From Oikopleura dioica (taxonomy: Eukaryota > Animalia > Chordata), in assembly GCA_907165135.1 (NCBI GenBank), contig OU015569.1:10230001-10294000 (forward strand): 64,000 bases of DNA. Direction: 5' to 3'. Shown one piece after another: positions 1 to 64,000 of this stretch. The notes below the pieces were generated by a model. That model was not told where the DNA came from. It made no database searches and saw nothing but the letters and a program-made list of their open reading frames with translations. Made by a program: the position numbers and the translations under genes. How positions within the stretch are numbered: the stretch's first letter is position 1; the number at the start of each line of letters is the position of its first letter.

Positions 1-2195
1 TTCGTCATCGCTCGAGCTGAGGATTTCTTCCACTTCTTTGTCCATTTGACTGATAAACTCAGCCGAAAGAGCGTCCGATGAATCTGTAACGTTGGGAATC
101 GAGAAACGAGGAGCACGTCTTGCTTGTTTGGCCTGTCTAGCGATTCGCTCAAGCTCTAGAAAGACATTTAACAGATGTCTAAATGAGAAAGTTTAATTTC
201 TAAACCTTTTGCATATAATATGAAGCATATTTAAATACCTTCGGCCTCTTCCTCTGTTCCCTTCGTATGTATTTCGAAGTCTGCCTCGTCCTGGCGTCTC
301 CACTCATGATAGGTGACCCAGAGCCACGCTGGATTGACTACGAAAATGTTCGCTTTTCTCTTGGCGTCATTATGCTTGGCGGTGCCAGGCCGAGCGCAAA
401 TTAAATGAGTCGTATTTCTGAAAATAGCACGATTATGGGATTAAATCAGCTGCTTTGCTTACTTTTGAACTCGCTCATGAATAACCGCGCCCATCGCGCG
501 CGCATTCTTTATGGCACGGTGTTCTTCCATCGGACAGCCGGTAGGTACCACGCCAGAAAACACCAAATGACAGCCTTTCAGAATATTTTTTCGGATTCCA
601 ACGCATATGTTCCTGACGTCTGAACGGATAGAGATGGTTTGATTGTTTTATGACCTGGAATAACGCACCTGGTAAGTGATATCCACTGGGAACGCGCTGC
701 TCTTTCGTTAGAGCATCGTACTTTTTGTAATAATCCTCGTGGATGTCATTCAGTATTTCTTGAAGCCTAATATGTATATAATAAGTAAAAGAAGAAGGAA
801 AATCTCTTACCTTACGAGATAGACATCTTTGTCGTCATCGACTTCTTCCTCGGGAACTTTAGCTAGCTGCTCGGCAGCATCCCTTGAGTCCGAGTCCCTC
901 GTGTTCTGATCTTCTTTTTGGACTTCTCCAGAGCCCTCAGACGATCCAGAAGTAGATTTATTTAAATCAGAAGAGGAAGAATCGGAGGAGCTATTCAAGT
1001 TCTTCCCTGATTCCAATTTTTTAGCACTTTCAGCGTCGTTTTCAGGGCTTTTCACATTTTCATTTTCGGCATCAGTTGAAGATATGGCCTTGTCTTTGTC
1101 AGGAAGCTCGTGCTGGGTTTGAGAAGTAGGCGGCAGTGTTGATTTGAAAGCGTGCGGGTCGTTGATATCTCCTGTGTCTGTAAAGAAATGATACTTTGGA
1201 GAGGCTAGCGGGTAGGAACTATCTGAGTTAGTTCAGTTTATCTTGAAGCCATTCCTTTTTAACAAGAATACAGTTGGGCGAATACCTCCAAACGTCTCCT
1301 CTATCATCAATGATTGCACACATCGAGTCCCCACAAGGAAACAAATGCTCCAAGTTGCCGGATTTATGGAAAGGGTCGACACATTCATCCCGCGATAAAA
1401 TCCGATGTGAAAAGAACGACTTGCTCGAATCTAGATTCAATTGGCGTCGCGTCTGATCTTCAAGAATTTCGGCGATCTTGTGGGCATATTGGCGGGAGCC
1501 GAAAGTCACAATGTGTAGCTCGTATTTCTCCGACATTTCATGAATGAATTTTGCGCAAAAAGGTCTGAAATATGTTTCAATAAAGCTGCAAATAATGAAG
1601 AGTAGAACCTTAATCTAGTCCAGAGCCAGGGATCCTGCCTGGTCAGTTGAAAAGAAATCGTATTTTTCGTCAGTTTCTTAGGTCTATTTTGCGTCGTATG
1701 GATCACCGTCTGATCAAGATCGACTAAAAGCACGAGTTTCCTGCTGTCGTGCAGGCGTTGGATTTCTTCGTGAGCTGCCCGCTGCGCCTCGCCTTCCGAA
1801 ATACGCAACTCGGGCAGACTATGCACCGCCTGCACGTTCGCATGCATCGGCAAGTCGGCAAGGGTCTTCTTTGGTCCGAATCCGTTCGTCGTGTCTTCTT
1901 CAGCGTGCAGTTTGCGCAGATCGCCGCCGCACGCTGCACACATATCCTTCATCACCACTTCGTGCGCGCATGGCTTCAAGCTCAGTAGCTCTTCCCCACA
2001 AGAAACTGGACATTCGGGATCAATGGTGATTTTGGTGACGAATCCACCGCCATCGGGAGCCTTTAGCTTCACTTCTTTTCCGTCACTTTTCTTCCGGAAA
2101 GTTCCCAGCAGCGAGTTCGTCTTCAAAAATCTTCCTTTTAGTCGCTTGTTCCATGATACAACTATTCCATCTTCTGGGGCGAGCAACTTCGTCAT
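1..2195 (-). CDS. CTDP1: RNA polymerase II CTD phosphatase FCP1 (multi-exon, 3' end outside window)
   Basis: N-terminal CxH...MCAxCG motif, catalytic LVLLVDLDQTVIHTT (DxDx(T/V)), FSHRILSRDEC, LFPCGDSMCAIIDDRGDVW, KKYHFFTDTGDINDP, then a BRCT-like segment (THLICARPGTAK...VVNPAWLW). Short introns, including a GA-AG intron at 1194-1254. Confidence 0.95.
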
Positions 2196-2785
2196 TTTCT
2201 TTTCTCAGTCTTCTTATTCGCGGGCTCTCAACAAGAATTTAAATGTAATGAACGAATTAATACTTTTCAACTAAAAAGAACACCGTCATTTTTAAATTTC
2301 TCTTCTTTTAATCGATTTTTTATTAAAAAATAGCTAAAAATAGAGCCGCACCTTTTAGCAGTTACGTAGAATTCTGCTCGCCAGCTGTTCTTCTCCCCGT
2401 TCTCTTGATCCTTCAAAAACAAAATAAAGCTCAGGGCACTTTCTCCACGCCAACGCGCGCGCACATCGCCCGCGCAACGCGCGCATAGCCGAAGTCCCTC
2501 GCAATTTTCATTGAAGCCTTCAGTGCCACACTTTCTCGCGGTATTCATCCCAAAATATATATTTTGTTAGAAATATCAGGTCGTTTCAGAACAGTGATTT
2601 TTCAAAAATTCGCTTTTTCGGCAATAATTTCACTTTGGTCAACTTTGAGTGTCACGAATGAATTCAATTAATTTCGTTATTTTTTTTTATTTTATCTTAG
2701 TCTCTTCATAACCAATAGAATTTAAGGAAGCAAGAAAAAACCTTCTAAATCATCGCATCGGCAATTCCAGTGTTGATCTGTGATT

Positions 2786-2971
2786 TCAGAAGAGATGAAT
2801 ATTCAGTCTTGGAATTTCAGAAATCTGAATTGGTCGACAAGACTTTTGAATGAAGGATGATTTGAGAGTTGAGGAGAGGAAGCGGCGTGTCGGTAGATTG
2901 GGAGCGTTAGCCCGTATGAACTGGCTGGAGTTGCAGGAGGAATCGCACATGCGCGCCGTGTGGGGAAGCAT
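2786..2971 (-). CDS. Putative 61-aa microprotein (orphan)
   Basis: ATG-initiated ORF, TATATAAG box ~40 nt upstream (3008-3015), E-boxes at 3032 and 3041, AATAAA downstream (~2686-2691). No recognisable domain. Confidence 0.35.
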   Translation of the reverse strand: MLPHTARMCDSSCNSSQFIRANAPNLPTRRFLSSTLKSSFIQKSCRPIQISEIPRLNIHLF

Positions 2972-4178
2972 CTTACAGATTTGAACAAAGGTGCGCCTCC
3001 GTCAGTCCTTATATAGATATACCAAATGTGTCACGTGCTACACCTGAAATTTGGAGCCAAATCTGAAACCTGCCGAAAATGCTCTGCTTCAAAGCAAATC
3101 ATCCGAAGAAGCACTTCCTTCCTCAGAATCGCTCTTTTTCGCAACTGAAAACGGAGGTTCCTTATCGATCCGTGCAATTGTCGCCTTGTGTTTATGCAAG
3201 AAGAGGGAGAACAAGCGGGAAGCTAGTCCAAACAAATTATAATTGTTAGTTTTATTTTTGTTGTCGATTTTCGAGTTTTGACGAAATCCGCAAATCGCGT
3301 TTGATAATTTGTCGCAGCCAGGTGTCGGTCGGCGTTTGATTAGGCGGAGATCGCTGCTCCGGTGATAATTCCGAAACGAGACATTTGAGAACCCTTCTTG
3401 CCTCTCTAACTGAACCCGCTCGTTTTACAATAGCCAGATCTTTGCAGATCTTTGCAGTCAACTAAAAACTTCCTTGTTTTCAGATTCGGGACTTCCTAAT
3501 TTGTTCTTTGATTGTTGTTGAGAGGTCGTTTTCAGTTTATTAGAATTGTATTCAAGTGCCTCAATCCGGTTGTTTTCTTCACCAGAAATGCAAAATTCAA
3601 AGCTTGAGTTTGAATTAGCGAGTATTTCTCGTTGGTGATGAGGTCTGTCCGGCCGAGCAGGTGCCCGACGATGGGTCGTTGGCTCTGGGAAGACGAAACA
3701 GGTGCCAGACTCAGCGGAGACTTGCCAGCTGTCCCAGCGTTACTTTTTAATGACGCGTATTAGCGAGTTAAGAACTTTTTCCATTACAGCTACAAATCAA
3801 AACAAATGAAAATTTTTGCAAGAACTCGGATTTGATTTTGCTTTATCTGATTACTCGTTCGATCAAAATTGCTTTGCGATATGTTCTGATTTTAAGAAGA
3901 CGAATTTTTCCATTTTGAGATTTTTTTATTTTATATATTTTGCTTTTGTTGCCGTATTTACAGGAATTATTGAACAAGGTGGGCATTTCAGTGAAAAATT
4001 CGCTACGTAAGGTAGTTGTTTGTACAGGAAGAGCGAGTATCGTATAGTATTGAGTGTGTCGAGGGTCGGCAGTAACATCAAGATTTTAAAAAGAACCGAG
4101 CGATTTGTCGTCGATTTAAATTTGAAATTATTTAGCGTTTGAATAAAGAAATAAAAGAGAGAAAGAGGCGAGAATAGT

Positions 4179-4466
4179 TTACGCTGAGCAGCTTGAGCTG
4201 AGTTGAGCTTGCATGTCTTGCAGCGCGCGGATGTATCTCGAGGCGCTCATCAGGACGTCGATGGGATCGGCGTTGGCAGGCAAGAAGTCGCGGGGGAGAA
4301 TCTTCATGAGCTGGTAAAACATCATCTGCTCCTGCTGCTCTTCGCTGACGATCACCGGCTTGGTGCAAAACTCTTGGGGGTAGGCGAGACTCTCGAGTGA
4401 GGCGCAACTCTCGGAAGCGGCGCTCATTTCAGTGTTGCTGTACTGTTCAATGCTGTCGAGCACCAT
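4179..4466 (-). CDS. Id/emc-like helix-loop-helix protein lacking a basic region (95 aa, intronless)
   Basis: MMFYQLMKILP-loop-PIDVLMSASRYIRALQDMQAQL fits the HLH helix1-loop-helix2 pattern. It is preceded by acidic SEEQQEQ rather than a basic region. TATA-like CATAAAA ~4555-4561 on the minus strand; GC3-rich codons. Confidence 0.75.
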   Translation of the reverse strand: MVLDSIEQYSNTEMSAASESCASLESLAYPQEFCTKPVIVSEEQQEQMMFYQLMKILPRDFLPANADPIDVLMSASRYIRALQDMQAQLSSSCSA

Positions 4467-4589
4467 TTTTCAAAAAGGATTGAGTGAATTTTTTTTTGTT
4501 TTCTGTCGAAGGACGATTTTCAAAAGTTGTGTGGTGCTCCCAGAGGCCCAGCGCTTTTATGCGATCGCGAGGAGCGGAGGTCGCGCGAG

Positions 4590-7500
4590 CGCGCGCCACT
4601 CTGTCTCGCACCTGCACCAGCGTCGCTGTGGCGCCACTGCACTACACAATCCAGATAGACCATCCCAACGCTACGGCACCAAAGCCACCAACGATCCTTC
4701 GACCTTTTCGGTAATCTTCCCCTCGATAATCCCCAACTCCTCAAACACACAACAGAAACTCCCCAAACTAAGTTTTGATTCGTAGTCTATGGAGGCATTT
4801 TACATCATCTGTTCGTGGATTCTAGTGGTTTCCCTCAATTGCGTATGAGAATTTTCCTCAAGCCTGAAAGATTAATTCTTATAATCTTGCTCCTCATTTA
4901 CGAATAAAGTAAATAGTCTTTAGTAATAGCCAATTAGCTCCGCTTGGAACTGAAATTTCGATGCGTTTACTTCTAGGAGCATTAATTATGCTGGCAATCA
5001 CGAAAAAACGAGCTCGGCAATAGTTACGATTTTGTACCAAGAATGGAGAAAAGGGTTAATTTGGAGCACTTTATCCCGTCGAGAGGGACAAAGCACTCGC
5101 TAATGAACTAATTAGCTTGCCAATCGTTGACAGCTTGCCAATACCGTTAAGAGGTGAATCCTCGAATACAATCCTTCTCGGAAATGGTGTGTTTTTGGGT
5201 GGTTAACCCAAATCTGGCTTTACACTAGAACGTCACATGTTCTTATTCCATAATGAGTCGAAATCCCTCATCTATCGATTAGGTACATTTCTAAAGAAGT
5301 TAATCTTGAGACATTTCTCAGACAAGAGGATTCGGTGGCAGAAAAACACGTGTGGTCGCTCATCAAACTGCAGGTTTCAGCTTGACCGGGAAATATTATT
5401 TGACAATTTTATGAGCAGCTTTTTTCCTTCGTATGTTCAGATGAAAAGCTTATTAATGGGCTTATGCTCACGATTGGATACCGATTCACCTTTACTGAAT
5501 GTTCTAGAGAGCACAACTGTGTTGACAAAAGACTGATGTCAAGAGGTTGTTCCGACCAATTGACCTTTCTTGTTTTATCCTTTTTTCAGTGGTGTATCGG
5601 TTTTCTCCGGGAGTTTTGGTTTGCGCGCCGCGACCGCCAATTTAGACTTCTTTTGATCCCCTTGTCGATTGTATTAGGGGCAAGCGGCTCGCCAGATCAT
5701 CACTGAAAAGATTCCGACTACTACTTGTCCAGAACTGCGACTACAATTTCTCCGTTTTCCCCGCCTTCGCCGCGCCTCATTCTTCAGATGTTGAGAAAAG
5801 TGTACTCTTTAATCTTCTGAATGAAAGTTTTCTGAATGAAAAAGCGTGATACCTGTACATGCACACGAAGAACAACTTGTAGGTGAAAGTTCTGTGCGAT
5901 TCCATAAAAACAAAGAAATATTTTTTGAAAAAGTTTTTTCAATTTTCTACCTTTGGAAAACACAAAGGAAAAGATAAAGGCTCGGATCCAGCACTAAGAT
6001 GTTGGATTAATGAGCTGGAACGGGCTTTTGCTTGTGTTGAAAGGGCTCAGGATTTACGAGATTTTACGTCGCAATAGGAAGCCCGCACTTTGATCTTCGG
6101 CTTGGAAGTGATGGGAAGTGAAAAAATAGGTCAAAGGTTCAATTCCATATGGAGCTTTTTATTTGAGATGTCGCGTTCCCAGGGCGAGTTCAAGGCATCC
6201 AATAATTTTTTATTGAATCCGGCTTTGCATTTGTAGTGATTTTTGTCGGGAAACGCAATCATACAATAACAAATACAGAGTAAATCTACGCAGCAGAGCA
6301 ATCGCAACAATCATAAGTGTAGATATGCCTGAGGCCGCTTGAGAGATTCCGAAGGGATTTCCGATTCCAGCTAAATAACCGCTCCTATCGCTCAGTAAGA
6401 ACTCTCAATATTTGCTAGAGCTTTCTCGCTCCCTGGAAGCGCTCATCTGAATTCAGACGCCTTCAAAAGGAAACTCGAGTGAAGCGCTAATGGTGCTTGA
6501 AGCGCGCGTCGCATGACAAATGACAAAAGAGGGATGAAAAGGGGAAGCGGCTAGTGTGTTTACTTCTTCAAATGATAATTGTCTAGAAGACCGAAGTGGC
6601 CGAGCACGGCGCATCTAAGTGGCGGAGAAACACTTCGCCGCGCTCATTAACGAAATCATCAAAAAGAATCACTTCTAGCTCATTCCAAATCGTCGCCAAC
6701 TTGTGTATCCGACCACGTGATCCGAGATTCCAAAGTTTCATTTCTCCAGCTAAACAGTTCACGCGTTTTTATGGAGCTGCTATTTGGGTTCAAACTGAAG
6801 AGCTCGTAAAAATCTTATGCAAACTGCTCGGAAGCAATGAAATCAGCATGCGATTTGTGTTGATTGATTTATGACAAGGAGATGATTGACATTGAGAACG
6901 GATTGACATTAATTCTTTTCAGACACGTGTGGAGAATAAAAATATCCCGCAGTGAAGAGTTGGGTTGAGAAAGCTCCTGCTGAGCACTCATTCCTGCAGC
7001 GCTCAGTCCGCGTGGGAAAACTTCTATAGCGTTGATTAGCCTCTATCTCTGGTAATTTTTGATAATCGAAAAATTATTCTAGTTTCTAATTTTAACAATT
7101 TTAACGAAAATGGGCAGAAAAGAGAAATTGCTTTGAAGTTTGAGCGGTAATTGATGACGGCTTTATTTAGTAATTATTAGAAATCGTAAACGAAAACCAA
7201 CCCCACCTGGGGGACACATGTAGTGGGCGATTTCAAAGGCGGCAAACAGCCGCGCCACATTAACCGATGCGGAGGAAGCGTCCGATGGTCGCCACTTCGC
7301 CAGCTGGACCGACATAATACCAAGTGACGCAAGGGACGAAGGCTATTATTTTCGATTATGTCTTCTCGCTTTTAAGACTAGCCGACAATATCCAGCAGCT
7401 CCCACTCAATTGAGAATAAATCTTCTACAGTCTGAAAACTTCATCTTCGTTCGTAATCGCCAATCCTGGATTTCGTCTATCTTTGTCGAATTTCCGGGCC

Positions 7501-10500
7501 AAGTATGCGCGGAATCGCTACTCACATCTGTTGTCTGGCCATCATCGGAATCTGGCATCCTGCTTCTGCCCCCCAATTCACGACAAACGACATATGCTAC
7601 TTCCATCATCTGAACGAGGCTGAGCTTCTTTTCAGCTGGCCTTGACGGAAGCGACAAAATAGCATCTGTACATCCCACGTGCTCTCATCGAGAAGATCTA
7701 TTACGCCATGAAAACGTCAATTGGCTCAACCTGGCGAGTTTTTAACGACAATCCAGAGTTTTTTGAAACAGCAAAGCGAACGAGTACTATTTTGATAAAG
7801 AGGACATCTAAGTCCGTGGCTATTGTTTTACGAATCCTGTAAGTGAGCTCTATATCCGGCTCGAGCGGTTCTCAGCTAATCCGAGCAAGTTATTTCTCGC
7901 TTATTCGCTTCTTTAGTGTTTTTGCGCCATTCTGCTAACTTGGCGCTGCCTGGGAACGTTTTGAAAATCGTTTTCGCGTCAAGTGCGACTCACGGCTTAC
8001 TTTTGCTTATTCAAAGGGGCGATAAAGCCCTCGTCCAGCTGTTCTGCTCTTCTTTCTCCAACTTCGGATCAGCCTGTGAGTTTCCGCTCATCATCGGCCA
8101 GCTCTAGATATGAATCTAGCAGGTGCGCTTTCACCAAAAGGAAAAATAGCTGAATATATCCTGGAGAGAAGTATTCTCGCAATTACTGTACATTTATGGT
8201 CAATTCGATGGCTACCCTTTGATAGAATAGACGTGAAATGGAGATTTTTCGGAAAGTGTTGGCAGTGGGGTTGAGTTTGGTAAAAAGCTAGTCACACAAC
8301 GGTGGTGGTCGAATCTGGCCTGGCGCCTCACTGTCGCGACAGCACCTGGATGAGCTCTTTGGAGGCGCAAAGCTAAGGACGCCGACTTGACGGCGCGGCC
8401 CGTGTACGGCTGCGCTAACTTAGCTCTGCAGCAAGTAGCTCAAGAACGAACACAAAAGAAACCAAAACTGCTTCTTTCAATCGAGCCATTACTGTAAAAA
8501 CTCTTTCTTGAGTCTTTAATTCCATGCAACTAGTTACAATAATGATTCTTCTATTTCATTATGTTGTTACAATTAATTGTCAATTGCAATCGTTCGAGTT
8601 GTTCGCTTGCTAAAAAGTGTTTTAGGAAAAACCGCTGATGCCGGTAAAAAACGGTTCGCCTGAGTAAAATTTTGGCTTATTATCATGTGCTGGTTAATTT
8701 TGATTTCAACGCTCGTGTTTAATTTATCAGCGGATACTTTGATTAAAATTTGTCGGTATTTTAATGTTATACGACATGGTGTAAAAGCCGACTTGCCTTC
8801 CTCTCTCTCCTTTTCCACCAGGTGCAATGTTCCGAGGAGAAATTTGTTGATATCTTGTTGTTACAGATGTACCAAGAATTCATAAATTTGGGCAGATTTT
8901 TCTGCAATAAACTTTCGACATGGACAAGACCATAAAATTCGTCAATCTGAATAAGAATTGTTTCCAGGGACAATGTCGAAAATCGTCTGGAGGACTCTTT
9001 AGGTCCTCCAGAGGCTCTGAGCTGGGCGCTGGGTTGGTGTGGTAGTATTTGAAAAGTCAGCTTGCGATCTGAGCGGTACCACACCCAGCGCGGCGCCTCC
9101 GCCGCCGCCAGTCCGTCGCCAGAGATAGCACTGCACCTGCAGACACCACCTGCACCACTGGCGCCAGGAGAAACACACACCTGGTCTCCGCCGCCACCAT
9201 GACCAGCCACTAAATGGCCAAATACTTCTTCAAATCCGATATGCGATAGACATGCCCCTTGCCATTGTATCCATAAGTAAATACAGTGACACTGAGTCGG
9301 TCCTAAATTTCGCTGCTAGTGTCAGTTACAGTGATATTTGACGAAACAATGACCTGAAAATCTTTTCTGTGTTAAAATCGGCGGAAATCGTGGTCACTTC
9401 AATGGAAGTTCAAACTGTGCTGAGAACTGTAGTTGATTGACAAAGAATAGAAAAGGCTCGTGCTGTCAACGGTGTTCCCTGATTGCGCGGGGAGGCATAA
9501 ACGCACAACAGGTGCCGGGATGCGTGATTTCTGCTTATCAGAAGAACTGTCCTCCATATTCGATTCTGGCTCACTCTGCCACTCGCACTCTCGAAGGAAT
9601 TCAAAGTCAGAAAGAGAGAGGTTTATCAGACTAATTCGAGGCAGAAGTCGGATGTGATGAAAAGTGCGCGTCTCTTTGATGCGCCGCGCAGGTGGCCGCT
9701 CTAGCAGAACACCTGGATCAGTTGGTGATTACCGGATGATCCCGTTTCAATTATTTCCATTTAGCCAGCCATTTGTTTCAATCACAAGACTGGAATTGTG
9801 AATTGCGCTAGTTAATCTCGCTCGTGATTGCGATTAGCGCCGGCGAGATGTATATTTTGGTTATCAAATTTTGTATTCGCTTGGGGAAGACTAATCCTTC
9901 ATAGCAGTTTGGATTATCCGGCTCGTGAGCTGCCATGCAAGAAAAGAAAGTACCTGAGCCTAAGCCGCAGCTTATTCCAGCGGAGGTCCTCGAGAATGTC
10001 CATTCGAAGTCCACGGGGAGCCACTCGAAGAATAGACGGCTCACTGCTTCTGTCGTAGCTCAGTCGCTTTTTTTTTGGCTTGGTCTAGCCAATCTCCAAG
10101 TTTCCATTTAGTTTTCAGTTTTGAAAATCAAGCCGAATTCTTCTTTTCAAAAAGGAGTAAGCGGGGATAAGTCTAGACATTGACTGAATTTTCCGGGGGA
10201 GAATTTGCAACCGGCGCCCCCAAAGAAAGCCGGAAAATTCTCCTTCCGCCGAGAAGGAAAGTGGGTTTTTCTTTCGAATTAATTCGCAATCGAAGAAGCC
10301 AACAATTTGCGCGTGATTAACGACTCGATTTGCATGCAAGTGCTCTCCACTTGACACTTGAATATGATTTCCAGTTTTCAAGAATTAGAGAGTCAATCGC
10401 CGGTAATTTAATTTATCGACTTAGATTTATCAACATTTTTCGTAAACGAGTTTTTTTCTATGAAAGATTATTGCTTTTAATTTTTTTCAACAATCTTGTA

Positions 10501-12600
10501 GTTATTGCCTCTATAATTTGCATAAAAACTCTCAAAAATCCTCTCGAGGCTTGAAAAATTTGCATTAGCGTTTCTCTCTTATTTGCGCATAAAACATTTT
10601 TAAGATTCTGATAGAGTGCCGTTTTATTAGCTTGTTCAGTGATCTACTAGATTTGGGGACTCTAGTAAATCTTGGACTTACTGTATTAGCTTCGGCAGTT
10701 CAGTATTTGCGTCAAGGAGAAATTACCAAGATAATTTTGACTAAGCCTAAAATTGCTTCTCACAAATATAATTTGGACTTTTGAGTAGTTGTGGGGCTAC
10801 TCAGCGGATTAATTCGGGCTCGCTCACCTGGACCCACTTTCGAGCATTTTCTGAGACACAAGCAAAACATAGAAAGAAATAGAATTTTTTGAGGCACAAT
10901 GCTTGAGCTAATCCGCGTCTATTTCAGCTGCGAAAACTTCAACTTTTACAGCTTATAAAAGCAATTTATAACCTAGTCACTTATTCTGTGTTTTATTCAA
11001 GATAAAATATTCGATGCGTTCCACAAGAATTGGCGTGGATATTATTTTGTATGCATCCAGTAGGGATTTTATATGCGTGGAAGCACTTGTGAAATTTTCG
11101 AATATGTATTTCCCGTTGAGGTGGAAAAACAGTCGGCAGCGGCAGGAATGCGATAGCCGGAAGTTGCATCTGGCAGTATTCATGGCTCATTGCCCGTGAC
11201 AGTATTTCAGACTTGTACGAAAAATAAATGCGGCAGACTGAGGACGAGGCTCGCCGAACGGAATCCAGCTGGCAGCTTGTTTCTTTCCGTGGCCTCTGGC
11301 AGACGATGAGGGAGGTAGTTTTACTTTCTATATTCCATAAAATTGTGAAAATAAGCTCTTGAGTAAGGCAGAAGATGCTTGATGGCTTCCTGCTGGGTCC
11401 CATTGTGATAAAACCCTATTCATGGCGATAAGAATAGAGCAGCGGGATACTGCAGCTGAAGCTGTGATGAACTACCGGAGATGATAAGAAAGCTAAGTCT
11501 CTCCGTCTGCAGCGCAATGTCTTATTTAACAACGAGAGCTACAAATTTCGAGTTTTAACTGGATGAAACTGAGGGAACGAGAAGAGGGAATTGAATACGG
11601 GCGGGGAGAGAGGAGGAGTTTGCAAATCAAGAGTGGTGCTTCCAGTTGTAGTAAGGCAGATTTCCGGCGTGCTTAGCGCTAAACTGTTTGCTTCGACGGG
11701 CAACATCTTAGAGTACTCGTCTCTTAGGCTAGATCCCATCGATCACACTCGACCTGTCACGTGATTCAAACAGAAACAACTTCCGCTTGTCGCGCCCAAG
11801 CACCGGAAAAGATCGAGAGGTTCCATTCCCGTTCCCATTCGTAAACAAGAAGAAATCACTTCCGTTGATCGATATATTATCTTCGAAGTAGTAAAAAATA
11901 ATTGCTTGTTGAATTCGAAAATGATGGGTGCCAGTGGTTGAGCATATTGCGGTTGATAGCGGGTTCGTTTATTTATTTTTTGTTGCTGTATCAGAGCATA
12001 TGAAGAATACTAAACTGAGCATCTGTCTGCTAACAGATGGTTCATCCAAAGAGCTCATCCGAGCTAGTCCCTGCGGAGCGCCCAAATGGACGCCGAAATT
12101 GGAACACGTGTGCATGAAAAGTGATTTCCCCATCGGACGAGCTGCCACTGAACTTATGTTCGTTATCAATTCAAATCCTCTTTTTTTTCTTCTTTCAACC
12201 CCCTAATTGCCTTATTCGAATCAATTCTTTTACAGCTACCTTCCCACAACGAAGCTCTTCTTTCGAAAAAAGAGCCGACGAGTGAAATTCTAGCGCAAAC
12301 AATTCCACTCCAAGGTTCAGAGATTTTTGGGGAATCGATTTTGCGCCTCGGTGGTTACATTTTCGCGGATAAATATTTTCGGATAACTCTCCCTTATCCA
12401 GTGTCTCCTTCATCCCTGACTGGGTTTACCTTGTCCCGCGCTGTTCTTCCGTTTCCGACGATTTTACGCTTTTGGAGACACTTTAATTGAGCACTATTTC
12501 ACATTCAAGCGAGGAGGATTACTGATTCCAGCTGAATTCGAATGAAGAATCAAAAATTAATCACGGAGATTTCAATTTTTTCACATTATCTCGATATAAA
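4590..12600. promoter_or_regulatory. Gene-poor, motif-rich putative cis-regulatory region upstream of the Id-like gene
   Basis: No convincing long CDS. CSL site CGTGGGAA at 7011-7018, Smad-type GGCGCC-N5-GTCG at 8322-8336, three CACCTG E-boxes at 9134, 9147 and 9178, GTGGCGCCAC palindrome at 4628-4637. Confidence 0.4.
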
Positions 12601-12744
12601 ACTGATTAGCTCGCTTTTGCTCAAGAATAATTCAAACGTGCGTATATAAAGCGAACTTTTTGATTGCTTTTTCATATCCGAGAAAAACATATTTTGTGAA
12701 CGTTTTTTTTTCTCTATAGAAGTTTGACTGTAACTGAATCAACA

Positions 12745-13029
12745 ATGGACATTATCGCATTAGTTATTGCGGTTGTACTCGTCATCCTCCTTCCAACAAT
12801 CCTCTACATGGCTTGCTGGGCATGCTGTATCTCCTGCTGTATCAAATGTTGCTGCCCATCACGCTCGAAGACAGTAAAAATTGTCAACGTTCAGCCCCAA
12901 TGCCACCTTAGCGAATCAACAGAATCGTACCAAGCAGACCAAGTCGACAATATCAAAGAGATTGAGAAGAAGATGAACAAGCAGCAATTGTCTCAACAAG
13001 AAAAAAGCCCTTTAATTCAGTGTATCTAA
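12745..13029 (+). CDS. Small single-pass membrane protein with juxtamembrane cysteine cluster (94 aa)
   Basis: ATG 12745, hydrophobic IIALVIAVVLVILLPTILY followed by ACWACCISCCIKCCCP. TATATAAA at ~12643-12650. Confidence 0.7.
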   Translation: MDIIALVIAVVLVILLPTILYMACWACCISCCIKCCCPSRSKTVKIVNVQPQCHLSESTESYQADQVDNIKEIEKKMNKQQLSQQEKSPLIQCI

Positions 13030-13636
13030 AAACGTACCTGAAGTATCTTAGAAATGGTCTAAGATCTAAAGTTTTAAAAACTTACTTCGTCTAGCTTCTC
13101 ATACAGGAACTTCCTATTTGATTATATGATAGTATATTCATATTGTATGAATCATATAATACGCTCAACTTTTTTTGAACAAGACATTCTTTGCTTCATG
13201 CTGTTCACAATTGAACTCACTATCGCAGCTTTTACTTTCTGTCTCACCATCGAAAAGTCTCATCATTTTCTCGTTATCAATGTTAACTTATCATCTCCAG
13301 CTCTAATCTTCAATAAATTTCTGGAAAAGATATCTTCCAAATAAATCCCAGTAATTATTATTATTGTTAATAAGTACTACAATCCATTAAATTGTAGTAC
13401 TTATTCGGTTGTACTTAGTTACAGTAGTTCGATGATTGTAAAGTGACGTCGATAATTGGTCAGAGAATGAAGTGGTAGTTTGACTATTGTGGGAAGAGAA
13501 CTGCCTATTCCCAGGGACGATTTACGGCGTCCACAAATTAAGCGGTCGTTATTTTCAAAATTTTAATCGAGCTCAAATATCAAAGTGAGCTAATGTTCGC
13601 AGGTGCCTTGCAGAATCTCGTCTCACACCCTGAAGA

Positions 13637-16600
13637 ATGCTCTTTCAGAATAATTTCAAGACGAGAGAGGAACTTTTCAGAGCAGTCGAAAATGCTGATA
13701 TCAGAAAAATCAGAGAACTTATCCGAACTGGCGTCGATGTTAAAGCCACTGATAAGAAAGGCAGAAACATTATCATGACTTCTATGAAGCTAAAGAAAAA
13801 GTCAGAATTTCAAAGGTACGCTTCACAAAAGTAAAGCAAACGAAAGTCTGTAGCGTTAAATTAACGTTTTTATTGCTCTAAACTCAACTTCAATAAAAAC
13901 CCTAACCCTCACCCTAACCCTAAGATCTTGATTTGAGAAATAATTTTCACATTTTATCATAAATCTATTTTTATTGTATTAAAAATGCCGTTGTAAATTT
14001 CAAAATATGAGAAAAATTCACTAAGTAATGAAGAAATACTAAATTTACAACAAAAAAATTAAGGGAGTTGTTCCGCGAAATACGAAGAATCGACCGCGGA
14101 TTCTACACTCTGCCCGTGGTGAGTCCTCTTTGTTTTCAGCAACACGCGCCGCGCTGTCTATCACTGTTTGCGGGGAAATAACTTTTTCTGACTTTTGGAA
14201 GAAAGTTTAATATTTCTCTGACTAAAAATCCACTTCCACTCGAGTTGTCGAGAGTCTTACGAGCTTCAGACTAGATTCTGCTTTTGACGAAAAAGATTTT
14301 TTTTTTCAAAAAATTGAATTTTTAGTTGGTGGAGATGGTTACGCTCAAAGATATCGATGGGAGAACTGCGCTCCATCATGCTGTTCTTGAGAGGAACTTG
14401 GCGGCAATAACGATGTTAGCTTCAAAAGGCGTAAGTCTTTTTTCTTGTTGATTTTTAAAGTGGCTTCCCAAGATTACCTGATATTTATTACTTTTTTCTG
14501 AAACTATCATTAATCTAACTCGGCTTAAATCTTTCGAAATTAATCGCTTTCGCCTTGTGTTTTAATGGCTCCTTGGAGATAACAAGGACCACTCATATCA
14601 ACTTCTATTTATTGTCAAAAAAAGAACAGGATTAGAAATATTCTCAGTAGCTTTTACGTCAACCTTGACAGTAGCGAAATGCATAGGCAAATAGTAGTCT
14701 CGTTAAATGTTTTTGCTCGGGTCAACTGTATTTAGAAAGGTGCACTCTAAGAAATTTCCAAAATATCAAAACGGTAGTTTTTATGGTTTGTAGATCGAGC
14801 TGGATGAGAAAGATGAAAACGGCGATACCGCGCTTCATTTGGCTGTTGCTGAGCCAGAGAATTTGTACATTGTCAAGGAAGGAATTTCAGAGAGCAATAA
14901 AGTTTAAAAAACTGAATAAATAGGAGAATTCTGTAAAGACTCTTCTTGAATTGGGAGCAGCTAGGCATCTGAAGAACGATTCAAGTCTCACTCCGCAGAA
15001 TATTGCTGAAATCAATTCGCAGACAGAGAAATCAGAAGAAGCGCGCAAGAAATACGCTGCAATCGTCAAGGTAGATTATTTATCCAGGTTTACCGATGTT
15101 TACCAAGTGTTCTTTGAAGGCATTTCGACAAAAGAAATTCGCAAAAGTAGCAAACGCTCAAACAGCAATGACAAAAAGGTAACTCCTGAACCGAAAACAA
15201 CGATAGAAATAAAATAGCACGGAAATGGGCGATCTTGGAGCCAGGGATCCGAGATTTTGTCGTCTGGACGATCGCCCACTTTTCAGGCGCGATTTGAGTT
15301 ATCGCGCAGGAGCTAAAATTCTGATCGCGCGCTCAAATGCGCAGCGTTTAGGCGCGATGGCAAAAACTCGCTCTCTCGGTGATGGGGCGATGAATTTCGA
15401 TCGCGCAGCCCCATCAGGCCGACAAAAAATACTCGCGCGTTCAAATGCGCAGCGTTCAAGCGCGATGGTATAAACTCGCTCTCTCGGTGAGGGTGCGATG
15501 ATTTTCGATCGCGCAGCCATATAACGCCGATAAATAATACTCACACGCTTCAAAATGGTCGAAAATCTGCCGAGCGGGAGTGCAAGGTGGCGCTTGGTTT
15601 CAATTTTGCCGACCTAGTCGGCGCACGAATCAAATGATCAGCGTGAGATTGCTGACTAAGTTGACCGATTTTTTTGAAAATTCAATTTTTGGATGTCACA
15701 CGAAAAATCTGCGGGTTGTCCGGAAAAAAATGCCGGGTAAAACCAAAGGACTCGAAATCAACAGCCATGGTTAACACTTTAATTCGACTAAGTTGTCCAT
15801 CTCCTCATAAGAGAGCCGACAAACAAAATGTAAATTTGTACTGACCTCCCGCAACGTAACCTACAAATAAGTCGTGCTAATCGCTGAGAGTGACTCTTGG
15901 CACCGGAAATATGCGTAAAATCTGACAATTTTTCAAAAGAAAAATTTTTAAGGTAATTGGATTCTGATGTTAAGCCAACTTATGACTGAAAAATATATTT
16001 TTATTGGTTTTTGAACATGCAGATTTCGAAAATTTCATAAAAATTATATTGGATATATTGAAATCGCCTTATAAATGCCTTTTTCTTCTTCTAATTTTGG
16101 CTAAACATCACGCGCCATCGTTTAATCGTGTAGCTTACTCCAAAATGACAGTGTTTTATCGAGAATCAAGGGGTCCCCCCATGTTGAAATTTTCATGGGC
16201 GAAAATATGGTGTCGCGCACAGCCAGGGTGGCCGAAAATAAGTTATCGCGCTCTCGGGCCCACCGCGATGAATAATCATCGCTCCTGAAGCGCGAGGGCG
16301 CAGGGAAACCATCGGCATATTTTTGACTAATCCAGCCCGCCGATGGGAATTTTTCGCGCTGCGCGCCTAGGAGCGAAAATGATTGTCGCGCGCTGAAGAG
16401 GAGCGCTAGGTGCGCGATCGTCCAGACGACAAAATCTCGGATCCCTGCTTGGAGCCTTCAAAAACGCGCTCTACGCAGGGGGAAACATCACGATGATGAA
16501 CTACAAGAACGAAAATGTTATCCACAAGGCAGCCTGGTTCGGCCGTTTGAATATCTTCACATCGATTCTGGAAGGGCCGCAAAATGCACAGCACTTGCCA

Positions 16601-16993
16601 GGATTGGTAAATGCACGTGATAGCGCAGGGTGCACGCCACTGCACAACGCTGTCATCAGAAACCATTACGACATGGTGGATGCCTTGATGGAGAATGGCG
16701 CGGATCCAAACATCCAGGTTTGAAAAAAATTTTCCGAAAAAATAATAATTGAAATGCGCAAAAAGGACAACATGGGAATGACTCCAATCATGGAAGCGGC
16801 TTTCTGGGACAAAGTCGATCTCCTCGAGCTACTACTTACTCGAAAGCCGAAGCTCTCCTTCAAAGACAAGCACGGTACATCATTTGCATCGCGTTTACCA
16901 TCTTTTAACGCGATTGTAGGCCGAGACGTTTACGAAATCGCGCGACGGCGACGAGCTCGGCGCTGTTTTGTCGCTCTGCGATCTCGAAATTAG
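13637..16993 (+). CDS. Ankyrin-repeat protein (multi-exon; one exon interrupted by a TIR element)
   Basis: Repeated ankyrin motifs DIDGRTALHHAV, DENGDTALHLAV, ENVIHKAAWFG, DSAGCTPLHNAV, DNMGMTPIMEAA. Exon phases are consistent from 14794 onward; exons between 13.8 and 14.3 kb are less certain. Confidence 0.85.
13898..13923 (+). repeat. Short telomere-like (CCCTAA)n tract in an intron
   Basis: aaccctaaccctcaccctaaccctaa, about 4 units. Confidence 0.55.
15242..16447. mobile_element. Non-autonomous hAT-type element (1206 bp) inserted in an ankyrin-gene exon
   Basis: Perfect 34-bp TIRs (CAGGGATCCGAGATTTTGTCGTCTGGACGATCGC); 8-bp TSD CTTGGAGC at 15234-15241 and 16448-16455; ATCGCGC/GCGCGAT subterminal repeats; no transposase ORF. 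Confidence 0.93.
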
Positions 16994-17697
16994 CCCCGAA
17001 GAAGTCATCATACCTACGCTACTTTGAACTCCGACTGATAATAAACAAAACACCTTACTTTTTAAAGAGATTTTAAATATTATTTATTCATTCATTTTGT
17101 CAGTTGAAAGATTTCAATGTTCCAAGATGTTTTAAAATTTAAATTGAACGAAAAAAGAAAGGAAAACGAAAAGTTTACGACCGATGCAAGTGTTTCTGTA
17201 GGACTAGAATAGACGCAAGAATAAATAAACTCGATGATTCGGAATTTGATTTGTGAAGCGACTTTTTGAATGTTGTCGGATCATTTTAATGCATTAAGAA
17301 AATGATGCCAACAAATTATAATAAAAACAAAATCGCATTAGATTTAAACGAGTCAATTGAAATGGTCGTTCTCGTGGTCAGGGAATGCTTAATCCGTTTA
17401 CTTGGCTAAGCGGATGGCAAAAGAAGGAACATAGAAGAAGAGCTAAAGTTTAGCTGCTAAACAGAAGAATATGTATGTGTTTGCAAATAATATATTAAAA
17501 AAGAAACTTGGATAAATATATCTGAAGTAGGGTCAGCAAAGGAAAGTGCTTGAGACGGAAGTTGTTTTGTTGAGTCTGTTTCATTAGAAACAGAAGCAGG
17601 ATTCAGTGTATTATTGCACGTTTAGAGCTAAAAACGCGATAGAATTGAGCATTTATTTTTTCTTCCTACCTGGTTTTATCAAGTCTTGAAAAGATGC

Positions 17698-20600
17698 TTA
17701 TTTCGAGAATTTCGGTGGAGAATGATACTCCTGAAAACGAACGATTAAAGAAGAAGGGAAAGCTGTTTTGGTACCTGACTGTTCTGGTGGTTTCCTGGTG
17801 AGCTTTCCATCTTGAGTCCTGGAGGCATCTGAAGGTAGTTTGGCGGCAAAGGGGTAGATGTAGGGCTCATTGGCGGGGTCGGGAAGACGCCGTGGAAAGG
17901 AGAATAAGGATACACTGCCTGAATTAATTATTGAAATCAACGAGGGAGGCATCTTTCGCACCCTTTGTCTAGTGACGTCCGCAGTCGGCATGAAGGCATT
18001 GTGCGCAACAGGCATCATCATTGGCGCATGAGCATAAAGCATTGCTTGTTGCTGCATCGCAAAGTCAGTAGGAATCAAGGCTAAAAGACGCGTGAACAAA
18101 CGGGCACAAATTACAGCGTTCTGTTCTGGCGCATTCTGAAAATAACACCAGATCAGAACAAGCTTAGAAACGCGGCAAGTTAACGAGAACTTGCCACGCT
18201 AGCTGCTGAATTCGCACCGGTCGATGACCTCGATGAAGTCATCCCTTATTACCAAAATTCACCATACATAAGGCAAAGTCACCTGATCTTAATTCAGTAC
18301 CACCAGGTTTTGTTCGGCTGTTTTTCTTTTACAAAAAAAAAGCGATCCTCAGCCGGATAAAACAAAATCACCAATTTCGATAGAAAAAAAAACAACCCGA
18401 CAAAGCATTATGGAAGACTAAAGAAAGATGGCCTTGGCGTACAGTTATTTGGAAAAGTTAATATATACATGGCTGAGGAAGTGTGTTAGTAAGCGAATTC
18501 AGCAGCTACTAAATTATTGAATGCATACTCATTCCAGGAGGGGCCTGCACTCCGTTACGGTTAAGTGTGCCACCCATTAACACCAAATTCATTTCATCCC
18601 CCGAACATTGGAACACCTCAACATATCTAAACTCCAGTTAGAGATTGAGTCCGAGCGTTATTTCGCGCAACATGTCAAACCTAAGCGGGCGAATTTAAAA
18701 AATCAAAATTGCGATCTAAAATAAAAGAAAAATACGAGTTAAAAATTTTGGAGAAGATTCGAAAAGAGCTCGCTTAGGTCGACAGAAGCATTTTGAAATG
18801 AAAACTCATAGATTGGCATTTGCCTGCGACGAGTTTTTCGCCTCCTTCACCAGCACCACCAGCACCGATCACATGGAGCTTCGTGTGAAGTGGCAGAGGG
18901 GTGAACACTTTAACCTACCGTTCGCCCATATGTTTCTTATGACAGCCCCCTTTGTTCACGTCGAGGGCGACTCGAGATGCGAACTCAGGCGCTTGAAGTT
19001 GAATGAAGGCATCGCCAGAAGGTCGACCCTAGAATACCAATGTTACTTCGTCAATTTAGACAACACTTGAGGTCATCTATTTTCAGGCTTTGGCTTATGA
19101 GTGGGCTCATGGATATTTATGGAGGCTGGTCCTAAAGGAGCTTGTTTGCAAAACAGACTTTCGGAGGGATCGGAGTTTTTGCTCCGACCATGCCTAAAAT
19201 GCCACTTTTGGCAGGTCACTGAGCCAGCTCACTGGACCAAGCGCCTTCGCCTCATGGACGATAAACAACCGCTTCGACTAAATATTTTTATTCTCCTTAT
19301 CAACTCTTTGTGGTTTGTGGCCGGCTTTACAAAGCTATATCTATCTTATCGAGCTAATGCCGTAACAAAGATAATAACACGAGAATTAGCGGATTGAGTT
19401 AACTCAGCCATGAAAGTAAAATAATATAAATTTAGAGAAGCATGACTAACCTGCTGATTGAGAACCATGTGAACTCCTGCGGGGAGAATGAACTGAGAGC
19501 TTTCTCCGAGAAAGTTCATTATATCTTCTAGCGTGGCTGAGTAGGGCATTCCTCGGAGACGGACACAGTTGCGTACCTAAATTCAAGTGTTTCTATTTAG
19601 ACTTTGATAACAATGAAAAATGTGATAGATATCAATATAGCAAGTTCTTCTCATAAAGAAAAGAGTCTATTTCCTAGCGGAGAAAGAAAATTGCCAAATA
19701 GATATTTTTATCTACGACGCAATAATCACATGTGAGATAATCAAAAAGCAATGGATCAATTACAACAAAAAAAACTCATGCAACAAACAAGTATTTGCGA
19801 AGTACCTCATCGTCGGGTATCATAGGCGGCTGAAAGGTGTCAGAAATGGACGTTTTAGTGAACTTACGGATGATGGAATGAATTGCTGCGGTTGGGCCAT
19901 CATAAATGTGTGACTTCCTGGAGGGATAATTGGCGCCGCCATTGCTCTGGTGAGGACCTTAAGTTTGTCTCTCTAGTTTTTTGATCGATCAAACTGTGAC
20001 ACGAGCTTTGTACGCGTGACGATAGAGGGTTAACGGAGCCCAAGCACGTTAAAAGAAAAATGAATTTTGGAAACTTGCACTTTGGAGATTTGCGTTTTGG
20101 AAAATGGAAGTTGCCGAGCGCGGAGGGCGGCCGAGGAAGTTTCTTGCCCCCGAGCCAGACGAGGTGGTGGCGAAGAAGCTTTCGAACTACTAAATCCTCG
20201 AGCTACGAAATCGTCTCGAGCGGAACAATTGGCGAAACACGCCTAGTTCTTACTGCATCGATCAAGAATGCAATGATGGAACCTTCTTGGAATGTGCTTT
20301 TAGCATTTAAATAGACTTTTCTCAAAAAGATTTGATTATGCTCTTGAAAAGATTCTGGAAACATCCTCTGACTGAATTACTTTCGAAAAATTAGGCTTTA
20401 TTTACCTGGTGAAGTTCAGCACCGGTAGAGCGGAACACCTCCACATATCGATCTCGCAGGTTCGCCTGAACAACGATAAAGGTCAAGCACATCCGCGAAC
20501 CATAATCCTTTTAGAACTAGAAGTAGGCACGACTTCTCGGAGAAGTGGAATGGCGTTATTCCCTGATGCATGAATTTTTCACAGAATGTGAATTTCGATA

Positions 20601-23163
20601 ATTCGAATGACAAACCTTGTGGCGACCAAGTGCTTGAACCGCATCATCCTCACTGGCGAGCAAAACAAAGGCATCCCCTGTCGGCTTGCCCTCCGCTGTC
20701 TTGATCAAGAAAATGCCGTCTTTTCCGTTTACGATATGAATGTCACACAAAAACTCGAGGATGTCTTGTTTGGTGGCGGAGAAAGGAAGCCCTCTCATCC
20801 TGGCGATGGCGGCGCTACCCTATCGAGCAAGTAAGGTTTATTTTTGTTGTTAACTCATGCCTGTCCAAGGAACCTTTCTACTTGAGGGAGTGTTCCGGCG
20901 TTCATTTGGATAAAGTCAATGGATGGAGCTTTGAAAACTTCAATGTATCGGTTGCCCATGTGCTGACGGTGCCGTTGTAGTGCAAGATTTCTGATTACCC
21001 GGTTCAAAAAAACATTCCAATCGAAACTTTGAATTTGAGTGGTAAATAGTTAGAATAAAAAACCCTGCCTCCGATTTTAATTTCATGATAATTTCAAAAT
21101 TACGAGTATAGCTGAAATATTGAGCAATAAGAGCTAAGAACCGAACCTGTGTTCTGAGTTTTCAAATCGAATAAGTGCTTCTCCTATCAAAGGTTCATCA
21201 TGATTGTATATTTGGTGCTGAGAAAAAAAAATGTGGATGAAACTTTATCCTGATCTGCGTCCATTTTGATTAAGAACGAGCGAGACTCCACCAGAAGGGA
21301 TGTTCAATCCACGGAAAAATTTCGCGAGGTCGTGATCTGAACACTGCCAAGGGATTCCGCGCACTCTTACACAGGTGTCTTCTTCCACGATTTCATGACC
21401 ACTTCAGAATCGATAAATCCAAATATTGCCTTTTCAAATGACTTACCATGCTCTTGTTAGCAGACGTGAACTGATCATTTCCATAAGATTATTGAAGTCA
21501 CATTTGAAGTCTTCAAGTAGCTTTTGTTCAACTTTGGCCATATCTAGCAGCTTATCTCCTGTTGATCTTAACCTTAGATGCTCTATAAAAAATTTATGAT
21601 CATCGACGAAAGTTTTTCTGACTAACCTAAGATGTCTTCGAAATTAAAGTAAAGAGGTGTGTGTGGGATGGACTTTCTGAAGCATTTTCGTAGGTCCACA
21701 AAGTGATGGAGACACTGCGGCAGTGTCCGACCAAACTTAGCAGCCAAGGGATGCAAATACTGACGAAGCCACTCAGGTCCGTCTGTTACAGTTAGAAACT
21801 TTCCAGAAAGGGCTTGGACATCATTGGCGAACTGGTTCAGAAGACGGCGGCTATTACAAGAGGGGGAGTCGCGAGTCAGCTCCTTTTTCCACACGATTTC
21901 GCCTGTTTTTGTATTGTACAAATGGTACTTTATGAAGCCAATCGTTATTTTCTGAAAAAAAAATAGACATTTGTTGATAAATCCCTGCGTTGATAAAAAT
22001 GGAACTGAAGCAAGAAATACTTTTACTTGAGTTTATTTACATGAGTGGTGAGCACCTACCAGGGCCGCCAAAAATCAGTGGTATTTTCAGTGGACTGAGC
22101 AGTCTGCAGAAGAATTTGTGAAAGTCTGAGACGTTCAAGAAAGAGATTTTGGTTGTACAAAATAAAAGATGAAGAAGGAATTTGATAACCAGGAGGACTT
22201 TCAGTCGAAGATTGAGGCGAAGGCGTGCTACCGATTGAACGTGGTCGTTTCTCATCAGGTGTCGTCGAATAATTGTCGTTCAAAGCTCGTTTAGGTACTC
22301 TGATGTTGGGGAGTGGAAGGGTCGGTATAGGAGAATCGGCAGTCAGTGAATTAATGGCAGCTTCCAAAAGACCTGCTCTGGAATGAAACCTCTGTCGTAC
22401 CGGTGAGTGTCCCATTGATTCGAGTGTCGTTTTCAATGATTCAAAGGACTGGTTTAACTTGTTCCTGTAAGACGCGCAAGCTTCTTTGTTGCTCAGTTGA
22501 GTCGAAGGGTAGTTTTGGAAGGAAGAAGTCTTGATTGGCATCTTCGTCAGCATCGCGATCGCCCCATCGATAATTCGAAAACGATTCCAGTCCGAAATGT
22601 CGGGAAAGTTAGGTTCGACTAGCCTTCGAAGTTCCGAAAAGCGTGAATTCAACTTGTTTCGGGACTTTTTGGAGAAGTCAGTGTTGGTCTTTGGGATGTT
22701 CATAGTGATGATTTTGCTTGATTGTTTTTGAGAACTGATTTGAGTTTCTCGGAAAGCAGGGTTGCTTATAAGTCGAAAATCAAGCGGCGCTGTTTGGGAT
22801 CAAACATAAACATCTGTTCTGACAGGAGATAGCTTCCTTCTGAGGACAGGGGAAAGCAATCAAGAGATGAGAGGAAGAGAGAGGTCAGAAGTCGGTTCAT
22901 TAACGCGCGCAGCTGCGAACGCTGAACAAGCTGATGGCACCTGATCGCATGAGGATGATGGTCTCAAAGGAGCCATCTTGTAAAAGTATGAATGCATCCT
23001 GTGATCTTTAGTGACATCAAAGAATTCAATTGATAATTCAAAGTTTCTCTTTGAAGAATAATAATTTTGAAAAAAATAAAAATGAAAATTATACCTGGGG
23101 TCCAGGGTGGTCAGGGTGAAACTGCAATATCTCTGGATTAGCGCAAACATTTAAGAGTAGCAT
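17698..23163 (-). CDS. ESRP: Epithelial splicing regulatory protein / fusilli
   Basis: N-terminal DnaQ-like region ([16 protein letters not shown]) and three quasi-RRMs: [63 protein letters not shown]...[10 protein letters not shown]...[24 protein letters not shown]. Exon 1 (23095-23163, 23 codons) joins in phase to the exon starting at 21951. Confidence 0.92.
22056..22703 (-). CDS. Intronless tandem double-HLH protein with C-terminal WRPW (Groucho/TLE-binding), nested in ESRP intron 1
   Basis: HLH1 [18 protein letters not shown]...[16 protein letters not shown]2 [17 protein letters not shown]...[13 protein letters not shown], ends DFWRPW-stop. TATAAG ~22765-22770 and AATAAA at 22032-22037. 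Confidence 0.85.
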   Translation of the reverse strand: MNIPKTNTDFSKKSRNKLNSRFSELRRLVEPNFPDISDWNRFRIIDGAIAMLTKMPIKTSSFQNYPSTQLSNKEACASYRNKLNQSFESLKTTLESMGHSPVRQRFHSRAGLLEAAINSLTADSPIPTLPLPNIRVPKRALNDNYSTTPDEKRPRSIGSTPSPQSSTESPPGYQIPSSSFILYNQNLFLERLRLSQILLQTAQSTENTTDFWRPW

Positions 23164-23544
23164 TCTCTTTCAAGAAGCAAAAATATATGTATTTTTTGTA
23201 AGTTAGGTTTTCAACAAAAGAAATCTTGAGAAGCAATACCGGATTCCGAAATAGTTTTTCAAGTGGCCAGATCAGCCACACGATGGATCCCACGGACAAT
23301 GGAAACTACAAAGTCAAACAAAACTACAACCCTGGACACCTGTTGAGTTTCTCACTTCCTGCAGCAAGAAGCAATCCGACAAATAAGCACTTTGCAAATT
23401 TTCGAAGATATCCGAAAATGAGTTAGCCCAGCTGGAGAAGGAGCAAACACCAAAACACAATTTTTGGTCGATACTTTCAGAGTTTATTTGAATGAAGTTT
23501 CAATTGACAGTCTTTCGGTTTATTTTGTTAAATTTACAGCATTT

Positions 23545-26500
23545 TTAACCACTGAAACGTTCTTCGACCAGCACAAGCGACACCTTGAAAACTTCGCTCG
23601 CGATTTTACCGATTCCCGTAAAGGCTTTCTGGAAAGCCTCCTGGTTTCGTTCTTTGAAAGCACGCTTCATATCGGCTTCCTTTGCCTCAAACTCGTAGTC
23701 GTAATCGACCACGAGTTTCTCTTCTTGTACTTCACAAATGTAGAGGTCATCCTTCCGTCGGCGGAGAATCTTGACAGGATAGACTGATCCGGCACTATAA
23801 TTGTCGATGCATTTCGTCCGGAGAACAACCTTCTTTGGTAGGCTACAGTCGATAGACTCTTAGAATATATTGAAACAGAGCTTATTCAAAAATTTACCTA
23901 GATTCTCTGGAATGGGAAAGAGCCGGCTCGATGCAATGACCAAGCATTTCTCCGTGTCAAGCTCTCTAACCAAGAATCGACCAGGCGGCAAGACTCTTCC
24001 CAAGTATCGTGGTTTATCTCCAGGAACGAAATCAACTCGACCACGTCGCCACCCTGCATCAGGAACTGTCGGGTAACTCTTGTCTTTGATGATCACGTTC
24101 ATGCCCTTTTTGATGTTGTCTTCATGTAAAGGGACATTTTCTGAAGAGTTCATGGCATCCTAAAAATGATGAGACACGAATTGAAGTTATCCTCAAACAT
24201 TCATCATTGCATACCTTTACCAGATTATTGAAATCTATCCAATCTTGTTTGATACACAGAGTGATCACATAATCCCTCTTACCACTGTCGTTGAATCTGA
24301 AAAAATTTTATGTATGTGTTAAGAATTTAGGACCTAAATTTTAGGTCTTACTTCTCTGAGTTAGGGATAGCCATCACTCGAACATTTAGAAACATGCATT
24401 CGTATATCTTCCCGCACTTGAATACTGAGGTCAAGACAATTTTTCTCCCGTTGACTGTGCATGCTAGAAAAAAAGATTATTACCATACGTATGATTGTTA
24501 TTTACTTGAGAGCTGAGTGCTGTCTTGTTCTTTTTGAGCGACAGCAGCATCATCGACGGTAAGGTCAATCTGCAATTCCAAGGGGCTTGGAAGATCGTGA
24601 CAGGTTTCTCGAGAAGGAACCTCTATCAACGGAGCTTCTGGGATCAGCAATGGAAGATCAATGGAATCACATGGAAGGACAACCGAACTCTTGCGTACGG
24701 TCAAGCTATCCATCAAGCCGAACTTAAAATCGCTGCGTACGACAGCTTTCACAGCGAATGCATATTGGTATTCTCGGTCGACCAGTGGACGATACTAGGA
24801 CTTTCTCAAGCGTATAATTTTAAAAGAACTTACTTTGTAGACACGGGAGCATGGATGAAGTTCTGTCATCCCGTAATCGATCAGATGTACACTGACGGTC
24901 TCATCTGAAGATCCAAGTTGGAACCCTTTGATCTGGCCACGGACAGGTCGAGCTTCGAAAACCTTCGAATGGACAACGACAATGTCCCCGATAATTGGCT
25001 CCACAATACTTTCGGTTGGTGAAATCTCGTCGGACATACGGCGAAGTGTTTCAGAGTCTGTTTTCAGATATCCCTCGATGTACGTGTGTTCCTTTACTTC
25101 ATTCTTCGACATTACAACGAGTTCAAACGGGTTGATCATGTTCAAGGGGTCGTCGAGTCTTCTCAAGAGTCAACAATATTTGATATTATATCATAACTTT
25201 ATTAACTTTAAAATATTTGACTCTCTGACCTGCGAGGAATGCTGTTTTTGATCATTCGCAAATGTTCTTCTCTTTTTCCCTCCAAAGTGCTTTCTATGCT
25301 TTCATCAAGGTTCTTTTTCTGAAATTTTAACATCGAAATCCAACAATAGAGAAGAAATCCTTCAAAGATTTGAAGAAAAAATTCTTATTTTACCTTCTTT
25401 TTCGAGCTGATTGATCTCTAGGACCTGCAGCGAATTATTATCTTTTCAAAATCTACTTCAATCTACAAAGCAAAATCCCGATAAACGTACCTCAATCGGT
25501 GCAAAATTGACGATTTTTAGCGGTGATTCCTCAGTGATCACGTGCTCGCCTTCTTTCTCGTCGCTTGAATTTATAGTCTCTTCATGCTGAGGGTATAATC
25601 GCTGTGCTGATTCCAATGAAGTGTTCGTCGGCCAAGAGGAAGCAGATTCATTTTGAACCGGCAGAGGACCGGGCTCAGTAGGGAACTCACACTCCTCCGG
25701 ATCAACAATTTTCGATGGAGTTGGCTGAGCACTACTGGTAGGGTAAATCGCTCCGAAGTAGCCATTCTTCGATGCAAGTTCTCGTTTGTAAGTTAATGTT
25801 ATCTCATCGCCTTCACACAGTTCGGCCACTACTGCATCGTCACAACCAACAATGTACGTCCGTAAAGCAAGAGGAGGGAACTTCAAAAGTGTCTCCGGAA
25901 GTACATAGTATTTGTCTGTTATGCGTGTCAAAAATGAGTGACCAGAAGGTTAATAAAATTAACGATAGATAAAACGCATTCCTATCAAGTCGTCAGTGTT
26001 GCCGAAATCAACGAAGAGTACTTGTGGCGCAGTGCTGTCAATATCGACAACTCGTGAACGAAAGTACTGTTTCTCAAATTTCGAGAGAACTCATTTTGGA
26101 CTCGACAAGTAAGCTTAATTTAGAAAACTTATCAATAATTTCATATTATTTGATGAGCCCGTTCGTAAATCGCCAACTTTCGGAGGACCAGTCGGCTGCT
26201 TCAGCGTGCTAATCGACTTCGACATTGCTTCGTTGATCTCATCGAGTACCTCTTGGTCCTCTTCGCGCAGAAACCAAAAGCCCTTCTGCTCATCTGTTTT
26301 GGATGTTATTTCTCCTCGGAACTCTTTTTCGAAAGTAACTCTCTGCGGTGGAAGTTTATGCCGAAGAATCTCAGAAATCTATGATAGGATTGCGAAAAAT
26401 ATGCATTTATATAAAGACCTAAATAAGTAGGTCTATTTTTAAATCTTCGAATCCCTTAACGAAAGTGGTCGCTCGATAGGCCCGCTTTCCTTCGTTCTCG

Positions 26501-27423
26501 AAGAAAGGAGACTTCCAGTGACGACTTCAATTGGCCAATTCCAGTGCTTAACCTTCTTCACATTTTCCATCTTCATTCGATGATCGGACACTAAAAAAAT
26601 CAAGCTTTGCTTCAAATTTTAGGCTTAAGCTTACAGTGAAGCTTTTCCATTTGATCATCAGTGATCTCATAACACTCAGGCGTAAAGATCACCAACGCAG
26701 GTTTGTTGTTCCAGAATTCTGGCTCGATCTTTCTGAATGGACATTTCGTCGAATTGACCACTTCACTGTATCCATAGTCGACGAAGAAAACGAGATGGCC
26801 ATTGTTTTCTTTCTTCTCAAGATAAATGACTCGGTTCCAGTTCTCAGACTTAGCAAAAAATCCGTATATGTATTCATACAGTTGACAACTTACGTGGAAA
26901 CACAAGACACGTTGAAAAGGAAGAGGGCTCGCAATGTTACTTCCTTCGTTTCGTTCAACGTAATAGTTCAACACCCTCGCGAACATCTCTCTTTGCTCAT
27001 CAAGCTCGTCCGTCGTAAAGCTCCAAAGCCCTTCCGAAACTTCGAGTAGAAAAAGACTCGAGAGATCTTTCATCTCTAGTTTGAGTATTCCATACTCTTC
27101 TCCCGATAACTCCATCTCCTTTCACGCGCTATCAAGGTTTATTTTCCTTGCTCTATTCTCGACCTATTTCTCTCGATAAATGTGAAATAAATGCGTTGCC
27201 TGGCGCTTGGGCAGTGGCGTTCGGCTCGATTTAGAGTCGTCTTGCCTTTGGATATTAAAAACAGAGTTCGGATCGAATTCGGACTTCTTTCGAGAAGACA
27301 CAGGTTCATAATTCTTTGCAAAGACATGATTCTAGCAGGTCGACTCTACTCAGGACTGTTCATAATGAGTGACGCGCTTGATGTAGATCATCTAATTGAG
27401 CAAATTACCCGGAAATTATTCAT
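23545..27423 (-). CDS. Multi-Tudor-domain protein (TDRD-like, ~4 extended Tudor domains)
   Basis: Tudor cores WNRVIYLEKKENNGHLVFFVDYGYSEVV, VLFVDFGNTD...LPETLLKFPPLA, VSVHLIDYGMTEL, WRRGRV...FLVRELDT. Start and stop reconstructed by eye. Confidence 0.8.
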
Positions 27424-28272
27424 CCAATAGCTTCAGGTTTCTGGTGAGACTTTTCGAACTCAACAAACTTGAAAAGAGTTTTCAACTTGTTCAAAAATTT
27501 TATTGATCAACAAGAAGGTTAGAGAGGCGAGATTAATCATTAAAATTTTGTACTCTTCCTTGATTTTTTGCTTGCGATTTTACGAAGAAAACTAAATCAG
27601 CTTGTTTTATTAACGATTTGCTAACTGATTGTTTTCTGTTTTGAAAAATGATTTTGAATTTTCGTCTGTCAGAAACTGCTGCCAAGAGTCGTCTGTATGA
27701 GAGACAAGCTGAACAGAGTTCGCAAAGTGGGAGTTCTGTTTGGCCTCAAACATCAATATCGAACATATTGAGACAATATTCGAGTAAGCAAGAATACAAG
27801 AATTAAGACCATCTTAATTGAATCCTTAATTTGTTATTATGTTTTATTTCATAATCATTTCAACAATTTATAAATCCTTTTCTCTGAAAGCGGAAAATTT
27901 CGGACATCAAGTTTCGAAAATTTGAGATAAATGTCTATGAATATAGATTTATCTGATTACTGTTGCCTGTACGTCGATAAATGATACTGCTCGTCTGTTG
28001 TCGTCGGTATTGATCGTGGTGGGTTGCGCCGTTCTGCCTCTTCCCACCTCTTCATCCCTTCTGCCTCAAACAAGGAAAAGAGACACGCCGGCAGCGAAAA
28101 ACGCGCAGAACACTCTCTCACGCGAAATAACGATCACTTCAACTCCGACAGAGACTTAGAGTCAAATTTTTGACTGGGCAAGTCAGCTAAGAGAAACGCA
28201 GAAACATAGAAGACACCGAAGACAGGCTTATTTCAGAAGTTTGAAGCTTCCCTCGAGTGGGGACAGCCGCAA

Positions 28273-31200
28273 ATGAGTCACTTTGAAAATCCAGATTATG
28301 ATGGCTACGAGGTAAAATTATATTCTAAAAGTACCTAGTGTAAAAATATCCATGAAGGTTTTAAATTTTATTTTTTATCGAAGCTTCAGTGCTTTGAACA
28401 TTATTTTACCAAAAACCTCAAATAAGTAGATTAAATTCAATGTTATAATTTTTAAATTAGATCAAGACATCAAAGGTTGAAATTTAGACGGCGGGACAGT
28501 ACACAGACGGCGAATATGGTGGAGGAACCCATATGGCAGAGTCTTCGGCAGACTGGGGCGGTGGTGCTTATGAGCAACAATATGCCGGCCAAAGGAACGT
28601 TTTCCAGAGTTGACGATGCTCTAAAAGTTAGAGCACATTGGTGCCTTAATCCGATCCAATAGGATCGGCAGTATAAATTTTTAATTTTCGTAGAATTGAG
28701 GAGAGCTGTTTAAATTGCTTGCTCTCCAGGACTAAGACATAATCAATAAAGCTTAGTTATCCGCTCATTAGTACATTATTTCGACTTGTCTCTTCGAGAG
28801 TAGCACTTTTGAATCAAAACCAAATTATTGGAAAATCGTGGAAAAGTCAATTCGACAGAGCTAGCGATGTTGGATCAGGGGCCACAGAAGATGGGGATGA
28901 AGATGCTGATTATATTGTGAAAGATGGCGACGATGGACGATATCCGGAAAAAGCGCAATTGGAAGAAGCTGGTTATAGATACGAGGCCGCACTCAGATCA
29001 TGTGGCCATGGGAAAATGCAGTGGATGGTCAGTGTTACTGTTAATCTTCAGTTGTTGCATTAACATTCTAGATTTTCGCTGCTCTTTCTATCGGCCTGGC
29101 AGCAGAGTCTATCGAGCAATTTGTTATTGGTTTTATTCTGCCCTCAACGCAAAAAGACCTTTGTCTCACAGAAGAACGCTCCGCTTGGCTAGGTAATTTG
29201 CGACTCTCCAAAAATGCTCTTAGTTAGTTAACACGTGAAATAAGGATCGATCGCTTATTTGGGCTTGTGCTTTGGTGCGTTGATTTGGGGAGGAGTGAGT
29301 GACAAGGTTGGAAGAAGACATTGTCTTCTCGTTTGCCTCAGCATATCCGGCTTCTTTTCGATCCTCTCTGCCTTTACGCAAGGATTCGGTAGTTTCCTTT
29401 TCTGTCGCCTTGGCTCCAGCATCGGGTTAGTAGTGATTGAATAAAGTCTAATTATATGTATCGTGTAATTTTCAAATTGAGCCATTTTTCAGAATTGGCG
29501 GCGCCGTCCCTGCTGTATTCTCATACTACGCCGAAGTACTCCCTCGGGAGAAACGCGCCGAACATCTCTCCTGGCTTTGCCTTTCATGGGTATTTGGTGG
29601 AGTTTATGCAGCTGCCATGGCCTGGGAGATCATTCCAAACACTGGTTGGGGTTTTGCTTATGGGTCTGAGTACCAGGTAATCTGAAAAAAGACACATTGC
29701 GTAATTATGATCTGGAAAGAGCGACGATTTTCACGAACTCGAAAGTGAACTCATTTAGTTGCTTGTTCCCTGAGAATTTGACATTGACTGCCATGCTCGC
29801 GGTCACTCTAAGATTATTATGTAACAATTATACACTGGTTTAGTTCCATGCTTGGCGAGTGTTTGTTGTTGTTTGCGCTCTTCCATCTGTTATCTCAGCT
29901 ACTGCTCTTACGTTTTTGCCCGAGTCCCCAAGATGGCTCCTTCGATCAGGGATGGTTGTCAATTTAAATTGCTCGCTTTGGCTCTAAAGAAAGTTGCATA
30001 ACCGTGAAAGGGAATCCACGCGAAGCGCTCGCCACACTTCAGCTGATCCATGATACAAATTACGCGGCCCGCAATGAAAGTGACCATAAGTTGGTGGCTG
30101 ACATGTCTGCAGAGCCGCAGCCCATCGATCCAGGACTGACGGAGATCTCTCGATCAACGGATTCATTCGCACAGCGCATCGGCGTAAGACTCGTCACTGC
30201 AGTTGATGAAATTCTAACGGGAACGAAACTCATCGCAGAAGTAACTCAAATTTATCCTTACTGTGGTATTACATGGTTTTAAGAAATATCGCCAGGAAAC
30301 TATGTATTTGGCCATTTGCTGGTTTTGTCTCTCTTTCGCCGGCTTCGGAGTTCAGACCAGCGTTCCCAACCAGATCCGATCACTGAGAAATCTCAACTAC
30401 GAAACTCATCGCCAGTTCCGGGCAGACCAAGCTTTGAGTAATATCCGCATCAACACCACTGTGGAAAATCAGGTAGCTTTTGCATAAAATAGAGTCGCCG
30501 TGACTCGTAATTAAGGATTTCCGAAATATGTCATTCGTCAGCGTCACATGGCAACCGAATGGTGGTGTCAGTTCCGAACAGAGCTTGAAGATTCGCCATG
30601 TTAAATTCGAAAGATGTACTTTCAAGAGAAACATCTTTATCAACGTCCAAACTCCGAATACTCGATTCGACAGTTGTACCTTTGAAGAGACTGTTTTCGA
30701 GGATACCGATCTGAAGTCCACTGAAGACCCCAAATTTCAGGAATAGTTATTATTTGTTTAGTTGTTCATTCATAATTCAGCTAATTCACTATTTTGATAT
30801 TTGAACTACTTGGATAATAAAATTAAAGACATGTATTTTCGACGAAAAGACAACAGTGAGGGAAAGTCAAGAGGTAATACAGTAGTGCGCGTGTAGAGCT
30901 TGTAGCTATATACCTAATTTAGTGCTCACCTCAAGATGACGATGTAGCGGGGGACGCGGCCTACTGGGAATACATTGTCGCCTTGCTGGGATCAATGGCA
31001 GCATTACCAGGCATCGCGTGAACACATCCATCGCCACACGACAGCCCTAATTGTTCAATAAAATTCGACCTAACTAACCTATTGCCCTCTTAAAAATTTT
31101 TAATTTCCTAATTCGACCCTGAAAAATTTTAAAATCATTTGAGCCATGTTGACGCGAGTAATAAGGCCTGGTAGCATGCGGATTTCTGATGGGCCGCATT

Positions 31201-31643
31201 GGCCGTATCAACATGCTGTGCGGTGGACTCTTCACTGGAATGATATTCGCCCTTTTCTTCCGCTCGCTCAAAGCGCCGAGGCAGCTCTTCTCGCGATTCT
31301 TTGCCTGTTTTCAGGTGAATGACAAAACTCACTGATCATAGAAAGAAATAACGTTTCTAAAGGCTTGCTGGTTCCGTCGTGGTCAGCTGTGCATGTGCTC
31401 ACGGTGGAATCTTTTCCCACAGATAGACGATCGACGGCGCTGGGAATTTTTATCGCTGTGTCACGTGGTGGCGCACTTTTAGGTACCTAATTGGCCAATC
31501 CATTTAGCCAGGAAATTTTAGGCTCATTATACGTTGTGAATATGCCGCTGTGGGCGGGCAGTTTTCTAGCAGCAGCGGCGCTTCTTGCCGGAGGAATCTT
31601 CGCCATTCGTATTCAAGACACCGGAAATCGACCCTTGCTTTAG
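28273..31643 (+). CDS. SV2: Synaptic vesicle glycoprotein 2-like MFS transporter
   Basis: YEAALRSCGHGKMQW, MFS motif GGVSDKVGRRHCL, YYAEVLPREKR, LPESPRWLL, luminal pentapeptide repeats FERCTFKRNIFINVQTPNTRFDSCTFEETVFEDTDL, and TVESFPTDRRSTALG. Confidence 0.9.
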
Positions 31644-32601
31644 AAAAGCTCATCTCACTCTTCAAATATACTGTCAACCTAATATTAGACTATGGCTACT
31701 ACTTCATATTTCAGTTATTCAATTGTTTCCGAACTCGACTTTTCAAAACCATATTTAATCCCTTTTCACTACACTACTTTATCGACTCGTTGCCGAAAGA
31801 TACTTCAATAAACTCATGTCTCAAATATACATAATTACACATATATATTTTTACATATGATATGATCCTCCACTTTTCGCACATTGATCCTTTCCTAATT
31901 CATGCCAAATATTTTCGAAATCGAGTAGTTTCGAAAGAACCGAGAAGCAGGTCAGAAAGTTTTATTTCGTTTGTTCTACCCGAAAAGGCACTTACCAAAA
32001 ATGGAAACCTGAAAATATTGACCATGTAAATAGTACCCGAAGGACAGTCTACTTCGATTCGTCAACTCCCATGAAATCAGGTCTTCTTCAATTTCCTAAA
32101 GAAAAAGTGATAAACAGCTAGAATAACCCAACAAATTACTAAATGAAAAGGAAAATTACGACTGACACCATTTTCTCAATTTTACAAATATTGCGAAAAA
32201 TTACCACGAGGGACCTCGCATGTTGGGAAAAAACCCAACAATATTTTTGGACCATGGGAATTGCATTATTCTGCAATATTTGACGACTTGTGAGTGAACA
32301 TGTGATGAAATCAGTTCAGTCGACTGATGTTCATGCTCCGGGTTCATGCGTTCGGAACAGTTACGAGCTTTCACTCCGTACACGCCTATGATTTCTTAGG
32401 GTAAGCAAAACGCTACGTAAAAAATTTCAATAGGAAATTTCTTCAAAGAGTTCCCTTTTTGCTGATTTCAATCAGCGAAAACTAACTGCACATGATTCCA
32501 TTTTTATCAAGATCGTCCCAAGCGGGATACCGTCCATGGTGCGCCATCTATAATATTTCTCTGGTATAAAGTAGGTTCCAGAAAGTTCCTACCCATCAAA
32601 A

Positions 32602-33210
32602 ATGAAAGCCTATACAAATTTTCCTCCACCAACTTACACTCGTCAGGAGTTGCTTATGATTGAGCCAGTAGGAAGCAGAGTTGAGGAGAAAAGCTTCGTC
32701 GACCTCTTCGAAAACTACATTCTGACATACGTCGTCCTCAGGAAACAGGCTCATCCTGTCTTCGGCATAGTCAACTTTCTTGGCATTGCACCTATAAATG
32801 ATGAGTTTCGTGAGTCTCGACGATACAAAATGGGGACTGTATCTGATGATGGACGAATTCAGCGTGAATTCGATGCGAACGGAGGGTATGCATTGCCAAA
32901 AGATGTGGACCGCCTTGTCCGTGAAATGGATGAAAAAGTCAAACGGGACCTGATCAAGATGCAAAACAGAATCAAAGAGGAGATGTTTGAGGAACTCTTC
33001 GAAGAACCAACGGTGGTCAAGGGATCTGCAAAGCCGAAGAAGCCCTTAACAGACGAAGAGCTAGTCACCCTCTTCGGTGAAGATGAAAAGCTACCAACGA
33101 AGAAGGCCGACAGGAAGAAGAAGAACTCGAAGAAAAGCAACAAGAAGAAACCGAACGCCGGTAAAACTCCAAACGCAATCAGAAAAACCAAGAAGCCCAC
33201 CAAGCTCTAA
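32602..33210 (+). CDS. Intronless orphan protein (202 aa) with lysine-rich C-terminus
   Basis: Long ATG ORF, TATAAA at ~32565, AATAAA at ~33255. No recognised domain. Confidence 0.7.
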   Translation: MKAYTNFPPPTYTRQELLMIEPVGSRVEEKSFVDLFENYILTYVVLRKQAHPVFGIVNFLGIAPINDEFRESRRYKMGTVSDDGRIQREFDANGGYALPKDVDRLVREMDEKVKRDLIKMQNRIKEEMFEELFEEPTVVKGSAKPKKPLTDEELVTLFGEDEKLPTKKADRKKKNSKKSNKKKPNAGKTPNAIRKTKKPTKL

Positions 33211-33539
33211 AGATCTCTGTCAAACCTTTCTCAGCTGTTCACTATCTTTACTGAAATAAATTTGGATAATAAATAAGAGCACACCCTAGTTTTTCGCAGA
33301 CAGAGCCAGAAGTTCTGACGAAATTGCTGCTCATAGTGCAAAATCGCTGTTCTACAAACAAGGTCAGAAACGATGCACACGCAGAGTCCACGCGCCAGCG
33401 CAGTGTTTTACCTATTTACTCTCAAATATTTTCAACTATCCGTGCTCATTATAAAACCAGCACTGATGAGAGGGATCTTCACTAACTCAAAACTACACTC
33501 AACGACAATATTCATTTTTGAAAGAATTAGATTCTCAAA

Positions 33540-33871
33540 ATGTTGAAAGTTTTCTACGACCTCTCCACTAAAGAGCCAAATAAGACGACCCAGCTTCTTT
33601 TCAACACAATCAAAACCTTGCTTGTGTTGTATACTTTCGGAATCGTCGTTTCCGTCTGCAGTGCTGCTAGCTACTTCAAGGGACAAGCGAAAAAAGGTGA
33701 GCTAGTCATTCGATTTACCTTTTTTCCTGATAAAACACAACCCTTACAGTCATTTTAGCAATCATGACCACTCTATTCGATCTGACAACGGAAAAGACCG
33801 AGCTGAAGAGAACTTCGTCGGCAGAATCATTTCGCGTCGAAACGATCAGACGTCGAACTATCTCCACTTAA
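33540..33871 (+). CDS. Small two-exon single-TM protein
   Basis: Exon 1 33540-33697, GT-AG intron to 33758, exon 2 in phase to TAA 33871. Hydrophobic LLVLYTFGIVVSVCSAA; AATAAA follows the stop. Confidence 0.6.
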
Positions 33872-34089
33872 AAAAATAAAACTTCATTACTGTGACTTCC
33901 TATTTGCACAACCCTGACTTTGCTGACCTTTTAAAATAAATCTCCAGCGGTATTAGAAACAGATCAAACACACTGAAGCCAGTGAGTTTCCCCAATGAAT
34001 GTTTTTTGATAAAATTTTGTCTTTTATTGGTGAAGTGGCAATGAACTGAATAACAGGGAATGTGAAAAGTGAAGGAATAAAAAAGTGAA

Positions 34090-37000
34090 CTATTTTCGTT
34101 TGTGAAGGCTCTTCCTTTTCGGGGCCGGGGAATCGGAAGACTTTGGGCTGGAAAGCGCGCGGAATCGCTACAAATCGTAAGAAAATGTTCAGATTTTGGG
34201 TTTTACCTTTTGAGAGACAGCGTAGGGGTCGACATCGTCTCCAGCGCAGTGGATTCGGTTCTCAGTTATTGGTCGAACTGAGAAGTTGTCAATCGGATCC
34301 GAGTCTTCCGGCGGAGGAATGATCCTAAACACTGTTACTGGGTGCATTCAAAAGCTGAATCTTACTCGAGCTTGCCTTCATTGGCCATTTGCAGCATGGC
34401 CGCGAATTTTCGACTTCGTTCCCAGTGCGGAACTCCACGGTAGAGGTCCTTGCAAGTGACGACATCGCTGCTTTCCACTTAAAAATTTTGAAGTGAACGT
34501 AAACTCGTTGAAATATTGACTCACCACAAGAAGTGCTTAGCATTGAGCTAGGGTCGGACCCCTTACTAAGGTTTCCTTAGTTACTAAGGGTAAGGGTTTT
34601 GAAATTGATGAAAATCGAGAAAGGCCTAAGGAAGGACTAAGGGCCTTCCTTACTAAGGCCTTAGTAACCTTAGTAAGGATTTGATTAAGTACGATTTGCA
34701 AAAATGCTCTTATTGACAAAAATAGCGATTATTTATGTCAACGACCCTTTATTTCGAACAATTAGGTATTTTTTTGCTGTCAGTAAGTTGTCAAGAGACA
34801 TTTTTACTAAATTCCTTCACAACTTTTCCTTAATTCCTTTCCTTACTAAGGCTTTTGAAAAGGTTTTTTGACAAAAAGCGTTCTCCAAATGCGTAGGCCG
34901 TCGAAAAAATCCTTTTTAAAATCCTTAGTAAGGAAAGGAATTAAGGAAAAATCGCTAAGGATTGAAGATCCTTACTAAGGATCTCTGAAAACTAAGAAAG
35001 GAACTATGGTAAGGATTTTTTTCCGCAGAAATCCGAAAAAGGGTAAGGAAAAAATCCTTACCTTACTAAGGAAAGGACCCTTAGTAAGCAAAAAATTAAG
35101 GAAGGAAGTCCGACCCTAGGCATTGAGTCCATGTCGGCGATAAGGGTGCGAATGTTGAAGTCGGGCAGTTTCGCTTCTTCCTCTAACTTCGGGGCGATGG
35201 CTCGCTTCCACTGGAGAACATTTGCCTCGATCTCCGTGTCAGGCAGGTGGCCTCTCAAGACTCCGCCTCCTCCAAGGGCCACTTCTTTTAGACGAGTCAT
35301 ATTCAGGTCGCCTTAATTTCACAATTTCAAACTTGCTAACTTTAAAACTGACTAACCAATATAGACATCGCCGTTTGCCGCAGTGGTTTGTAAGTGAGGC
35401 TGCTCCAGCTGAGTCTCATCAGAGTCTCTGTCATCAACTGGCTCTGGAAAGCAAGGCGGTGCTTCTTCAAACTGCTCTGGAGGCTGAATGCCAGTTGATT
35501 CGTGGACGATTTCTTGTGGCGCAAACTGCTCCACTTCGGCTTCGATCTCGGCAACGTCTGTTCCGGCAGCAAAGTTGTTGGTAATCAGCTGCTGCACATG
35601 TTCCGTCGTTCGTCTCTCGTTCTTTGTCTTTCTTCCCTTGGGCAGCGGCTTTATCACGCAGTACTCTCGCATTGTCTTGTTGAACTCTTTCTTCTGCTTG
35701 GCGATTTTGGCGTCGCTTTGCTGTCGAAGAGTTTCAACCTTCTTCGCTTCCAACTTCATTTTCCAGCTGTCGATCACTTTTACGTACTTTTCTGGCTTCA
35801 TCATTGGCCAGTTGAACTCGTACTTTTTCAACGGGCGCTTGTCGATCTGATTGTCGAACTTCCATCGCTCTGTGTTGAAGGAAAGCTTCATCTCTTCATC
35901 GTAGCCGTACATTCTGTGCGAAACCTTCGATCCCATGAATTCGGCGTATCTTTTCGCAAAATCGGGCTTCTCCTCGAACCAATTCCATTTATATTTCCTT
36001 TGATCGTTTGAAAGACGGGCGGTACTTCTCTCTGGAGCAAGAGAAGAATTCAAAGTCGCTTCAGGAGCAATGGTTAAATTTTCAGGGGGTCGGCTTTCGA
36101 CAACCTTCGCCTCCTCTGCCTCTGATCCCTGTTTGCTGACAATTTCTTGCGGCTCAAAATCTCCACCGGCATCGAAATCAGGCTCAAAGTTCTGGAAGCT
36201 TTGTTGATCGAAATTCGCATCTCCATCGTTAGCTCCCTGTCGCTGATCTCTGAGACTCTCGTCCAAGAATGCGTTGTACTCGTGCGCTCCTGGCTCTTGA
36301 TGACGTTCTCCGAATCGCTTTTGCTGATCTCTGCTTTGCGGATAGACGTAGCCATTGTCGGTAAACGGCGCTCGGTAGATCCAGACATCGTTTCGCTGGC
36401 AGATGTAAGCGCCAGTGTCGATGTCGGTTATCTCCTTGCCCCTCGCTGAGCCTACAAGGTCGCCGAAGAAGTGATCGCGCTCAGGGAGGTAGTCCTCTTC
36501 TTTGAGATTGTCCTCGTGATCGAACTCGTCGTCCTTGAGCTAGGTCTAGGATTTGGGGTGACCGTTGGTGATCCAAAATAATTTGCTCAGGATGGATCAC
36601 CAAAAAATGGTGATCGGGTTCTCCGATCACCAGAGCTTGGTGATCGAGGCCAGATGTGAAAATCAGTGCCTGTTATTTCTTCGATCAGCTTAATTGATAG
36701 GCTTATTTTGCCCAATATATAATAATATGACCTTTTGCGTTAAAACTAGCAAATCTGCAAAAATTTTCTGCTAACAATCACCAGCGGATCACCAGGATCG
36801 AGTCTCGATCACCAAGCTCTGGTGATCCGAGAAACCCGATCACCACCTTTTGGTGATTCATCCCGAGCAACTTTTTTCGGATCACCATCGGTCACCCCCA
36901 ATCCTAGACCTAGTCCTTGAGCGTGATTGACTCGTCGTTCTCAAGCAAGTCTTCGCCCATATAATCGTCATCCTCCAAGAACTTTTTGATGAACTCGGAT

Positions 37001-37371
37001 TCCGCGTCTGCCTCGTTGAAGCGCCGCCTTCGCCTTGCCACAGCTTCGCCGCCTGCTCCTTCGTTCTCCTCGCCGTTCTCGGCGCCGCCACTGGCCAAGA
37101 ACTCAACCAAATCCAACGCCTCTTGATGAATTGCGTCGATCTTCAACCCAACTGTGTGCACAGCGCCTAGAATTACTCGATAAGTAACAAATACACAGAT
37201 GCTTGCGATACCTTGAATGACAAGCGCGGCTTCAGTGAAATTAACCTTCGCTTTCTCTTCATAGTCGCGCTTGAAGTCTTCCAGAATCGATCCGATGTCG
37301 ACGTCGAAGCATTGATTTTTCTTAACAGGACGAAAGAAGACCGACCACGATTTCGATGGGTCCGGATTCAT
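34090..37371 (-). CDS. NCAPH2: Condensin II kleisin subunit CAP-H2
   Basis: N-terminal FFRPVKK..FDVDIGSILEDF...VNFTEAALVIQG and C-terminal QWKRAIAPKLEEEAKLPDFNI...PHWERSRKFAAMLQMANEG match CAP-H2 N- and C-terminal domains. The frame is intact apart from two TIR insertions. Confidence 0.88.
34548..35119. mobile_element. MITE with CTAG ends (572 bp) inside an NCAPH2 coding exon; candidate Introner
   Basis: TIR CTAGGGTCGGAC / GTCCGACCCTAG; 8-bp TSD GCATTGAG at 34540-34547 and 35120-35127; many CCTTA(C/G)TAAGG internal repeats. Confidence 0.92.
36540..36913. mobile_element. MITE with CTAG ends (374 bp) inside an NCAPH2 coding exon; candidate Introner
   Basis: ~35-bp imperfect TIR CTAGGTCTAGGATTTGGGGTGACCGTTGGTGATCC; TSD TCCTTGAG at 36532-36539 and 36914-36921; GGTGATC/GATCACC internal repeats. 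Confidence 0.92.
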
Positions 37372-37499
37372 ATCTAAAATACTCAAGTAAATCGGAGTAG
37401 GGAAATTAGAATGGATTAAATAATTTCTTTTAACAAAAACTAGCAATTATCCATAAGCTTCTCTGTCTTTATGAGTTCTCTGAATATTTTCTGATAATT

Positions 37500-37650
37500 A
37501 AAAAGCGCGGGAGACGCGGCGCTTTGGCTGTTTGCCAATTCTGAATGAAGAAAACAAGAGATGGATAAAGGGGAAATTTTCGAGCGGGGTACCACCCGGC
37601 CAATCACAGACCCGCGTAGGCGCCTCCCTTGCCTTCCCCATTTGAACTTG
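37500..37650 (-). promoter_or_regulatory. Possible cell-cycle-type promoter of NCAPH2
   Basis: E2F-like GCGCGGGA at ~37505, CCAAT boxes at ~37535 and ~37600, CHR-like TTTGAA at 37641. Motif-only evidence. Confidence 0.3.
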
Positions 37651-37882
37651 AATTGTCACATGAATTAGACATCATGAATCATAAATAATCCTTTGTAATA
37701 AGCATTATATGCCATTGATCAAAGTTTCAATGAAAAATCTTTAAGAATAGAAAAATTTTTTGAACGAATGTTTATTATAAAATCAGATTAGGCGTTGAAC
37801 TTCTTGAAACAGACAATTGGTTTCCAATCTCTCGGAAATAGTACAGTACAGTCAAACAGTAAAGATTACTTACAGCAGCCAA

Positions 37883-39334
37883 TCACACGCTTTCTTGAGT
37901 AAGATTTCGCCGCCCGACAAGGACGGCAGTTGCAGACTTCATTCGAATTTCCTAAAGTAATTAATAAAGGAGAGTTAGTGCTGCCGACATGCCTGGCTGA
38001 AGTCGCTCCTGCGGTAGGTGACCTTTGCGCTGACAAAAGCGACTTGCGATTGGTGTCGGAGCTTGATCGTTCGCGCGTAGTGAATCGAGTCCACTCCCTG
38101 TTCATGCGGCTCCGCTCGATATCTTATCGTATTTTCACTTTCTTCAATTACAGTCAGCTCGATGAGCGCCCCCTCTATCGTCGAGTCCGTGTCTTCCAAG
38201 TCCACTAAAGAGGAAGATAGGAAGCAGAGATTTGAAGAACCAACTCAAACCTGTTATAATCCAGTTTGTTGTTCCGGTCGGGTTTTTCTTGAGACACATC
38301 GCCGTCAGAGTCACTTTCGCCGAGATATTCAAAGCGGGCAGTTCTGCAGTGTTGGTGATGACACGAACGTTTTCGTTGAGAGCGTGTTCGATCATGTCTA
38401 TTCCACCGGTGGAGCCGAGAACCACCTGAGCAGATTCGTTCTTCTGAACTGAAATCATTTCAGTAAGTCAGCAGTGGAAAACAACCGCTTACTCATGCTC
38501 AATCCAGCGTCTACATTGTACGTGTTGAAGAAGTTTTCTAGCGACGAGTTGGAAATGGTCTTTGGCGGGCGGCGGTAAGGGACGATGTCTTCGCTCTCGA
38601 CGAGATCGAAGCAGCTGATGCCACCGGAGAGATGTTTGTGCTGAAGTACCGACTAAATATGAGAGCGTTGCTTTCAGTGCTATTCTAGGAATCACCGCGC
38701 TAGAATCACCGCCACTTTAGAAGTCACTCTTGATTTATTTGAAAAAAATATTAATACAGAGGATGAGCATCAAGTAAGTCAGTAGATGGCACCAAATGCG
38801 AAATCACTGCACCTGGTGGCTTACCGATGCTGGCTCTAGGTTTCCATTATTGAATACCTTCAGATTTGCCAGAGCGAGAGAGGGATACTTGCCCGTGGCG
38901 TCGAGCTCATCGACTAGCACGAGATTCACGTGACAGTTCTTCGTTACGTCAGGAAGCTTATCCTTACTCTTGTGCCTTGTCTTGGGATTTGCTAAGTCGA
39001 TCGTTTTCCAAAAGTCAAGGTTCAACAATTTATGCTTATAGAACGAGATTTGAGAAGTGACTTTGTGTGAACCTTGACAGAAAGGCTCTAGCTCGAATCC
39101 ATTCCTCTCGGCGGGCATACTTTTGAGAACGACGCCTCTGTAGCCCCACTTGCGGTGGATAAAGTGCTGTCCGGGCGTGTGTCTGGCTGCTGGGCCCCCA
39201 GCCGCTCCCAAACGTTCAAACTGTACCAGTGCATCTAAGAGTGAGCGAAAACTTCAAAAATTATCTCTTGGTGAAAACTTACTTGACGAGTGGGCCGCTG
39301 CTCTCTGAGTCCCCCTGATGAACGAATTGTTCAT
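37883..39334 (-). CDS. POLDIP2: Divergent POLDIP2/PDIP38-like protein (YccV-like plus ApaG-like domains)
   Basis: PGQHFIHRKWGYRGVVL matches the YccV/HspQ-like start of POLDIP2. The C-terminal beta-rich exons sit where ApaG is expected but are weakly conserved. Confidence 0.65.
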
Positions 39335-39826
39335 CTGAGTATGAAAAGAAGATGGTGCTGTAAATACAAGCCGTAGCAGTAATTTAGTCTACTCAGGGAA
39401 TTCTTCTAAGTCGAAAGTACACTTCCTAGTTACAACTAACGCTGTAATGGCGATTATCAAGTGTAAGTGTTGAGGTCACGGACTGAAAGAGTCTAAAGGT
39501 TCGCAAACTATATCTCTCGACTTGAAGCAACTCAGTCCTTGCTCGAAAAATATTAAAACAGGCAATTCAGGGCAGCGCGAGGGTCCGGGGCGAACGATGA
39601 GAAGCAGACTCGATTCAGAGCGCACCGAACTCGGATCATCCATTGGTTGGCATGGGGCCAACTCTGATACTGAATGCGCGCCAACAAGCGCACTTCTGAA
39701 TCTGCCTACACTAGAACACCTTGCGCAAGTATTGCGAAATTCGTAACCTGCTTTGGAGAAATTTAGAATTACAAAATCGCCTTCAAGAAACAGATAATCA
39801 AAATCTTTTATTTATAAATCGTAACT

Positions 39827-42365
39827 TTATTTATTGTCATCCAACGAGACCAGCTCATTATTTGATAAAGGACGAACATGATTAATCTTAGATCGTTGCT
39901 GAACGACGCCATGGAGAGGCGAATTCTGTCGGATTTCTAATTCTTTCGGATGCTCCTTTGTTGGATTTTTGAATTTTGACTTGACAGCTTTCTCCTTGAT
40001 TTTTAGACAGGGCTGCAGTTTGAAAGTCAGACATCGAAAGATATTTACTCTGAATAAGATTTTATAACTTACAGTTTTGGTTGAATACCTTGTTTCGACG
40101 GATAGCAGTTTTTCTTTGATACTTGTTTGGGTGAAACAGTGAAATATCGCGAGAAAGAGCCCCTGAAAAGCGTTTGTAAAGGCGAACAAGTACTGAAAGA
40201 CGAAGGGCTGAAAATGCCAAAATGACAAGAGTCCAAAGAGCCAACTTGATCCCGTGACAGGATACAAGAACAAAACACTCCGGAGCATTAAAAATATCTT
40301 CGACCGCATTCCAAACTCGTCCGACATAATTTTTGCGACAATAAGAACCATAAAAACTAGGTTTGATATTAGAATAATAATTGCCGGAATCGCGAACGCC
40401 CAAATCGAATGATCTTCAGGACTTTATCTGTTAAAAATGAGTAATCTTTGAGAAGTGTACGGTCAGTTTTAACAGTCCTAAGCCAGCAGAGCTCTGGATC
40501 AAGTTCATAACGTTTGACAAACACGCTTGAATTAGCAAGAAGTAGGATTAGTGGTAGTCCCCAGCCGATAAGTGCAAACACACGCATATTTGAAAAGTGA
40601 AAATTTTCGGTCACGCTCGCATAAATGTAGAATGTTCCAACCATCATCCAGCAGATTGAAGTGAGTGAGGCGTAGTAAAGAAGTATCATCTCCAGAACGC
40701 ATGTCCATCGTTTCAACGACGCTTTCTCGAATATTTTACTCGCTCTACTGATCAGTTTTGTGACCTACCTCGAGTAAAAGAAATATGAAACAATTCAGGA
40801 ACATAGAAATTGCCAGTTGTTGATGAATTCTTGTCTGAAGATCTAAGTGTCCTAAAAGGCGGTAGACCAGCAACAGAGCCAGAAGACTGAAAATTGACAG
40901 ATAAAGTCCTGCTTTAGTAATCGCTGATAACGAGATCTCAACAGGTGGAGGGATATCTGTTTCGCTGAATTATGTTTTTTGATAATTAAAACGCAAGCAA
41001 CAAACCTTATTTGAAATAATATCGCGAATGAAGTCAGATGATTACAGTATGCATTTAGATGAAAGTCTTCAGTAACAAACGTCTCGCATCCATCCTATAA
41101 TAAACTCTCATGGATCAAACAAGATCACTTACTTCCGACCAGGTTCGAGTTCTATTGTCCCAAAATCTAAGTGTCGTCAGATTTCTTTGGTCTTCTTTGT
41201 GATATTCCTCAGGAAGGTGGTATGTAAAAGTTATATTCAACGAATTTTGAGCAACTGTATTCGGGTGGACAGCCACTGATGTTATATTTGTCATGAATTG
41301 AAGGATTGATCCTTTTTCCCTGTACTTTGGATAAAAGATCTTCAAGTCAGAATGCGGGGTAATCGCCACTACCCTCTTATTAGAGTTCTTAAAGCAAAAG
41401 ATCTCGCATCATTTCTATTTTTGTCAAACTCTTCCTCAAAAGAACCGCCACTGGGAGTTGAAACGGACGCGACAAAATTATCACCCGAATTCGCAGCATC
41501 ATTTTCCGATAGAATTTCGATTCTATACATTCTTCTATGTATCCCGACCGTTCCACGAGCAGCAAGTGCAAATGAGATAGAGAAGCTCTCCACATTTTCC
41601 ATGAGATCGACAATGGTCGATGCTGAAGTTAAAAATTAAGATAATGGGGCGTAAATCAAAATTGAAACCTTCAGATTGACGTTTCAAAGTTTTCCATAAA
41701 AGCTCCATCTCGAGGATAAAATCCACCAAATCAAATACGTGATCCCAAACGAATATTGGGAGTCCCGTAATATTTATTTCGCTCAGAACATCCAAGTACG
41801 CCAGAATGGAACAATATGAGCTGACAAATTCAGCACTTGGAATGGAGCGAATCTCCCGCAAGTGATCAATAATAATAGACGGGGTTAATCTTTATCTGCT
41901 CAAAAAATGTGTCTAAAAGACTCTTTAATATGCTCGTTTGAACATTTCCCGGGAGAAATTAGTGCAGCTATCATTTTTGCCAGGTCTACGTCCCTTGAAT
42001 TGAGTTTGCTGTAATGAATCCATTGCGAATCAAGCGACACTCTTCTATGTCTTTCCAGCTCGTCGAAGCGATCTATCTATGGTTGAAAATGCTCTCTTTT
42101 ATACGATACAACCCTGCTTTTCAACCGTAGCATGAGGAAAGATCTTACACACACCGACATCATTTTTCAAGTATGAAAGACTTCTGCATAAATCTCTTCT
42201 GTCACATCGTTCGACGCACTCTCCGAACGTTATTCCTTCCAATAGCTCGTCATAGTGATAAAGCTCTAGGCCGAAAACGTAATTATAGCCAACTAGCTCG
42301 CCATTAATTTCGTCCGGACGGGATTCTATCCCTTCCAAAAGTAGCAAAAATGAAATTAAAAGCAT
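39827..42365 (-). CDS. Adhesion-class GPCR with N-terminal PAN/apple-like domain
   Basis: Signal peptide, ECVERCDRRDLCRSLSY...CKIF, GPS motif FWDNRTRTWS..GC...CNHLTSFAILF, family-2 7TM motifs (FALIGWGLP, CWL, SWLFGLL, YLFAFTNAFQGLFLAIFHC). Confidence 0.9.
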
Positions 42366-42658
42366 ATTTGATCTCTTTTGTTGTGGCGCAAAGAAGCTGT
42401 TTGGTATAATTGGATCTTCGTATCCGGTTTTGCGAGTACAATGATCTTTAGAATTCGGAATGGGGTTGTCACTGTTTTCAATAACTGAAAATGTGCCTGC
42501 TTCTTCCGATTTTGCTAAGAATGAGACATATTTTACGATTTCAAGCTTGTTTTATTCAAATTTGAAAGAGAATTTAGCAGTTACAGGCCGAAATAGGAGT
42601 CAGATAGAAAAATGAAGGGAAAATATACGAACAAGCAGGGGTGACGCGCAGATGTTGT

Positions 42659-42950
42659 CTAGCGTCGGTTGGTGTTGGCGTAGTGACGTCCGCTGGAGTA
42701 GGAGTCGGTGTTGGAGTTGTAGTGCCAGGCTAGAAGTCTTTTAAAGCTGAGAATTTATTCACTTTACTTACTTCGATTATCCGAGACGTAGTGCTCATGG
42801 TTGCCTTCATTGGCGTAGTGGCTTCCTTAAAGAAATTTAAAGACTACATCGAATATTGTTCTTACCGTTGCTGTTGTTGTAGTAGTAGCCTCGGTCAGTG
42901 ACCGTGTACTGGTTGCCCTGGGAGTTGGTTCCTCGGTATTCGTTTGGCAT
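42659..42950 (-). CDS. 69-aa Tyr/Asn/His/Ser-rich protein (3 coding exons)
   Basis: Exons 42950-42866, 42825-42772 and 42729-42659 join in phase via GT-AG introns: MPNEYRGTNSQGNQYTVTDRGYYYNNSNGSHYANEGNHEHYVSDNRTWHYNSNTDSYSSGRHYANTNRR. TATATAAA at ~43070-43077, 5'UTR intron. Confidence 0.8.
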
Positions 42951-43263
42951 TGTCTTGAGTAGCTCGGGTAGATCGAAACCTGAATCCTATTTAGCAAAAA
43001 AAACGGGGTAATCTGGCGAAACCTTTTGCTGTTGGCTCTAAGAGTGAGCAAAAACAGCCAATGCCTGGGTTTATATACGAAAAAGGGAAAGCTCAAAAGG
43101 GAAAATTCCCCTTTTTTCGACCAATCACGTTACGTGCTGCGAAACAGCTCCCCCTTTCGATACCAGTCGTTATCGAAGTTCAAATCATCCCAGCCTTGAT
43201 CTGTCGGACCGACGTCGGCAAATCTTCGTTTGAGATTCTGCGCATTGCGATAAGGGTTGATAT

Positions 43264-43544
43264 GGGTGGCGGGCGGCTTCGTTCGCAAAGGCCATTTTGC
43301 GAACGGCGTTCGCAAATTACGAACGGCGTTCGCAAAATCGAAAAATTTTTGGCCGAAAATCGTTCACAACTTTTTTCAAAATGTGTCCCAGCGGTAGAAA
43401 AAGACTGCTCCTGCCAAGCCAATGAGTTCTCTCCAAGAAAATGCGCGAAGCGCACACTTACGGCAAGATTTTTTTTCGTTGCGAACGGCGTTCGCAAGAT
43501 TACGAACGGCGTTCGCAAATTGCGAACGAAGCCGCCCTACACCC
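43264..43544. mobile_element. MITE (281 bp) with 8-bp TSD in the divergent intergenic/5' region
   Basis: Imperfect TIR GGGTGGCGGGCGGCTTCGTTCGCAA / TTGCGAACGAAGCCGCCCTACACCC; TSD GTTGATAT at 43256-43263 and 43545-43552; CGAACGGCGTTCG repeats. Confidence 0.88.
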
Positions 43545-43563
43545 GTTGATATCGACGGGAGGA

Positions 43564-46500
43564 ATGGCTTTGAGACGAGCTCTCATAAGCAGTTTGACTT
43601 CGGAACTATGCTTCGTAATTTGTTATTGTTCTAAGAATTTCTGGAAAAAATCTCTAGATATGTTTTGAAGGGGAGATCTCGGATCCAAGTTGAACCAGTT
43701 CAGAAGGATGCCGAACGCGAAAGGGGTTGAAATTGAGTTTTATATAAGGAGTACATTTTCTGAGTCAACTGGTATTTCGTACTGAGACAGGTGTAAATTT
43801 TGATAAACCAATACATTTATCTGATTTTGACCCCGATGTAAAGATCTTACTGATCAAGAGGCAGCGACTGTCATCTCTGTCGACCAAGCAGAAAAAAGTT
43901 TATTTGGAAATGACCAAAAGCTTGGCTTTATGCAGCAGATTGCTAGCTACACCAGCTTCTCGCTTAGTACTGGCGAAGCTGAGAAAAACGCAGATGATGC
44001 AAAGGCAAAGAAAGACGAGCCCTGCAAGCTTGGCACCTTGATGGGAGTCTATCTTCCTTGTGTTCAAAATATCTTTGGCGTTATTCTCTTCATCCGTATG
44101 CCCTGGATCGTCGGTCTCGCTGGTATCTGGGAAGGCCTTGGCTTGATTTTCTTCTGCTGCTTGACAACTATGCTCACTGCTATCTCAATGAGTGCGATTG
44201 CAACAAACGGACGAGTACCTGCTGGTGGAAGTTACTACATGATTTCGCGATCACTCGGACCTGGATGGGGCGCGGCGGTTGGAATGATGTTCTACTTTGG
44301 AACCACCATTGCAGCTGCTATGTACATCATTGGTAAGAAGAATCACAAATGATCCAATCTATTTTTATTATAATTATTCAGGCTCGATCGAAATTGTGAC
44401 ACTTTACATGGGCGTTCTCAGAATATTCGACATCGAAGGCGGCTCCTTCATTGGCGCTTTTGGCATCTCCGGCATGTACGATAATTTCCGAATTTGGGGA
44501 ACGATTCTCCTTATCATCATGTGTCTCATCGTTTTGGCCGGTATGAAATATGTAAACAAGTCGGCCATGCCATTCTTGATCTGCGTTATCGTTTCAATTC
44601 TCGCTCTTTTCGTCGGATTCTTTGCCTCGGCTGCCGGTCCCAATGCTGACACTGTCATGTGCATGGTTGGAGATACTGTTGCTAAGGTTATTTGCTATTT
44701 CCCTCTTTTTATTACTTAACTATTTCAAGCGACCACGAGATGGTTTGTGCTACAAGTTCCTCGAAGACATGCCAAATTTCAATGAAGCCAACTTCTATGA
44801 CACAGCAACTGACTGTACGAACACAAACGAGATCTGCTCTCCGACCGTCCTCTCAACCGTTCTTGGTAGCGCCGACACTCATTTTTACCAAGCCAAGTGC
44901 CACTACCACGGCAATCAATGGAAATGCAAGACTCCTACTGGTACTAAAATCAATGTGAACCCATTCGAATAATAATTTTAGAACTTTTCAAGAATTTCTG
45001 CAAAGCCGCCGCTGAGGAAGACTTCGACATGGCAACTTTTGATCCCCAGGACCCTTTCGCTGGTTGCCGATATGAATCCCTTCTTGCTGCACCGGTTTGG
45101 AATAGACATGGTGTTCCTGGTCTTGCTCGAAAGATTTCTGGTGATGTTTATTCCGAAGAAACCTGGAACTGGCAGCCGGAGCATTACCGAGAAGACAAGG
45201 GTCGAATTAACATTCCACAGCTTCTTACAGGTCATTAGACTTAGATTGAATGATAAACTAAAAATATTTTTTAGACCAGCGTAATGATACCAACAATGTC
45301 ATTCACTGCACAAATTATGAATTTATCGACTTTCCTGATCGATACAGGAACAACCATCAGCATCAGTGGAATTGCAAAGACGACGCTTGGGTAGCACATC
45401 CGGATAGACGAGACATTCTTCAAGGCTCAGTTCTATAAAGTCGGCCATTTATACTTTCTTTTGTAAAATGAGCGACTATATAAACTAGAGACAGATATTT
45501 TCGACAACAAGAATGCTTGTGAGGGTCTTGATGAAACTAACACTGAAACACCTTTCCCATACGTTACATCAACTCCAACTTCTGGTGCCGGATTCACCAC
45601 TACTATGGTCCTCATCGGTGTCTTCTTCCCTTCAGTCACCGGAATCATGGCAGGATCAAACAGATCAGGCGACTTGGCAAACGGTTCAAAATCCATTCCC
45701 ATTGGAACTACTGGAGCTATCTTAACAACTGGCATCGCTTACCTTGCTAGCGCTCTTCTTATCGGTCTTACATCTGATGGTGCCCTCATGCGAGACAAAT
45801 TTGGTGATTCTTTGTACAACGGGAATGGAAATCAGGTTCTTTATTTTTTTATGTTCGATCTTCTAAAAGTTTAGATTCTTATGAATGCTTCGGTTACCTG
45901 GCCACACCCTTGGGTTATGCTGATCGGATCATTATTGTCTTCGATTGGGGCAGGTCTTCAATCCCTTACTGGTGCTCCTCGTCTTCTTCAGGCGATTGCT
46001 AAGGACGATGTTATTCCAAAATTCGAAGTTTTTGCTAAAGGACGCGGTGAACTCAACGAGCCAACTATCGCCATCATTCCAACATGTAAGTAGAGTTACA
46101 GAAGATATGTTCTCACTTCCTTCTTAGTCATTATTTGCTTGGCCTGCATTTGGATCGGTGAAATTGAAGCTATCACTCCTATCCTCTCGATTTTCTTCCT
46201 TATGTGCTACCTTTTCGTCAACCTCTCTACGACTGTTAACAGCTTGATGAATTTGCCTATGTGGAGACCAACATTCAAGGTAAATGCTTAATCACAGAAA
46301 TTTTCGACATAAAATTATTAGTACTATCATTGGACCGTTTCTCTTCTCGGCTGCCTTTGCTGCCTAACGATGATGTTCATTACCAACTGGGCCGCCGCCA
46401 CGTCGATTCTGATCCTAGCCTGTGCCATTTACATTTGTGTCACGGTTTTCGGTGGCCAAAAAGAGTGGGGAGACTCCATCACCGGCATGTACACCACTGT

Positions 46501-49500
46501 AGGAACCGGTTGCACACATTTCAGCTTTGATAAAAAAAGTGTGAGAAAAAAGAGTCGTCTGCAACCAATGGACAGCAATAAGTGCCATCCGTCAATTGAA
46601 CCAGCATCTGTCGAGCCACACGAAGTCCTGGAGGCCACAAGTGCTCGTGTTCAACAAACTCGTTGAAGATGATAGCACCACTACCATCAAGTACCCCAAG
46701 CTCTTAGGTCGGTGTTATTTTTTTGAGACATAACCGGATTCACGGTTATCGCTGATTTAACTCCCCTTCAAACAGTGTATTTTAGAGTTCGTGGCGAGCT
46801 TGAAGGAGGGCAAGGGTCTCATGATTATCAAAACACTTATCCAGGGAGAATACGAAGAGTACTCAAACGAAAAGGACAGATTCAGAATATTTCAACAAGA
46901 ATTATCTCGTAAATCATCCACTAAGGGTCGTACTGTAAGGCCCTTACTAAAGTGAGAGTCTCTTACTCTAAGTTCACCACACGAATTTCGTATAACAAAA
47001 GAAGCTGATTTATTCAAAGCATTCTGGGAGGGAGGGTCGAGAATCAAAATTCTTGCGGTCAGGAACATCTTTGTTGCATTCGTTCTCAAACCGCTGTTGC
47101 TCATTGATTACGACGAAATATTTAATTCTGAATCTCTAAATACAGGAGAAGATCGAGCGCGAAATCAGAGAGCAATTGAAGGAGAAAAACATTATTCCTG
47201 TGGAATGCTCTGTTGCCGTAAGTAGTTTTCGGAGTCAAACTTCTTGTTGTCGTTAATTTGCTAAGTAATTTCACTTCAAAGACGATTGAATAATTCAATG
47301 GAATATGTATCAATAACAATTAACACTTGTGAGATAATGCCGGAGACAATCAAATTAGTGCCCCTCTATTTTCGTCAATACGCGTTAGGGTTAATAGAAA
47401 ACATCACCAACGCGTTTGTGCGAACTATGAATTTATCACTATATTTGTTACTTCTAAAACCTCGTCGTTTACAACCTCGATCGTAGGCAAAAGAACTTTT
47501 TAAATTGAACTAATCCATTTTGGATTAGCTTTCTAAAGGTAGCGTTATCGGGGTAGCTCTTGTAAGAGAAGGATTTGTGAAATGATTGCTCGGAAGCGGG
47601 CCTATTTTTAGCTTTGATCAGCGCTTCTAAAAACGTAAAATTTCAAGGTTTCGCCGAAGATCGCCGAAGATGTTCCACTCATCTGTCAATGCTCCGGCCT
47701 TAGCGGATTGAAGCCCAACTGTATTGTGCTGAACTTCCCTACTGTGAGCATTTCTAGGAAAGCGGTTCAAGGACTTTATTCAAGTGACTGAAGATCTTCA
47801 CTTTTTCGAGTCAACTACTAGTCGAAAATTTTGAACAAGCATTTTCTATAATTAAATGATTCCTAGGTTCCGGATTTTTGCTGTAATTATTTGCTTACGC
47901 TAAACTTAGTATGGTTAAGTCTTTGTTGTAAAGGAACCGTTCTATAAGAAAGGATTACTCGTTTTTCTACAACACTGCCCGTCACGCAGCCCAAACAGAT
48001 TGCGCCTTGATTGTCTCCAAGAACATCGACGAGTTCCCAGGGCAGAAGGACGTTATGCAAGGAAACATCGACGTCTGGTGGATCAGACAAGACGGAGGAA
48101 TGAGCCTGCTCCTTGCCTCGCTGATCAGACGTGTCCCAACGTGGAAAAAGACCAAGTTGCGTGTATACGTTACTGCTGATCCTTCCGACAATTCCGAAGC
48201 TATGCGAAAGGCGCTTGTCGAGTACCTTTCCGATATGCGAATTAGCGCAGATGGTAAGTCCTCGTCAAATTGAAGTATGAAAATTGCGCCCTCGCGATCT
48301 CTATGACAGCAAGTTCGTGAATAACTTCGGCGCTAAGTCCCTAAACTATGACCAAAACTAGGCTTCCGAAAATTCTGGAGTAACGCTGAAAGTCGTCTAC
48401 AAGCAACAGATACTGTACAATTATCCCCAACACGCTCTCTAGGTTACGCTCGTTTTGAAAATTCAGTGACGTAGGAGATCGCGTGAAAATTGAAAATCGT
48501 ATCGCGCAAAAGCTGATTTCATTTGCTTCACGGTGCCCTGATGGTAAATTCAGAGGCCGAGACTTAACCTTGATCTACTGAAACCATCAGATAAGATTTT
48601 AGAACAGTTTTGCTCGTTTCACAGCTAAACTTTCTATTCAGTGAACATCGTCGAAGTCGAGAGCGAAGACACGGATGCTTACGCTACTCCCGAAGGCACA
48701 ACAAGAACTGACGATAGCAAAGATCTCGATCATGTGGTGAATCTTGCCCGCAAGAGCGTTGCCGTCGCCTGGACTCCAGAGGAATCGCTTGAAAATTACT
48801 CGCCTTGAGAATGAACCACACGGTGAATTCCTCTCCATAGTGAGACATAGCTCCGTGTGCTCAATTTAGGGGATTTGATTCGATTTATTATCAAGCAGGG
48901 CGTGATTGAATCCAATCACCACATATCAAAAACCAACGTTGTCGGGTCTCAATTTTAAATTCTGTATTTTTGTTGAACAAACTAGCGCCAATACAAGATA
49001 ACTCCAAATCTTAAGCGTTTTAACAGCAAAAAGCCTCCTTCGATGGTCTACCAACTTCGTCCTCCTCTGGTACATGGTCCGGCAATCAAGGCAAACCGAA
49101 GCCACGAGCCACGGTCATGAGAGTAAGTTTAATCATTTTTTAGGCAAAAAATTTTTAGTATTCAGCAAACAAAATTTCACTGGTGGGTAGAACTATGCGG
49201 GCGCAAGCCTCAAAGGGCAGATACCTCGTACTAAATGTATGGGAATGAGGTCTCTCTGCGCAGCCACCCGCAAATGGTTTACTCCGCCGCACTTATTTTT
49301 CCAGTGCTTTCTTCCGAAGATAGTAAATTGTATTTTAAGAAAATCCACGAAGCGTCTGGACTGAATCGCCTGATCAATCAGTACTCCGGTGAATCCGACC
49401 TCGTCTTCATCAACATGCCTCCCTTCCCAGTCGAGCACAACGAAGAGCGAGAGCGAAACTACATGCGCTTCATTGAATCGTTGACAAGAAACATTCCCCG

Positions 49501-49552
49501 AACCATTCTCGTCCGAACAACTGGCAAAGAAGTCATCACCGCTTTCAACTAA
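43564..49552 (+). CDS. SLC12A: K-Cl cotransporter (SLC12A4-7/KCC family)
   Basis: [104 protein letters not shown]-terminal [11 protein letters not shown]. Start codon uncertain. Confidence 0.95.
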
Positions 49553-49681
49553 ATATAAATCTTCCACTTCTTCTTTCTTTAATATTTATTGCTAAAAATT
49601 ATATATAATAAAAATTCTCCTAACATATTAAAAAGAATCTCGCAAAAGAAGATGATGAGCTATTTTTTTGGGAGATATTGT

Positions 49682-50905
49682 TCAACCACTGCTCGTTGAA
49701 GATAATCTCGCTAATGAAAATTTTAGAAATCGGTAAATTGAAATTAAGTTAAAAGATGTTTTGAAACTCAAGAAACGTGAGCGGAAGTAGCCGAGGGATG
49801 AGTTAAGCGGATAATGGCCAATGACACTTTGTAGTGTGCATTTGATGGTCTTTCTTGACGATTGTGTGGTACAATTTAAATATACTAATTTAATAGTGCG
49901 AACTCTAAAACGAAAAAACGTGGTGAAAAATATTCGAATTTGTCCTGAGCACTTAAACGCAAGTCCAATTAAACGAATTTTGAATTGCCGCTGAATATCT
50001 ACGAGATTCTTGTTCGCAGCTTTATCCGTCCTTTTCTTTGGCAGAAGCGAAGAAATGCGTTTGTTCCCAGCCTGGAAGAAAGCGATGGAATATGATTCGC
50101 GCGTGACATCACTCAGACTCTGGGAGAGATGAAACTGAGTGGAACGTCTTGCGCGAACGTGAATATAAAATTGTTTTGCCAGATTTAAACAGGAAATCTA
50201 AATATTTTCTCGGCTGCGGCTTTCTCAGGCGTAAACACTTCTCCGAAAGTGATGTATGATCTTTGTTTAAAACATTTAGAGCGCTCCAAGTTAAGCAATT
50301 TTTCTCTCCAAAGCAGTTCTGAAAATGTTTAGTAAATGGGTAGAAAGAGAAGATGGAAGCGCTCATCTTCTCTTCAGGCGGATTTCGCGGTCAATGAATG
50401 ACGTCGCTGCTCTGCCGCAAATGATTTCGGAAAGTACTTTAAGCATTCCCATCCGAATACCCTACTGAACGGCTTGCTCGCCCAAAATAGAGGAAGCGAC
50501 TCTCGTCGATACCCTCCTTAGTTGAATAACTTTCAATTACGGTACCCTCTCGTTTCATCTTTTTGAGAAGTATTGTCTTCGAATGCAAGAAAAATGACGA
50601 TTGCTATTTTATCTGGCTAAGAAAAAGAGTGGACACTGCTGTTTTGGATTGGAAGAATTTTCGGAATTGGCTCTGGAAGTTGAAAGTTGCAACGTTAAAG
50701 TCCATCTCATCCATCATCGTCCGGTCTAACCATTCCGGATGCAGAGCCAGAAAAAAGCCGAGTTTTAATTGTAAAACGGTTAGATATGTTTCTGAAGGTA
50801 GCTGAAAGTGTTCTGGCTATAAATCCACAGTACTTATTATCTTGTCCAAAGAGAGAAAACTGTTCAAATTTGAAATTATCGTTGTTGAACATCGATTGAA
50901 ACATT
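49682..50905 (-). CDS. Possible unidentified multi-exon gene
   Basis: An open stretch of roughly 140 codons at 49682-50100 plus splice-like signals upstream. No homology recognised and exon structure unresolved. Confidence 0.2.
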
Positions 50906-51233
50906 CGCCTTCCGCTCAAAAAGAAAAGTGAACTTCTAACATTCGAATTGCGCCAGAATTAGAACCAAGAATCTCTTATCTAAATCACTCACCAAATTAA
51001 GCCGCAGTTTATAAAAATGACGATTTCAGAAAATCAATCCATGCTGCCTGTTTTGATGTTTAGGGGATAAAAACTCAGAGATCGATTTTTGTCGTAATTT
51101 TTGTTGCCCCAGCAGACTCTCAAATTTTGGCCAAAATATTCTTCCTGCATATTAGAGCATATTAAGAAGGAGTCGCGCGGTTGATTTCTCTGAGAGCGAA
51201 AATGTCTTTCAACGTGCGATTTTTCATACAGTA

Positions 51234-51412
51234 TATAATATAATATAATATAATATAATATAATATAATATAATATAATATAATATAATATAATATAATA
51301 TAATATAATATAATATAATATAATATAATATAATATAATATAATATAATATAATATAATATAATATAATATAATATAATATAATATAATATAATATAATA
51401 TAATATAATATA
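51234..51412 (+). repeat. Perfect (TATAA)n pentanucleotide microsatellite, ~36 units
   Basis: Directly visible. Confidence 0.98.
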
Positions 51413-52829
51413 GGGAATGATTCTAGAGTTTTTACTCTAGCTAAAATCAAAGCAGGATGATATAAAATAAGTGGGCAGTGAGTTAACAAAGCCCTGCACT
51501 AAGAGCTATCAAGTTCTTTCAAAAGAATTCAGAATTCCTAAACAGGCGATCGAAAAACTTCACTGAATTTTGGGGAAAACGTGATTTGCTCTGTGTTTGA
51601 AAATTATTTCTTCAAGCTGATATAAATAAGCTTTGTTTGGAGCTTGAGATATTTTGAGTAACATTTTCCCCCTCTTCCTCGCTTGAGAGTTGTTTTAGAA
51701 TTCGAAATTTTGGCTTCGAAGTATTTTTAAAGCCCGGAGATACTTTTAAGTGGGGGCTTTTATCCCAATGATTTTGTGGTTGTGAGATTCTTGATGATCT
51801 GGCCGAAATTCCGATTTGAAAAGGGTCGAGAGTAATCACTGCTATTTTTAATAGGATTAGCTCTTTTTCGGAGATTCGGGAACGCAGACACGTGCTCAGT
51901 ATTGAAGTCCTCATCTTGAAGGGCGCAAATCATAAACTAGAAAACGATTGTGTAAACACAACGACGGCTACTTACAGCTACAAAGAGTAATTTACACGCC
52001 TGTACTGTCGATAAAGCAGAGTTTATTCTTCACCCCCTAAAAGCCGCGCCTTTTTACGAAAAAGACGGAAATGCACAAACGTGATCAGCTGCGCTATCTG
52101 AATATTTTCTTTCAAACATGAAGCTGGTTCCGTTTAAACGGATCAACGCAGCTTCCAAAAGCACCACCCGCTAGGTCGCTTTTAAGCTGAAAATATAGGG
52201 CCTTGTTAGTCAAAGCTGCCAGCTATTTTCAACAAAGAAACTTTGTTAGGCCAAATTATTTTCTCATTCATTTTGAATGGAGAACAAGAAAAAATAACTC
52301 ATTTGTAATAAGTGTACTCGAGAAAAATATTTATTTATTTATACGTATAACTTGTTGCGAGTTATGTAAATTAATGACTGCTCACGACGCTTTGAAAATA
52401 CACAGTTTTCCTTCTACCTTTTTGACTCTAGCAAACACTGTATGTATTCCGAAATAAGAATAGTTCTGTCTAGCAGAATACAGAGTATAAGCGTGCATGG
52501 GCGCTCGTGAGCTTCGCTGGACGCATCGTGCGATCTCATGCTTAGCGCGGCGGGTCGTTCTAGCGCCTCCTACTAGCGCGCTCTCCACAGCGCTCTCGTT
52601 GCGTTACGCGGCACCGGACCAAGCTTGCAGGTCTTTATTGTCCGAGAACTCGCTCTCGAGATTCATTAAGCCTTTCCTTTTTTTCTAGCAAACGTTTCAA
52701 TTTTTTTTTTTTACTCCAAACTCAGATCAGCTGCAAAGAAGGATCTGTGAAATCTGCAAATTTTCGAGTTGAACGTTTTTGAAGAGAATACATAAAGAAG
52801 ACAAACATGCTTTTGTGACGGGTTTAGAG

Positions 52830-55800
52830 ATGATGCTCAGAGATGTTTATCGACTAGAACTATCCTAGAATTAAAAATTAAAGCTAGATTATTTTTATAA
52901 AACGGAAAAAAAAGTTTTTTTCTTAGAGAAATCAGCTTTTTGTGAGATCATTTAGCAACCCTTATGATCAGCTTAGCTCAGTTATTGCCTCAGTCGCATT
53001 CGGAAATGCCCTGACAGCCAGACTCAACGCACCAATTAGCTCAAAAATCAACATTTGCGAGGTGTGCAAATGCCTTGAGTACGGGTCCACCATTGTCAGG
53101 TGTCCTTTCAAGCGACTTGATAGAAAGACTTTGGATTCTCTTGATTTTCCGGATGAGATGCACAGCCTTGATCTTCGATTCTATGGCATCCGCAAGACTG
53201 AGCCTGAAATGTTCTATCAGGTAAAAACGAAAAGGGCCGAGTCATTTTCACTAACGCTCTCCGATTCTAGCTCCACAGCAAAAACATTTCTGAAGTACAT
53301 TTGGGGCGAAATAAGATTGGCAGGCTCCAAAGTGGCACTCTTGATGGCCTAGAAAGCGTAAGGTAAGTGCTCGCGCTCCTTTTTTATTTCCAAAATGTAT
53401 TTTTACCTGCGGTTTTTTCTTTCGTCGAACATTATTTTGTCTTGTTTTGCTAATTATTTTTGGACCTTTGATGAGTTATTAAGCGCCTTTGAAGTCTCAA
53501 ATTATTAATACTTCTTGTTATTAACTCTAATTTGGACTCGCGAAAAAACACTACAGATTAGTTTGTCAAATATTAAGATCATTTATCAGAAGTAAATAAT
53601 GAGACGTTCACAAGAAATATTGCTCTTATGGGTAATAAATCGTGAGCACCTGCAAGTACTTATTTATTGATTAGCTGTGTTTTTTTAATTAATATTAATT
53701 TTAATTAATGAAAAAACGGCTTGGATTCAAATAGGAAGAAGCAGAAATAGCTTTAGGCCAAGAACAAAGGGTCAAATTTGGTGTGTAGAAAATGCTATAA
53801 TCTATTAGATTACATGTTATACCTTGGGGTGTCAATTCGACAATGTTGAGACCGCTTTATTTTTTGATACACGTGTAAAAAACACAACCCGCCGTAGCTT
53901 GAGGGGGAGAAATCTAATCACTTTGTTTTCTTATACATTTTGGGAGTGTTTCTTCGAGGGCGCGCAACGAGATCAATCGCGCGACTCTCGCTGAACATTG
54001 TTCAAATCACACCACGTAAGAGTGCTTGTCCCGAGCGCAATTTAATTTTCTCCTTCATTTTCCCAAATGATTACGAACGTCTTCAGGTTTCTCGATGTGA
54101 CGTCTGCTCGCGTCGGCGCGATCGAGAACCACGTCTTCGACGGCTTGACCGCGATGGAGTCGCTCTGGCTCGACGAAAACAGGATCGGTCTTTTGCCAAA
54201 GTCGATCTTCTGCGGACTAGAGCACTTGAAGGAGCTCAACTTGAACTCAAACAGGTAAAGTTGACAACGGCCAGGAATTTGCTCCAAAATTGTCGCCAAT
54301 TACTAAAACGGATTTTTGCGTAATGCCCGTTTTTACGAAATTACAATCAGCACTGACTTAGAAGGACCACTTGCGCACGTCCGAGAGCATTTGCGGACAG
54401 TAGTACGAAAACGAGTTTAGTTAAATCGTTGCCGTAAGCAAAGGTCGGAGCTGGGCGGCTAAGATGCATCAGCCGTAACCCTTCGCGTTAGATTAGAAGG
54501 CAAACGACGTTTCGCTTTCAATGTAGATTTAAGTGTAAGGGCAGACAATTAAAAAACTAGTGGCGGTAACAATGGGAAAGACCCATGACGTGCGAACGAC
54601 AGGTCCTTACTGAGTGCGGTTTTTAGGATTGGACACATCATCCCAGGCACCTTCCAAAACTTGAAGAATCTCGAGTACCTCTACATCGACTCTAACCGGT
54701 AACGCTATCGCCCTGTGCCCAATCTAACGGCGCTTTTCAGACTCAACCGAATCGAGCCAAACACATTCTACGGACTCGACAAGCTCAAATACCTCGGTCT
54801 CAGCAAGAATATGATCAAAACGCTCAAAGTCGTAAGTCAGCCAAAAACACCACCAGCATTATCATAAATACGATAATGAGGGCCAACGGATGACCATGAA
54901 AGCGCATCAGTATAGTCCTTGAATCTGAATTGAGCGTCCACGACTGCTTATTTAAAAAATTTTCGAACATTACGCTCAGTACGCGAGTAAACATGCAAAC
55001 GGCGCTGATTACTGACGGAAGTAGCCGTTGGGCGCTCAAATTAGCGCCCAAAATGTCGACTTCGAAAAAACGTTGACATGAAGGGATCGTTTACTGCTCG
55101 TTACGCGCCTTTTTCAGGGGTCATTTGGTCACTTGATGAACATCAACTACCTCGACTTGAGCAAGAACCAGAAGCTCGATAACGCGCTTACCAAGGTAAA
55201 TCCTAAGGCAATAATTACGCTGAAACATAATTATCAATTGACCTCGCTTGATTACATTTGCAAAAAGATTTCATATAAACAAGCTTTTTAATTTCAATGA
55301 TGGAACGATTAACTGGTTAATTTTAGAGTTTTTGGTGTAGTTTTTAGCACTTGTTTAATTGGGGTCGTCAGAAGATTTATTTTGTAGATTTTTTTTCGAT
55401 TGAAAATAATCATCGTTGATTTTGTTTATGCTGAGGCATCGAAATAGAAATGGTTTTGAGGAACTAAACTTTAGCAATTAACATTTCGAGTTCTGCATAA
55501 CGGAATTTCGAGAGCACCGTAGTCTCTGGTCCATAGTAAGTGATTAGCTGCAAAAGCTATTGTTTAGCGTGTGAGCCCTACCTGTCGCAGCTGGCAGCTT
55601 GAATACTTGGATTGCGAGCCGATCGGCCAATTCGAAAACGAAAACAGTCGGCTCTTCACCAACGTGACTCTCGACGAGCAAATCCACGACGACATGTTGT
55701 GCGAGCCCGTTGATGAGATCATGAACTTTGAAAGGTAACGAGTGGAACGACGGCATTATAGGACAAGCCTGCTTCTGCGGCGATATAAATGCTGCACAAA

Positions 55801-56390
55801 TGCCCAAAGCATTTTAATAGTTGCTTGCTCGAACTCTCCCTTTTTAATTGGAGTTAAAACGTTTAAAGTGGCCCCTGCGACTCATCAAACGACGAGACCC
55901 TCTGCTGCGGTGGCAAGTCTCACTTGCGACAGATCTTCGGCCTTCCCGAGTACTACTGGCGGGATTCTTGCTGCGGCGAACAGCCTTATTCTAGCGCGCG
56001 GGTCTACAAATTCAGAATCGTTTATCCGCTCCTGTCGATCGTCGGAAGACGATAAACAATCATTAGTGCGTAATATCTGAAAGAGACCCCGATAACAGTT
56101 CCATGCTTATCTGCTGCTCTGGACAGGTCTCCCTCAGGCGACAGAACACTGAGTGCTGTGGAACGACAACCTTTGACTCCGAAACTCACCAGTGCTGCCG
56201 CGATACGGTAACAGACCCAAAAGAAAAGATGGCCCTCCAATGACCCAAAACAGGAAAAAACAAAAACAAAGCTCACATGTGCGTTCAGGTTATTTCCAAA
56301 GCTGTCGGCTGTAACATGCAATACTCGAAGTTTCTGTTCTCGATCCTCTCCAATCTGAACACGGGCGATTCGGACGCGTGGAAGCACTAA
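52830..56390 (+). CDS. Secreted LRR protein with C-terminal di-cysteine (galaxin-like) repeats
   Basis: LRRNT (CEVCKC...VRC), ~7 LRRs (e.g. LEHLKELNLNSN, LKNLEYLYIDSN, LDKLKYLGLSKN), then TLCCGG...SCCGEQPY...LICCSGQV...ECCGTTTFDSETHQCC; stop at 56390. Start uncertain. Confidence 0.8.
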
Positions 56391-58406
56391 TCAGCCCCGC
56401 GTTCATTATTTTAGTTTACAGTCGCCAACTGTGGACTAGAGGATTTGTATATTTTGTATCTAAAGCTTAAGCTCACAATTTGCCTTCTATCCTAACGACC
56501 TCTCTCTCTATGACCCTAACAAGGCGGCCCGACCGGCGATAATTTTGCCATATCGTCCGGCAGCAGCCCTTTTCCCCTTTCAGAGGTTTAGTTCGCGCCC
56601 GACGTGAAAGATGAAACTCCGAACACACAAAAACAACAACAAACGCAAACAGCAAAACTCAGCTCTCGCGCACTCAGCACTGGCTCGCGATAAAATCAAC
56701 GACAAATCTTCGGATTTTCGACAAGCTTGACGCGACAAGAAAAAAACTCGACAACAACACTTCTGTACATTTTGTAAAGTCTGTCCACACATTACTTGCA
56801 TTCCCGATTGACAATGGGTTGAATACATTTCCAATTTTGCTGGAGCAGGACGTTTGTCCGAGCTTCCGCAATTATCTAACCAAAAACTCAAAGAAATAGT
56901 CTTTTTTTTCATGAAATCTAGGGCAGTGTATTCTTACAGTCAAGAATCAGTAATTCTTTTGCAGTAAGCACGTTTTCTTACCAGAAGCTTTTGTTGTTGA
57001 GCTTACCGCAAGTATTTTGGGGCGGTCAAAGCATTTAAAACTTTTATAGAATAATTTCATAATAAAGAACTCGTTTTAGAGGAGTTTTGTTATTCAGATA
57101 AGCTTCACTCATACAAAAAAAAACAGGGCACATTTCAAAGTACAATGTATTTCCGAGAAGCGCAAGAATTTTGTCTTCCTGCCAAATAAAGGTCATTTTG
57201 ATTAATATTTTTATTAACTAAATTTTCCGCAAAAAAAGTAATGCTGTCAGTGATCGAACAGCGGATTTAGTTTTCGTAAAAAAGTGAATTTCCGACGTTG
57301 TGTCACGTTGATCAGTTTCTCCGTTCAATGCCTAGTAGGTACCCTTTAATCGATCGTACTCAGTCTTGTGGCCACACATCCGTTATCTAAGCGCATTTCC
57401 GGTAGATTTCAAACTTTCCACAAAACGATTTTTTCCATCGTTGCCTTTGAATCTGATCCATTTACTTGACCTTCTTTGCGGTCACAAAGCTCGAATTGGA
57501 GGCTTATTAGATGGCAAACAGGATTCTCATCTTGGCGGAAAAATTAGAAAATAACATTTTTTCTTAATATTTTTTTGGGAAAAAGAAGTGTCGTCATCTT
57601 GAATATGAAAATGTTTGCTCCCAAGCCGTTTGTCAAGAGTTATCTCAAAGAGATGAGGAAGTTGGATACAGACGATATGCGCTGACCACGTTTTTTGCTA
57701 TTTTGCAAAAGACCTTCGAGTGATAACTAGTGGCCTCTCACCCAGAGCCGCTTTCGTTTGTTTGGGAATCAACGAAATTCGAACTTTTTCCTTCGTGGGG
57801 TTTGTTGCTTTTATGACTTCGTTCGGCTCAACTTATCTCGTCTTGTCAAAGTCTATTTGGACTGATGGCTGTGTAGAACGTAATCTCCCGCCAAGACGGT
57901 AGAGTATTTGATATAATCTCGATAATCTCGGAGTCGCGAAACTTCGCCCAGCCCTCTAAATGTGTTAATTTACTTTAGCGGCGGCGTTTACAATAATAAT
58001 TCTTGGCATTTGTCGAAATTCTTGATTGAAACTGATCTTGGGCATTCGCTGCTCTGGTATTCGATTTGAAATACTCATCTGGAGTTGCCAACGAACGAGT
58101 AAGAAGTACAGTATAACGACGCGCAATTGATTCTCTGCGCAATAAAATCTCAGTGCGAGTACCTTTTATGTTAATCTCGACCCTTTCTTGGTCTTGGGAT
58201 AATGCGCACATTCCGGCGCTGTCCTTGCTCGCGTTCCATTACAGCTTATCAATTCCTATCTTTTTGCGCGGGCGAAAATGGTGGGTAAAAGAGGACTGAC
58301 AGTCCAAAAAATTTCACATCTAGTAGTGTGAAGACGTTCAAATCGTGCATTCTTAATTGAAAGAGAGTCACTGAGATTATTTTACGGAAGGGCTTGGGTT
58401 CGTTAA

Positions 58407-58456
58407 GGGGGTCCCCAACGAAAATTCCGACTTTTAGAATATCGTTGGGGACCCCC
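58407..58456. mobile_element. 50-bp hairpin mini-MITE with TTAA TSD (Kolobok-like GG ends)
   Basis: Perfect 15-bp TIR GGGGGTCCCCAACGA, flanked by TTAA at 58403-58406 and 58457-58460. Confidence 0.75.
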
Positions 58457-59387
58457 TTAAACTCAGACTTGCAGCAATCACAGCAATTTGATTTTGAGCC
58501 TTGATTTGATTCTGGACTTTTGCTATTTTTTTTAGTTAGGGTTGAGATTTTTGTCGATTTTGGTGGAGCAAAATGGCGCAAGCAGACCACCGGGCAAGAC
58601 CGCAGAGCGGCTGACCGCCCCTTGGTTCCGCATTTTTACCCAGTCACAGATACAAGTCATAATCGCCTTACATTCGATCACTCTCTTTCTGTTTTTGGCG
58701 TTGTCCCTTTCGGCTGATCGCTATTATCGCATCCTAATCAGATCATCATTATTCTGGCTATTATGAGCAAACATACTTTTTCACGCTCCGATATCTCTAT
58801 CAACAAACAAAAAGCAAGCTGTGCACGATCTTTGATAATCAATTTTGATGACCCCGATTTCAAATTGGCGGTTTCATAATATACCAACGTAATTTTTAAG
58901 CGGCTTCTAAAAATCAACTCTCACCAGAATATAATAAGAGCTGCTTATCCGTGTTGTAAAAAATGCGAGTGGCATTTTACGCGCGTATAAAAAGCGCAAT
59001 TCTCACGTTTTTAGAACTCCGTCTCACTTTCTGACCCGAGCTCTTCGAAGGTTGAAAGTTTACGGATGATGTTGTGCTCGCCCAGTCCACGTTATTTGAA
59101 CATTATTTGTTGGGGGCTGAGCAGTTGTTCGACAAGAGCAGCAACTTGCGCAAGGCGAACCTTTGTCTCATGATTTGGCGAAATAAACTTTGTGGCGAGT
59201 TGGGGCACAACTTGTGTCTGAGATTGGGGAAATGCGATTTGGATCCAACCGCATTGGATTCCAGCCCAAGACGCTCATCAATTTTATTTCAAGTGAACGG
59301 AGCAGACACCTGCTTCCGATGGCAAAAATTAGGTTACGTCCCGATCGTTAACTGCCTTCTGCAAGGAGCCATACGTGACCCTGGATA

Positions 59388-60085
59388 ACATACCCCCTAA
59401 ATTTCCGCGCAATTCGTGGTATTTCGCCCAAGTTTACGTTTCCTAACTTTTCCGAAAGACCCCGAAATTTACGCTTCCTCGCATTTCCCCGCGTTTCCAA
59501 ATTTCTTTTCCTAACTTTTCCGCGCGCGCCCAAATTTACTCGAGACCCGCTGAAATGCGCGTCAACGCTAATGATTTCATTAATAGCGCCAAATTAAACC
59601 AAGGGATTTCAGTCTTTTTCATGTACTTGAGGCGCTAGAATTGGAAATTTTTCGTGGCTTGGACACATAAAAATCGTAGCATTCGAGTAACTTAAAATAT
59701 TGACGTCTGGATTTTACTCCGCAGAAGTCGTTTTCATCTATCGCACTAGCATAACGTTCTATCAAATATTGTAACAATAAACAATAATTTTATCAAAGAT
59801 AACATGAGATAGGGCTGCCCTATAAGGGAATCTGGCTTTTTTATAAAAAATCATCCTTTTTTTGCCCGGAGCGAGCAAAACAAGACTTTTGCGCACTCAG
59901 AAAGTTCACCGACGATCAGCGCTGCGAGCGTAAATTTGGGCGCGCGCAGAAAAGTTAGGAGAAGAAATTTTGGGGCGCGCGGAAAAGTTAAGCGGCGTAA
60001 ATTTGGGGGTTTTGGAACAGATCAGGAAGAGTAAATTACGGAAAATGTACCGAGGAATGCGCGAAAACTTGGGGGTGGGGTATGT
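59388..60085. mobile_element. Non-autonomous TIR element (~700 bp) with probable TA TSD
   Basis: Ends ACATACCCC / GGGGTATGT flanked by TA; inverted subterminal blocks CCTAACTTTTC..GCGCGCCCAAATTTAC / GTAAATTTGGGCGCGCG..GAAAAGTTAGG. Confidence 0.75.
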
Positions 60086-60204
60086 TATTTAAATTTGCCC
60101 CTGCGATTCGGAAGACACCTAGAAATGCACCTTCTTCTTCACAAAATTCCAACGCTTTTTCCTGAACTTCACCCTGCGAGTCGTCTATAACTGCCGAGAA
60201 TATA

Positions 60205-60441
60205 CAGTGGCGTTTACGGTTAAAAACGTCCAGCTGGGCTCGGCAACCTGTGTAGAAAACCTGAGTCAGGCTTTGAAGAGCTAAAATGAAAAAGCGGCTT
60301 TTCGCCAATAGTTTTAAATACATATGACTCATCGTGCTGCGAAGCCGCTTTGCGGCTTCGTTTTCAAAAAAGCCGCTGCGCGGCTTTTCATTTTAGCCCT
60401 TCAAAGCCTGACTCAGGCTTATACAACCAAAAACGCCACTG
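60205..60441. mobile_element. Tc1/mariner-like MITE (237 bp)
   Basis: CAGTGGCGTTT / AAACGCCACTG ends, TA on the left (TG on the right), and a 33-bp internal inverted pair CCTGAGTCAGGCTTTGAAG.GCTAAAATGAAAA. Confidence 0.75.
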
Positions 60442-61269
60442 TGTAGTAGAGCAATTTGCAATCTTCCCTGCTTTCCATAAATAGTTCCTGCGAATGAAAG
60501 TGTAAGTCGGAAGACGACATGGTGCAAAAATGACAATCGTACAACGTTTTCAGGGCATAATCATTGTTTTTATTACGAGATATTATTTAATTGTCCTTGC
60601 CGACTTTTTGAACTCAAGTTTGACAGTTTTTCTGTCATTTCCTCATGGATTTCTTCGAGTCGTCTTATCTGCAGCAGGAAGCTGTTGATACATCCTGGCT
60701 CTGGTCTTCTCGCATAATTTCTGTGCCAGAGCTTCCTGGAACATTTCTGCACCTCCTGCTTCGATTTCTCGAACTATCTTCTTCTTTATCCTCCTCGGTT
60801 CTGAGGAGGATAAAGTTTATCGCACTTCTAAGCTTTACGTTAAATTGCGAAAACCGACTGAATCATTACGTACCGATATCCACTTTCCTCCTTTGCGCTT
60901 TTTCGCACCATCCTCATTCTCTTGTTCTAACAGAAATCGGAGCAGTATCGCCGCTACAATGCTCGTCATGATTTGACACCACCAGAACATCCAATCTGGA
61001 TGGCTTACACTGCAAGGGCGATCCTCAAATTCGCAAACTCACTCATTCTGAAATTATTAAAATAAAAATCTTATCGGCACCGACTCTAGAGTAGGGTCAG
61101 TTACTACAGGAAGAGGAAAAAGGAAGAATCAAACTCTCTTGTCTCTGAAAAATGATTCGAACAAGTGAACCTTTTGACTCGAAAATGTGGCTGTTCTGAG
61201 TTTCCGAATCGAAACTCTGAGCGAATGAGAAAACGCGGACGGACAGCGTGATGCTCTGCCTACGCTTTT

Positions 61270-63290
61270 GAGTCGAAGAGTTGGTCTGGGAGACGAGTGG
61301 ACGAGGCGCCATCCGGCGCTCTTCTTTTTCTCCCACGGATTCCTCCGTTCAAGAAAAATTCTTTTACAGAAAACACTCGGAAACCTCGAGTCTGCTCGCC
61401 AGGTATTGAAATTGCAGTGTACAGTTGAAGTAACATGTAAAAATATTTTAAACATAATTTGTGAAGAGCTTAGTAAGAATGCACAGTTCAATCGAGAAGA
61501 ATGATAAAACGGAATTCAAACAGAATTACTCTCACTGTGATATTATCACTAGAATTTGCTTTGTTCGAGTTTCAAGCCATCCCATGGGTTTTGACACGCC
61601 TGATGTTTAACTGGATACCGTTATTTTTGAACATTTCGGACCACAAAACCAAGTTAACCGGGATTAACTCGTTCTTGCAATCAAAATCGGGTGCTCATGG
61701 GTGCCAGACAAATTCTCTAAGCGTTTTACGCAGTCATAAGCCGATATCGATTACAGAACTGCTCGCTACTATTAGTAATAAGATCAAATTAAAAAGGCTT
61801 TCCGCAAATGGCCCATTTTAATCATCTATTTCGGAGCAAAAGAAAGCTGCGTGCTATTTCGAAGAAACAAATTAGGAACACAGAAATGCTTAAATTAACC
61901 TCTGATACTATCAAGGAGAACGGTCATATCACTAACGATATCCTCAAAATACACGTGGTATATCGTGAGTGATAAAAGTGAGATAATCTCGCATCAAGCA
62001 GGCAGGAAATTCATCTTATCGCGATTTTGACACGGATCAATAGTTGAAAATCTAATCAAACAAGGGAACTAATCAACGCCTTTTTTTGAAAAAAAGTCAG
62101 AGCTTTCACAACGGGGCGCCAAGACACGCGCCCGCCTCGGAAAAAGTCGGTGGGTGGGGAAAGGTTTCAACCCGCCTCCAGCGCGAAACAGAGACATTCC
62201 CAGCCACAGTCCGTTATCTCTAGACTCTCATTGGCAGAGAAGATAAACATATTGAGAGAAAAACAAGGGAGAGCGAGGAATTCCTTTTCATATGAAAGAA
62301 TACAGAAGAAATGGCAATTTTGAGAGATTCTAGGACATTTTACTGAATCAATCTGAATGACATCATTCATCAATAATTAGTCATTGGAAATTTTGATATT
62401 CTTAACTTCGGTAAAACCCTTCAGTGGAAAATATACCAACCTGGTGTGCCCAGCGAAACAATCCGAGAATCCGAGTTTTGCAGGTAGAAAGTGGTCTTTG
62501 TTGGTGAGAAATAATCTCTTCAAATCGTTTTCAGACATCTCAACATGCGAAAGTATGATGTCGGGCCAGCACGACATGAGAAAAGTGACAGATCGAGTGA
62601 TAAAGGATTATTCAAGGATGAAAGAGAAAGCTGCCCATTACAAGAAATCGGCGAAGGGATGGATTTCTAAAATTCAACTTGAACAAAGTTACTGGTCGTT
62701 CAAGATCTATTTATTTTTGGAGACGGCTGAGAAGAACAGTTCTAAAAAGACGGATTAATAACAATAATCATAAAATATTAAAAAACGTGAGAGTCGATTT
62801 GAAAAAGAATAGTTTACAAAATAGCTTCGAGAAAGCTAAGCACCGCTTAACAGTGTTCGATTGCAAGTCGTCCTTGAGCTATCAAAGGTTTTCGAGGACT
62901 CCGAGCTGGCGATAAAGTATTTTTGTCCTCGGGTTATGCAAGCGTGCGTATTTCAAGCTAGAGTAATGGATTTTAATCTCTCTCTTATGTTCGCTTCCCG
63001 GTTCGTTGTTAGCTGGTTTGTGTTTTCTATCGTATTTTCTGGGGATTAGGGCGAGAGTTACTGAACGCGGGAGCACGTGGTGAGCCTGAGAAAGTTTAGA
63101 AATCACCGAAAAAACAGATCCATTTCGCCGAGTTGGAGAAAATCGCGATGCAGCAGAGGATGCAGCAGCGCCAGATCGACGAGCTTAGAAAAAGTAACCA
63201 GTTGCTTGGGGATTGGGTCTCAACATCTCGCTCTTGCTTATTTTCGGCGAATTAAATTTTCGATAAATTAAACAGACTGAGACTTGCGCT
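61270..63290 (+). CDS. Possible unidentified multi-exon gene with coiled-coil C-terminus
   Basis: Splice-bounded short segments such as IHFAELEKIAMQQRMQQRQIDELRK (63118-63193) and DMRKVTDRVIKDYSRMKEKAAHYKKSAK. Phases not fully resolved. Confidence 0.3.
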
Positions 63291-64000
63291 TCTTGTTGCA
63301 TCAAGTAAGCTTGTTGATAGACGCGTGCTCTTTTAATTGATTTCACGTTGGGGAAAATCTTCAGCGCTCTTTGAACAATCGTACTTACAACATGATTACA
63401 AAACTAAATCCTCGAGACCCAAAACTAGTATGTTCTTGCTGCTGGTCAGTGTGCTGGTGCTCTTCTTTCTCTCAGGAATAGGCTTCGATCATGTTTGTCC
63501 AGGAAACGATTCCGCGGATTCAATTGAATCAATCGAAGCTGTAATTTAAAAGATTTCCAGCTTTCGCCCAACTCCAAAATTTACTGAAAAAAACAACCGT
63601 TTTGTCGAAGCCTAGCAAGGACTAACCTACCAAAGCCGAGGGGCTGCTCCAAGCCATTTCGTGTAACAATAATAAATCTTGCCAGACGTTCCATTCAATT
63701 TCGAAGTTTTTGGCGAATCATCGTAAACAAAATTCGTTATGCGCCAAAGCTGATGTCATCAGTTGTTGTTCTTGAGTTGTTTTGCAGGTGTTTTCCAACG
63801 TTGTTCTTATAAAGATTATGTTATTTTGTGAAAGTTCGTATTAACGTTTTTTTCAGTTGTGAAAGTAAATAGATCTGGATCAGCAGTTTGTGGAAACCTT
63901 GGTTGTTTCTTCGTTTTTTCTCTTCAGGGAAATGTTTTCGGGACTCGTTTCGGGCGAAGCATTTGTCTAATTCAATCATTTGCTGAAGCTGATTCAATAT

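Follow-up and report, generated by a model that had tools for sequence, protein, structure and literature searches.

This study revealed that the stretch of Oikopleura dioica DNA analysed here (64,000 nucleotides of contig OU015569.1, referred to as the window) encodes a protein with two helix-loop-helix (HLH) units and a terminal WRPW tetrapeptide, and that this protein belongs to a family in which both units lack the E-box-reading glutamate of the basic region, Glu9. The two HLH folds, the conservation of the family, the selection acting on the gene, the tail and the conservation of the promoter are all supported by our results. There is, in our estimation, about an even chance that the protein acts as a single-chain pseudo-heterodimer recruiting Groucho at a non-E-box site. 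Neither the family nor its accessions were mentioned in the papers searched (subscription journals fell outside this coverage), and the double-HLH, Groucho-tailed family is thus undescribed in that literature.

A preliminary description of the window had suspected a chordate, more precisely a tunicate, as its source, which is indeed O. dioica, and had noted a REF-1-like architecture of double HLH plus WRPW, which proved to be real and conserved in the family. As judged from the sequence, it did not include the loss of Glu9 from both basic regions or the persistence of canonical Hes genes; the failure of the Notch site, the nesting in ESRP with its inversion, a third gene copy and Max as a rival ancestor were likewise worked out here.

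The gene and its product

The gene is an intronless ORF on the minus strand (22056-22703), whose translation yields 215 aa with FWRPW as the last residues before the stop codon. The WRPW tetrapeptide (22059-22070, minus strand) is a Groucho/TLE-binding motif (PMC1950541), and a Groucho/TLE gene is present in the O. dioica genome. The basic stretch noted previously is also found: KR-x12-KRPR (aa 138-155; 22239-22292, minus strand), a putative bipartite NLS followed by Ser/Thr-Pro sites. It lies in a disordered tail, with low pLDDT in the AlphaFold model, and its basic cluster is kept across the family alignment. A hexamer resembling a polyadenylation signal, AATAAA (22032-22037, minus strand), begins 18 nt past the stop codon and also occurs 3' of the stop in three homologous loci (L002, L052 and L053).

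With regard to selection, comparison with four close homologues showed saturated synonymous sites (pS 0.70-0.76) against a pN of 0.20-0.24, with a dN/dS of about 0.08-0.12 where computable; pN was lowest in the first HLH unit, and the linker was the least conserved part. Saturated pS together with low pN indicates a real coding gene under constraint, and these substitution patterns confirm purifying selection on the ORF. No database record contains the exact 215-aa sequence. The raw runs, which come from another lineage, contained no reads on the HLH gene and hardly any on the genes around it, and are uninformative for expression; the single matching contig looks genomic-like.

Two HLH units

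Unit 1 (aa 7-53; 22545-22685, minus strand) was delimited from Pfam, AlphaFold and the family alignment and carries an invariant W39 and R41 ahead of helix 2. It is followed by a linker, which family alignment places at 22491-22544 (minus strand, 18 aa in the window protein), and by unit 2 (aa 72-123; 22335-22490, minus strand), which was recognized from profiles, fold and alignment and has a loop of Hes length. Pfam HLH scored 28 bits on the whole protein, over two stretches and against a cut-off of 20.7, and 18.8 and 14.7 bits on the separate halves containing units 1 and 2, respectively. Across the family, PF00010 matched 16 of 20 unit-1 and 14 of 21 unit-2 sequences, and the two unit profiles matched each other (hhalign 92%, E 5.5e-7). 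None of these sequences matched Hairy_orange or any bZIP Pfam family, a negative whose weight for Orange is limited by the fact that PF07527 has no match anywhere in the O. dioica genome. The two HLH units and the missing Orange domain of the preliminary description are therefore both upheld.

AlphaFold, which had been suggested as a check for a four-helix bundle, predicts helices at residues 12-32, 41-53, 72-96 and 109-123 with pLDDT of about 90. The whole-chain pTM is 0.51 although less than half of the chain has a pLDDT of at least 70, and the structural matches of the full model span residues 11-124; taken together, pTM and match span suggest one compact four-helix bundle in the model. The tendency of AlphaFold to close any two HLH units on each other counts against this intramolecular reading. 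Foldseek with the full model and two Atlas searches gave no useful match.

Given that unit 2 occupies the place of an Orange domain and alone falls below the Pfam cut-off, the protein could be read as a divergent Hes whose second unit is simply Orange. We regard this as very improbable. Folded alone, unit 2 reaches a pLDDT of 89 and finds bHLH chains as 11 of its 15 top structural matches (VIA Z-scores 4.8-5.8, below the tool's caution level), with no Orange chain in the top 50; calponin-homology entries among the structural matches of the full model were set aside as a common helical arrangement. The unit 2 profile, which as stated matches that of unit 1, aligns over 45 columns with the bHLH of O. 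dioica Hes, the loops being equal in length and free of gaps, but not with the region after the Hes bHLH (E 0.35). Unit 2 is thus confirmed as an HLH rather than an Orange domain.

A 62-column tree that also contained 19 further O. dioica bHLHs placed units 1 and 2 in separate groups, which a weakly supported branch (78/67) sets jointly apart from the rest; this pattern would fit an origin of both units from a single bHLH through internal duplication. The linker measures 16-26 aa in Oikopleura-like members and 53-78 aa in a distant clade with WRPYL tails. It is never shorter than 16 aa, a length that should in principle suffice to span the gap between helix 2 and the following basic helix.

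Recognition helices

The specificity of bHLH proteins normally depends on the choice of partner combined with a nearly invariant Glu9. We numbered the basic-region positions of 22 family sequences with Arg13 as anchor. In unit 1, Phe8 is found in 18 of the 22, Ser9 and Arg13 in all, and position 12 is Cys or Ser; in unit 2, Asn5, Cys9, Tyr12 and Arg13 are each invariant (22/22). Glu9 is consequently absent from both units without exception, being Ser in the first and Cys in the second, and Arg12 has been lost from both as well. Basic residues are scarce, with a mean of 3.7 Lys/Arg in positions 1-13 of unit 1 and 2.6 in unit 2, which counts against DNA binding. The N-x7-R motif of bZIP proteins is invariant in unit 2, whereas its Asn is found in only 6 of 22 unit-1 sequences; bZIP identity was rejected, as the basic motif is followed by an HLH rather than a leucine zipper and no bZIP Pfam family matches.

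Glu9 is the most critical E-box residue, with positions 5, 6 and 12 making further base contacts; REF-1, HLH-25 and HLH-26 bind CACGTG, while bHLH-PAS proteins with Ala9 read non-canonical half-sites (PMC3113581). Since Glu9 has been lost from both units, the family should not read E- or N-boxes in the way that Hes and REF-1 do. Nevertheless, invariance sits on the DNA-facing positions 5, 9, 12 and 13 although the core of distant members is only 31-50% identical. We infer a double-HLH family that does not read E- or N-boxes and yet keeps a constrained surface where DNA would bind. The single-chain pseudo-dimer proposed earlier remains consistent with the model and with the linker lengths, whereas reading of the E-/N-box type is not expected from the sequence.

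Distribution of the family

A word search returned 11 close homologues, and a profile search with the two-HLH core returned 26 representatives, 17 of them below 1e-10; two repeat-like profile matches (P0038 and P0041) were left out. The family comprises at least 22 full-length aligned proteins, all with two units and a terminal WRPW or variant, as in the FWRPW end first noted for the window protein. WRPW itself is found in 13 of the 22 and WRPY in 4, with FRPW, WRAW, WSPW, WRPF and WQPW occurring once each, and 12 tails carry one extra residue. The deviations (WRAW, WSPW, WRPY) and the extra residues count against our best explanation. Core identity to the window protein ranges from 75% down to 31%. 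The named members are exclusively O. dioica proteins; those of the others that were traced come from marine metagenome or assembly contigs, and the contigs carrying the distant WRPYL clade are intron-poor and of animal origin. The family is likely restricted to larvaceans.

The O. dioica genome contains three copies, of which one is the gene in the window. Its closest paralogue agrees in every residue with chr2.g7709, and the genome is accordingly that of O. dioica OKI2018_I69. The third copy (G000:C4:710174-710974; L104 1168-1968) has introns and, when its exons are read separately, both units but no WRPW; its public model, chr1.g98, begins at unit 2 and misses the three upstream exons with unit 1. 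This copy is possibly a non-repressing antagonist or the parent of the intronless copies. Other genomes contain recent family duplicates, namely a tandem pair at L108 (282-950 and 3435-4103) and two copies within a single assembly (L050 and L052), one of them beside a phosphodiesterase gene.

Relationship to Hes and Max

Against 26 O. dioica bHLHs, a merged family profile scored best with Hes (20.3 bits; next 12.7), and against the PDB it gave 21.8 bits for Max and 16.2 for HES1. The 62-column tree provides no firm attachment of the family to HES. Descent from Hes is somewhat more likely than not, to judge from the WRPW tail, the length of the loop and the Lys that the third copy has retained, whereas an ancestry in Max, to which the helix-2 start and the helix-1 Phe would point, appears doubtful. 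None of the 41 HLH matches in the genome was seen to be a Myc, Max, Mad or Mnt bHLH; a degenerate Max helix-2 pattern had no match at fewer than two mismatches and matches at chance level above; Myc_N likewise found nothing in the genome, its control being blank too. O. dioica is reported to have lost mad and mnt (PMC7854359).

The genome retains three canonical Hes genes (L010, L059 and L060), whose basic regions are intact, so the double-HLH family is an addition rather than a replacement. Two of them, L010 and L059, carry strict CSL sites, which in L059 include two cores head-to-head, 26 bp apart. The C-terminus of L010 is FRPW rather than WRPW.

Promoter

The preliminary description had listed upstream E-boxes at 22811, 22910 and 22938 and proposed Notch/proneural control. 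All three are present, where chance alone would give roughly one CANNTG per 250 bp, but only the one at 22910 is deeply conserved, those at 22811 and 22938 not being conserved in orthologues. This CAGCTG forms a module with a homeodomain-type site, TAATGA (22897-22915, minus strand), and promoter alignment showed the two in this order in all eight O. dioica-group promoters, the chromosome 2 paralogue included; the module occurs once in the window against 0.12 expected. Among eight distant loci, three have CAGCTG at -159 to -209, where about 0.025 would be expected per such interval, the interval having been chosen post hoc. An alignment of seven promoters and a motif table revealed a further set of proximal blocks (22766-22861, minus strand): GATTG, resembling a CCAAT box (22857-22861), CCTGT (about 22845), the TCF-like TTTGAT (22799-22804) and the TATA-like TTATAA (22766-22771), the factor names being suggested by consensus. 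These blocks are found in most of the eight O. dioica-group promoters.

The CSL-type TTCTCAC cited as Notch input (23349-23355) had to be rejected. It lies in the 5' leader of ESRP, reads GGCTCTCAC in L052 and L053, and departs from the full YGTGRGAA consensus. In other lineages its position is downstream of the HLH gene, and it is upstream here only because the nested gene has been inverted in the window lineage. No conserved CSL site was found in the proximal promoters of 14 family members, and the HLH gene is not obviously under Notch control as far as its sequence tells. CAGCTG belongs to the class A type of bHLH sites, so that the earlier idea stands in its proneural or myogenic half but fails in its Notch half.

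Host gene

The whole HLH gene lies within intron 1 of an ESRP1/2-like host (21952-23094, minus strand), a GT-AG intron of phase 0 according to the splice sites read from the sequence. In the predicted host model, with exons translated separately, the exon that follows finds its match in human ESRP1 (E 4.8e-8), and a qRRM exon lies downstream. Comparison with L052 and L053 defined the first ESRP exon (23095-23451, minus strand) as a conserved 5' leader plus a 23-codon start (ATG at 23163; coding 23095-23163); the exon is 80% identical in these loci, with the ATG and donor conserved and leader indels that are not multiples of three. The leader (23165-23451) is about 80-88% conserved between lineages, more than nearby coding genes, and may contain regulatory RNA elements or upstream ORFs. 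A multi-Tudor gene (23500-27115, minus strand) lies directly upstream of ESRP, an order kept in L051 and L053.

At the equivalent place in L051-L053 and in a contig from another lineage, the HLH gene runs antisense to ESRP. The segment at about 22017-22989 is inverted in the window lineage relative to other O. dioica-group genomes, as the contig joint on opposite strands indicates, with breakpoints placed approximately. The two ends lie close to the arms of a perfect 10-bp inverted repeat (22017-22026 and 22980-22989), which would fit a microhomology-mediated inversion, with the qualification that one such pair per 1.2 kb is expected by chance and only its position is suggestive. Given that the inversion puts the nested gene and its AATAAA on the ESRP strand, ESRP transcripts could be cut short in intron 1 in the window lineage only.

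Comparison with known bHLH families

The Caenorhabditis elegans REF-1 family (REF-1, HLH-25, HLH-26, HLH-29 and others) resembles the window protein in having two bHLH domains and no Orange domain (PMC3606163, PMC4683635). REF-1 proteins bind CACGTG (PMC3113581) and transduce Notch, whereas the Oikopleura family has no Glu9 and no conserved CSL site; they belong to the nematode phylum, whereas the Oikopleura family is found in a chordate, in which it coexists with canonical Hes genes. No nematode-like two-bHLH protein was among the profile matches examined, and REF-1 was compared by description only. Proteins of the REF-1 family carry a Groucho-type tail.

With HES/Hairy/E(spl) proteins, the Oikopleura family shares the terminal WRPW, Arg13 and a long loop, to which unit 2 can be aligned without gaps; it differs in having two HLH units, no Pro6 in either unit of the 22 sequences, no Glu9, no Orange domain and, in the intronless members, Arg in place of the loop Lys. 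Max, the best profile match among solved structures, has in common with the family the beginning of helix 2 (SRA-x-IL) and the helix-1 Phe, but the family has no leucine zipper, no His5 or Glu9, longer loops and a WRPW tail; the helix-2 position is occupied by Lys in the third O. dioica copy, which is Hes-like rather than Max-like there. Like SREBP, the family has Tyr12-Arg13 in unit 2. The class I bHLH-PAS proteins (HIF-alpha, SIM) offer a precedent for a half-site shifted by Glu9 loss (PMC3113581); in contrast, the Oikopleura family has neither PAS nor zipper, and both halves are changed within one chain. An HLH with a weakly basic N-terminal part recalls Id/Emc proteins, from which the family differs in its invariant DNA-facing residues, its two units and its WRPW. 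Overall, the window protein would work like a Hairy-type Groucho-recruiting repressor of REF-1-like build, while departing from HES, REF-1 and Max in the features that define each of them.

Proposed mechanism and alternatives

We propose a larvacean transcription factor that would have arisen by internal duplication of one bHLH. Units 1 and 2 would pack into a four-helix bundle, a structure for which bHLH proteins normally require two chains, so that no partner would be needed and two different recognition helices would be joined as an obligate pseudo-heterodimer. With Glu9 replaced by Ser and Cys, the protein would bind an asymmetric site that is neither CANNTG nor CACNAG. It would enter the nucleus by means of the bipartite NLS and repress through WRPW, which would recruit Groucho, and its promoter would respond to CAGCTG beside a homeodomain-type site rather than to CSL. 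The wider proposition, namely that appendicularians possess monomeric, partner-free and Notch-free bHLH pseudo-heterodimers with both helices off the E-box and a new asymmetric site, representing a second independent two-bHLH origin, we hold to be slightly short of an even chance.

It is rather unlikely that the family does not bind DNA and acts as an Id/Emc-like protein or tethered co-repressor, its units grabbing bHLH partners (E protein, Ascl or Hes) while WRPW brings Groucho. The loss of Glu9 and Arg12 and the few basic residues would agree with such a role, and a CAGCTG-driven promoter would then let the protein dampen class A bHLH activators in a negative feedback loop. However, Id proteins have, to our knowledge, no constrained basic region, whereas positions 5, 9, 12 and 13 are invariant in the Oikopleura family; a closed intramolecular bundle, as modelled, would moreover hide the dimer surfaces. 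Somewhat less likely again is DNA binding with a changed code by an intermolecular homodimer, in which 1-1 and 2-2 or domain-swapped bundles would occupy tandem sites. REF-1 family proteins are reported as homodimers, the only precedent and one that counts against the single-chain reading, and the long linkers of the distant clade point the same way; against this stand the confidence of the single-chain model and the divergence of the two units while each remained conserved, as would be expected of fixed partners.

We consider it quite improbable that the protein is a REF-1-like Notch target which has replaced Hes and binds E- or N-boxes. The architecture speaks for it, as does the fact that among O. 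dioica bHLHs the merged profile matches Hes best, and distal CSL sites would be its remaining route, the promoter search having been proximal. It is opposed by the lack of conserved CSL sites in 14 family promoters when two Hes genes have strict ones, by the assignment of the cited TTCTCAC to ESRP, by the missing Glu9 and by the continued presence of three canonical Hes genes.

If the single-chain pseudo-heterodimer is correct, a natural bHLH with two conserved non-Glu helices in one chain would provide a test of how the E-box code can be rewritten when both halves are permanently joined. It would also bear on whether two-bHLH proteins, REF-1 included, fold intramolecularly. O. dioica is suited to such work, as culture and knock-down are feasible. 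The family adds an undescribed group of transcription factors to a chordate noted mainly for the genes it has lost.
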